Notes: generated from the sequence alone by a model not told the origin. Positions 1-64,000 are shown, counted from the first letter of the stretch. The stretch is 64,000 bases of DNA from Haliotis rubra (GCF_003918875.1 NW_025767401.1:434001-498000); one strand, 5' to 3'. Numbers and translations are program-made.

Positions 1-156
1 CAAATAAAACGTCTTTCAGCTGTCTGTCTACATACAAATGTTTGTCAGGATACTTGTAGATGGCATTATGGGAATAGAAGCTTAAAGACAGATAAGGTAT
101 CAGGCAGCATTGAAACTCTTGAGTGAGTGAGGAAGTGAATGTGTGTGAGCGAACGA

Positions 157-269
157 GTATGGCTTCAGCAATATTTCAGCAATATCTCGAGGGGGGAACA
201 CGTTTAGTTGTACCAACGTGGGAAATGAAACCCGGGCTTCCAGAGTGACGCGTGAACGCCTTGATCACA
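157..269 (-). mobile_element. Degenerate tRNA-derived SINE (same family as 38498-38666)
   Basis: Reverse-complement similarity to the 38498 copy: B-box-like gaaacccggg and the cagcaatatt tail. Confidence 0.55.
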
Positions 270-1115
270 TATAATTCATTACATACAAACTTCTTTGATG
301 GGCATTTTATATACAAATATACAAAGGTAATATTTTTTTTTCAAAACGTCTGGAGTTCTTTTCATTTTTATATATTTTCAGCAGCATTCGCATCTGGATT
401 TACGTACGCTATTGCTCGTAAGTGTTGTAGCTGAAACGGAACCTCTGCAAAACGTCAACCCGGCGAAAACGGAAACTCGCCCGAAGCGAAAGTTTCTCTA
501 CAAAGCATTTCCGATTCAGCTTTTGTCTAAGAAAATGATGATGACTGTGACAGGTAACTATGTGGTTATCTAATATTGTAATGGAATGTACAGTAATGTA
601 AAAATATTTTCAATAGACAATAGAAAAAAATCTGCCCGTTAAAGTATTGTGTTACTACTTTACGCAAGATTGTTATCACAAGTATCGGTTTTATATTGAA
701 TCCTTTACTTCATCAGGGGAGGTATTTGTTGATAGTGCTCAACACTGTTGTTACAAGAAGAGCTACCAGCTGTGATTTTGATGTATTGAATTAAAGCAAT
801 TTATTGTCATTTTTCTCAATCGAGGTACAGGCTGAAGAGAGCATCTTACAAGCACGTGTTTTGTTACATGAAAAAGGAACGGGTGGTAGGGAACACTCAC
901 AAACATCTTTAAAATCAGTGACCTTGTAGCCTGCACCCGTTCACCATGACATATAGCAATTCAACTCTCAATATAGAAAAGAAACCTGTTAACCTGTTAT
1001 AATTCGTCAGTTTCTCTGTTCAGGTAATAACTACATCTTTCAAATTATTACCCAACAGGTGCCCACAGTGATAGAAATATAGTAGAAATAGTTGTGAGGA
1101 TAAACATATCGATGT

Positions 1116-1125
1116 ACCGGAAGTG
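1116..1125 (+). promoter_or_regulatory. ETS/GABP-type motif ACCGGAAGTG upstream of the TRC8 start codon
   Basis: Perfect consensus ~130 bp upstream of the ATG at 1255. Motif match only. Confidence 0.4.
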
Positions 1126-1254
1126 AAATAACCGCTGCTGTGGCTGCGTACTTTCTAAGTTGCGAGGAAACTTTTCCCCAGTTTCTGAGCAACTAGAGAT
1201 ATTTAAGTCTTGAAAAAAGAAAAGAGAGGAGCAAGACCTCCCCATAGATGAAAA

Positions 1255-4200
1255 ATGACATGGCGATCCCGAGTAGAAAGGGTACTAGACGTGGCTCTAC
1301 GCGTCCCTTCCCTGTTCGTCATGGACAGTATTTTTCTGGGGAACTTCCTGAACCTGTTTATCACTTACGATCCAGATATGGCATGGAGAAGCTATATGAT
1401 GTGGTTATTCGGAATGGTCACATGTATGTATTTGCCTAAAATTCATAAATAATCACCCTTTAATTTCAGTACGTGACTAGTCGATCGACATGTAAGCCTT
1501 GTGTATAAATATTCATGTCAGAAATAATTAGAATTGAAAGTAGGCCTAAACCCATATTCTTGAAATACGGCTACTTCTAATCTATGATGTAATGAAATGT
1601 CTTCAGTATTCATAATCTCAATTAAATATTATGGAAGTATGTTACGATTTTCTTACAAGTCTACTCTTTATTTTGCAATTGAAAATTTCTAAATCCAATT
1701 TCAAAAGGGCAAGTAAAGGTTCCTGATTTTTCACCAGCAGAGCAATTTAAATAATGGGGCCAGTGCCCAGTCTACCTGTTGCCACCTCAGATATAAGCGT
1801 CATGCTTTTTCTATCTGCTCCGTTGTTTCATTATAATCACGATTATATCCACATCTTATGCTAAGAACTAATAACAGCTTAGAGTTTCATCCCAAATATC
1901 CTAGATGTAATTGTCAAATATTGTAATGAAACAGAACAGATGAATAATTCAATGAATAATCAATGAACTGTTGAAAAGATCTTGAAGAAGAAATTTGTTT
2001 CTGGCCAAAGTCAATGTTTGTGGCGAAGAAACTTTAAAAACTACTCATATTCTGGAAACTGCTGAGACTTAATGAGCAGATTTGCCATCAAGTGACCTGA
2101 CATAGTGGAGCCTTGACTTACCATGCTTACTCTTGGTGGCTTTTATATCTGCAAGTCATTCTTGTCAAACTTAGTACATCATATTTGTTCAATTTTCCTC
2201 TCACATTTTTTGTAACAAGATATCTTAAGTTTGCCTTGATCCCTATAAATGAAAGACATAGAATATGGCATGTCAAGTCAGATTCCATTTTTTTCTCTTC
2301 GAGCTGACATCGCCACAGGGCAAGTGACTTGCCACAGGGCAAGTGACTTTGAGAAAGTAACTTGTCCTGACTAATTTTCCACTTGCCCTGATTTTATGAA
2401 AATAATCATGATGCTGTAATTATGAAAGAATAAATCAACATCATGATGGTATTTGATGTTAATGTTTACTGGACTATTTATTGAAAAGTGATAAATAGCA
2501 AAAAAAGATAACTCTACTTTATTATCATTGCGAAATTTAATAGCTACATTTTGAGCAGATATGAAATTAAATCCAGCCTATTTTCAGTTTGAAACCATAA
2601 GTGGAAATTATCTAGTAGCCCATGGACAAGTAGGGTACCATTATTTGATTGCCCGAAATGAAAACTGACTTGTCCCGGGCGTCGGGCGATGGGATTTTTT
2701 AACCCCTGTCCTCGCTAAATTGATCTGACCTGGGACCCCTACCCTGTAACACATTATCCCATATCGGGCCTGCTATACACCAAGAATGTCGGAAAATAAC
2801 CTCATGGTCATGTAGATGAACGCACTGTAAACATGGTAAACAAGGTTGCGTACAGCTACCCGCGGTACCGTCACAGCTGACTGATCAACTAAAGCTCGGA
2901 TTTCAGTATGCTTTTATGAGAAGAACAAAATCACTTATGACACTTTTTGTGCATAAATGTGTACTTCGTTTGACCGTTTAACACATATAAAGAAGTGCAT
3001 TTATGTGACATATCTCATTTAATGACATTTGTCTCCACAAAACCACTGCATATATTCGTGAGTACAAGTAAGTCTTTCCCTTGGCTTGAAAAATGTCTCC
3101 TTATCTGGGTTCTGTCTTCACGAGGTAATAGTGTCCACTATACATGTATTTAAGTCTAACTCCTACCCTTGACATTTGAAGCGTACTTTTCTTTGCTTGA
3201 TCAAGATCCTGTGTAGAACATGAGTGGTGTCCCTTGTGATGAAACTGGGACATCAAATCTGATTGTTGTTCTTATTTTGAATGAGTGGCTGCCATAGCAG
3301 ACGACCTGGTTGATCACTAAATGGAACAATTTGAGACTTTATCCTTTATAAACTCAAAATAAGAGATTACCACAGCCAATGATACCTGTTATATTGAGCT
3401 TGTACAATAACAAAAGCCTCCTGACTTGTAAGACTGCTCAGTATAAGGTATTACTGCCCGTCCTTGCAAGATGCTCAGCTGGGGGTCATCTAAGCATTCA
3501 GTTGTGTTCTAGAAAAGAAGTTTGCGGTCTAATCTATAGTTCTCATGTTTTAGCACAGAAAATGACCTTCAAATGGCTATTGCAGAGCTACAGATAACTT
3601 TTGGGTCATTGAGTTGTGTACTCACTTGTGTTCATCTGAACTGGGTACCCTAATTTTCCTTTTTAGTAACCAAATAAATTGTTCTGACCTCACTCAAACT
3701 CAATGGGTATTTTGCCATTTTCCATTAATTTAAAAAAGTATAAAAAAGTTTAAATGTTAGTGTTTGTTATTTATATTTGATCTGTAATATGAGAAATGAT
3801 AAGAATGACTGCAAGTTGCCAAGTTCATGTTCTGAAATAGAACCTCTCAATATACCTCAGTTATTTTATCTATCCACCGGTACGCAAGCTAAGATTTGAC
3901 ATTTTTTTGTGTACGCATGTAAGATCAAAGTTAGTGGGTATTTACAAAAATTCAAGGGTACTTATGCACAATAGACTTAATAGAAATTGAGTTTTCACAT
4001 AAATATTTGCTTAATTTACGCAGCTACGCAGCTTATCTGTACCTCTGGCTATTGTAAAAATGGACTCGTATATAGACAAGTGGACACTCTTTCTTGGAGA
4101 AGATGGGGATTTCAGATTAGACTATATTTTTTGACACTGATGGATTTATATAATGAAAATCATTAACTGTTCTTCCCCTTCCTAAGGTTTCTTCTCTTCG

Positions 4201-6053
4201 TGCCTGATGTTCTGCCTGGATCTGAAGCAGCTGCTGGAGGTGTACAGCTACCTCATCTCCTTCGGGGCGCTCCTCCTGTCCCACTGGCTCAACATGGCAT
4301 ATGTCCTGGATGTCTTCACTACCGAGATGGAGAAGTATGCCTACACCGGCCCCCGCAGCATGCTCCATCTGCTGACTGACGACCCCTACAGCCTCATCGC
4401 CAACTTCATGTTCCAGATCAGTTTGTCTCATCTCTTCATCGTGTTACGCACAAGTCGCTACTCGTATAGACAGATTGAAAATAACAACAGTATGCAGTTT
4501 CTATTAAGACTGAGTATATACCTATCACTGGTAGCTCCGCTGTGTCTAAGAGCCTTCTATTGTGACTCTCATCTGTTTTTATGGTCTCCATTCCTTTCAC
4601 TGTCCATACCAGTATTGCAGCTGGTGTCCGATCTTTATAACTCACTGTATTTTATAGTTGTCACATTGAAACGTGCATACTATATAGCAACAGTAGCAGT
4701 TCAGGCTGAAGGTATTCAGGCATTTTTAGAACATCATTGGCAAAGGATTCATGTTCCTGATGTGCTTCGAGTGTTTTTTATCATCAGACTTGTTCATCAA
4801 ATACTGGTTCATATAGTCAGTAGTGTCTATGACAGTTACATAGAAACTGGGGTACTGTCATATTTCCAATGGGATCTCTCGTCAAGTCTATGGCAGCAGT
4901 TGCTCGTGAGGAGTTGTGAGACAAACGTAGCGCTACTGGGACTAACTAGTGTTGTGTCTCTGATGACTCATTACATAGGAATGTTCATGGCTGCTTGTGT
5001 AGGATCGGAAACTGAAGAGGATCGGAACATGGGCACAGTGGCAGCCATTTTGTTTTTTATATTAGCCCTTCAAACGGGACTGACGAGTCTAGATCCTGAG
5101 AAAAGATTACTGCGACTGTATAGAAACTTCTGCCTTTTATCAACAGCAATTTTACATTTTGTTCACAACATGGTGAATCCTTTACTGATGTCTCTGAGTG
5201 CATCTCGGAGTACAAATGTTGTGCGGCATTTACGAGCATTAGGAATGTGTGTGTTTCTTATAGTGTTTCCTGTGTGGCTGTTGACATTCCTGTGGACCCA
5301 TCATAATGCAAGTACATGGCTACTAGCTGTTACTGCATTTAGTATAGAAGTTATCATCAAAGTTTTTATATCATTGCTTGTTTATTTATTATTTATGATT
5401 GATGCATATCGTGATTCCTTCTGGGAGAAGTTGGACGATTATGTGTATTTTGTTCAGTCCACAGGAAATACAATAGAATTCCTGTTTGGAATTTTCTTAT
5501 TTTGCAATGGTGCATGGATTATGGTGTTTGAATCCGGCGGTGCAATAAGAGCCGTGATGATGTGCATCCATGCATACTTCAACATCTGGGTGCAAGCAAA
5601 GGAGGGATGGAAGGTGTTTATAAAGAGGAGGACAGCTGTAAATAAAATCAACTCTTTACCGGTGGCGACACAGGAACAGTTAGAAAGTGTCAATGATGTG
5701 TGTGCTATATGTTATCAAGATTTGACCAGTGCTCGTGTTACGGCTGTCAACATTTTTTCCATGGTGTGTGTTTAAGAAAATGGCTTTACGTGCAAGATAA
5801 CTGTCCTCTTTGTCATGAGCTGATCTACAAGCCAGAAGGGGAGACAATAACGTCTCCAATTGTGGCCGAGGTTTGGGAGAACCACGTGAACAGGGCACGT
5901 GCACAGGTGGTGCATCGCTTCCAGCCACACCCCAACCAAATCCACCTGGCGGGTCCCCAGCAGCCACAACCTCAGCCCTTCCCCCTCCAGAACCATGTGG
6001 CACCACCCCAACAAGCCCCAGCTCAGAGAGTGATGCATCCTCACCAGGAATAG
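1255..6053 (+). CDS. RNF139: TRC8/RNF139-like sterol-sensing ER membrane RING-H2 E3 ubiquitin ligase; exons 1255-1423 and 4187-6053; 1-nt frameshift near 5743
   Basis: Exon 1 encodes LDVALRVPSLFVMDSI, matching the TRC8 N-terminus. The GT donor at 1424 and AG acceptor at 4185-4186 join in phase 1 (T|GT TTC TTC). Exon 2 has the TRC8 hallmarks FFILALQTGL, WEKLDDYVY, MMCIHAYFNIW and RRTAVNKINSLP, then RING-H2 CAICYQDL...CQHFFHGVCLRKWLYVQDNCPLCH, whose second half is in the 5700-6053 frame. Confidence 0.93.
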
Positions 6054-7683
6054 AAGTGGCCGGTGGGTCAGGTGCATCTTCGTATAGTCTCATAGATATT
6101 CCGTTATCATTAAAAACGTATTCAGTTACATATGATTCCAGACTTAGGTATCAAATTGTTTATGTTGCAGTTTATCCCACAAATGTTTCAACTATAAACA
6201 GTCTTGTAGGATTTGAGTAGACAGGTCTGATCATAATACCATGGAATAATTGCCTGAGGAAGGTGCAAGAATCGTCTGAGAATTACAAACCCTTCTCTGA
6301 CATGCATATGTCGAGTTCTAACAGAGAACAAGCATGACTACCATGGTGATTGTGTTTACAGTGGAACCACACAAATTTTCAATGTTCGGGAGTAGAAATT
6401 AATCCTGGCTTGCTGGACTAAGGCAAAAAATAGTTGAAAGGTTTCAAAGAAGGTAGATGGAAATAGCCAGAGGATAGAAGTAAAGTCCTTGAGAAAGTGA
6501 TATTGCATCTTCCCATTGAAGGTATTTAACAACTGATCCTGTGCATCGTGAATGATCACACAGTCGCAAGCATATTCAAAACTTTATTGGCCAGCTCCCA
6601 CTTGCATCTGATTAATCAAAACAAAAACGTAGTGGATAATTCATGCTCAAAAGGGCTTATGTATTTGCATTGTTTTCAAAGTCATTGTATAAATCGACAT
6701 GTACAACAGACCTTTTCACATGTCAATACTTTATTCAATGTCTGTTTTTCTGTCTGTGTATGTCATACTAGACCTAATACTGCAACTGAGGAATTACAAA
6801 TTGGTTAGTTTTAGCAGGAACACCCATTGCCCTGCTACCATGCATACATTGACGTAAAGGGAGGGTCATTGAAAAGCTGTCCAAACTGTGTAAAGCCCTG
6901 GTCTCCGCCCCGTATTACGCACAGGATTCAACATAAAGGTAATTCAAGGGATTTCAGCAATATCTGGTTTCTTATGTTGCTAGACTTGTGCTGCACTCGG
7001 TACTCATGTCTACAGAGACACTATGGAAACTACAAACAGTTTTTGTATATTTTGGCAAGTTCCATGTTTACAAAGAAATCAGGAGTCAGTCAAGTCAATG
7101 TAGTGGTGTCTTCTCAGCTATTGTCCCACGTTCAGGGTCTTGTAGCCTTTAGTTTGCCCAGTATTACATACAGCTTCAGTGCTGTGTATGGTCATGCAGG
7201 TTACCATGGCTACCAGAATGGAATGGACCAATGGACTGGCACAGCATACACGCTTGCCTGACAGATATCTATGTCATGTATACTGGTTCCATGGAGGGTT
7301 GTCCTTTCACCCACTGAAGGCAACAAGCCGTCGTCACTGCATGTACTTGCCCATGGAACACAGAACAAGTAGTTTGTTTCTCGTTCCTGTCTCTTCTTTT
7401 CCATTTCCTCTTTGACAAAGCCTTCCCAGTGCCATGGCTGTCATGATAACCATGCTTTGGTTAGTTGCATGATAAAACTAACCCTTGTGGTTTATAGAAG
7501 GCCCTTCCCATGTTTCATTGTGGGATGTATTCAAGTGATGTGGAAGGCTTAACAATAACTAAAATTCCAGTTGCATGCAAGCCCTAGCAATAACTAAAGG
7601 TATATATGCTATCAAATATTTCAGTGACATGTAAAGTATGTAAAGGTAAATATGCTATCAAATATTCCAGTGAAATGCTAGCT

Positions 7684-7872
7684 GTTTCAAATGGCTATTA
7701 TTGGTTTGTATTATTAGGGGGTAAGCATGGTAAGTGCAGTAGTTGGAACAGTAAAACAAATGCACGTGCGATACGTGATGAGCGTTAACTTAGACCAACC
7801 CTGCTTTTTCTCGGTGTTTCATTTAACGTGTAAACCCCCTTTTAATACAAACCAATCATAGCGATTTGAAAC
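7684..7872. mobile_element. Small MITE-like element with ~38-bp imperfect terminal inverted repeats
   Basis: gtttcaaatggctattattggtttgtatta...ggggg at the left end is inverted as ccccc...taatacaaaccaatcatagcgatttgaaac at the right end. Confidence 0.5.
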
Positions 7873-10800
7873 TCTGATCGTTTGTTAAACAACTTTCTAA
7901 GTTGAATAAAATTCTAAGATTTAAATGTTCAATTGGCAAGGTTAGCAATCTTAATTTCACTTTATTCGATTTACTTTCTAGTTAAAAGTGAAATTCATCG
8001 GTACGTTTTCACTGCAAACAGACTATATGTATGCTATCAAATAATCCATTGATATGGAAGCCCTAACAATAACTAAAGGTTAATATCCTATTCATCAATT
8101 ATTACCCCAACAGCACATTACCAAGGACACATTTCATAGTTTAAGTTGAGTCCTAAGGCCCAAATCCCAGTCAGTTTCTTTTTATGGCAGTCGTTTTCTA
8201 TTAACTCACTTACAAACAGAAACCTTCATTGCAGTCTTGTGGTCTCTATGTACTGCAGCTACTAGAAATATCCAGTTAAAGGGAGACAACTCCATGATCT
8301 CGTTGCCATTTTCTGTCATATGTATTGTGTTTAGTTCCATGTATGATCATTTTGTTTAAGAGAACCATGGCAAGACAGAACAATCCATCAACAGGTCAGT
8401 TCTGCCCGATATCTTGCAGATAACAAGACACAGATTGGAATCCACAGCATTTTATGTTCTTAAAAAACTTTGGGGATGGGGGTGTTAATTAGAAAAATGT
8501 ATTTCCTGAAGTACTTCATGAATCAGGAATTAAGTTCTTAGGCCTAACAATAATGTTGTGGTCAACTTGAAAGAAGAGAGATAGCACCTTAGATTATAGT
8601 ATGTGATGTAACTAGAACCATACAAGACTACATGGGGGAGGACTTGGTGCCAAATTGATGCTTGTTGGTTTCATCAAAACTTTATAGACTTAGCTTTCTC
8701 TACATTTGGTTTGTTTGGTATCCTGTGACAACCTTAATGTTGATTATAAATATTAACAAACATTTCTTATGGGGCTCAGTGTCATACAGGTCTAAGTATG
8801 GAGACCACATGCAACATAATGTCATCAAAACTGCAGATGGGTCTTCTCAAAAGAGACTGAAACACAATACTGGCGAGTTAATTTCTCTAAAACAAGTTTA
8901 ACAAGAAGGAAACAAAATCAGTGATTGTCCTTTACTTGATCCCATCTATGTTAATGTTAGTTGAGTTCTTGCATGTAAACAGATTATTACACTCGAGCAA
9001 ATGTGTCATATGACTTATACGAAATGAGTGTGAAATTTTGTATTACCCAAGCAAGAGCTCGGGCAGTACATAATTTTGCACATTTTGTGTATTAGTCATA
9101 TGACACACTTGTTCGAGTGTAATGATTTCTTCATTATCAATTTTATTCATGTACATTTGTGCAGTAAAACATGGTAGGCAAGTGTGACGGCCCTCTTCAT
9201 TGCTGTCACGTTCTATACAGCAACAATGGTTGCTGGCCAAAAGTGATATGTACACATTGATATATACGACACTGGTTATGTTTCACCATATGGGTAACAA
9301 AGCAACATATTGTTCGTTTCTGGAATTAACTTTCATCAAGTTTGAAAGTGCTGACATGTTTAATGCCTAAGTGAAAATAGACGTGTGATATTAATTTCAA
9401 ATTAGATTTCAGCTCATTAAGCATGTGAAGTTGTGCACATTGACCTATCTCCCCATAAACTAAGTGATGGAGTTGTGGTGACAGCCATGCCATCCCTGAT
9501 ATATGCAGAAATATTTTGCACTGAGGACATGTAAATATTTTAATGATAAACAAATTAGTTAAATAACATGATGCATGCATATAACCAAATGCCAAACACT
9601 GCATAGTGTGTATTGAATATTTTTTTAGATGCATTGTATTGATATTCAATGTAGCAACATGAGAGTGTATTAATATTTGATTACTTGTAGGGGATGGAGC
9701 ATTATCATAAAGCATATGCATTTGTCCGAGACAAAAATAAATTTGTGGTGGCCATTTATGTTCAGAGTCTAAGTGGTGTGTGCTTGTCGAGACAAAGGAA
9801 CTGTCAAATAGTAAGCTTAGAGAGACCTGGGTGTATACAATGAATAATTTGTTTTTTAGATACGAGTGATTGAACCTACATTGCTGAAGGAAATAGGATG
9901 TTACACTTGACTCTGACGTTCTGTACTGATTTGACACTGGTCAAGTTGGTCCTGACAGTGAATCAGTTTGTATGCGATCATAGTATCTCCACATGGCTTA
10001 CTGAGGAAGTGTTCATGTTCTTGTCTCAATCCATTATGTGAGAAATATGTTGTATAGAAATCTTCAACCAATAGAGGCATACATGAACAGGAACATTACT
10101 AAAAGATCATGATAGAAAAAACACTTCAGCTTCAGGGACTGAACACAGAATTTAAAAGCGAACGGTTGACATTACCAAAGCTGAGTCAACAAAACTCACA
10201 TGGAGGGATTAACTTTGGTTGATACGCATGCAATCTGGGAAGAGGGAGTGTATTTCCCCTCTGATTCTACCACTGACTTTGTGTTCACCAGTTAGTGTAA
10301 TTCAGTGATCTCCCTTTTCAATTAGATTGAGAGTTATCGCCCATTTCCTTAGTGTTTACTGAGGGTTGTGTTACCAGGCTAATCGAGCCTCTCTGTTAGC
10401 TTCCTTCTCAGGACTTAGCATGTGTGTCCTGATGTTTTTTTGAAAGCTTTAGATCCAGATATAGTTCAGATATAAATATCAGCTGTTATTATTCAGCTGT
10501 ACTGTTTTGAAAACGCCAAAGAATATTACTTGAGGCATAACATTCCGTACTCCATGCATCATACCTGTCTCAGTATCATTGTGATGTCTGCTCTTTCTGT
10601 TTGAATCTATGAAGCAACCGAAAGCAATATTTTGTTTATTCAATCCAGATTTCTAAATCCAGTTTATGTACACCCATATTTTCATGTACATTTCAATATT
10701 AGCCCAGAAGAAAGTTCAATAAAAATAGTGTGTCATCTCATCTTGCTTGACTGCAGTATGTTTTCTTAAAGTACACTTAATACACAGGATAGTAACGTCT

Positions 10801-12206
10801 CTGAAGACAGATACATGAAGTAGATCCGTGTAGATGAAGATGTAACCGTACAAGTAGTAATCCTGAACATTTGTGGCACTAAACTGCCTGACCAATCAAC
10901 TAGATGCCCAATCAACTAAACAATACTGAGCTGCACAAAATTATTGTTCAACCTGCGCAAGCTTATTTGTAGATAAACTACAAAATGAATGTGGCTACTG
11001 ATGCTGGGAGAATGAAAACACTGGTCAGATGAGGCTGATATTAGCTGACCGTGGATGAGTATATCAGAGAAATCACCACTTTAGAAGGTATCACTAGAAC
11101 ATTTTCCTAAGTGTGTATAGATCCAGGTCCATGCATCCTGTATGTTAGACATCCAGTTTGTAGGAAGGAACAGCTTCAAATGTTTCACTGGATGGTTTTA
11201 TGCAATGTGATGAGAGTAGTTTAGAGACGTGTTCAGAGGACCTTCCATTCAGATGTAATATGTGACGTCTGCACTGGTTTTTGTGAATGCATGTTTCCCT
11301 GGGATTGTAAATGTTGTTGATGACTGGTAAATGAGATGGAACAAGCCACTTCTCATGCTCATCTGTGATATATGTACATCTAGAGTGTTGTTAATATAAC
11401 ATTTTGTTACGAGTTAAAACTTTTCAATTTGATAATTTGTACACAGGATTGTATATGTCATCGCTTTGATTTATCCAGTGATAAAATAATTTATCAAGAA
11501 AATATTTGTAATAAATATTACTTCTTTAGAAAATGTGTTTGTTATGAACATGAAGTATTTGTTCAGTGCTGTATCAAATCAAGAATACAAAAAGGAAATG
11601 TCAGCAATATACAGATATACCACCCATACGAAAACTGCAAGACTCATTGATAGCTAATGAGTGGCTGTCTGCATGAGCAACAATCCCTCAGGCTGACAGA
11701 ATCAAGCAGGTCACACTGCAAGCACATAATCACAACCAAGGGGAGATGTTCAACCTATTCTGCACCAAATATGCCCACAAAGGAACCACAAGATGATGTC
11801 AAAAACTTCTTTTGGAAAAGTAATGAAGACATTGTGTACTGAATAGAGCATGCTTGTAACTTGCAGTAGGACATACAGATGATAAAATGATTCCAATTTA
11901 TGTCATTCTGAAACCATACAACGAAATGAAACCAGCCGTGATCAGGAAAAACAGATGTGCCATTAATATCAGCCCAAACCTGACTGTGCACTGATTGTCA
12001 AAGGAGTTGCTTTTCAACAAATGATTGCTGATTCCTTTGGACGGGATTTTGCCATATGTACTATTACTATGTGCTTCTTCTGATGATTTATGTATGTGAG
12101 TTCAAACCAGATACTTTCCTTGAAGTGTCTTCAGTTGGTCGTGTGTAAAGTACATCAATGAATACAAACAACATGATTTATTTTGTGATGTCATGTACAA
12201 ATGTCA

Positions 12207-13253
12207 AACAAGAAGACAAAGTCATCAATATCCCCCGCAATGGCAAAATACTCTTCATGATTATGTCTACGAGGTATGACTATGTCAAATATTTAGGTGT
12301 GTATTATAGAAAAGTGGAAGGAGAGTATTGAAAGGTTTTTAAAGTTCTGCTCCAGAAAGGAGCACTATCACCAATTCCAAAACTACCAAAAAGGAACCAG
12401 TACACCACTAGACTAATCTATGTGTCCAGTTTGGTGAAGAAATAGTGAACGGTTTTAGAGTTCTGCTCCAGAAAAGAGCACTACCACCAATTTCAGGCTA
12501 AGTCAACTTGTTGCCATGGAAACGCCAAAAATATTTTATTCACAATTCAAAACTACCAAAAGGCACCAGTGCACCAACAGACCAATCTATGTGCCAAGTT
12601 TAGTGAAGAAATAGTGAACGGTTTTAGAGTTCACCTCCGGAAAAGAGCACAACCACTAATTTCAGGCTAAGTCAAATTTGTTGCCATGGTGCCACGGAAA
12701 TGCCAAAAATATTTTATTCAGAATTCCAAAACTACCAAAAGGCACCAGTACACCACCAGATCTATGTATGTGCCAAGTTTGGTAAAGAAATAGTGAACGG
12801 TTTTAGAGTTCTGCTCAGGAAAAGTGCACTACCACCACTTTTAGGCTAAGTCAAACTTTTTGCCATGGAAACGCCAAAAATGTTTTATTCAGAATTCCAA
12901 AACTACCAAAAGGCACCAGTACACCACCAGATCTATGTATGTGCCAAGTTTGGTAAAGAAATAGTGAACGGTTTTAGAGTTCTGCTCCGGAAAAGTGCAC
13001 TACCACCAATTTCAGGCTAAGTCAAACTTGTTGCCACAGAAACGCCAAAAATATTTTATTCAGAATTCCAAAACTACCAAAAGGCACCAGTTCACCACCA
13101 GATCTATCTATGTGCCAAGTTTGGTGAAGAAATATTGAACGGTTTTAGAGTTCTGCGCCGGAAAAGACAAATGTGCACGGACGGACGGACGGGGGCACAC
13201 ACACGGACGGAGTCCATTTTAATACCCCTCGCAAAACGCGTTGCGGGGGATAA
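12207..13253 (-). mobile_element. Helentron-associated non-autonomous element (HINE/DINE-1-like) with ~5 tandem ~170-bp units
   Basis: Subterminal IRs (atcccccgc / gcgggggat), terminal hairpin cgcaaaacgcgttgcg and a (GGAC)n microsatellite. The unit motif ctaccaaaaggcaccagt recurs at ~12553, 12732, 12903 and 13073. A second copy lies at 56353-56896. Confidence 0.8.
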
Positions 13254-13410
13254 TAAATAACAGTTTCAAGTTAATACAAATAAATAGCCAGTGATGTTTG
13301 GGAAAACTAGAAGTCTCAAACACTCAATCCAGTATTCACTGAGCCAGCCAGTAATACACCTGGAAGAGACACTTGAAGAGGGATCTTTGATTCAACAATT
13401 CTAGCATCAC

Positions 13411-16400
13411 CTAAGTTGAGTCAATATTGTCCATCACATAGGCAAGATGATTGGAAATTATGTTATTTAAGTCTTTAGATATACTCATTAAAACTCGAAA
13501 ATTTTCTTTATCATTAAGCACACCTGATGGCATTGCCATGAAATCTGTGATTGATTTATGCACCTGGCTGATTTTCTGAAACAGAACTTGACTGAGAGGA
13601 ATCTTGAGCACTTTACACAGCTCTGTGAAGTTGGACAACCAGTTGAAGTATTCCTGGCTGGCAAAGTCAGGGTCCTTTACATAATCCACACCATCTGTGG
13701 TGTCAGCCGAGAGAGTCGCTGCAGCCATGTCTTGCTCGCTCATCCCTGCAGCAGCAACATTAGATGGTCTGTTGTCTAACTGGACAATACTAGTTTCCAG
13801 CTGATTATCTGCTGTTTGATATTGAATCTCGTATATCTGCTGTTCATCATTACCCTCGGCCAACTCCTGTATAATTTGGTAAGCAGCCTCCACTGGAAGC
13901 GCTCCGTTGTCTCCCTTCCCATCCTCCTGTACTTCAGCAATGGCAATAACAGTCTTCTCAACATTCCCATTTTCTGACTGAATCAATGGCAAGTCACTGA
14001 GAGGGATCTCTATTTGGTTCTGTTCATTCTGAGGGCCAATTTCTGTCTCAGTTTCTAACTGGTCCTTGTCTCCTCCACCCTGATTGGATGGAGAAGCAAT
14101 TTCAACTTCCTGCACAACGAATCCTGTGTTGAGATTCTGAATGAGACTGACAATCTTCCTCTGATTGGCCAGAGCTTCCACATCAATCTCTCCTGAAGAT
14201 TTCTTTTGAGTCCCTGGCATCATGATGTTGACAACGGTGGTGTCGGACGGGTCAAGCATGGGCTGACCACCTGCCATGGTGACCTGCTCGCCCTGTTTCA
14301 ACTGGCCACCATGCCATCTAGACATGTGCACTCTTATCTGATTCTGTCTCTTGAATTTCTCTCCACAGAGAGAACACTCAAAGGGCTTTGTGCTCATGTG
14401 TTCACGGAAATGTCTACGCCTACTTGACGGATCACTGAATTTGGCAGAGCACACTTCACATTCATAGGGCTTCACTCCTGAAACACACACGACATCAACT
14501 TAAATCTTTCTTTGTTAGTTTAATGTTTAATGTGAGGCCATTCAACTTAACTGAACTTATGAGTAACTTATCTGGCCATTTTACCTTTGAAGAAAATTGG
14601 TGAGTACATTTAATCACATTTTTATGATGACTCTACATATAATAACAAAACAATACTGACCTGTATGTATGATCTTGTGTCTGGCCAGATCTGACTGATG
14701 AGCAAACGCTTTGGAACACTTGTCACACTGGAATGGCCGTTCACCTAAGAACACATAACACCCATATGTAATTGCAAAACATCCTGAAACAACAGCTGCA
14801 GAGCCTCTGGTAGTGTTAACAGCTGAGTTTTTCCTCATACCCAATTCATGTTACTGGCTGACAGTTGAACACTGGACGGGTATACATATATATATAACAC
14901 TAAGCTAGTCTGTCCCAAGCCAAACAAAAGTCTCACAATATATGTCGCTGCCACCCACCGATTCAGAGGGCTTCCCACCTGAAACATTACTGACATAAGG
15001 CACCTACAACCTCTTAAGGTACCGTATATGACCGTCTATAAGCCGAATTTTGAGGACCAAAAAAAGCAGTCTGTAGAAGGGGGTCGTCTTATCCATGGGT
15101 TACGCTTTCGTCAAACTTAAGAAAACAACATCGTATCACTTTGCGTGAACAAACAACAGAAGACAACTTTGTCAGTAGAGACGTAAGCAAGAACTTAGAA
15201 CTGTCCAACCCTGTTAGAACCAGATGAAGATTCCAATGAGGATAGGTAATGATTTAAAAGTTGCAAGCAATATTCCCTCAGTATCACAGGACTGGCATTG
15301 ACAGCCCTAGCATGCTATGAATTGAACCCTGATCTTCAGCACCATAGGCCACCACTCTCACCACTCAGCTACCCCACTTCCTGATATAGTTGGTGGTGTT
15401 CCTGATAGAAGATCCGGGTTAGAATTGGTCTTCAGCACCCCATGCATGTCGTAAGAGGCGACAATCAGGATCAGGTTGTCAGACATGCTGACTTGGTTGA
15501 CACATGTCATCGTATCCCAATTGTGTGGATCAATGATCATGTTGATCGCTGGATGGTCCAGACTCGATTATTCACAGACTGGTGCCATGTAGCTGGACTG
15601 TTGCCAAGTGTGGCATTAAACAACAAACAAACAATGATCTAGTTAGGCTATCTGTGCCCTTCATCACCTGTGTGCATCTTCATGTGCGACCTGAGGTACA
15701 CCATCTGTGAGAAGCGGCGGGAACATATCTGGCAGGCAAACGGTGTGTTGTTGGTGTGGGTGATGAGGTGGCGTCGGAAGCAGCTGACTTGTCGGAAGGA
15801 TCTGTTGCACACCTCACACATGTAGGGCTTGGTGTTGCTGTGTATTGTCATGTGTTCCTTCAGGGTCACACTGCTGGAGAACTTCTTACTGCAATCTGCG
15901 CATTCGAACGGCTTGATGCCTGACAACACAAGACACTTAGGTCATCCAGTTATGTCTGCACTACATTTTGAAACAGTGTCAGTGAAATTATCAAATAAAA
16001 TCCTTCAAGTCATTCAAGCCAGACAAAAACAAAATTATGGTTGCAAGGAGTCAAAGGTATTTATCATAATATAATGTGTGCATAATACGCTAGACAATTG
16101 ATGATGACAGCAAATATGCAACTTATCATTTCCATGATTTGGAAACAAAACTATTTAAAAATTGAAAATTTTAACTATAAATTGTATATTTATATACTTA
16201 TCCTATCTCACGACTTGCACCTCTCTCTCTTCATTCGGCCATGAGTGGAAACGAATTAAAACTTTGCTCAAGACCTACCTTGTCCCTCTCCCCGTGCTGT
16301 GCATGCCTTCCTGTCTCAGTCGTGCTCACTAGTCCATGACAACACGAGGCATGCGCAGTCCTCACCCATGTGATCACCTCACATACTCATTCTCGATCTT

Positions 16401-19400
16401 GGAGTCATAATAGGACAAAACCGGAACGGTGGTAATCTATGTAGTGGGGAGGTAGGGAGGGACTTTATCGCTCAGCGTGAGATAGGATAAGTATATAAAT
16501 ATACAATTTATAGTTAAAATTTTCAAATTTTAAACTTATCCTATCTCACGACTTGCACTTATCCCACGGTAGGAAGGTGGGTCATAGATTACCGAAATTC
16601 AAGCGATAACAGCTAAGTGTTATGCCCAAACAACCGTGGGAAGCAACTACAAGGTAGGCCAATAACTACCAAGTTACTACGTCGCGAGGGTTAGTTCGAA
16701 CCCATTGACTTACAAAGCACAATTGCTCCCAGGGACCGAGATTCCTGAGCAATGTGGTGTTCAGTCACTACCTTCACAAAGTGAAAAGACGTAGCTTAAC
16801 GAGTGTAAGCAGTCGTATCGCCACGATTTCCAAGGTACCCCGTAATAAAGTCTAACGACTAGTATCGGGCAAGCCCCCCTGCTTGAAACAACCCCTACAG
16901 ACACTGTCCCGAGGAGGGTGAAAGAGAAATTGAATCGGTAAAACTCACAATTTTAATGTTCAGTACCACAACATCATCTTATGACTTCCACTACTTACCA
17001 CAGTAAGATCACATAGATGTGTATAGGCACTTAGGAGCATGAACGCTACGAAGTGTAACACTTCGGGAAGGACTCACTTCACTGACTTAATTACTCCGTG
17101 GAGCAGAGGACAGTAAGTGAGGTGGCGACTCTCTGTAGTCTCAAACAAATGAGAGGAGAAATCTAAATCCCGGAAGAAATAAAGACGTAAATCAGAAAAA
17201 GTTGTTCAGATTTATTCAGATTGTACACAAGCAGAAACGATCGCGAATTGGGATCAACTGCACAGTGGGATCCATATAGCATCGGAGCACAAGGAAGTTC
17301 ATTATCTGCGATGTTGTGCCGCTGATAACTGCTGGGCAAGGACGAGTGGTCCAAACTGATGAAGGCCTTGAATATCCATCACCGACACATCTCTGAGGTA
17401 ATGAGACGAAAAGACCGTGTCAGATCGCCAAAAACAACCCTCCATTATGGCAGTTAACGAGCAGTTGCTATGCAACGCCATAGTAGAAGCAAATGCCCTG
17501 GTTTCATGAGGGTTGACTGCCGTAGGTGGTGGCAAACCGGCAAAAGTGTAGGCTTGAGTATTGTAGCTCGTAGCCAATATGAGAGTGTTGTGCGAGAGAC
17601 TTCCGCCTTGGAAGTAGTAGACAAGGGTATAAATAGTCTCTTACGCAGACGGCGGCGCTCTTGCGATGCTTTAAGGTAAATGCGAAGTGCTCTGACTGGA
17701 CAAAGAGACAGATCTTCGACATCTGCTGGACCCAATATGGTAGACAAAGGCGGGATTTTAAAAAGACGATCAGGTTGACCCGGCAACTGGTTCTTTGCGA
17801 CAAAATCCCAGCGCAATCCCAAAATTACCTTGCCATGTCTACTCTCTTCAAAACGGACACGGTTGACATCTAGAGCATGCAGTTCTGATATACGTGCCGC
17901 TGTGGCCAAGGCAATAAGAAAAAAGGTCTTGAATGAAACCTGTTCAAATTCCTTGTCCTGTAAGGGTTCATAATGCTCTGACACTAAGTGGCGCAGGACC
18001 ATGGATAAGTCCCAAGCTGGTGGACGAAATTTCCTGGATTGGTCGGCTAGCTTAAAAGAACGAAGCAAGTACTGCAGTTCCGGTACTGTCGAAACCTTCG
18101 TACCAGAAGTCGTGGCTAGGACCGAATTAAGAGCCGCCAAGTAGGTGGCTAAAGTGGAACCCTTGAGTTTCCTTGTAGCCCGCAAATGTTGTAAAAATTC
18201 CGCAACAACCTGGGGCTTCAAGCAGTAGTAGGGGAAGCGATCCTCTGACCCGACAATAACATTCAAATTTCTTCCACTTATCGTCATACAAAGAGCGTGT
18301 AGACGCATGCGATGAGCTGCAGTGATAGCTGAGGCCACTCTGTGAGAATAACCCTTGGCTATTAGTGATTTCTGCAAATGTGCCATACGTGAAGATTGAA
18401 TGTCTGTGGTGACTCGCGGGATACACGTCCGAAGTCGCGGATGAACTAGTAGGTGGCCAAAATCCCGCAGTTGTACTTTGTTGGTTAACGGAAGAGACCT
18501 TGTGAATGCTGCTTAAGCGACTGGGAATGAGACTTTTGGGCCCGGCGAGTTGAACCAACTTCGCTGGCCAAAATGGCTTCACCAAAAGCAGTTGTACTTT
18601 GTTGGTTAACAGAATTTTCTGAATGACCTTGTGAAGTAGAGCCGGAGGTGGAAGACGCGATAAGCTGCTTGAGACCTTCCCAGGGAATGGCCAAAATGGC
18701 CAAAAGCAGTCGTGATCCCAAGCTAGTGGATCTGGAATTGGAGATGGATCTGGAATCTCGGCAGTTGGGAGTTGAACCGAGTGGCAAACAGGTTGACACT
18801 TTCGGTGGAGAGATCGGGTAAATTATCGTCCGAAAAATCTTGGGCAGGAGTTGCCACTCTGTGGGCGACGGGCGACTGGAACGAGACAGAGCGTCGGCAA
18901 TCACGTTCTTTGTTCCGGGAACATGCCTGGCTCTTGCGACGATGTTGAGAGAATCTATCAGAAGATAGAAACGAAACGTCCACTGTAGGAGTGCTGCTGA
19001 ACCCGTCGACCCTAGGTGATGGATGTACCACACTACCGTCGAGTTGTCGGACTGTATCAGCAGGTGAGACATCTTGAGTAGAACCGCCCAGTGCTGAATC
19101 GCCAGTAATACTTGAACTCCAGAATGTTTATGTGGAGTGACTTGTCTTCGGACGACCACTGCCCTGCCACTTGATGCTGAAGGAAGTGGGCTCCCCAACC
19201 TTCTAGAGAAGCGTCCACAAACAACTGATGGGTTGGACTGAAGGGCACCAAAGAGACGCCGGCGCAAACATTCTGTACATTGAGCCACCAACGCAGAATT
19301 GGACGTAGTTCCCTGGGTAACCGAATCAACACCTGAGGGTTGTTGGTTTGAAGATGAGGGCGCAGAAATATCTGAAGTGGGCGAAGCTGCAGTTGGCCTC

Positions 19401-22400
19401 TGTAAGTCAGAGCCTGAGCTGACGTTAAGATGCCCAGCAACTCCTGCCACTGGCGTAGAGTTCTGGGGTGATCCAAGGCTAGCGGAACCAGACGCTGAAT
19501 TTTGGTCCACCTGTCCTGGGGAACAAACAACTTGGCTTGTTCTGTGTCGAAGATTGCTCCTATGAACTGAAGTCTGCGAGTTGGTGTTAACTCCGACTTC
19601 TCGTAATTGAGGAGCCACCCTAACTGTTTGAGCAGCCTGATGGTGAACTCCCGATGGATTTGAAGAACGATTGGATCCTGTTGTGCCTGAATACAATCGT
19701 CGATATAGCTTTCGAAGGTCACTCCCGAGAATGTAGGAAACTACTGATGGGTTTGGTCACCCGAGTAAAAAGCCACGGGGCCGTAGAGATTCCAAATGGA
19801 AGGACGTTCCATTGGAAGTGATGGCCCCTGAAGGTGAACCTTAGATATTTCCGATGATCTGGGTGAATCGGAATGTGCAGGTATGCGTCTTGAAGATCAA
19901 GGGATATGAGGAAATCCCTTTTCTTCAGAATTGAGCGGAGAAGACTGGCTGATACCATGCGAAAATGAGGTGGTTGTTGCAGGAATCGAGCGTTGAATGT
20001 CTTCATATTGAAGATGAGACGCAACTTGCTGGAGTTTTTCTTTGGCACCAGAAAGATCGGGGAGTAAAATCCTGGAGTTATGCACACCTGATCTAGGTGT
20101 TCTATCGCATGTTTCTCCAGTAGAGTTTGGATTGTAGTCGAAAGGACTGCAGCCCGATCCAGAGGATATATTTGCTGCAAGGGTTGAATGGTGAGGGGTG
20201 GATCCCCGACCACAGGCAGTCGATAGCCGTGAATGAGAGTCATTGTGACAAATGGATCTCCCAGAAACTCCCAGTTGGGAGCAAACAGACCTAACCTCCC
20301 CCCTACAGGGGAATCGAACACTGGAACCACCGGATCCGGCAGAACCAATTCGAGCTCTGACTTCCTTGAGTCACTGTTTGGACAGTCTATGTCCAGTTCC
20401 AGTGTCGGGTCGATAGGGGCGACGTGATGCGGAACCACGAAATGGCCTCCTGCCTCTGCCACGTGCTTGAGAAGGCGCCATGCCTTTCATACAGTCCCGG
20501 AGGTCTGGGTTAGAAGGGGTAAATTGTGCGGTTCGGCGATGCCGCATAGAATCTTGGAGCTGAATTTTTGGGAATTCCAAGAGATCGACAGATACATGAA
20601 ATTGGTTAAGACGGTCCACCTTGGATGCGACTTCTGCAATAGCCCCACTGAACACCGTATCCCCCGACCATGGTTGACGAAATAATTCAGCCTTGAATCT
20701 ATCTTCCCATGAGGAGAAATTCAACGGACCCCGTCGCCGTATTGCAAGTAAATAGCCAAAAGAATGAGACAATTGCTCGAAGACCACCTGGAATTGGTCT
20801 AGAATCAGAGTCATACTACCCCTGATGAATGCGTCCTGGTCCGTATATGCATGATTGACAGCCTCCGCCACAGCGTCAACAGCTGAAATAATGCAGCTAA
20901 TGGCAGGGATAGCATGGCGAACCGTAGTATCTAAGTGAGCCAATTCCCTGTCTTCCACCAAATACTTCGAAATGGAACGCTTGCCACAGACCATGGAAAT
21001 GTCATCATCGACTGAAGGTGCCGCTGACCAAAGTTTCACACCATGAGTATGTGCCGTCGATGGTCGGAACCTTGGAGCAGACAAACCATCCTTCGTCCTT
21101 CTAAGCTTGTTGAAAGCCGCGTCAAGAGAAGAAGGCAATTGTTGAAGACATGGACGCAAAGGAAGTGTGATACTGGCAACATCTCTATTAGTCATGGCAT
21201 AAGACGTGGCCAAATCATCTGGAGATTTACTAAGAGGCACGTGAGCCGGTTCAACAACATCAAAACTGCCATCAGGAGTGGAGATGTCTGACTGCCCAGG
21301 TGAAGGGAAAGTAGTCTGAGATCGAGTCCGATCCTTCAAATCCCCAGAATGATTATTGCTAAGTACGCCAGACGATTGTTGAACATGTGAGGACGAGCGA
21401 CACTGATTCCAAGCCGACGTAACGGCACGAAGCATGGTATCTAAATCCGGCGCTGGAGAGGAATCAATAGCAGGATTCCAAGACTTAGCAATAATCTGTG
21501 ACCGCGGCAAAGTAGAAGTGGAATGGCGTGAAGGTGAACGCTGATCCACTGAAGCGTAACGCTGCCTAGCAGGTGAAACCAACCGTACAGAACGGCGTTG
21601 CTGATGTGTACTATCATGTAAAGGTACTGACCGTAAGACGTTACTAGCACTAGGCTGGCTAGAGGGGATATTCTGATTCACCTGAGGTGAATGAGACCGA
21701 CTTCTATTATCCCTCTGACACCAAGCGGTTAGGTGAACCGGATGGAAATGGCGAACTCATTTTAGGATGTTGTGGTGAGCCGGCTCGGCCGTGTGAGCCG
21801 GTTCGGCCTGGTGAGCCGGTTCGGCCTGGTGAGCCGGCTCGGCTGTGTGAGCCGGTTCGGCAGGGTGAGCCGGTTCGGCTGTGTGAGCCGGCTTGGCCAT
21901 GTGAGACGGTTCAGCAGGGTGAGCCGGTTCGGCAGGGTGAGCCGGCTCGGCGGGGTGAGCCGGCTCGGGAAAGTGAACAACACCTCGAACGACTCCTCCC
22001 AGCCGTGGAAATAGGAGAGCGGGTACGTTCCAACCGTGTCGATCCCCGCTTCGAATGCTTAGAAGTTCTCGAAATCTGTGATCGTTCCGAAGAAGCAGAC
22101 CTACGAGATAATGTAGATCGCAGGTCTGGCGTAGAAGAAATATCGGTCATTACCACCCTGGTACGCTCATGAGAACTTAAATTGGGTGAGGGAAGCTCCC
22201 CTAAAAGCCTTCTAACGTTCTCAGATAAATAGGAATCCGACGAAGCGTCCATAAAATCTTCGTCAGGCGAGACGGGCGATTGAGAACGGTGAGCAGTGAG
22301 GGTGGGGCGATCTAAGCATTGTTTCTTAGCGGGAAATGGACCAGACCCCGCAGAATTAGTCCTAGCCCTATCTGCCAAACGTCTGGCACAAGCACGTTTG

Positions 22401-25400
22401 TAAGATTTAAACGCCTCATTAGACAGACCTGAACACTTCGGACAGCGTGTGTCCCAGTCACAAACACCCACACAATCAACACACGATGTGTGTGGGTCCC
22501 ATGCTGAAAATACTTTATTACAACGGGCGCAAAACTTCCGTTTACTGGCCTGAACAGGCTTAACCATTTTGAGCAAATCTCAGACGAAAAAATTTTCACG
22601 TCCACTCAGTGGAGCCGACAAGAAAATTGATATGTGAGGTGATCACTATCCTGACTCATGCCTATTATGTCATGGACTTGAGCACAACTGAGACAGGAAG
22701 GCATGCACAGCACGGGAGAGGGACAAGGTAGGTCTTGAGCAAAGTTTTAATTCTTTCCACTCATGGTTGAGAGAGGTGCAGAGTTGAGATAGGAAAGTTT
22801 AAAATTTTAATTTTCTGAGTAAAATCATACTTATCCTGACTCATGTTTTATTGCTTGTTGCTTCCTCCCGTTAGTGGAACACTTGTATCTCCTTTTGGCG
22901 GGAAAAGCAGAGATGTAAAATCTCTACCACCACGAAGTTGTCTCCCTCTCCGTTTTGGCACTCTCCGTCTTCGAATTCACTCTCTCTTGCAAGCTCGACA
23001 CTTAGATTTGCTGGGAAATCCAAAGTGCCTAGCGGGGAGGTTGGGAGGGCTTACCTCATGAGTCAGGATAAGTATAAAATATCAATTTTACTCAGAAAAT
23101 TACATATTTTTCCTTATCCTGACTCATGTATTATTGCTTGTAGAATCCGACGGATTTGGTGGTGGGTCAAGCCACTTCTGGATTCCAATTTGGTGATTTA
23201 CGTCTTGCATACCCCCCTATGGGAACTTCCTGGTAGCACTTCAATTTACTGCTAGGCTCTGCTGCTGCTGTAACCCTTTACTTCCAGCTTTCTCTGATGG
23301 GGGGACCACAATTGTTAACTTTTGGTCCTTGCTTCTGTTAACATTTTTATGTGGATTTTAGCAACTCCATCTCTTGATGCAAGCATCAAGTGGAGAAGCG
23401 ACCCTTCTTATGTACGAGTACGTCCTTACAAGTACTGGGTCTTATCACTTATGCTAGTCTGTCTTAGACGTGCATATGGACTCTAAAGCTGTAACTCTCC
23501 TGAGTGTAGGCTTTTGCAAGTCATGTGATAAAAGGGCGAGACTCTGTCTCAGCGCCTCTGTGGAACTGTCAATTGTTGTGCTACAACAAGTGGGCCGAAA
23601 TGGTGAATGCCAGAGACGTCCTCGGTGGCGATGTCTCTCAGGTAGTGGTTGGCAAACACCATGTCCAATTTCCAGAAGCAGCCCTCCATTATCGTCGTGA
23701 TAGAGCAGTTTCCATGTAGAGCGAGTGTTGACGCCAGAGCTCTAATTTCATGTGGATTGGAGGCTCTTGGAGGATCAAGTCCTGCTGCTTTGTAGGCCCG
23801 TAGAATGACAGTTCTCATCCATATTGATATCGTAGTGCGAGAGATCTCAGTCTGTGTCTCTGCCGATATAGGGATGAAAAGACGCTTGAATTTTCGTCTC
23901 CTGGTCCTAGACCTTTGTAGGTAGACTTTCAATGCTCTTACTGGGCACAAGGATAGGTCCTGTGTATCCTGTGGCCCAAGGACTGATGATAGTGCTGGGA
24001 TGTGGAATTGTCTGTCCGGTTGACCTGGCAGTTGATTCTTTGCTATAAAGTCCCATCTCAGTCCCATATGCACGATGTTTCGATTTTCATCAAATCGTGT
24101 CCTTTCAAAGTCTAGAGCATGTATTTCCGACATCCTTGCTGCTGTTGCTAAGGCAATCAGGAATAGAATTTTCTGTGTCAAGAACTCAAAAGATGTCCTA
24201 TCTAATGGTTCATAAGCGTCACTGGTGAGATGCCGTAGAACTATGTTGAGGTCCCAAGCCGGAGCTTTAAATCTCTGTTGTTGGTCCTCCAGTTTAAAAG
24301 AGCGTAGTAAGGCCAGTAACTCTGGTACCTTAGTCAGTTTTACACTCGTCCTCATAGTGATAACTGAGCTCAATGCCGCTAGGTATGTTGAGAGTGTTGA
24401 CCCTTTTAACCGCTTCGTTTGTCTTAGGTGACAAAGATAGTCCGCCACTTGAGGGTGTGTCGCTTTCATGGCTGTGAAGCCTGTTTTCAAAGCGTAGGTC
24501 TCGAAGCTTCGCCACTTGTCGTCGTACAAGTTGCGTGTTGACTTGCGTAAAGCTAGTGTGACCGCTTTAGCTGCCCTGGCGGAATATCCTCTCTTATTCA
24601 AGCACGCCTTGATACGTTCCGAGCGTGTAGGCGGAACACCTCGGGGTTGCTGTGTGCTTGCTTTGTGTGTGGATGTACTAGCAAGTTCGTCCACTCTGGT
24701 AGTTGCAGTTGAGGCGGTCCTAGTTCTTGTATGAGAATGGGGAACCATATTCTCGCTGGCCAGTAAGGCGCGATCAAAATCAGTTGCAGGTTCCTCGTCT
24801 GCATGATTTTCTGCAACACTTTCGGTATTAGAGCTGGTTGCGGGAACGCGTAAGCGTTTAGTCCTTCCCAAGAGATGCTTAGAGCATCTGTTGCCCATGC
24901 TCGTGGATCTGGTATTGGAGAGATGAATGTTACCAGTTGATTGTTTAATCTTGTGGCAAACAAGTCTATTAGTGGCGCTCCTATCTCTTGTGTAATCTGT
25001 TTGAAGATTTCTGGATGTAGCATCCATTCTGTTGGGGATGGCTGAGTTGGACGAGATAGTGCGTCTGCTATCACATTCTTGGCTCCTGGAATGTGGCATG
25101 CTTTTATGTGGATGTTCAGATTGTCTATTATGCTGAACAGATGAAAGCAAAGGTTCAGAAGGTTCGCCGACCTTGTTGATCCTTGTTTGTTTATGTAGAA
25201 CGCCACTGTGGAGTTGTCCGTGTGTACCGTTAGATGAGCATTCTTTAAAATGCTGGTCCAGTGGAGTATGGCATTTATCACTGCTTTCATTTCTAGCATG
25301 TTGATGTGCAGATCTTTCTCTTGTAATGTCCATTTCCCAGCTGACACTTCGTTGTCGAGGTGTGCTCCCCATCCTTGGAGAGATGCGTCCACATAGAGAT

Positions 25401-28400
25401 GCGTCTTGCACTCCGGCTCTGCTAAGTAGGTGCCTCCGCAAACATTCGATCTCTGAGTCCACCATAGTAGATATGGTTTTAGTCTGTCCGGGAGTCCGAA
25501 GGGGTCCGAATCACTAGGTGTGCATTTACAAAGACCTGTAGTGGGCGTAGTTGTAATCTCCATCTGCGCGTCATATCCTGTGCTGACGTGAGGAGACCCA
25601 ACAGACTCTGCCACTGTCGGAGTGGCCACGGAGAGAGTAGAGCTTGCGATACCATCTGTTGTATCTTTAGCCAACGGTCCTCTGGTACTGTTATGCGGTT
25701 TTCTGTTGTGATGAGCCGAATTCCTAGGAACTGCAGGTCCTGTGTAGGCTCTAGTTCCGACTTGAGGAGATTCACTAGCCACCCTAGTTGAGTGAGAAGC
25801 CTGATGGTAAAGTCCAGCTGTAGTCTGAGATGACTGGGATCTTGATGAGCCTGAATCCCATCGTCTAGGTAGAACGCACTGCGTAGACCTCGATGATGTA
25901 GGTATGTGACTATGGGCTTCGTCACTCTTGTAAACAACCAGGTGGCCGATGATATTCCAAATGGCAGGACTTTCCATTGGTAGTGTCGTCCGTCTAGTAG
26001 GAATCTGAGGTACTTCCTTGATTCCGGATGTATAGGAATGTGCAGGTGTGCGTCCTGTAAATCTATGCTGGCCATATGGTCCAACGGACGGACGAGATGT
26101 AGTAGTTGAGGCAAATGAATCATGTTGAACTTTGCTGGTTTGCGTAGATAATCTCTGTTGAATGTCCTCATGTTGTAAATTAGACGGAACTTTTCTTTGG
26201 AGTTTTTCTTTGGTACGAGGAAAACTGGGGAGTAGAATCCTGGTGAGATCTGGTCCTGATCTATCACCTCTATAGCGTCCTTCTCTAGTAGAGATGTGAC
26301 CGCTTCTTGCAGCCTCTCTGTCCGATGGGTTGCAAAGTTGAACCTCTGAGGTGCGTTTGTTAATGGAGGGACTGTTTGTAGTTGTATATGATATCCGTCT
26401 CTTAGGATGTTGGATACAAATTGATCTTGAAGAATTCCCCAGTTCTCCCAGTAGCGTTGTAGACGTCCACCCACTTGGGAAGGTTGAACAGGAACGGCTG
26501 GGGGTGGAAGACTCCAGTCGTTCCGAACCTGTCCTTCATCGTCTAAAGCCTCTGGCACCTCAAGATGGGCGACAAAAAGAATCCTTTCCTCCATTGGAGG
26601 TTCCCATTTTCTTTTCTCTTGCTTTCTGGATGCCTGCAAATTTAGATTTGCCAGAGTAGCGTTGGGACGTCTGCCTGATGACACTGGCTAGTGTATCAAT
26701 GGACTTAATCATCATGACTTCCTGGATTCCTTTGTGACTTCCTTGGCAACCTCGTCAATCTCCCCTGCGAAGATGGATGTTGTAGACCATGGAGCTCTGT
26801 ATAGAGTCTTAGTGAAGGTTCACTCCAGTTACATGAAGACAATAGTCCTTGTCTTCTGGCGAGCGTCAATGCTGCTGATATGGATGATAAATGCTCTGAA
26901 ATAAATTGGTGGTCCTTTTTCTGCGTTAGTAGGGCAGAATAAATCATCCGGTCTTCCTCTGCAGTAGAGTTCCTGAACTTGGAGATGAGCGTTTCATTAA
27001 TTGCCCTGGATCTGTTAAGTCCGAAGAACATCCTTCTGGTCATAGTGTCTATCTGTGCCAGCTTTTTGTCATCAATCTTGTAAGATTTGGTCCGGGAGTC
27101 GTTGATGATTTTATAGTTCTCATCTATTTCTTGTGCCTTCATAAAGGGATCCATGTTATGTAGTGAGAACTTCTTTGCGTTGAACTGTGGGATATTAGGA
27201 GACTGGAACTTAGTTGCCTTTCTGAAGGCTGCGTCCAGGTCCTCTGGTACGTCCGAGACCGGGTCAATTGGAGGTAGAGTGATAGTGTCCTTCATTAGGT
27301 ACGTAAATGCTTCATTCTCTTCCTTAGAGGGTGACGCTAGGTCCAGTCCATTAGCCTTCCAATATTTCATCTCTGAGTCCGAAAATATGATACCGCCATC
27401 GTCCTCTGTATCATGTCCACTGGTATATGATCGTTGAATATCCTTCGTGCATGGAGATCTGCGTGGCGATCTACGTGGCGATCTGTGTGGAGATGAGTAT
27501 GTTGAACTACATGTAGTTCTAAGAGGAGATCTGTATGGCGACCTGCATGGAGGTGAGCGTCTTCTAGGCCGGGATCGCCTTCCTGGCAATATATTTCTAA
27601 GTGGTGAATCCCGTGACGACCTGCGTGGTGTTGTTGATGCCCTTGAAGATAATTCAGACGACCTTCGCGCAGGTGAGAGGTTTTGTTGAGGGTCTGAGTC
27701 CCGAGACGTCTCTCTAAACCTTCTAGGAGGTGTAGGTTTCTTTCTTTGTGAAGTGGGTAGCCTGCGTGAAGGTTCTTCATTAGCCTCATCATCTGATGAC
27801 GATCTATTTGGTTCTGAAGAGCGTGCCCTCCTTCGCACAGGTTTGCTGACGTCATGTTGTGTAGGTCTGCTCTTAGTCCTAGAGCTAGATCCTCTGGTAG
27901 GCCTCTCAGATGTATCATCAGTGTGGGGTCCTTTGTGCAGCACTGGATCCTCTCTGAGGTTGATGACTTGGGCATGAGAGCCGCCTGGCTGTCCATCATG
28001 TAAGGTTCTTTCCTGCGTGAAGCGCTTCTCCATCATTTCCATCATTTGTTGAGAGAATTGCTGCATGAAGGCCCCGGGGGGTTGAATGTCTGCGACGACT
28101 GTAGTGATGTCGTATCTGAGAGGGTAGCGATATGGTCCAGGGATCGCTGTGCCTCATGGATCTCTGCTGTCAGTGTAGAAGGTAACTCGGACTGCGTAGA
28201 GAGGGTTGCTGACGTTACCGTTGCTGAGGCCTGTGTCCTTTTCTTATGCAGTATCTCTGGGATGATTAACAACGGCTCATCATATAAGCCTCTCTCTTCC
28301 ATCGGGACGATTTCAGCAGAAAAAGTCCTTGTAGTCTGTGAAGAACTCCCAGTAGAGCCAAACGGAGAGGGAGACAACTTGTGGTGAGTAGTGATTTTAC

Positions 28401-31400
28401 GTCTGCTTTTTTGAAGGGAGCTTCAAAAAAGGAGATACAAGTGTTCCACTAACGTTCGGGAAAGGAAGGAGACAAGCAATAATACATGAGTCAGGATAAG
28501 GAAAAATGTATATATCATTTCAAGAACCTTAATATTGGGTGTCAATTTTTGGACAGTTTTCATCAACACTGCAAAGCTTAATAGAACATACCCATATGAA
28601 CTAGTTTGTGCCGCCGGAGACTCTCATTGCTACGGTAACTCTTGCCACACCCTTCATAATCACATGCAAATGGCCTGGCTGTTGTGTGGGTCCACATGTG
28701 CACTTTCAGATTTCCTGGAAATAGAAAGCACTATGTATGTAAACAAGAACACATTATTAAACATCAATATTTTTATTTGAACACAGATAAGGAATGCTTA
28801 TGAAAGCAGCCCTGATCTTTGCTTTGGTTTCAGTCAAGTAAAAGTCATTGTCACCCTTGTAGTGCTTACCTTTCTGAGTGAAGGTCTTGCCACATCGAGG
28901 ACACTTGAAACCTGTAGAAGTTCGGATGATTCTCCCTAGAGCCTCAATACTGTCCTCTTTGACATCAGGCGCGCTGGAACAAAGACACATTCTTCTAAAC
29001 TTTGTGCATTATAGATACATGTAGATATAAAGTTTCAAGCACACAGAGAGGTAACCATGAAAATCTGACAATGACATAACCAGATTTAAAAGAAAACAAA
29101 TGAAAACCTTTTCAAAGCTGGACCCCTTCAAGAAAATGATACTTGAAAATGTCTTGAGAAAGAGTATCGAGGAATCCTTTCCTTTTATTCTATCCTGTAC
29201 ACTTGATTCCAGAAGAATTTACTAGGGGACCACATAAAAGAAATTCACGGAAGAATAATTTCTGATGTCGATAATCTTTGTGAAATAGTTATTTGAAAAC
29301 ACACCAGTGCCTGTCAAAATCTGAAAGCTGTCCCATTTCACAACACAGCAAAAACATTGATGTGTGGATGCAACTGGTGATGTTATGAAACAGCACTTGA
29401 ATGTAGTAATTCTTTTTCAGATATAAAACTACATTTGACCTGCATCTAATATGAATGACACTTTCACCTGAATTGAAGACAACACAAACCTACCTGGTGG
29501 AAGATCACTTGCAGTCTTCCTGGGCCTCCCTGCACAACAAAATGTTGGTCAGTAGGCATATCTGGCATGATATGGTCAAAAGTTCTTTTGACTATGTTAT
29601 GATACAAATACATTTTATATAAAAACATAATTCAAATGATACACATTTAACGTTTATGAGATTTTCTTTCACCATAAAAAACAAACAAAATGTTACCTAA
29701 AATATCATTCTTATGATTTCATGATATTTAATTATTTGGATGTGTCTAAAGTCTTTGGGAGTGAGTCATTTTTATTTTGTTTTTTGCATCCTACAGCATG
29801 GTGCCCTGTAACTATTGACTCCGAGTCCAGCAAGTGGTTGACTGCACGAGCATCAATCAGCCAGACCTGACATTGCAGCCTCCTTATCTTCCTGGAGGTC
29901 CTTTCACAAAGCACTAAGGTTATCGTAAGTCACTAAGGTAACCTTAGTGCAATGTTAAAGAATGGGAGTTAAGGTTAATCTTAGTAAAGGTTGCTTCTTG
30001 AAAGGAGTCCCTGGTCACAAAATATATCACTCATCTACCCTGACCTCCATGTAACCTGCATAGTACCACTGCCTCAAGCCAATATCGGTTTCCCCACATC
30101 TTAAAAAATCCATTCGAGATATTGCATGATTTTCATCTCTTTCAGTTTTGATGAGTCCACACATCCAGATAAATATCTGTGATGGATATGTTAAACTTTC
30201 ATTTAGAAAATATCCTAAAGCGCGAAACAATATTTCCTTTTGCATAGCTATCCTTTGTTTACACTGGCTGTATGGCTCCATGTGGTGTCACTGAAGCTCT
30301 ACAGAGAGCAAGCTATACAGTCGCTTTCATGTATAAATATTGAATATCATGCACTTCGCTGTCACAGTCATCGTAACATATCTATCATTATACAAAACAA
30401 CATTTAGAGCACATCCACAGGAATCTATATATTTCGGGTGAACGGACATTACCCCTTTTGCCTGTTGACTTTTTCTTGACTGGAACCAGCTCTGTTTCTG
30501 GATCAAAGTCAGAGTCATCTGTGTCCTCATCAATGTTGACAGGATTCTTGAAGTCTCTGCAAACACCAGAACCACCTACAGTGCGTGAGTTCAGTTTTAC
30601 ACTGCTTTTAGCTATATTCCAGCAATATCATGGCAGGGCACACCAGAAATAGGCTTCAGAATCATCTACAGAGTATGCAGATATCTCATGAGTAAGTGAA
30701 CATTCTTTTACAAATAATCAGCATTAATGCTTTACATCATAGCAACCTGCAAAAACAGCCCGTGTCTCTTTCCTCAGAGCAATCTTTGTGATAGGACACC
30801 CTTACCTTCCCTAAACAAAGACTTATGATATTATGATAGCCTTCGATGATTTTGTGGACCAGACAATTCAGTTCAAGATTATCTTAATTCAGATAAGACA
30901 CTAATCCATACCTGAACTTAGCTGGGATGATCCTCTGTCTAGCTGGCAGTTTACCTGACCTTCGTTCTATGTCATAGTCATTAGCCTGCACCCCAACCTC
31001 CATGAGGACACGGTAGCTATTTTGGGGGTCAGTTGGTAAAATTGTGACCTCATCTTCATCTTCTCTCTCAGTCAACAACTCCTCAATATCATGGGTCTCT
31101 TCACTAGTCAGCTCCATGGTCTCATGACACATGGTGGCTGAAGTCTCAGTACCAACCTCAGCTGTTTGGATGCAAGTGCTCTGAGTTGTCTCCCCTTCCA
31201 TGTGCTGCACCGGAGCAGCCTCTGAAATAGTTACATAATACACCTATGTACCTATTTAGGGGCATGACACAATGGGTATTGAACATTAGTATGAAAGATT
31301 CCTTTGTTACAATAATGATTAGACTAAGGCTGACACAAGGGAACAGACGGGACAGGCACAATACATGATAAACATGGTACAGAATAGTGGTGTTCCGATT

Positions 31401-34226
31401 AATTGAAATAATCAAAGATTGATCGCAGTGACCAAACGACCAAGCAATCGATCACATTTTCTCATAATCGAACACAAACGATTTTGGAACTACTGTTTTA
31501 GTCTTTGAAATACTTGACAATGGAACATATCGTTGAAGTGTCAGGGCATGAAAACGTGTTTAATTCTTAGAAAACTCACTTCACTAACTGAAAAGCCATG
31601 ACTGAATATTTCTTGAAGACTCCGGGAAGTTTCTGTTCATGATATATTAGTCATCACTTTAAAGTAGCAAGTTGCATCATGTCATACATATCTGCAATAA
31701 CAACCTGGATAGGAAATCTGAAAAAATGGCGCTAACCAATTTTTTTCGATGATTGTTCGTTGGTAATGAAACAATCAATTGTGAGATTTCAACCAATTCC
31801 CAACACTACTATACACACGATCAATACAGCAATATACGTCTCTAAACACACAACCAACACATCAATATACGTCTCTGTACACACAACCAACACATCAATA
31901 TACCTCTCTATACACACAACCAACACATCCGTATACCTGTACCTCTCTATACACACAACCAACACATCAATATACCTCTCTATACACACAACCAACACAT
32001 CAATATACCTCTCTATACACACAACCAACACATCAATATACGTCTCTATACACACAACCAACACATCAATATACATCTCTGTACACACAACCAACACAGC
32101 CGTATACCTGTACCTCTCTATACACACAACCAACACATCAATATACGTCTCTATACACACAACCAACACATCAATATACGTCTCTGTACACACAGAACAC
32201 TTAATTTTCAGGAATATGATCCAAGTCCTTGTTACAGGATACAATCCAAAGTGCATGCTATTAAACAGATTACAATATAATGCAGAACTGACAGAAAATG
32301 GTAGCAGTTTCACTGAATCTAGTCTTCTTAGAAATCTTCTTCAATGTTCACTACGGAAAACTTAAACCATACATATTTGGAAATGATGGGATTAATAAGA
32401 AATAGGTAATTAGATCTATTTTATCAATATTTCATAACTTGTTGCCAGTAGATATTGGCATCCCACAGCACACAAAGGTACTCTTTACCAAACTAACTGT
32501 AGCCCCCATTGTGGTATATATAACAGCAGACAATAAGCATGTGTAATAGGATACTGTCACCTATCAATGTGTTTAGTCATAGTACCTTGAGATAATGCTG
32601 TCTCCATCTGTCTGGTGTCTTCATTGTCACATTCAATGATTTTATCATCTGTGGTCCCAGGTTCTGATTTTACAGTAGAGGTTGATTCTAAAACTTCTGA
32701 AACCATACATTTGAGGCACTGGCTACTAGTCGTAGATCATACAATTTCTATTTTCATCTTCCTTTGTATAATTTAATCAGATTATAAACAGCACAAAGTC
32801 AAAATATTACCTTACAGCAGTGTATGAAATAAGCCAAAAATCCAGCCAGACATCAGGGCTGGTAACTTCAAAATGTTACCAGCCCAAAATGGATTTAACC
32901 AGACCAAATATTGTGAATTTACCCAGATGTATGGAACATCTACATTTTTTTACCAGACCATCGGGCTGTCTAGCTGTAACTTTAGACCATCCATCAGAAA
33001 TCTAGACCGTCTCGGGCGGTCGGACGGGCCTTATTTCATACACTGCTTACAGTTATGACCTGTATTTACTATTTATAACCAATTATTTGCACACAAAGTC
33101 AGCAACCTTAACTACAATATTCAGTTACCACTTACCATCACTGAAGTGTGAGTGAGTTTTGTTTTCCCCGCACTCAGCAATATTCTAGCTAAATGGCGGT
33201 AGTCTGTAAATAATCGGTCTGGAACAGACAATCCAGTGATCAGTGAGCATCGATCTACACAAATGGGATACAATGACACGTGTCAACCAAGTTAGCAAGT
33301 CTGACCACCTGATCCTGTTAATCGCCTGTTACACAAAGCATGGGTTACTGAAGATCAATTCTAACTGGTACTGGGAAATTCTCACTGGGGAGGCTGCAGT
33401 GGCTAAGGTTTCTGAGTTTGTGTGCTTGCGATTAGGTGCCCTTCATTTCGATCAACTTTGTATGAACTGATTGCGTTTGAATCAAGAGTTTGGGTCATAT
33501 CAATTTTGGGCTGCCAAGGTGTCATAGGAAGTGAATATTGCGTATGCATTTGGCTGAATCATTTACAGACTGGTACAGATTTCTCAATTACTTGGTGACC
33601 ACTTCACACACATACACACTGTTCTCATAAACACAGGGGTACTGTTGAATTGCAGTTACCATCGTCTTCCATTTACTATCATCTATGCAAAACATTGAGT
33701 TACAGCCTACAACTTAAACAATGAGCACGATAAACAACAATACTCCCATATTTATTCAAATACTTCAGCGTGCTAATAACATGTACTAAACTGGCCAACT
33801 CGCCGGTCACCCGGGGAATCTGCCCTGTTTATTACTGAAACCATAAGCAAGTCCGTACAGCTTTTTTGTTGGTTTGTATAATTAGACTCTTGATTTGAGT
33901 TACTCTTGAATCTCATTCGTGAAATTCAGAGAAAACAAGATGGTGATTTGTGTACAAACACGGTGGTTTTTATGTATATTATCTGTGTTGACAAGACAAT
34001 TTTGCACTGATTCAAGGGGCATGTTCCTTGCAGCAAACACGAACACCTGCCACACAGTTCATGCAAAAATATAGTTTAAATTTAGATTGGGCTCCTTACC
34101 AGATGGGACCATTATTATCATCACACACGAGAAATGGAATCAGAACGTTTATAGCCTTACAAAAAACTTATACAGACAAAGCTGACTAAGTAAAATATTA
34201 CCACGAAGATCGCAAGGGGCCGCCAT
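13411..34226 (-). CDS. AT-hook plus 8x C2H2 zinc-finger transcription factor; exons 34226-34202, (33672-33660 possible), 32696-32586, 31221-30912, 30556-30453, 29529-29494, 28911(or 28973)-28870, 28714-28592, 15919-15668, 14744-14661, 14477-13411
   Basis: GT-AG junctions are phase-compatible. KRG|RPRK AT-hook. Fingers: CPRC..HMWTH, CDYEGC..HKLVH, CADC, CEVC, CQIC, CDKC, CEVC, CSLC, with TGERPF/TGVKPY-type linkers. Acidic C-terminal region. The first exons and the acceptor of the 28870 exon are uncertain. Confidence 0.85.
15408..15630 (+). mobile_element. Non-tRNA-head SINE-like repeat (gaagatccgggttagaattggtcttcag family)
   Basis: Homologous to copies at 33146, 34703, 35563, 38727, 46028 and 51784. 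Confidence 0.75.
16476..16558. repeat. Internal complementary region (ICR) of DIRS A
   Basis: 16476-16526 is the exact 51-bp reverse complement of the 3' terminus (16162-16212). 16528-16558 is complementary to the 5' terminus (~22776-22804). Confidence 0.92.
17302..18386 (-). CDS. DIRS A tyrosine recombinase (frameshifted)
   Basis: [11 protein letters not shown] (catalytic R), [22 protein letters not shown] (HxxR), GCFW and SHYL (Y), split over ORFs 17454-18386 and 17302-17577. Confidence 0.9.
18500..20462 (-). CDS. DIRS A pol: RT, RNase H and MT-like remnant (frameshifted)
   Basis: [79 protein letters not shown]. Confidence 0.9.
20371..22567 (-). CDS. DIRS A ORF1/gag with N-terminal Cys-rich finger and Ser/Pro/Arg repeats (disrupted)
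   Basis: CARC...HTSCVDC..C....RCPKC at the N-terminus. A stop at 21911-21913 lies within the 18-bp repeat, and the ORF continues in ORF 20371-21681. Confidence 0.8.
21772..21970. repeat. 18-bp tandem repeat (ggtgagccggttcggcag-like), ~11 copies, encoding R(T/A)GS(P/H)x in gag A
   Basis: Direct periodicity in the sequence. Confidence 0.9.
23057..23141. repeat. ICR of DIRS B
   Basis: 23057-23100 is complementary to the 3' terminus (22810-22845). 23101-23141 is complementary to the 5' terminus (28472-28510). Confidence 0.9.
23549..25465 (-). CDS. DIRS B tyrosine recombinase (open ORF overlapping pol in another frame)
   Basis: SAM-like N-terminal part (LYDDKWRSF), [41 protein letters not shown]. 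Confidence 0.93.
   Translation of the reverse strand: MVDSEIECLRRHLLSRAGVQDASLCGRISPRMGSTPRQRSVSWEMDITRERSAHQHARNESSDKCHTPLDQHFKECSSNGTHGQLHSGVLHKQTRINKVGEPSEPLLSSVQHNRQSEHPHKSMPHSRSQECDSRRTISSNSAIPNRMDATSRNLQTDYTRDRSATNRLVCHKIKQSTGNIHLSNTRSTSMGNRCSKHLLGRTKRLRVPATSSNTESVAENHADEEPATDFDRALLASENMVPHSHTRTRTASTATTRVDELASTSTHKASTQQPRGVPPTRSERIKACLNKRGYSARAAKAVTLALRKSTRNLYDDKWRSFETYALKTGFTAMKATHPQVADYLCHLRQTKRLKGSTLSTYLAALSSVITMRTSVKLTKVPELLALLRSFKLEDQQQRFKAPAWDLNIVLRHLTSDAYEPLDRTSFEFLTQKILFLIALATAARMSEIHALDFERTRFDENRNIVHMGLRWDFIAKNQLPGQPDRQFHIPALSSVLGPQDTQDLSLCPVRALKVYLQRSRTRRRKFKRLFIPISAETQTEISRTTISIWMRTVILRAYKAAGLDPPRASNPHEIRALASTLALHGNCSITTIMEGCFWKLDMVFANHYLRDIATEDVSGIHHFGPLVVAQQLTVPQRR
24598..26684 (-). 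CDS. DIRS B pol: RT, RNase H and DNA adenine-methyltransferase-like domain (one frameshift ~25490)
   Basis: [92 protein letters not shown]. Confidence 0.92.
26705..28377 (-). CDS. DIRS B ORF1/gag (Ser/Arg/Pro-rich, frameshifted ~28050)
   Basis: Lies between the 5' LTR and pol. Contains SPRRSP repeats. The helical C-terminal part ([19 protein letters not shown]) resembles gag A ([19 protein letters not shown]). Confidence 0.75.
31820..32192. repeat. 33-bp intronic minisatellite (tacacacaaccaacacatcaatatacctctcta), ~11 copies
   Basis: Direct periodicity. It generates spurious 11-aa-repeat ORFs on both strands. Confidence 0.92.
32818..33045. mobile_element. hAT-like MITE
   Basis: TIRs cagtgtatgaaataag / cttatttcatacactg, flanked by duplicated cttacag. 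Confidence 0.75.
33146..33366 (-). mobile_element. Non-tRNA-head SINE-like repeat copy
   Basis: Reverse complement of the 46028 family. Confidence 0.7.
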
Positions 34227-34272
34227 CTTTACTGACATCCCCGGATGTAGCGCCTGTTCAAGCTAGCCAATC
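34218..34272 (-). promoter_or_regulatory. Promoter/start region of the zinc-finger gene (YY1-like AAGATGGCGGC over the ATG; CCAAT box ~34267)
   Basis: The minus strand reads AAGATGGCGGCC at the predicted ATG, followed by a GTAATA donor at 34201. GCCAATCA lies ~40 bp upstream. Confidence 0.5.
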
Positions 34273-34702
34273 ACAGTTTCGCATTTATCTCATTACGGCG
34301 GACGCTAAGTCGAGGTGGTTTGTGGCAGGAGTAGTTATATATTGTTCCTCTATCGCAAAGTCAGCACCTTTAAAAACTATATACGATACAGATGCATTAT
34401 ACCGGGTACCTGCCTGCCATATCTAATTAGGTCACGTGATGCGAGCGCGGAAAGGTGAAATAATATAAAACTGAGATGAAAATAACCCTAACCTCTAAAC
34501 AGAATTACAGTCGTTGAAGGTTGTTTCCATCGATCCTATGACAGCTATAGTCATCATTTAGGTGTCTGTCTCTTAGAACCCCAGAAAAGGCAGAGATCAC
34601 GCATATTTATAATTTTAGGTCTCTGAAAAAAAAGCATCATGTCTCAAACAGCCAAGTCAAATGAAGCTGAATATGCAGACGATAATATTTATTATCTTTG
34701 AG

Positions 34703-35054
34703 ACCAGTGAAGGTCCGGGTTAGAATGAATCTTTGAACAGTAACCCATGCCTGTCGTAAGAGGCGACTAACGGGATCGGGTGGTCGGTATATAATATTTA
34801 TTATCTTTGAGACCAGTGAAGGTCCGGGTTAGAATGAATCTTTGAACAGTAACCCATGCCTGTCGTAAGAGGCGACTAACGGGATCGGGTGGTCAGGATC
34901 GCTGGCTTGGTTGACACATGTCATGGGTTCCCAGTTGCGCAGATCGATGCTCATGCTGTTAATCACTAGATTTTCTGGTCCAAACTCGATTATTTACAGC
35001 CATATAGCTGGAATATTGCTGACTGCGGCGTAAAACTAAACTCACTCACTCACT
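34703..35054 (+). mobile_element. Non-tRNA-head SINE-like repeat with TSD and duplicated 5' part
   Basis: TSD-like tattatctttga on both sides, a (CACT)n tail, and a 109-bp tandem duplication at 34682/34791. Confidence 0.8.
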
Positions 35055-35085
35055 ATTATCTTTGAAGTTTCGACTTTCGTATATA

Positions 35086-35437
35086 GACCGCCTCCGTGGT
35101 GTAGTGGTTTTTGAGCGTCCGCCCGGAAAGCGGAAGGTCGCGGGTTCGATCCCCGGCCGCGTCATACCAAAAGACGTTAAAATATGGTACTTGTTGGTCC
35201 CTGCCTGGCGCTCGGCATTAATGGGTACAACAAGTACTGGTCGGCTCGGAGTCAGTATAATGTGTCTGAGTGGGGTATTCATGTTTCACTGCGGCATGGT
35301 ATCTCAGTTGGCTAGCACTATGAAATCAGTTGATGTCTGGGCTAGTACAAGCAGCCGCACATACACACGCACGCACGTCGTCCTATGAGCGAAATATTCT
35401 CAAGCACGACGTTAAATCTAATTTCACCTCACCTCAC
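35086..35437 (+). mobile_element. tRNA-derived SINE with Meta-like central domain
   Basis: A box tggtgtagtgg and B box ggttcgatccc. The central gtcataccaaaagacgttaaaatatggtacttg resembles the MetaSINE domain (from memory). 15-bp TSD ttcgactttcgtata at 35069-35083 and 35438-35452. Confidence 0.85.
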
Positions 35438-35562
35438 TTCGACTTTCGTATAAATGAACATCACCAGCGACAGCCTGCTTGCTATTGTTATGTGTACCCT
35501 ATGTTATTATACCTAAGAGACGAGTGTACCGACAGTGGCCATTTATTGGCAGATGTATGTTA

Positions 35563-35765
35563 GGGATAGAATATTGGTCTTCAGCATCCCATGCTTTTCG
35601 TAAGAGGCGACTAACGGGATCTGGTGGTCAGGTTCGCTGACTTGGTTGGTCAACACATGTCGATGCTGATGATGTTGATCACTGGAGTGTCTGGTCCAGA
35701 GTAGATTATTTACAGACCGCCGCCATGTAGCTGGAATATTGCTGAGTGCGGCATCAAACAGCAAA
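35563..35765 (+). mobile_element. Non-tRNA-head SINE-like repeat copy
   Basis: Homology to the 46028 family. Confidence 0.7.
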
Positions 35766-37079
35766 CCATGCAATACATACGTGTCGCTGTAATAAAATAC
35801 TAAACTTGGGTATTTTATCATTATTTGGTCAGGAAATGGTGAACAACTCTCACAACATTCAGTAATTTTTTTAAACATGAAATATGTTTTGCGGGTAAGT
35901 TAAATGGACGCGTTTTACTCAACGCGATACAGTGTTTTAAATGGCACCGCATATGATTGGTTGGTTTGGGTTATTAAAAAGGGGACATGCAGTAAAAATC
36001 AAATCATTTATGTAAAAAGAAATACATGTATCTGGAAGAAGAGAGGCGGAGTAACCAAGTGGTTTGTTCATTGGCTCCACTAGTCGCAAACTTCGATTCG
36101 ATTCCCCAAATTAATACCATGTACGTAAGAAACCCATTTCAACCATGTGGCTGGTGGGAATTTTTGCTAAATAGGCATAGACCCACTCACCCTCTGTAGC
36201 CAGAGTAGTGGAGAACACGACGTAGGAGCATAAGACATTGCATGTATAATACTCTCCCAGTAGTGGGGAGTAGAAGCTCATTGATCGATGAAGCTTGAGT
36301 GTGAGAGGCCCAAAATTGTTTCCACTCAAGGACACGCGTCCACTTTCAAAAGTGGCAATGACAGCTCATGACAGTACTAGCGCATCAGTTCTTTTATATG
36401 CACTGTAAACCTTTTCCCGTTATTTACGAAAAATAACTGGCAGCTGTGGTGCCAACGTTTTACCATATAATAGCACGTTATGCAGTAACTATCACTTTAC
36501 TTAATCGTTTTACACATATTATGTGATGGTTTGTTAATAAACTTTCTTATTATTTACTTCAAGGAACCATGCGGGTGTCTAACTCACATATCTTTACCCT
36601 AATTTATCCACAAATGCATGTGTTCTACGTATACATGGGCGTAACTGAACATAGTCCTACTTGCATGTATATGCGTGCGGCGTATTGCAACAAACTATCG
36701 TCTATTAGCGGTAAACGTTTACAGTCACAGGTTCCGGTGATGATTGAATATGTGCAGGATACAACATTGGAACTCTGTTCGATTGGCAGCTAATGGATGT
36801 GTTTCACACACGAAGGTGTCATGATTCTCTAAGAGTGTAGAAAGGTGCGACTCATCTAGAAATGCAAACGATTGTATTCTCGTCACATAAGAGTCGGATT
36901 ATGTCTCCAAAAGGAATATTTTCGTCACTAGAGAGTCAGATCATTTTACCACGAGGAGTACTTTTTCTTTTATCTAAACAAGAATATCAGATTAAATAGA
37001 GGCCTACCGCCATTCAGACAGAGGACTCCTCGCAGAGCAGTCGCATGCCTGACCCCTTCAGAGCTTCATGTGTATTTAA

Positions 37080-38151
37080 AGGTCACATGCAACCAAAAAA
37101 TCAAACATAATTAAAACACAATTATCACTTCTTCATGACATATAATATGCATTGCTCATTATGAAAAAACAAATAAACAAAATTATACGCGTATAATCGC
37201 AAATCAAAAGTGCAATATTTTGTACTTGGGTTTACCTCCCTCGAAACGAAGCAGCCGGGATACCGAACCCAGTCAGAGCGGGTGGGTGTGCACTCAAGTG
37301 TAACGGCTGGCTCTTAGCAGATGCCGCCTTCACGGCTCATTGTGTGTGTATATATAGAGATGTTGGGTTTTGTAAATACATGCTCCTTTTTTGTGTATAA
37401 CATTTTGCGACCAACAGACATCATACCATGTCTTGTGTTCAAGTATCACACCTGCCTGTCTGTGTAATTACATAATGTGACAGAGACCGAACTCGGGCCA
37501 TAAATCAATGCGTTTTGTTTATGGTGTATAGCCTGATTGGTGTTAAGTTCAAATTGCATGTGGTCAGTGATCGCAGTTGTGTATTGACTATTGTCATTAG
37601 CAGACAGGCAAGGCAGACACACAGGTGTCAATAAAACAAGACATTGAGTTTTGTCTGTGACAGCGACATATCTATATCACAGTTAGAAATTGTGTCAACG
37701 CTATAATGACATTGCTTTTAAGTATCGAACTGAGAAAGTGACTCGGTAAGAAGAACGTGTGGTGAAATAGACAAATGAAATTATATAAACAGTTTATTTA
37801 CTGTCATAACATATAAAAAGCTCGTGCCTGTGAGATATCAACAAAACATTATGAAAATAGCTCACACCAAAGCCTTCACCGAGTATTCACCAGACAGCCC
37901 GCTTCCAAGTTGCGCGAACCTATTTCACTGCGCACGTGCTATGAGCGCAGCCCAGCTGTTGAAACCCGTATTCCCAGAAAAGTCTGGGGAAAATTAGTGA
38001 AACGTTTGAACTCCGATTTCGCGCGGTTTTTTTCATCGCGTTATTTTTCAACTTTATAAGTTGAATTTGCATTTTTGACGCTTTGTTTCGGTAAGTCCAT
38101 ACCGAAAGGTATCAGAATCTGCAAAGTTGTGTTTTGCGTTGCATGTGACCT
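37080..38151. mobile_element. Non-autonomous DNA transposon with TTAA TSD (Kolobok-like)
   Basis: 14-bp TIRs aggtcacatgcaac / gttgcatgtgacct, with TTAA at 37076-37079 and 38152-38155. Confidence 0.85.
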
Positions 38152-38497
38152 TTAAGTATTTCCAGCGACCCAGACCCCAGAAGCATGTTCAACCATTAGT
38201 CTGATAATGTCAATATCTAACTAGCGCCCGGACAAGCAACACACACAAGTGGCAAAGAAGTTGACATTTAATCATTTCAAACTTGACATATAGAACAATC
38301 CATACAAAACATGATCGCAAATATGTGTATTACATGTTGTATCAAAAGCAATCTTTAATAAGTTAATTAGATATAAGTGTGGGGACAAGAATTTCAACCT
38401 CCTTGTCGTATCGGCAACCTGAAAAATAACAAGAGTCTGATATTAATGAAAATGGCGTCTCCTAATCTATCCTCGTTATTTCACGGTCTTGCATACA

Positions 38498-38666
38498 GGG
38501 GCGGTGGGGTAGCCTAATGGTTAAAGCGTTGGCTCGTCACGCCGAAGACCCGGGTTCGAATCCCCACATGGGTACAATGTGTGAAGCCCATTTCTGGTGT
38601 CACCCGCCGTGATATTGCTGGAATATTGCTGAAAGCGGCGTAAATCCAAACTCAGTCAGTCAGTCA
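38498..38666 (+). mobile_element. tRNA-derived SINE
   Basis: A box tagcctaatgg, B box ggttcgaatcc and a (CAGT)n tail. 12-bp TSD gtcttgcataca at 38486-38497 and 38667-38678. Confidence 0.9.
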
Positions 38667-38726
38667 GTCTTGCATACACGAGTGAAAGCTGACATATTGC
38701 TGAATGCGGCGTTAAACGACACGAGG

Positions 38727-38870
38727 GGAGATCCGGTTTAGAATTGTTTTTCAACAACCCATGTCATAAGAGGCAACAACGGGATCCGACAGTCAGACTC
38801 GCTGATTCATTCCATCACAACCGTAGATCGATGTTCATAACAACAATCACTGGGTTGTCTGATCCAGACA
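38727..38870 (+). mobile_element. Degenerate non-tRNA-head SINE-like copy
   Basis: gatccggtttagaattg...aacccatgtcataagaggc. Confidence 0.6.
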
Positions 38871-39469
38871 CAATTAACTATTTGTTATAGTGTGAACAAG
38901 AGTCAAGCAGACCATGCATTAACGATTCTCACAATGTAAAGGAAAATAAGAAAACGGTTAAGTGCAAAGCAATGTACTGTAAACAAGACCGTGAAGTATT
39001 GACGAGGTACGCAATGTAAAGGTGTGCAAGTAAACAAACCTTTCTATGTAAAGAAATTCTTACATGTGTATACAATGAAAGATATATTCACTCTACTTTA
39101 GGTACGTATGTGTACTATAATGGCGGATGTAAGCTGGTTGTGACAATATAACCATGCCCTACGAGATTAAATTATATATACATACACCACAGAACGTGAT
39201 TAAACTACATGTATCTCTAACAAGACTCCATGCCATGCACCAGAGCAAAGACAAAACACGTAGCTGCATCTGTCAATCAACATTTTAAAGTGTCATTTAC
39301 AGTATTTCGTTCCTCGATGATGTTTTGTTAGATATGGTTTCACTGTGGAATTTAAAAGAAAAAAACTGGGTCTGAACGTCGCCAAATCAATTTAAGTTAC
39401 AGATAATTTTAGATTTAAAAAATCATCACTGACTAGGTTGAATATCACATGCACAGTACCTTCGAAACA

Positions 39470-42356
39470 TCAACTTGTCTTGTTTTTCTTCAAGGGCAAA
39501 CAGTCATCCCACGTGGCATGTCTCTTGATGGCGTGTCGTCTGCTACCCGGGTTAGACAGTGAAGAAGAGGGGGATGTGGAGGCTGTCGATGGATGATGTT
39601 CAGCAGTAGTAGCAGGAGCGGAGGCCATGTGGATGACAGGAGCAGCCTGGCTGGCTGATGGTGGATCACATCGAGCTGCAGGTGATGTGGCTGTGTCAAC
39701 CCTACTACTTCCTGTGGCCGCAGTGTTGGTGGTGGAAGCTGCCATGTATCTCTTTCTCTTCTTTAAAGGAAGATGATGTTCATCAGTGTAATGGGATGCT
39801 TCCAAGCTCAGGGATCGCTTCAGACTCCGTGCCTTGGTGCCTGGGCTCCTGCCTATGTCTTCTGTGACAGTGGTGTGGTAAACATCGGTTACTGTGACGG
39901 CACATGGTTCAAATAAGGCAACATAGGAAATGTGCTTGATTCGCCGCTTGACGTCGCTGAAATTGGTGTACCATTCATGAAGATGATACTCTGTATAGTG
40001 TATTTCTCTATCTGCTCGACATGCCTTCCTCACTCGCTGAAGTGATCTGCTCTGTTCCTCCGATGAACGGGAGTGGGGTGTAAAGACTGGTTTGTACGTA
40101 GCAGCTCTGGCTGTTGGTTGGGATCTGAAGTACACACAGGAAGTCATGATGCTTAATTGCTTATATTATATTTCCCCACATAATGGGTCGAAAACAATGC
40201 ATTTCTTTTAAAAAGTATAAGAAGCCCTTCTTGCGATAAGACCATACATAATGAACAATAATTCCACTCCTTTTAATCGGTCGATCGGGTTACATTACGA
40301 CGAAATGATAAATTACGGAATGACAAATCAAAGAGTTACTTCCTTTCTCATTCCTGACACTTTATTCATACATTTATATCGGGGCGTGCCAGCTTGATGT
40401 TGTACGTATATCAATAAAGAAATGAAAACATCTTTTTCGAACAACCTCTTATTTGATGTAGCAGCCATCACTTCATCACTTAGTTGTGGAAACTCACCTC
40501 GAGCAGTTGCTGTTGTCAAGATCCTCGCCATCTACAGTTGCGATGTTGTATTCATCTTCTAGGGTTAAATCTAGGTAAACAAGATCATACTTAACAACAC
40601 TTAACAGCTATCATATTTAACAAACTTATATTTCATTTAAAACTAAGGCCCTGTCCCATAAAACGATCGCAGCACTCAATTGATAGTAACCCATACCATT
40701 AACAGAGGCCTACAATAGTCGTAGCGCTAAGGCCACATTGTAGAACAGGCATTGAAGTGTTCAAATGTAGCCTTAATAATAGTATATGGTCGATTCCAAC
40801 GAAAAGTGTACACAGCATGTTTGGGCCCATAGCATTTTAGCATTACTACCTTTATTTATTTTAGGGTGCCCATCACATCGGCACAAGTGAGACGATTCGG
40901 GGCCATATATAACATGACTATTTTTAATTAAAAATTAGGCTTATGGGAGACAAAAAAAGCCATTTTTATTCATTTTGACTGTTATTTTACAAATGTTTTG
41001 TTGAAAACATGTTGTGTGTTAAATACTAGTTACACTGGATGAACAGAAGTTTATTAATCTGATTGCCAAATATTTCATGAATAAATCCCCTCAGGCCTGA
41101 AATGATTTTGTCTAGGGCTTAATTCGTAATTTTGGTAATTTGTTTTCAAGTGGATTTTTTTTTGCGTTACCTACGAATAAAGTTTTCAATGACACTGTCA
41201 ATTTATGTAAATGCAGCACAAGGTTATGTTTTGTATTACTTTTTACAGCATTAATATGTAAAGTACTCAAATGCGATGGCGTTACATAATATTTCTTACA
41301 GGTAATAATCTGAAAAATAATGGATTGAAATGGTTCCTTGGAATTCCAAATGGCTACATAACTGAGCGTTCAATAAAAATGTTCTATTCAGGGATGCACT
41401 GCAGTTCTTGGTTTAGACTTTATTATAGTGATATATAATGAATTCTTTTTGATTGAAAAGTCAGAAAACAAGTTGATCTTGGTGATAAAATAAAAGTTTG
41501 CATGATATCACGGGATAAACGGTAGATTCGTAAGTAACGTGTATTCGTTGGTAACATTCCGAATTTGTAGGTAACATCAGTCAGTGTGTTTGAAGTTGTA
41601 AGTCTTGTTCAGGGCTGTCCCCGATGCACTTGCGAACATAGGAGAATTGAGACTGTAGTAGAAGTAAGTTGCATGGGTTTAGTAATTAGATTTGTCAAAG
41701 GTATGTCTTATTCGTAGGTAACTCGTTTTTTGTAGTTAAAACTTTCTGTAAATGTCTATCTAATAGCAATTGTCTTTGTAAAATATGGGTAATTAAAGCA
41801 GAGTTATAGTTCAGTAAGACGTATAATGTATTGATTGTTTTAGTGACATGTTTATCTGTACATAATTTTATATGGTATATGGTAACAGTTCAAGCGTTTT
41901 GAACATTTGTGATGTGCTTTCTTTGAATACAAATGTCAGTTGAAACATTTGGTAAATAAAATTTCAGATGTAATGATTTTAGTTCAATTTCTATACTTCT
42001 CATCAACAGTTTAGACTCACTAGTGTAAATATAGCCACTTACTTCAGGCGACTGTTTTAAACTAAATTTTGCAAAATATTCCATACTGTTTACAGGTACT
42101 GTTTACACATGAACTAATGCATTGTAAAACAAATTCGTAACGTTGAAAATATTATTGTCATGAGTTCAATAAATGATAAAAATCAGTGAAAATTGGCGAA
42201 TTCAGAACAAAACTTTACACCAAAACGCATCTGTTCACATGTACGATATTTGCACATGCTTTTCAACAATTTGATGCATAATCCTCGTGCAATTCATCTG
42301 CATAAGGTTTGCAGTTGGTTCCCCCTAGTTGGTGGAGAAATCAATCTTCGATGTGA

Positions 42357-42401
<45 letters not shown>

Positions 42402-43622
42402 ACATATAGTGAGTATTTCTAGTGAGTCTATACTTTTGACGAGAAGTATATTTCCATCAGTTAAAATGACATTGCTACTTTCCGACATACACTGAGACAA
42501 AACAAAGAGAAAGCCTTAAACTGGTTGTAAACAATCTTCGTTCACATGTCCTATGCATTTATGGCTTCAGAGTTTCTATAGTCATTAACATATTGTGCAT
42601 GCAGAACAACAGTGAATTTGGATGTTAGGCAACATGTAACCCATCTAATATCTGGATATACAAGGTATGATGTTGGTATTTGTAGGTAATTTAAAAAATG
42701 AGCCTTTTTACCTCACTGATCCACCAACTTGTCACTTTTAGAGATTAGTGATGGCAACTGATTTTCATAAGAGGCAAATATGTTGACTTTACTTTACATT
42801 GGTAAAAAGAATTACAAGGTGCAAGCAATTATATTTTGGACACCTTGTACCAAGCTGTGTACACTTTTCGTTGGAATCGACCACATGCGTTTTCCGGTTC
42901 ATCCGACTTTTCATCTCATGCCATGCTTCATGGTACGTACCTCGGTGTAGCCAAGCATAGGGCGTCCTGTGTTTCCGTCGGCAAGTCAGCGCCTTCTGGT
43001 GACGAGACTTAACAGGAGCGTGAGCACGATCTCCAGCACCACCTTGAGACGAACCGAACTTCCTGGACAAAACTTCAGCAGAAACATCGGCAATGTCTGT
43101 CCCTGGGAAACTATATGTGGGTGACATTGTGGATGATGCTTCTCTTTGACTCTGGGACGTGGACGGCTCAAAACTACCACTGTTGTTGAAAACACACATC
43201 ACATCCGGGTCACTGCGAGGACACAGAGACGGCGTTTTGGGTTGATCTGAACACAGTACAAATACGTGTAATATACACATGCTCCAACAAGCACTTCAAC
43301 CAGCGATTTGTGTCATAATGCATGTATATTCAAGAATATACATTTTCTTCAGATACATTGTTTCTATCATTTATGAGTATGAGTAATATTTTTATGAGAA
43401 CCTTTAGAATCCATCACCACTACCAGCTCTCGTGAGAATCTCTTCCGTAGGACACGTCACTGAGACGAGTTAGCAGTTTTCGTGAGAATCGGCCGACTGG
43501 TGCTGAATTTCAAGGTAATTCCAATGTACATATATTGACATGTATACAGATTCTCTACAGGAGTAATAGTAGTAACAAATAAATCACGTTTAAGAATGCC
43601 AAAACTTACTTTCAACGCTCAT
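39470..43622 (-). CDS. Uncharacterised ~348-aa protein; exons 43622-43610, 43246-42941, 40570-40498, 40124-39470
   Basis: All three introns are GT-AG and phase-compatible (1, 1, 2), giving an open frame from MSVENQPKTPSLC to CLPLKKNKTS*. No recognisable domain. Confidence 0.65.
40788..42882. mobile_element. ~2.1-kb non-autonomous DNA transposon in intron 2 of the orphan gene
   Basis: Perfect 29-bp TIRs ggtcgattccaacgaaaagtgtacacagc / gctgtgtacacttttcgttggaatcgacc. Flanks atat/acat could be a 4-bp Sola-like TSD (uncertain). Confidence 0.8.
42358..42399. repeat. (CA)n microsatellite
   Basis: ~21 CA units. Confidence 0.95.
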
Positions 43623-43749
43623 TTTTGGTTGCAGGAAAAATTGCATGAAAGTAAGCTCAAGATAAAGACATCAAGAAAGCAGTTCTTGCGTGCAATCAGC
43701 TCGACGGTCGCCTTGTAACTAAGCTTTTCTTCTATGATGTCACAAGACT

Positions 43750-43789
43750 GTGACGTCACCAAAAGTACATATATTGTTTGTGACGTCAC
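43750..43789. promoter_or_regulatory. Two full palindromic CRE sites (GTGACGTCAC) 30 bp apart
   Basis: TGACGTCA at 43751-43758 and 43781-43788, 130-165 bp upstream of the predicted ATG at 43622. Confidence 0.55.
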
Positions 43790-43882
43790 ATCTTTGTAAG
43801 TCATGACGGCGTAGTCACCACGTTTGTGTACGCTCCATTCATCCTACCACAAATGTTAAGACGGTGTTTATTTACAATACAG

Positions 43883-43989
43883 GGCCTAGATTTTCGAAGC
43901 TCTCTTAGCGCTAAGATAGTCGTAAGTTAATGTTAATGAATGGCACTTACGACTATCTTAGCGCTAAGAGAGCTTCGAAAATCTAGGCC
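43883..43989. mobile_element. Hairpin MITE, PIF/Harbinger-like
   Basis: Near-perfect fold-back ggcctagattttcgaagctctcttagcgctaagatagtcgtaagt and its inverse, with a CAG TSD on both sides. Confidence 0.8.
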
Positions 43990-44049
43990 CAGCAACGTAT
44001 TGTCACAACGTAGTCTATACGATACACAGTTTGACACCTAACTTGTTAA

Positions 44050-44463
44050 TACAGAGTGTCTTTCGAGTATATTCCCTTTATATTATCTATTAGCGCCAGA
44101 TTGTCAAAAAGGCAATAGTTCCCATATTTTATCTCATCATTTTGAACTACCTCCTTCTGGACGCCGCTTTCGATTACCTTCCCTCAAAACAAACAGAACT
44201 AGTCTTTCATACCATCCAGTATTCTTGAATGCAACGAATGTTTTGAATCATCACCATGTGATAACTACTAGAAGTATTCTGACTCTTTACCTATGTGGTT
44301 ACCTATATTGAATCATGTCAGTTTTATTGTGCAATGTGTGTAACCACCATTCATTTTGCGCATGTATATTTTTGTGAATTGTGTGTATATTCATTCTGAG
44401 ACCGTTGGAAGCAAAAAGAGTTTCCTCCGGGATAATAAAGTTCTATCTTATCTTATCTTATCA
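44050..44463 (+). mobile_element. 5'-truncated LINE 3' end (Rex1/CR1-group-like)
   Basis: Degenerate peptide PSGRRFRLPSLKTNR..SFIP, typical of the RT C-terminus of this group, followed by aataaag and a (TCTTA)n tail. Confidence 0.55.
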
Positions 44464-45254
44464 TATACTAATTCCTGTTGGTCTGTCGGGGGCGTGAGAG
44501 TGATTTGAGAGAGAGTGTGGGATGACAGTGTATCGCCGTCCACGTTTATCGTAATGGCGACACTGTCGGCTTTGGTGTTAACACACCAATAACAATTATC
44601 CACCCTCGATGAACGGATCCTGTCCAAATCTAAGTATGTAAATTTACACCTTATATCACTCGGTGGCATTATACTAACATCAATTAGTCAAAGACATTAT
44701 AGCATAAATGTATACTACTCACACTTTGTTAAGGATCACAAATATTCACAACTTTACTTACGTAGATTTACATTTTGAAATGTATCCATTTAAAACTGGA
44801 TAAATAATGATATGGTAACCCCTCTTTAGGCAAACAGTCACTTTAATCTAACCTTATGCACTTGATACATCAGTAACCATAAAAATGGTTTTCATGGCAC
44901 CAGTCAACCATTTTGCATATCATGGAACGAGTCATTGACAAGTACACAACACCTGTCAATAGCAGGTATGGGATCCACAAGATGAAATGACATACTAAAA
45001 CCTAGGATCCATGCTTACAATAACCTTAAATATTTAAACCAAATTTCACTCCACACCATAGTTTTCTGTTGAATCCATGATTTGATCCTCAGCAAAGTGT
45101 GAATAGTATATTAACTGTAATGTTGTCCTGAGATACGGTTAAGATGTATTTCTCGTTTAGCTTACAAATTAACTTGCAAATTTGTGTGAGTTATTAACTT
45201 GTTCATAATTAGTATGCAAGTATACTTATATGTTTAGATATTCTATACCAACTT

Positions 45255-45852
45255 TGTAGCTGGTATAATTTCTCTTTTAATTCATGACGTAATGGTATTT
45301 ATTCTATAATCAAGGTAACTATAAATCCCTGTTTAAATATTACCTAATTACACGTGCTAATGCAGTGTGTGTGTATATTACGACTGAGTCATTACACGCG
45401 GCAAGATTATTTACATGTCCTTTTACTGTCGATTTCCTGTTGCTTATGCGATATAATTGTTTACCATTTGTAGGATAATACAGGTATACTGACCGCTATA
45501 TAAAAGCCAGCTCATTGCCATACAGTGGTAAGTAAGGTGTATATGTTGTATATATTGACTATATATCAAGGTAATTTGACGAGGCAGTAATGTTTTGGCC
45601 TCCAAAGTCATTGTAATGAGGGTCAGTTAATTTGTTTTAGTTTACCTGTAGCTATTGTTCCTTTTATTATGATGCCATTTATACCATGTGGTATGGCTTG
45701 TGGAAGTAATCTGGCACATATTTTAATAGCATGTTTAATATACATTATTTGCAGACAAGTTAATTGACTGAGTTACATCAAATAAAGAGAAGTATCTGTC
45801 GGGTCGCTCGGTTTGTGTTTTCCCTCCAACCGGGGCCGAGTCCGCTACTACA
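45255..45852. mobile_element. Possible solo-LTR-like fragment
   Basis: TGTAG...CTACA ends, with internal TATATAAAAG (~45497) and AATAAA (45781). No matching TSD. Confidence 0.3.
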
Positions 45853-46027
45853 CACCCACCACCTCAAATCCCAGTTCTTGTTTGTCCTTATATAGGTAGC
45901 GAGCAATAAATCTGATTTTAATGACTTGAATGTGTGGAAATGGCATCATAAGCCATATATTATGCGTCTGTTTATTCAACGTTGATTATCCACGTTCCCG
46001 TCAGTTCGTGTTTCCCTTTCATTAAAG

Positions 46028-46270
46028 ACCCTGAAGATCCGGGTTAGAATTGGTCTTCAGTAACCCATGCATGCTTGTCGTAAGAGGTGACTATAACGGG
46101 ATCGGGTGGTCAGGCTCGCTGACCTTACTGACACGTCATCGCATCCTAATTGCGTAGATCGATGCTCGGGATGTCAATCACTTGATTGTCTGGTCCAGGC
46201 TGGATCATTTACAGACCGCCGTCATAAAGCTGGAAATTGCTGAGTGAGACGTTAAACAAAACTAACAAAC
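46028..46270 (+). mobile_element. Non-tRNA-head SINE-like repeat copy
   Basis: ccctgaagatccgggttagaattggtcttcagtaaccc...gctggaaattgctgagtgagacgttaaac. Confidence 0.8.
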
Positions 46271-46878
46271 AATATTCACATATGCATTGCATTTTTTAAA
46301 GCATAAACTAAATGTCTAAACAGAAATGTTGCTTATTTTTACATGATATTCAGGAGCATTTGCCAACTGCTAAGTATATGTTGGCGTCGGTACACTTACA
46401 GAATAAACGAAGATAAATGGGGCAACAGCTCACTGTTAATATGTATTCAGTGTTTGAAGTGTAGGGGAAATTGTTCGGGTGTTTTTCTATTTGATTGCAG
46501 TATGTTCACGTGCCCGTTTGGTGCTTTTTCGTTTCATACAGGTGAGAATTAAATTTTGTGTGACCTGTTCATAATTTAGATTTCTGAAATATGTTTAGAT
46601 ATTTAGTGGCTTTTGAAGTAGGTAGGTTTATTCAATATACTCCCGATTGGAGATACAAGATAAATTGAATATTAAAAGCTTAAATCGTTAACTGTAAGTG
46701 GTGAATTGTTATGATAGATTAATTAGAGTCTTTAAAAACTTGATCCCAGATGCAAACTGTCCGGCCAGTAGCAGCACTTGTATGGTGTCAATGTCGTACA
46801 CGAGACGTCCATGCAACACTTTGGTTAGCGTTCTCTGTTCTATATTGTCCAACAGAACATATGTACGCTAGTTGGTCT

Positions 46879-46984
46879 CGTAAGCCTAAGATCTCGTAAC
46901 TTTTCTCGTAGCATTCGTAACTCCTATACTGTGACATAGGAGGAACGAATGCTACGAGAAAAGTTACATGGTCTTAGGCTTACG
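46879..46984. mobile_element. Hairpin MITE fragment
   Basis: cgtaagcctaagatc..gtaacttttctcgtagcattcgt is inverted as acgaatgctacgagaaaagttac..ggtcttaggcttacg. Confidence 0.65.
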
Positions 46985-48500
46985 GGAGCTTTGCGAAACG
47001 GGGCCCTGGGTCTAATGCTTACCGAAATGCTCGCCCTGGACATGTATAGGAAGTGTTGTATGTGACATGGACAAAAAGAAATACAAGAAGATCTGTTCTG
47101 TGCTTAGAGTAACATTTATTTCTGGATGGAATTTACTTCTGCACCAAATAAAACCTTTGTCTAAAAGAATCCAAGAAAGAAAAAGATAACATGAACAAAT
47201 TGTTTTCCGAAATATAAAATATACAACGCAACAACATGTAACAAGACCTGATTGACTACCATGCTGTTATACACAGCAAGTTTTCATTGCATAACAAGAC
47301 CTGTCCGAAAGGTTATGTTGTACATGGCATGTTTCATTGCATAAAAGACCTTTTTGGGCCGTTCTGTTGCACACAGTTTCGTTACATAATATCAAATGCA
47401 ATCGTATTGTAGTACAAAGAACATTTCTTTGAACAGCAACCATTGTTCTGCACGATATGTTCCATTACCCAACGCCAGCCATTCTGTTGAACACAGCACA
47501 TTCCATAGCATGTCAATACCTGATGTTCCGAGCACCTTTCATAAAATCAGACAATCTGTTGTACACTGCACATTTCATTGCACAGATATACCTGACATAA
47601 ACCATTGTTGTTCATAGCACCTTTCATTGCATAATGACAACATCAACCATTCTGCCCTACACAGCACGTATGACATCCAAAAAGGCGTCTATTGTACATG
47701 TTTCTGTATATACGATAACACACAGGGTAAGGTTCTTGTAGATGTCTCTGTATGTGAATATTTAACCTTGTTTATAATTAACCTGCTCTGGGTCAAACAA
47801 GCCATGGTATTAGCTGACACCATTCTTAAATTTCAGTGTGCTATTAATCAGATGCCTATTGTTGGTGGCAAGAAACCCAAACTACCATTACAACATGATG
47901 TCATAGTAAAACAATTGAGACATTTCCCCAAATGTTAGTAATCTTCAAATTAGTTTATTGGACAGTCAATGCAACACAGAAGAAGAGTTTAGATCTTCTT
48001 CTAAAACTGTCTGAAAACCTAATTTCAAAAATTCACAGAAATCTATTAGTAAAGTTGACTGTATCATCAGACGGAATTTCTGCTGTGTTAAAAGGTTCAA
48101 GCACTTCTGGGACATCAAGAAACACTATGTAAATTATCAGTAAACATTTAACAAAGAGTTGAGTATTAGTCAATGTCAATATTTTCAAATCAAATATGCT
48201 AAAATTCAACCTCTAAACATTTTTAAAGTTTTCATAGCTCAAATTGGCTATCACCAGACAACACCCTGGTTACTACCTCATCAAAGACTAGAGTTTGTCT
48301 TGTGAGTACATTCACATGGTACCCGACTACACAACCAGGTGTCAGGTAGCTCTTTAATCGCTTCATACCATCAAACCTATCCGCACCCATGTCCTAAACT
48401 ATTAATCTTACAGGATTTATACCCATTGCAGTGAACACCAATCTGACATTTATCACAAATAAGCGTAACAAATGTTCAGTTTCTTTTCCAATAAGCATAA

Positions 48501-48905
48501 CAGGGGCTGAAACGGTACACCACAGTATTTTGTTTTTGGTTCGGTACACCGAAATTCAGGTTTAAGATACGGTACGTTCGGTTTTCATACCGAAAATATC
48601 ATCTTACTCACCTTATGCACATTACTTTCGGAAGGTCATCACAAATATTCCATGTTATTTAATTCTAGATGACATCTTCATGTAGCTACCATTTCTGTGC
48701 CAAAGTGCTATTGTCAACAACTCCTGCTAATTCGATTGGATGAACGAGTTCGTGTAAAGGCACTTTCGTTTGGGTCCCAATTCCAAGAAGATTTCTCCAA
48801 GAAGAATTTTTATTGTTAATGAACCGAACTGAATTGTACCGAACCGAGAGCTGTGTACCGCAATACGTACCGAACCGTGGCATGGGTGTACCCGTTTCAC
48901 CCCTA
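48501..48905. mobile_element. hAT-like MITE
   Basis: TIRs caggggctgaaacgg / ccgtttcaccccta, flanked by duplicated agcataa. Confidence 0.7.
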
Positions 48906-49188
48906 AGCATAAAAACTGTTTAGTTTCAGTCTTCACCGTGGTTAAATACAAGCACTATTACAATAACATATCAGCAAAGCAGGGTTTTCTGACAGTGTTA
49001 AATATACAACAACAATGTTACACATAAAGCAGTGATGGTGATTATTCTAAGGTATGCTGTAAAGTGAAAAGGGCAGGGTTTCGATAGCATATTCACCCGT
49101 TTCCTGAGTCTAACTAATGTCATGTTGAGTATGAACACTTATAACATGAGAGAGCAGAAGATACTTTACAAAAGTGATAAAATGAAAA

Positions 49189-49322
49189 GAGTGAGTATGG
49201 TTTTACGCTGCTTTTAGCAATATTCCAGCAATATCATATCAGGGGGACACCAGAAATGGGTTTCACACATTGTACCCATGTGGGGAATCGAACCTGGACT
49301 TTTAGCGTCACAAGCAAACACT
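49189..49322 (-). mobile_element. tRNA-derived SINE copy
   Basis: Reverse complement of the 38498 family. Confidence 0.75.
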
Positions 49323-51783
49323 TTCAGGTTTCTGGTACACCAAAGGGACATGTTTGTTTTACAATTGTGTTCTAGTTCATGAAGGAAGTGTAATAAGCTC
49401 TTCTTAGTACAGCTTGATTAGTCTAATAAACAGTAGCCATCAAAATCGACTATACAAGTTCTTACTTTCATTCTATCCCTCTTTGAACCAGACCTATAGT
49501 CAGGTGCTCACCCTATTTTCACTGTTTCATAAAAGAAACACAAACAACTTCTTCTAATCGTAGGATAAAACTGAAAGGACACTGACAACACCAGTCTGTT
49601 TCTACACAGTACACATTGATTTCTTCAACTACTTATACATTTTGCATACAAATATATGTGCAATAACACATGACGTCTGCAATCCTGTGTCAATATGGAG
49701 CTCCATGAATGCTGACCCTGAATGGTGGCTCTTCCCTGTAGAACTGTTTATGTATAACAAACCTTGAAACTTACTGTACAATGAATGACAAATGAACAAT
49801 AATAATCATGCTGTGTTTGGGGATAAATCTGATGCATGCTAAACTTTTCTTTTCCTTTTTAAACTGGTAATTTAGTGAAATTTAGTTGTCTTATTAAGGC
49901 CCCATGTGATGATAATCTGGCAGTGAACACACATAGTGATATGTATTTAAGTCAACTGATCAAGGGTGAAATCAACAACGGAATCTGATGCCCTGAGGAT
50001 TTAATCACAATGTAACCTACAGCAAGAGGCAACACCTACCAACACACATCCGTGCTATCAGGGGTAATAATACAATGAAACAACTGGGAAAGCTACCAGA
50101 TCATCTCAACATGCTTTATATATCCAAAGCTACAAAATATGACACCTTTCACCAAAACCTCAGTATACATAACAGCAGATTCACAAACAATTGCTGAATA
50201 AACCAATGTTGATAACTTATTCTGTTTCATTGACAACATAGAAAGTCTTGGCAATCTAAGCCAGTCAGTCACAGATCCTATGTTCATAACACGTAACACT
50301 TCTATGAAGGATGCAGTGTTCAAGTGATATTGACATCAGTGATAGAGACGTAACAAGGAATAAGCCCACTTAATAACATCTAAACACAAGCTAAAAGGTT
50401 TAGCCTCTATGACCCACAGGATGCCAAGACATGCTGGGGTTGGTCTATCCCTGCTACAGTCACAGACTACCTAAGGTGATTATCCACAAGCTGCCTTTTG
50501 AAGAGCTTATCTTCAAACCTCTTTTCATCACACAACAAACTCAGCCATAACAAAACCCCAAACACCAACAAACCAGTTGACTACACTAATATCTACTTGA
50601 GTAGACGGAGACAACTACACAGACAACAGCTACTGGTATAATCTACATAACAACCTGTCTCGGGAGCACGACACAGGAGCAGCAGTACAGGGGGCTTTCA
50701 CTCAGTAACAGTGACAGCGGGTTAGTGACATTTTAGGTAATGTTTCTATTCACCACATTCACCTATTAGGACAAGAGACAAACAACCTAATCTTACAGTC
50801 ATAATGATTATTAGAGCTGAATGTGACATTGTGATTACATTGTTTACTGCTTGGTATAACTGTCATCTTGGGTTACAGAACCTTGATAAAGTCTGTTCAC
50901 AAACATTAACCAACAATATTTACCTTACAATTGAACAGGCCAAGCATTGGGTACCCATCACAGTTAGCATAAATGTTTTGGAACATTACCGTTTACTAAA
51001 CAATAAACCTGTGATAAACAAGTCCCACTGGTACTAGCTGACCAGGTACAATCAAATTCTTTCTTTCTTCCTGTCTGTATGTACAGGGAAGCCATGCCAT
51101 TTTTCAAGAATTAATTACAGAAATTAAGCAGTGAATGTCTTAACAAATTCACGAAGTGTGTCACTTCTCTTATGAAATGATCAATGACTTAAATAAATAA
51201 TGAATAGCACTGACAAAATCCTAATCTGAAACAAGTGCAGGGATATATATTAGATATAAGTTGTTCATCTAATAAATATGTTGTTATATGTGTATTGTTT
51301 AAAATCAAACAACAGACTCAAAATGAGTACAGAAGATAAAAGGTGAGTATCGAACATAGACATAAAAGAAATAATTATTTTCTATAACAAAGTACTAATA
51401 ATATAACATGAAACTGAACTACTATATTACAATAAGGTGACTCCTGTATGACAAGCTATATACAGTGTATGCACTCATAGTCATTAAGGAAAGGCAACAG
51501 GGTGAGACAAACTTAACAACATTTGAGTCAACCAGAATTTCAATCCCAACAAGGGAAATGTTTTCACCAAAGAATATACACGCGCGTAATGGGACCAATA
51601 AGACATTGGAAAGTTCCTAACTCTTGTCTTGCTTCCGACTGACCAATTTTTCATTTACACAAATGACGTCATAACACCAGTAGGTACAATTCAGAAATAT
51701 ATGTAAATGCTATGAACCAGTGTCTAGAGCAGTTGGTATTTGTTAATAATCAGAACATGGAGTAAAATGCATCTATAGTGAAT

Positions 51784-52025
51784 GAGTGAGTGAGTGAGTT
51801 TAGTTTTATGCCGCACTCAGCAATATTCCAGCTATGTGGCGGCGGTCTGTAAATAATCGAGTCTGGACCAGACAATCCAGTGATCAACAGCATGAGCATC
51901 AATCTGTGCAACTGGGAACGATGACATGTGTCAACCAAGTCAGTGAGCCTGACCACCCGATCCTGTTAGTCGCCTCTTACGACAAGCATAGTCGCCTTTT
52001 GTGGCAAGCATGGGTTGCTGAAGAC
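51784..52025 (-). mobile_element. Non-tRNA-head SINE-like copy with TSD-like gcatctatagt
   Basis: Reverse complement of the 46028 family, with gcatctatagt on both sides. Confidence 0.8.
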
Positions 52026-52658
52026 GCATCTATAGTTAGCTGTACATACAATGATAGCTAACTGTATGTATACATATGTGCAGCTACAGCTATGTTAGAT
52101 ACAGAGTATTACTGTTGCATTAGGCCACCTAGTCATTGCTGGGAGCCTTGTTCAAAAGGAAGTCTTAGGCCTGGAGTCAAGAAGTCTTATGCCTCTACCT
52201 GGATTCCTGAAGCGTCAGACCTCTGTCTGGAGTACTGCCTTGTACAAACACAGACTGTAGTCCTGGCACTGTATTGTAGAAATGGCCTCCATCTCACACA
52301 CAGGTTCATGTCCAAGCTACCCCTAACGTCTACCACAAAATGGATTACTTTCCATTGACAGAATGTTTATACTGGTTTTACTTCTATACTGGAGAATACA
52401 TACCATTACCAAGTATCTCCTACTAATATTTCCTTGTCAGCACTCAGCAGTAGAGGAATATTTTGAAAGTTAAACTAACATGGACATGGTTAAATAAAAA
52501 CACCATTAGATTAATGTAAAAGCAGGATCTATTCTACTACTGGTTATAATTGAGTACAAAAGACCAATAGCAATGATAAACTGAGTCCCAACAAGACTAG
52601 TGTTGTATCCCATGGAGAAACTTTGGGTGATGTGCAGCCCTTTATGAGATCACTAGAA

Positions 52659-55600
52659 TCACATGACAGAGCACCATGACTTGGACTTGGTAGTTGCGAC
52701 CTCCATGTCCCCACTTGACGATATGTACCTGGTGCTGTACTCCTCTCCAACCATCTCATCATCCTCATAATCTTTCTCCTCTTCATCATCTTCTCCATTC
52801 CTGGAGTAGCTATACTTTCTTGACGTGTAGGAGCCATCCAAGAAGCTGTCCTCATTTCCATATCCACCCCTGGTGCTTGAGGACTTATATGATGTTCTGG
52901 AAATGTTCTGCCTGCTTGAGCGGACAGCACTTCCAAAGGAAGACCTGAGACTGGAGTTAACCGACAGTCTGCCTACAGGTGTGCTTGAAACCAGTGGACT
53001 GTCAACCATGTCAGTACTGTCATTTATACGCCGTCTCTTGGCTGTAAGGCTTTCATAAAAGGGGGTAAGAGCAGTCTTGCGTTTCTGAACAGATTTAAAT
53101 ACTACAGGTGTAAAGCCTTCGGTGGATCTATATGTAGACATTACAGATTCAACAGATTTCTTAGCAGACCCCCTCCCTGATTTTAAACTTGTGAATGACT
53201 GTGGTGTTCCAACTGATCTTCTTTTTGAGGATGTTGCTTCTAAAGAAGACCTGGATGTATTCTGGAGCACATTTCTGGGTGAAGCTTTACTCTTGCTCTG
53301 TGAGGTGAAGGAGATTGTAGACAGTTTTATACTAGGGGTCAAAGGCGATGCTACAGACCTCCTCTTCTGTCCAGATTTGACTGAAGATGATTGCCGTCGA
53401 GAACCGGTGGATGATCGTTTTGCTGAACTAAGAGAAGATCGAGACAGAGATTTTCTGTTTACAGAGTTAGGAGTTCTTGGGCCAGATAAAGAGTCTGTAT
53501 TAATTTCTTTGGACAAGAAAGATGAACTTGTGATTTCAAGGGATTTTCTGGCTTTTGAGGAACTCACATTGGTTGACCTGGAGGAAGATTTGACAGATCT
53601 CTTTGTGGAGGATTTCTTCTTGGAACTAGATTTTGAGGTTGAAGGTCTCTTCTGAAATTTAACTGGAGTGGATTTGCTAGATGATCTTGATAATTTCTTA
53701 CCAGAACTGTTCTGCTTAGAACTAGATTTTGAGGTGGAAGGTGTCTTCTGAAATTTAACCGGAGTGGATTGGCTAGATGACTGTAATGATTTCTTACTAG
53801 AACTGTTCCGCTTAGAGCTTGACTTGGGAGTCTTCCTTGGGGAATGAGATCTGCTTCTAGATTTGACCAAAGCTTTTCTAGGTGGTGTAATTGGTGTTTC
53901 ATTTTCAGTTGATGCAAGACTTGTGACAGATATATCGGAAGCATCAAAGTCACTCCTGAAGTCTTCAGATTTCCTTGAAGGTGTCTTGGATGATTTTGTT
54001 GAACTTGATGATCTGGTAGAGCTCTTTTTCTTCTTCTTTGACTTACTCTTTGAAACTGATTTGGGGGACTTCTTAGATGCTGACGAGGATGTTGCTTTCT
54101 TTGAACTACCTGCTTTCTTGCTACTGGAACTTGCTAATAACTGGGAACTGCTCATGTCATGAAGAGTTACTTCAAGTCGGCGTGGTGTGGATGGATTAGA
54201 AGCTTCACTTTTCTTCACAGATGTTTTGCGGCTTGAAACTGGAGAATCTGGGGATCCAGAGCTTTTCAATCCATTTATTCGAACCAGTAGTCTCTTGGAT
54301 GTTGACCTCTTCGATACTGAAGATGTTTTCAAAGGTGATGGTGATGCTGACAGTCTTTTCTTGGGACTTTGAGATTGTCGAGTTTTTGAATTTGATTTAC
54401 TGCCTGTTGTTTTTGATGAACTAACAACCACACGTCTCCGTTTCTGGGCAGGTGATGGGATGGGTGTCACAAACTGAAATGAAACTTCCATGTCATCTTC
54501 CTCTTCCTCTTTATCTCTTGAACGTTTCTTTGTAGATCTTGTGGATTGTTTCTGAGAATTACTTGAACTTCTCTTTGGTGTTGTCTTCGCTTTAGGTGCC
54601 GGTGATTTACTTTGCCTCTTCTTAGATCTTGATGGAGATTTACTGGGTGACTGAGACTTTCTGCTGGATTTCTTAGAACGACTAGAACGTGAAGACAAAA
54701 TTAAAACATCATTTTTAGAGTCTGAAGATGTTTTTGAGGATGTGCTCTTAGTCGCTGTAGATGTTTGCTTCTTTGACGAGGAAGCCCTATGCGCTTTCAG
54801 AATCCTCCGTTTTGGGGTTGGTGATTCAGTTTCTTCTTCTTCCATTGAGGAAGATCTAACAATCTCCACCATTTCGCGGACTGACAGAGAAGCAGACTGC
54901 AAGGGTGACTTCTTAGCTTGCCCAGCAAATATGGAAGACCGTCTGCTTCTTGTCTTGACCCCAGGTGGGGAGAAGACAGTGGGCATCTTGAAAACATTGC
55001 TTCCCTTCACAGCCTTGGAGGACCTCTGAGGAATCTTGGACACTACAGTTTTCTTGGTGTACACTGATGACCTGGCAGAGAAAATTTACAGATCAATACT
55101 AAAAGAAATGTCTGGCTACTAAAACATGCAAAACAACTTTAAACTTTACAAGAAATACCAGCACCAGACAAATTTAACTATCAAATATTGATCAAAATGA
55201 AAACAATTTCAAATTTATAACATAAGGCCAGGCCAATTTTATTTCTTGTTTTACGGATGCGCCGGTCGTATTTTTTAAAGAATGATAAAAAAAAATAACA
55301 ATAATTTTTCCCTGCTCAAAAAAGAAAATTCTAACGGCCAAATATGTAAACCTGCAAGAAATATTTTTTGGCCCCACTTCATAAATTGCCAAAAGTAATC
55401 TACTTTTAGTATTTAGAAGGAATATCACTCTGACTTGATTTTTTTTCTTCTTCCTGCCTTTAGGTTTTCTGAGGACAAAAATCCGTAAAACAAGAAATAA
55501 AATTGGTCTGACCTAAAAAGTTATTCACAAATTTTACCCTACAAACTGTGGTATTTCTGGAGAAAAAAAAATTCTTCAGCTTTTCACGAATGGATTCTAA

Positions 55601-58110
55601 CCTGCGTGTTCGTGGCCTTTTAGGTGAAGGTGATGTCGACTTAGGTGATTCAAAGACAGCAAGACTGCCTGACACCCATCCTGGAGTTAATGGCGACCCT
55701 GAGGACAGCCGACTTTTCACTGGTGTGCTGCAGACAGATAACACCACAATCATGAAACATGCTTCTCATCACTGAAGAACTGTAGAAAACAGCTGTTCAT
55801 CCTGTAGATTGATTGCAAAATCATACTTTAGTTCCATTAATTATTTACGATTAAATTTGTTCCAACTATTTCGCATATTTCTGTGATATCATATTTTTAA
55901 GATTGTAAAAATATTTTCCAAAGGGATCCCAACCCAAAACATTTACTGAAAAAGTCAGTTAAGTTTGTATTTGGTTCACCTCATGATCGGATACAAATCT
56001 TCTTATCATAAATCAACTAATAGATACCCCAAAATGTTACAATGTAAACCAAACAAATTGAAACTTATCTGACATTAAGAGATTTTCAAATAATAAATCT
56101 TAGCTAAGCTTATCTACACTTTCCTCAAACTATTTTTCAGGGGGTAAGAAAACAACATCATATAGCTTCGCAATTAACCATCACTAGACAAGATTATTTA
56201 CCCATTCAGTTCTAATTTGTTTTTGCTAGGCATTGTCTTATATACAGGGACTAAGATTACTGTGTGTAATTGTCTCGAATACAGCGCTGGAAATGGCAAT
56301 CAGCTGTGCAGTGCACACGTTCCCCTACTGGTGATTTAGTTAAAACATACCCAACAAGAAGACAAAGTCATCAATATCCCCCGCAATGGCAAAATACTCT
56401 TCAGGATTATGTCTACGAGTTATGATTATGTCAAATATTTAGGTGTGTATATAAAAAAGTGGAAGGAGAGTATTAAAAGGTTTTTAAAGTTCTGCTCCAG
56501 AAAGGAGCACTATCACCAATTTCAGCCTATGTCAAACTTGTTGCAAAAATATTTTATTCAGAATTCCAAAACTACCTAAAGGCACCAGTACACCACCAGA
56601 TCTATGTATGTGCCAAGTTTGGTGAAGAAACATTGAACGGTTTTAGAGTTCTGCTCCGGAAAAGTGCACTACCACTAATTTCTGTTTTAGTCAAACTTGT
56701 TGCCATGGAAACGCCAAAAATATTTTATTCAGAATTCCAAAACTACCAAAAGGCACCAGTACACCACCAGATCTATCTATGTGCCAAGTTTGGTGAAGAA
56801 ATAATTAACGGTTTTAGAGTTCTGCTCCGGAAAAGACAAATGTGCACGGACGGAGTCCATTTTAATACCCCCCGCAAAACGTGTTGCAGGGGATAATAAT
56901 ACGAGATTAATTCTGATGCAGTGATTGGAAAAATATAGTGTCAGGGACTATTGTTTTAAGAAGAGAAATATATTCTAGCATTGTGTCACTTTAATTGCAG
57001 GTTTTGCTCTATAAATGTAAAATATTTATAATCATAACTAAGGTTATGCGACAGCTTTCTGGTGTATTGCTGGATAGTTTTATGCATGGAACATTTTGAC
57101 CTGTCACCAGTGAGGTTTCACGCGATCTCACTATTTCCACCGCAAAAACAGTTTGTTGACATGTGATCGTCCAGCTACACTAAATATGACTTTTGGCGAA
57201 ACAAAATATGTATGTGTATCCATTTTCTGTCAACAGCACTTCATTTCGAGACATGAGTAGACGCAATATGATAGTGATTGCAGCGAATAATGTGGGCAGA
57301 ACTTATAAATATCAGAGGGACACACGATTTCACTGCAATTAATATAAACATTCTTTTTGTAACATTTTGAGTAAAATTACCGTCTTGTTGTTAATACCAA
57401 CAGTGATTGTTATCATATTAGAAAGAAAACAAACACAGGTTCCCACATTAGAGGTCAGTAAAATCTTTATTAGATACTATTCTCACCAAACATACTTACG
57501 TTTTACACCCAAGACGGTAACTGCCAGTTGTCTTGTGGTCAGAGTTGACCGTGATTAGGACCCCATCGGGTTGGCTTATGTGCGAAACATACCATTTTGA
57601 TACTGATTTTAAGGGTCGAGTTAGAGGTCGGCTTATCTCTGAGATCGGCTTATCTATGGTAATATACAGTAGATATAATTTTGTTTTGTCTTCTGCCTAA
57701 AATCTTGACAAAAACCCAGACTTGCGTTTCTTATGATGTTCAGTATATATCCTAGCCTTGATAAGCTTTAAGGTATATTTCATTTATTAGTGTTAGTTGA
57801 TAAATATATCCAATACAGCATCCCCTTAGCATGCATCAGGGACTTAGAATAACATATTTCTGAAAATAAATTGAGACTAAGAAAAACATATTTCTGAAAA
57901 TAAACCGGCACTAAGAATAACATATTTCTGAACTCAAAATAGTTATCAATAACATAAGAACACTTACATTTCCTTTTTCGTGATGGGGCTGGTCCTGCTT
58001 GACGACACCAGAGTAGTCACACGAGATGATGATGTGATGACAGTCGTCGTCCTGCTGCTTCTGCTGGACGATGCCGACTTCTGTATGACACTTACTCTTC
58101 TGCTCGGCAT
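52659..58110 (-). CDS. ~893-aa highly basic Ser/Lys/Arg-rich protein with C-terminal CaaX (CSVM); exons 58110-57968, 55727-55602, 55071-52659
   Basis: An 801-codon open last exon. Both introns are GT-AG in phase 2 (AT|C and AG|G). Starts MPSRRVSVIQKS and ends TTKSKSWCSVM*. Confidence 0.85.
56353..56896 (-). mobile_element. HINE copy (same family as 12207-13253) with ~2 tandem units
   Basis: Near-identical ends: aacaagaagacaaagtcatcaatatcccccgc and cgcaaaacgtgttgcaggggataa. Confidence 0.85.
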
Positions 58111-58770
58111 GGTTCAAAGTATAGGCATCACACACTCACCTGCGAAGGACATAATAAAACACATACGTTCACATGTGAGTAGTTATGATATTGGAATACA
58201 TTTCATGTCCCCTGTTATGTTAATGCCAAACCTTTCTATCATATATATTTCTAAAGTTTGATCACTCAGTCAGTGTGTCTGTTCTCCAGTATATACTGGA
58301 TTTTGGCTGGTAAAAATTACCCAGGACTGATAAATTTGGAGGCTGCCGGTCACCGTGTCCGGTAAAATACCAAAACTACATTTTGTCCTGCTTAAAATGT
58401 TACCAAAATTGAAATAAAATTGCTAAAATAATCCTCTAATAATAGAACTGGCCACTTGCGATTTTCGTGTGAGATGAGGTTTCCTTCTAAATTCATTATG
58501 CTATACGCAATGTATTTTGTACCTCGAAACATCACTATAATTACTGCTGTCATGGAAAATCACGCAAAATAACAATGCTATCCGATTGTTTAGAAAGAGA
58601 AAGCTGTAGCAGGTGAATACATTCTTTTATTCAATTTCATTGGCTTTTTTAATCATATTTTGTGACCGGTGGATTTTGTGCAGGACCGGTAAATTAAGAG
58701 GTCGTCGGACACAGTGACCGACTGTTAAAAATACTGTCAGTAACAGAGATGTTATTCTATCACTAAATAC

Positions 58771-60213
58771 TAGTGGTGTTCCGATGATCAAAAATAATCG
58801 AAAATTGATCGAAAGAAGTATTAAAAATAATTATCGATTGTAAAAAACATATGTTTGATTAATCTGAATTTTGTTCTTTTAGCATAAAACACTTGAATGA
58901 AGTAAACTAACCATTAAATTTGATGGATATTCATGAACAAACATGCGCTCAACAACGTAAAGCTATGCGTAAAATTTCAGCCCCTTTTATTGTTTAACAA
59001 GCATTGTCACTAAGGTGACATAATCACCCGCCGCAAATTATCAAATCAAACTTAAAAAGTAATGAAGTTAAATGTCAACAAAAACATGACCAGTCAACCT
59101 CTCTTGATATCTTGCTCTGTAGTTGTTCAAACGCACAAATATTTTCAAGAGTCACTTTGACCTTGACATGAATGTCTTAGTGTATGAAATATGCAAAATT
59201 AGTAATAAAGAAATTGCTTTTTGAAAAACATTCAGGGGAAGTCTTGAAAGTCTATGAAGAAAATCCAGTGAACCGTTCTTGAGATATCTTGCTGACAATC
59301 TTAACATGCAGTTTAAAATGCTGAAATCATCAAAGTGTCGACGTGACCTTGAAAATTATGTGAAGGTTACCAAAATCGACTAGGCCTTGCATCTTCCCTA
59401 GATGAAGCTTGGTGTCAAATATGAAGAAAATACAGTAAATGGTTCTTGAGGTATCTCGCTGACAAGCTTAACATGAAGCTTCACATGATGAAATCTTCAA
59501 TGTGTTGCCATGACCTTGAAAGATGTGTAAAGGTCACCAAAACTGACTGGGCCCTGTGCCTTCCTTAGATAAAGCTTGGTGTTGAATATGAAGAAATTCT
59601 AGTGAACGGTTCTTGAGCTATCTCACTGACAAGCTCAACATGCATGTTAACATGCTGAAATCTTCAAAGTGTCACTGTGACCTTGAAAATTATTTGAAGG
59701 TCACCAAAATCGACTGGGCCCTGTGCCTTCCCTAGATAAAGCTCGGTGTTGAATATGAAGAAAATCCAGGGAACGGTTCTTGAGATATCTCGCTGACAAG
59801 GGTAAAACGTTAAAGTCCCCTTGTGACCTTGAAATGAAGGTCAAGGTCAACAAACCTCACTGGAACCTTTCTCATACTGTGATGAACCTAGGTACCAAAT
59901 ATGAAAAGAATCTAGTCAATCTAAGATATACCAATTCATACGTACGTACGGAGCCTAATACTATATACCCCGGCGCGCGTTTAGCGCGAAGCAGGGTATA
60001 TAGTATTAGGCTCCGTCCAGTGTCTTTCTTGCATGCGTGCATTTCATTGCATGACAGTATTAGTTATACAAAAACATTAATTAGAAAAAACCTGAGGAAA
60101 ACCCCTTAAAATTGGTGATTACATTAAAAATGTACATATTTCAATTATAATCGATAATCATTCACCACAAGTCCTCCGATAATAGTGGATTTCGTTTCCT
60201 ATTCCTATCACTA
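58771..60213. mobile_element. hAT-like MITE interrupted by a nested HINE
   Basis: TAGTG...CACTA ends with 8-bp TSD ctaaatac (58763-58770 and 60214-60221). A related end occurs at 31385. Confidence 0.75.
58995..60018 (-). mobile_element. Second HINE family with ~167-bp tandem units
   Basis: aacaag end with hairpin tgtcactaaggtgaca. tgaccttgaaa recurs at ~59344, 59511, 59678 and 59824. (TACG)n and a terminal hairpin near 59950-60016. Confidence 0.7.
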
Positions 60214-60576
60214 CTAAATACAAACATTAAAACAAGTGGTTTTAACAAAAGCGTGTGTCCCCAAGTCCACTCTGCTGGAATTAATGGTAATTTTGTCACT
60301 TTTCTTAGAACATTCTTCAATTATTATTTTTTAGCGTAATTAATAATTATCATACATTATTCAAGACAAATTTAGGGTCTGTTTAATAAAAAATTGTTTT
60401 CAAGGACCAGTTTTATTCCCAACAAAGATCAGGTAGAGTCTGTACATAGAGCAGCAAGTGTCACTGCACAATACCACCGAGATTAACACTGGGGGGTAAT
60501 GTATACTACATGTCATTTTGGTATCTTGTGGCAATAGGTGTGCATGGCAAGACCTCTTGCACAGTTATTTTTTCAT

Positions 60577-61347
60577 GTGCACAGGGTTATCTCCCAAAAG
60601 ACAGACCTCCCATAAGACAGACTCAATGAGTACACTAATTAGCTGAGCCATGCTGTCCACCCCTACTTAATTAATGAGCTGACCCAGAGTCACTACAGAG
60701 TATAGTAACAACACACTCCTATCCCCTGTGCCCTTCTAAATACATATTACTAATCCTTTTACTAAACAGAACAGAATAGAACCGATGTTTTTATTACCGA
60801 AGATGAAAGTGAAATAGTATTTATAAAATTCAGTATAAACAAAGTATATAACTGGAGAACAGGATGTCTTATAATAGTTATTTTCCCCATGACTTTCTTC
60901 CTATGACTTTTTTCCGATCACCCTCTAGATGGCTACCTGTATGTCAAGAGCAAGGTGAAAGGAGAAAATGATGTTCAAGTGACTTCTAATAAGTGTTATC
61001 TGTTCACTGACAAACATGTGATGTAAAATAATATGGCCCAGGTCTCAGATGTTTGATAGGTACATGTACATAAATTATTGTCTTTGATAATATTCACAAG
61101 TAAATGTGATCTGGCAAATATATGGTGATGTACATATGATATATGCCTTAATTTATGTCTTAATTTAAAAATCATAATTCATTACATGAATTGATAAAAC
61201 TATAGTTCATATATAATTTTATCTGGGCACATACCATTATTATCAAGGGTACAGCTTAATTAAGCCTTATGCAACCAACCATTAAAATGTGTTGTTTTAA
61301 GCGGTCTGTCTTTTGGGAGGTCTGTCTCATGGGATGATACCGTGTAC
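60577..61347. mobile_element. TIR element, CACTA/EnSpm-like non-autonomous
   Basis: cacagggttatctcccaaaagacagacctcccataagacagac is inverted as gtctgtcttttgggaggtctgtctcatgggatgataccgtg. Confidence 0.6.
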
Positions 61348-61641
61348 ATCTGTCAGGATTATGTTTGCCTATTGTTATTGGTATAATGTAAGTTCAGTTC
61401 TCTACAGTTAAAGATTCAGCTACTGACATTATCAACTACATCACAATACCAGTTCTGCCACAACAAGAGTATACTGTAACAGAATAATACAAGCAGAGAC
61501 TATATACCCGGTATATGGTCTCTGATACAAGTCATATGGCGATAGAAAATAGTTCTATTAATATGATTGATTCCGAAATGTCAATTAATATATCTCCGCA
61601 TACAACTCATCATTATTGCTTAATGCTATCTCTTTATTATT

Positions 61642-61795
61642 GGGCGATGGGGTAGCCCAGTGGTTAAAGCGTTCACTCGTCACGCCAAAGACCCAGGTTC
61701 AATTCCCCACATAGGCCAAATGTGTGAAGCCCATTTCTGGTGTCCCCCGGTGATATTGCTGGAATATTGCTAAAAGCGGCGTAAAACTTAAGTCA
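61642..61795 (+). mobile_element. tRNA-derived SINE copy
   Basis: Same family as 38498 (A and B boxes, gctggaatattgct tail). Confidence 0.85.
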
Positions 61796-63057
61796 CCGTA
61801 TGTCACACTGTACCAGTGTTCAGTTGACTTTCCAATGTTAATTATGTTGTTTATTTAAAAAATCAACAAGAAAATCGGCCGATATAGTGGAAGAATTATC
61901 AGGGCAAGTGATTTTACATGTGCCACTGTACCCGGAGTACACTAGCAATTTTAATGTTATTTCCACCCCTGCATGTGAGCTGATACAATGAGTGCCACTT
62001 TGCTAATTGATCATTTCTTGTAAAACAAACAATGTTTAGCTTGTGGTATTGTTTGTAAAGTTATGTTTGTCTTCCAGTTCATCAAAGGAGAATAAAGATT
62101 ATTTCTGATAACATTTCTTTGTGTGTCAAGCTACACTGCAATCTGATAATCATGATAGTGACTTACGATTGATGAACAGTAGACATATACACATCTACCA
62201 GTAATACAAATTAAACGTTTAGTATTATTTAATGCAAAATGTATCTGTATTAATCTTTAAGAAGTAAATTACTACAATTGCCTTAGGTTTTGTTTGCTAT
62301 AGAGGTATTTGCAATTGTTCTGTAGATCTAAATACAAATGAAAGACTGTTTATTTTTATTCTGTTCTGCAAATAATTATCGTTTTATTCTAAACACAAAT
62401 GCATCCGAAAAATTTGAAATTCCCCAGAATCTAGTGATTACTTATTTCAAAGACCTTGACACTGACCTTTGACAGCTGATGCTTTTGAACTAACACCAAT
62501 GGCAGGTCATATGTATAATTAATGCTCCTTTTTTAAAATTAATAGTTGCAACATGAAGTTTCAAGACAACTTTTCAATACGCCTATAAGTGCTTCTACAT
62601 AGTCAATATGTTACCTTGTTGAGTCTTCCAGCAACCTCCTGGATATATTGATTTTGATACAGCTGACCTAGTTTCACCCTCAAGTTACTCATGCAAGTAT
62701 CAAAATGTACATCACGAACGACAAAATAAAACAGCTTGCTTCAGTGGAGGAAATGGGTGTATCCTTTGATCATAATGCCACGATGACCAAACAACGGATC
62801 CGCTTTCGCACCCTCTCCCCCTACACATGCCATATTGTATTACCTAACACTGAATTGTCATTTTTCTGTTTACCGTTCACACTATTTTTAGAATTACTAC
62901 ACACTCCAACGATTCGCGCCCAACGCGCCACTGTGCAAACTGAAATCGACGACACACCTATCCGTCACTTAGTTTGTGTAAATGTAACTTAGTGTACCGG
63001 AATAATTTTGTAGCGAAGATCAAGGGAGTCAACTTCAATAGGAAAGTGCATACATAC

Positions 63058-63216
63058 CTGTTAATTATTTGCAATAGCTGCCGTAGCACGATAGAAGGAG
63101 CAACAAAAACAACAACACCGTTGAAAGCGTGTGTAAACGCACTATTACGCATTGACCCGTGACCTTTGCTACTAAATATGGAAATATTGGATAACAACCG
63201 TTCTCTTAGCCAATCA
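63058..63216 (-). promoter_or_regulatory. Candidate non-coding first exon/promoter of the CaaX-protein gene
   Basis: Minus-strand donor CAG|GTATGT at 63058/63057, CCAAT boxes at ~63186 and ~63209, and local CpG enrichment. Confidence 0.35.
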
Positions 63217-64000
63217 ACGCCTATCTCATTCCCGATTCAAACTTTCTGTCTCAATGCGCCGAAAACAACCAGCACAAAGAACGTTGGCAGTAAGTTTTAG
63301 GTAAATTGGATCCAAACAGTAGTTTTTAATTTTGCAAATACTACAACTATTAACAATATCAAAATATAAGATGCGTATACATTCGTACACATTTGACATT
63401 GCTAACGACATCTGTTTTGTAGGATGTACTATGTTAACACGCGCATGGATATCATCACTTCCGCAGTGTAGTAAGGCTTTGTACGATTCGCGCGGCGGTT
63501 TATCCAGAAGACATTGATAACTTAACGCGTTAAATGTTTATTAAAAACATAAGCATCATTTGATTTCATGTCTAAATTACTTCTTACAACAACGCGGAAT
63601 TAATCTGGTAAGTGAAAAGGTAAGGTATTTAGCAATCTTGGTGTTTTGTTGTGAATAATATTTGTACGCATGGTTCATGTTTTGGTTTAGGTGCTGATTT
63701 CAAAGCTGAAGGCAGCTGATATTTTTGTTTCCGCGGGAACAAAGAATCCAAGCCTGCGTTAGTCTGATAGATCTGTAGATTGAATTTAGGATAATTGTTT
63801 TATGATTTAAGTTAAATCCCTTCAGAGATCACGATGAAACAATACTGAACAGACATATAAAAACCAAATATTTAAAGTTCCCGCTGAAGAATGACAGCGC
63901 ACATCGCCTAAGGTTTTTGTTGCTTAGTGGAAATAGGTCATGTGTCACGAAGGCGGTTGATGCCCGCCACTAAAGTATTTGCTAGCATTCTAAAATTATA

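What the first reader, a model, noticed from the sequence alone, without database searches (positions are those of the whole stretch)
16154..28510. Two different full-length DIRS families integrated head-to-tail at essentially the same base in one intron
Seen: element A ends ...aagtttaaaattt and element B begins taattttctgag at 22795-22819, with no host spacer. Each end matches its own ICR circle junction (A: aagtttaaaatttgaaaa; B: aatatgtaattttctgag). A is bounded by TTTAAAA on both sides (16154-16160 and 22798-22804), like a duplicated att core. The LTRs and gag differ between A and B, so this is not a tandem duplication. Without the elements the intron would be only ~320 bp. Established: DIRS integrate circular cDNA via a tyrosine recombinase without a classical TSD, and Dictyostelium DIRS-1 clusters in its own copies. 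Inference: there may be sequence-directed targeting shared across families, where one element's end or a fixed AT-rich site acts as the landing pad, or the two co-integrated as a hetero-dimeric circle. Either would be an integron-like stacking system for YR retroelements.
Basis: partly seen in the sequence, partly recalled or inferred. Interest (0 to 1): 0.78.

Follow-up and report, generated by a model that had tools for sequence, protein, structure and literature searches.

The report
Two DIRS retrotransposons stacked end-to-end
Two different DIRS-type jumping genes sit end to end in one intron because both cut into the same short A/T-rich core, and at least 19 such exact, same-direction stacks in this genome show that resident DIRS ends are favoured landing sites.

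Summary
Element A (16164-22804) and element B (22809-28507) are structurally complete DIRS1-like retrotransposons. Both code on the minus strand and they meet with no host spacer. They lie in a phase-1 intron of a C2H2 zinc-finger gene; without them the intron would be about 320 bp. They are different families: RT 54%, recombinase 54% and Gag 24% amino-acid identity. All three boundaries carry the same A4-5T core that sits at both families' circle junctions.

Genome-wide, single copies of both families sit in A-rich/T-rich host sites without target-site duplication. I found at least 19 base-exact end-to-end stacks: 15 B-like to B-like, 3 A to B-like including this one, and 1 B-like to A. All are head-to-tail; searches for head-to-head and tail-to-tail joins found none. 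In 11 of the 15 B-like stacks the partners belong to different subfamilies. A core-only model predicts 1.5-5.4 stacks.

A and B-like elements also insert repeatedly at junction-like sites inside other elements' termini and ICRs. Two of these cases have both reciprocal junctions.

This extends the known DIRS tyrosine-recombinase model and "homing". It is not an integron-like system. Co-integration of a hetero-dimeric circle is not excluded.

The parts
15648..15919 (-). Host gene, last coding exon (C2H2 zinc fingers, ends in a stop). The acceptor AG is at 15921-15920 on the minus strand.
   Evidence: Translation [13 protein letters not shown]...MHTGDEGHR*. Reading it as a zinc-finger linker rests on my knowledge of the C2H2 motif.
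16157..16163 (.). Core 1 (AAAAATT) at the host|A boundary. It could belong to either the host or the element.
   Evidence: The same A-run/T-run precedes this A terminus (G[G/A]AAATTTT) in nearly all of 17 full copies; only L039 is degenerate.
16164..16475 (-). Element A, terminal repeat next to the ICR (the 3' repeat in coding orientation). Its outer 59 nt pair with the ICR at 98%.
   Evidence: the repeat finder I1, I2, I4, I13. It is 93-94% identical to family copies.
16476..16563 (-). Element A internal complementary region (ICR). Its reverse complement gives the circle junction AAGTTTAAAATTTGAAAATTTT.
   Evidence: The same junction appears in the ICRs of 18 full copies.
17454..18386 (-). 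Element A tyrosine-recombinase ORF. The frame is lost after about residue 278, before the HxxR and Tyr motifs.
   Evidence: Weak Pfam Phage_integrase match. 54% identity to B's recombinase. Translation.
19719..20462 (-). Element A reverse-transcriptase fragment. The rest of pol (18485-19722) is split into several frames.
   Evidence: Pfam RVT_1, E = 2e-13. ORF list. 54% identity to B's RT.
20371..21681 (-). Element A gag-like ORF (436 aa).
   Evidence: 24% identity to B's Gag over 182 aa.
22615..22804 (-). Element A terminal repeat at the A|B join (the 5' repeat in coding orientation). It is decayed by several 1-9 nt deletions and carries a 14-nt B-type patch at 22647-22660.
   Evidence: Alignment with A's other repeat and six family copies.
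22801..22808 (.). Core 2 (AAAATTTT), the A|B junction with no host spacer.
   Evidence: Two other loci show the equivalent join AAGTTTAAAAAT|GTAATTTTCTGA with an A-type repeat upstream.
22809..23056 (-). Element B terminal repeat next to the ICR (3' in coding orientation). It is decayed by deletions of roughly 7-17 nt.
23057..23128 (-). Element B ICR. Its reverse complement gives the circle junction GGAAAAATATGTAATTTTCTGAG.
23549..25465 (-). Element B tyrosine-recombinase ORF (638 aa). It overlaps the RNase H ORF. The R, HxxR and Tyr motifs are in frame.
   Evidence: Pfam Phage_integrase plus SAM-like N-terminal domain, both below the curated cut-off. Translation shows [12 protein letters not shown] and NHYLRD. 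Assigning these motifs rests on my knowledge of the family.
24598..25977 (-). Element B RNase H ORF, in a different frame from RT.
   Evidence: Pfam RT_RNaseH, E = 1.6e-7. ORF list.
25479..26684 (-). Element B reverse-transcriptase ORF.
   Evidence: Pfam RVT_1, E = 3.7e-16, full-length match.
26705..28066 (-). Element B gag-like ORF (453 aa).
28360..28507 (-). Element B outer terminal repeat (5' in coding orientation). Its last 36 nt match the ICR half at 100%.
28502..28507 (.). Core 3 (AAAAAT) at the B|host boundary.
   Evidence: GGAAAAAT followed by A-rich flank in 8 of 10 randomly sampled B-like copies.
28592..28714 (-). Host gene, upstream C2H2 exon. The donor GT is at 28591-28590 on the minus strand. 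The exon start near 28714 is inferred from an AG plus a pyrimidine tract.
   Evidence: Translation ...[41 protein letters not shown].

Best explanation
A and B are two related but distinct DIRS1-like retrotransposons. Each was integrated by a tyrosine recombinase from a circular DNA intermediate into the same short, directional A4-5T core (ATT in coding orientation). That core lies at the centre of both families' circle junctions.

The recombination is conservative, so the core is regenerated at both new boundaries instead of being destroyed. A resident element's boundary therefore remains a target: it keeps the core plus one junction-like arm. A second element using that core lands exactly flush and in the same orientation.

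The inferred empty site is ...ACTATTTAAAAAT|GTATATATC.... The order of arrival cannot be read from the structure.

Shown: the anatomy, the shared core, the absence of target-site duplication, the reciprocal junctions, and the excess and strict co-orientation of stacks. Inferred: that the recombinase does the cutting, and that arm sequences of the resident element add to targeting beyond the core.
For: 1. Three boundaries in the window carry the same core.

2. Circle junctions read from ICRs:
- A: GTTTAAAAATTTG(G/A)AAA
- B-like: GGAAAAATATGTAATT

3. Single A copies:
- One flank ends ...A(A)ATT before G(G/A)AAATTTT in most of 17 full copies.
- At the other end, 39 of 51 unselected termini read AAAAAT, then T in 25 of 39.
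- There is no fixed-length duplication.

4. Single B-like copies: flanks read ...A(A/T)AT|GTAATTTTCTGA and GGAAAAAT|A....

5. Exact end-to-end stacks, lower bounds from exact patterns:
- A to B-like: 3, including the window.
- B-like to A: 1.
- B-like to B-like: 15 of 20 candidates checked have a genuine terminal repeat upstream.

6. Expected stacks: 1.45 if any AAAAT is equally good, 5.4 if AAAAAT is required. This gives P = 2.5e-15 and 4e-6.

7. Orientation: head-to-head 0 and tail-to-tail 0.

8. In 11 of 15 B-like stacks the partners carry different subfamily markers. The two ends of one element share that marker in three control elements and nearly so in a fourth.

9. At C1446 and C2522 a complete A sits about 20 nt inside a B-like terminus, at ...GAGTAAAAT|TGATATTTT. 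Both junctions were recovered and no base was gained or lost.

10. A or B-like elements also sit inside B-like ICRs, with about 10 loci at the same AAAAT|ATCAATTTT site.

11. B's recombinase keeps R, HxxR and Tyr in frame.

12. The published model, recombination between a 3-bp junction and an identical genomic triplet with ATT the commonest, fits (PMC3266345, PMC7192593).
Against: - No empty or single-occupancy allele was found in this assembly, so order and independence of the two insertions here are unproven.
- Against the most generous core model, the excess for A alone is small: 3 observed against 1.05 expected, P = 0.09. The strong statistics come mainly from B-like stacks.
- Copy numbers and core counts are estimates. 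Pattern counts were divided by motifs per element, and core density was extrapolated from 51.6 kb of this window.
- The exact crossover point is unresolved. ICRs mostly show three T where integrated ends mostly show two.
- Both inner repeats at this particular join are unusually decayed. Simple sequential insertion does not predict this.
- Recombinase activity and specificity are untested.
Confidence: 0.7

Rival explanations
1. Pure coincidence of target preference. Both families simply like AAAAT-type sites, and this intron's core was hit twice by chance. The resident element played no part beyond leaving the core intact.
For: - Most copies of both families are single insertions in ordinary A/T-rich host sites.
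- For A-to-B stacks alone the excess over an AAAATT-core model is not significant: 3 against 1.05, P = 0.09.
- The host site itself (TTTAAAAAT|GTA) resembles both junctions.
Against: - Across all families the stacks exceed even an AAAAAT-only model: at least 19 against 5.4, P = 4e-6, and the observed count is a lower bound.
- Junction-like sites inside termini and ICRs are hit repeatedly at the same base.
Confidence: 0.15
2. Co-integration of a hetero-dimeric circle. A and B circles, or their cDNAs by template switching, fused at their shared cores before one integration event.
For: - The end product would be identical to what is seen, including co-orientation and a hybrid junction.
- The 14-nt B-type patch inside A's inner repeat, and the decay of both inner repeats, could reflect aberrant cDNA or recombination between the two elements.
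Against: - A's recombinase and pol are broken while B's gag and recombinase ORFs are open, which hints at different histories.
- One B-like terminus abuts a visibly older, degenerate B-like end (L081). This argues for sequential arrival in at least that case.
- Insertions inside termini with both reciprocal junctions show that integration into a resident element does happen.
Confidence: 0.1
3. Assembly artefact. Two haplotypes or paralogous loci, each with one element, were merged at a shared AT-rich stretch.
For: No read-level evidence was available. The two repeats next to the join show many small deletions.
Against: - The window has no gap.
- The same type of join recurs at independent loci with different flanks and subfamilies.
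- Host exons on both sides splice in frame.
Confidence: 0.03
4. Two nearby independent insertions were later brought together by deletion of the host spacer.
For: The inner repeats carry several microdeletions, so the region has lost DNA.
Against: - Both elements keep their terminal bases up to the core, and the join has the form of a normal junction.
- A random deletion would rarely end exactly at both termini, and never repeatedly across at least 19 loci.
Confidence: 0.02

Closest known systems
DIRS1-like retrotransposons and the Cappello / Goodwin-Poulter integration model (PMC3266345, PMC7192593)
   Same: - Inverted terminal repeats.
- An ICR complementary to both ends.
- gag, RT/RNase H and an overlapping tyrosine-recombinase ORF.
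- No target-site duplication.
- A terminal ATT-type triplet shared with the target.
   Different: - The shared identity is usually longer than 3 bp (A4-5T, up to 7-9 bp).
- The same core serves two families whose recombinases are only 54% identical.
- The consequence, base-exact stacks of different families, is documented here. I did not find it in the papers I could read.
DIRS "homing": Dictyostelium DIRS-1 inserting into DIRS-1, centromeric clusters, DrDIRS1 in zebrafish, nototheniid hot spots (PMC7192593, PMC5941688, PMC6387122)
   Same: New copies land preferentially in or next to resident DIRS copies.
   Different: - Published evidence is at the level of clusters, fragments or FISH signals, and within one family.
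- Here the joins are mapped to the base, are strictly co-oriented and mostly join different subfamilies.
- Specific junction-like sites in termini and ICRs are identified.
Tandem integration or accretion of bacterial tyrosine-recombinase elements, e.g. Salmonella genomic island 1 tandem arrays (PMC2297512); tandem prophages and ICE accretion (my own knowledge)
   Same: After integration, attL and attR keep the core. A second circle recombines with one of them and gives a head-to-tail array with no spacer.
   Different: - The host is eukaryotic and the element is reverse-transcribed.
- Target specificity is loose rather than a unique att site.
- The partners are different families.
Integrons
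   Same: A tyrosine recombinase adds units one after another at a recombination site, all in one orientation.
   Different: - There is no fixed platform (attI, intI, Pc promoter), and no cassettes with attC.
- Each stacked unit brings its own recombinase gene.
- Stacking is a minority outcome.
Transposable-element tandem dimers formed by double insertion at one target site (PMC5932611)
   Same: Two insertions at the same site give a head-to-tail dimer.
   Different: - That work concerns other element classes, and I did not read the paper beyond its abstract.
- Here the mechanism is conservative site-specific recombination, and the partners are usually different families.

Membership tests
DIRS1-like retrotransposon (order DIRS) | Reverse transcriptase and RNase H domains | tested here: met
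   Pfam RVT_1 in A (E = 2e-13) and B (E = 4e-16); RT_RNaseH in B (E = 1.6e-7). A's RNase H region gave no Pfam match because its frames are broken.
DIRS1-like retrotransposon (order DIRS) | Tyrosine recombinase in place of a DDE integrase | tested here: met
   Phage_integrase and SAM-like domain matches, below Pfam's curated cut-off. R, HxxR and Tyr are in frame in B. A's recombinase is 54% identical to B's but frameshifted. phmmer found no PDB relative.
DIRS1-like retrotransposon (order DIRS) | Inverted terminal repeats | tested here: met
   A: 197 nt at 81%. B: 144 nt at 79%.
DIRS1-like retrotransposon (order DIRS) | Internal complementary region matching both termini and spelling the circle junction | tested here: met
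   A at 16476-16563, B at 23057-23128. The same holds in 18 further A copies.
DIRS1-like retrotransposon (order DIRS) | No target-site duplication; terminal triplet shared with the target | tested here: met
   17 full A copies and 10 B-like copies. Two insertions with both junctions and the uninterrupted target sequence known.
DIRS1-like retrotransposon (order DIRS) | Methyltransferase-like domain downstream of RNase H | tested here: inconclusive
   The Pfam scan of the relevant ORFs gave no methyltransferase match. No dedicated profile was available.
DIRS1-like retrotransposon (order DIRS) | Long overlap between the recombinase ORF and the pol ORF | tested here: met
   In B, 23549-25465 overlaps 24598-25977 by 868 nt.
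Integron-like stacking platform | A fixed recombination platform (one recombinase gene, one primary site, a promoter) that captures units lacking their own recombinase | tested here: not met
   Stacks occur at many unrelated loci. Each unit carries its own recombinase gene. Most copies are single insertions.
Site-specific att-type integration with a directional core | Strict co-orientation of stacked units and regeneration of the core at both boundaries | tested here: met
   19 of 19 exact stacks are head-to-tail. Inverted joins: 0 and 0. Reciprocal junctions share AAAATT(T)G.

The most novel reading that the evidence does not exclude
The boundaries, termini and ICRs of resident DIRS elements act as genuine attachment sites that recombinases of several DIRS families recognise, through both the core and an arm. 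DIRS arrays would then grow by cross-family accretion. This would be the base-level mechanism behind DIRS clustering in heterochromatin and centromere-like regions. Hybrid junctions such as the one at 22.8 kb would stay recombinase substrates, which could explain the repair scars and the B-type patch next to this join.
Probability: 0.4. Interest if true: 0.7.

Novelty: new variant of a known kind. Interest (0 to 1): 0.5.

Why it matters
The specificity of DIRS recombinases has not been tested experimentally (PMC7192593), and integration has been inferred mostly from element anatomy. This genome provides natural substrates:
- a mapped core;
- reciprocal junctions that show conservative recombination;
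- defined pseudo-attachment sites;
- cross-family stacks.

These make the model directly testable and offer a simple mechanism for why DIRS elements pile up together.

For the host gene, the two elements enlarged a roughly 320-bp intron about forty-fold, in sense orientation.

Tried and rejected
- **Empty allele.** A search of this assembly for left flank, 5-35 nt, then right flank, allowing 2 mismatches, found nothing. No other individual or species was available.
- **Full-length B-like copies.** I used 81-401 nt stretches instead.
- **A-to-A tandem pattern.** It was not discriminating. Two hits are ICRs with a flipped centre. Two are an ICR half joined to a full repeat. I count no A-to-A stack.
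- **False A-to-B hits.** Five of the 15 hits are B-like ICRs that happen to read AAGTTTAAAAT, and two more lack an A-type repeat upstream. All seven were excluded after BLAST and inspection.
- **The 4-of-29 figure from my first sample.** It was biased because the query included B sequence. The unbiased figure is 1 clear case in 51.
- **Listing of flanks next to A's ICR-side terminus.** It was swamped by unrelated repeats and was not tallied.
- **Dating by left/right repeat identity.** Rejected, because both inner repeats are locally decayed.
- **Rfam on 15-30 kb.** Nothing.
- **phmmer of B's recombinase against the PDB.** Nothing.
- **Literature.** Goodwin & Poulter 2001 and Poulter & Butler 2015 are not held, so I cannot rule out an earlier description of DIRS tandems there.
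- **Large protein searches and organism identification.** Not run, because the proteins' identities were already clear.


Full report
**Orientation.** All coordinates are on the window's plus strand. Both elements code on the minus strand. In coding orientation B is therefore upstream and A downstream, and each ICR lies near its element's 3' end. "Left" and "right" below mean window left and right.

**What is there.** The repeat and ORF scans and Pfam show two complete DIRS-type structures.
- Element A runs 16164-22804. It has terminal inverted repeats, an ICR at 16476-16563, a gag-like ORF, an RT fragment and a recombinase ORF.
- Element B runs 22809-28507. Its ICR is at 23057-23128, with gag at 26705-28066, RT at 25479-26684, RNase H at 24598-25977 and a 638-aa recombinase ORF at 23549-25465.
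- B's recombinase keeps the Arg, His-x-x-Arg and Tyr motifs in frame.
- A's recombinase loses its frame after about residue 278, and its pol is in pieces.
- A and B are different families: RT 54%, recombinase 54%, Gag 24% identity. Their repeats share only terminal motifs.

**The host.** The flanking sequence encodes C2H2 zinc fingers on the minus strand. The upstream exon ends ...RRHKLVHM, with a donor at 28591/28590. The last exon starts with (G)IKPFEC after an acceptor at 15921/15920.

**The junction.**
- The reverse complement of each ICR spells that element's circle junction: AAGTTTAAAATTTGAAAATTTT for A and GGAAAAATATGTAATTTTCTGAG for B.
- The genomic ends match these up to a short A-run/T-run.
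- The three boundaries read AAAAATT|GAAAATTTT (16157-), AAGTTTAAAA-TTTT-AATTTTCTGAG (22795-) and GGAAAAAT|GTATATATC (28500-).
- No host spacer lies between A and B.
- The inferred empty site is ...ACTATTTAAAAAT|GTATATATC....
The first copy is host flank plus core. The second is A's terminus.

**Family sizes and single insertions.**
- The genome is 1.38 Gb.
- A's terminal 22-mer occurs 853 times, once at a terminus and once in the ICR of each copy, so there are about 430 copies. A looser 14-mer suggests up to about 700 termini.
- The B-like repeat motif occurs 12,016 times, four per copy, so there are about 3,000 copies.
- Eighteen full A copies show the ICR junction GTTTAAAAATTTG(G/A)AAATTTT.
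- Their left flanks end ...A(A)ATT before G(G/A)AAATTTT.
- In 51 unselected right termini the sequence after AAGTTTAAAA is A in 43, then T in 39, then T in 25 of those 39.
- Ten randomly chosen B-like copies and about 85 further left termini read ...A(A/T)AT|GTAATTTTCTGA and GGAAAAAT|A....
- No fixed-length duplication appears.
- In coding orientation both families begin with ATT, the commonest terminal triplet of DIRS1-like elements (PMC3266345).
- Both families therefore recombine at the same directional A4-5T core, and target identity usually extends beyond three bases.

**Proof of conservative insertion at a junction-like site.**
- About 20 nt inside its terminus, the B-like element reads ...CTGAGTAAAAT|TGATATTTT. 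This resembles A's junction.
- At C1446 and C2522 a complete A (6.4-7.0 kb) sits exactly there.
- The left junction reads host, then ATGTAATTTTCTGA(G/A)TAAAATTG, then A's left end. The right junction reads A's right end, then (T)TGATATTTTATAC.
- No base is lost or gained, and AAAATT(T)G is present on both sides.
- The host flanks differ between the two loci, so these are independent events.
- Two more A-type elements sit at the same position of other B-like copies (C169, C2420).
- Two sit inside B-like ICRs (C2384, C2621).
- About ten loci show a B-like end joined at AAAAT|(T)ATCAATTTT inside another B-like ICR, and one more uses a neighbouring core.

**Exact end-to-end stacks.**
- The pattern for A's right end followed by a B-like repeat gave 15 hits. 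Five are B-like ICRs, and two more (C25, C2682) lack an A-type repeat upstream.
- Three are flush A-to-B joins: the window, C979 and C2489. The latter two read AAGTTTAAAAAT|GTAATTTTCTGA. The window differs from this by two substitutions.
- The opposite order, B-like right end directly followed by A's left end, occurs once (C2525).
- The pattern for a B-like junction followed by a true left repeat gave 36 hits. Of 20 checked, 15 have a true right repeat upstream and so are flush B-like-to-B-like stacks. Two have ICR context and three have other contexts.
- A short marker after CATG is shared by the two ends of one element in three control elements and nearly so in a fourth. It differs between the partners in 11 of the 15 stacks. 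Most stacks therefore join different subfamilies and are not dimers of one element.
- One contig (C746) carries two such joins 7.1 kb apart, which makes a three-element array.
- Searches for tail-to-tail and head-to-head joins returned nothing.

**Statistics.**
- Nine A ends lie within 40 nt of a B-like motif, where random placement predicts 0.095 (P = 1.5e-15).
- The harder test assumes that every AAAAT in the genome is an equally good target. That is about 9.4 million sites, extrapolated from 51.6 kb of host sequence in this window. It predicts about 1.45 flush stacks among about 3,700 elements. Requiring AAAAAT predicts 5.4.
- The observed count is at least 19 (P = 2.5e-15 and 4e-6).
- The observed count is a lower bound, because the patterns needed exact matches.
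- For A alone the excess is modest: 3 against 0.22-1.05.
- If orientation were random, 19 of 19 co-oriented stacks would have P about 2e-6.
- Stacks remain a minority. One clear case occurred among 51 unselected A termini and one among about 85 B-like termini.

**Interpretation.**
- The data fit the published DIRS model: circular DNA recombines with a target sharing the junction triplet and leaves no duplication (PMC3266345, PMC7192593).
- The data extend that model in three ways. The core is longer and directional. It is shared by families with only 54% identical recombinases. Because it is regenerated at both boundaries, resident elements remain targets and are in fact preferred ones.
- Accretion of bacterial genomic islands and prophages at attL or attR follows the same logic (PMC2297512). 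This is also a base-level form of the DIRS "homing" described for Dictyostelium and fish (PMC7192593, PMC5941688).
- It is not integron-like. There is no platform, every unit has its own recombinase gene, and stacking is uncommon.
- Whether A or B came first, or whether a hetero-dimeric circle integrated once, cannot be decided from structure.

**Unexplained at this locus.**
- Both repeats next to the join are much more decayed than the outer ones. A's inner repeat has several deletions of 1-9 nt. B's has deletions of roughly 7-17 nt.
- A's outer repeat is 93-94% identical to family copies, and B's outer end matches its ICR half at 100%.
- A's inner repeat also holds a 14-nt B-type string, TATCCTGACTCATG, at 22647-22660, where six other A copies read differently.
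- Other stacks that I inspected do not show such decay.
- Repeated cutting of the hybrid junction followed by repair, local conversion, or an aberrant hetero-dimeric cDNA are all possible. None was tested.
- ICRs mostly carry three T at the junction while integrated left ends mostly carry two. The precise crossover point therefore stays open.

**Limits.**
- There are no reads, no second genome and no experiment.
- Copy numbers and core densities are estimates.
- Two key reviews could not be read.
Only short terminal motifs are quoted.

Noticed in passing
window 22647-22660: A's inner terminal repeat contains the 14-nt B-type repeat motif TATCCTGACTCATG, followed by a TATTAT-like stretch. Six other A copies have a different 20-nt sequence at this position. 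It looks like a short conversion or template-switch patch from B.
   Followed up: partly
window 22615-23056: Both terminal repeats flanking the A|B join carry many small deletions (1-9 nt in A's, roughly 7-17 nt in B's), while the two outer repeats are well preserved. Other stacks inspected do not show this.
   Followed up: partly
window 21739-21994: An 18-nt minisatellite (about 14 copies of a GTGAGCCGGTTCGGC-type unit) lies near the 5' end of element A. Another A copy (L055) shows repeated matches in the same region.
   Followed up: no
L090 (G000:C315:181050-181420) and L092 (G000:C2123:2779400-2779770): A-family ICRs whose central ~45 nt, between the inverted GGATAAG...CTTATCC arms, is flipped relative to the normal ICR. 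This may be recombinase-mediated inversion.
   Followed up: no
L089 (G000:C44:63400-63750) and L091 (G000:C1879:836810-837180): An A-family ICR half with its internal flank is joined at the junction to a full terminal repeat in the opposite sense. This is either an A inserted into an A ICR or an inversion between the circle junction and the ICR.
   Followed up: no
G000:C746:1163524 and 1170637: Two flush B-like-to-B-like joins lie 7.1 kb apart on one strand, a three-element head-to-tail array with different upstream partners.
   Followed up: no
G000:C1:10964642-11048765: A dense cluster of B-like DIRS copies sits at the end of an 11.2-Mb contig. Part of it has an ~8.8-kb period, possibly pericentromeric or subtelomeric.
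   Followed up: no
Stacks at G000:C424, C580, C1469, C1446:1971489, C69:2092149: One B-like subfamily (marker ATCTTTT or ATCTCTT after CATG) is the downstream partner in 5 of the 15 B-like stacks, with three different upstream partner types. It may be especially prone to landing on DIRS ends.
   Followed up: no
L063 (G000:C2682:350361-353416): The host flank of this B-like copy reads AAGTTTAAAAAT, 12 nt identical to A's terminus, but no A repeat lies upstream. This is either target mimicry or the remnant of a lost A.
   Followed up: partly
L081 (G000:C1:6594530-6594665): A B-like terminus abuts a degenerate, evidently older B-like right end. It is a stack whose partners have clearly different ages.
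   Followed up: partly
window 15648-15919 and 28592-28714: The host is a multi-finger C2H2 zinc-finger gene. Both DIRS lie in sense orientation in a phase-1 intron that splits a finger linker, and they enlarge it about forty-fold.
   Followed up: partly
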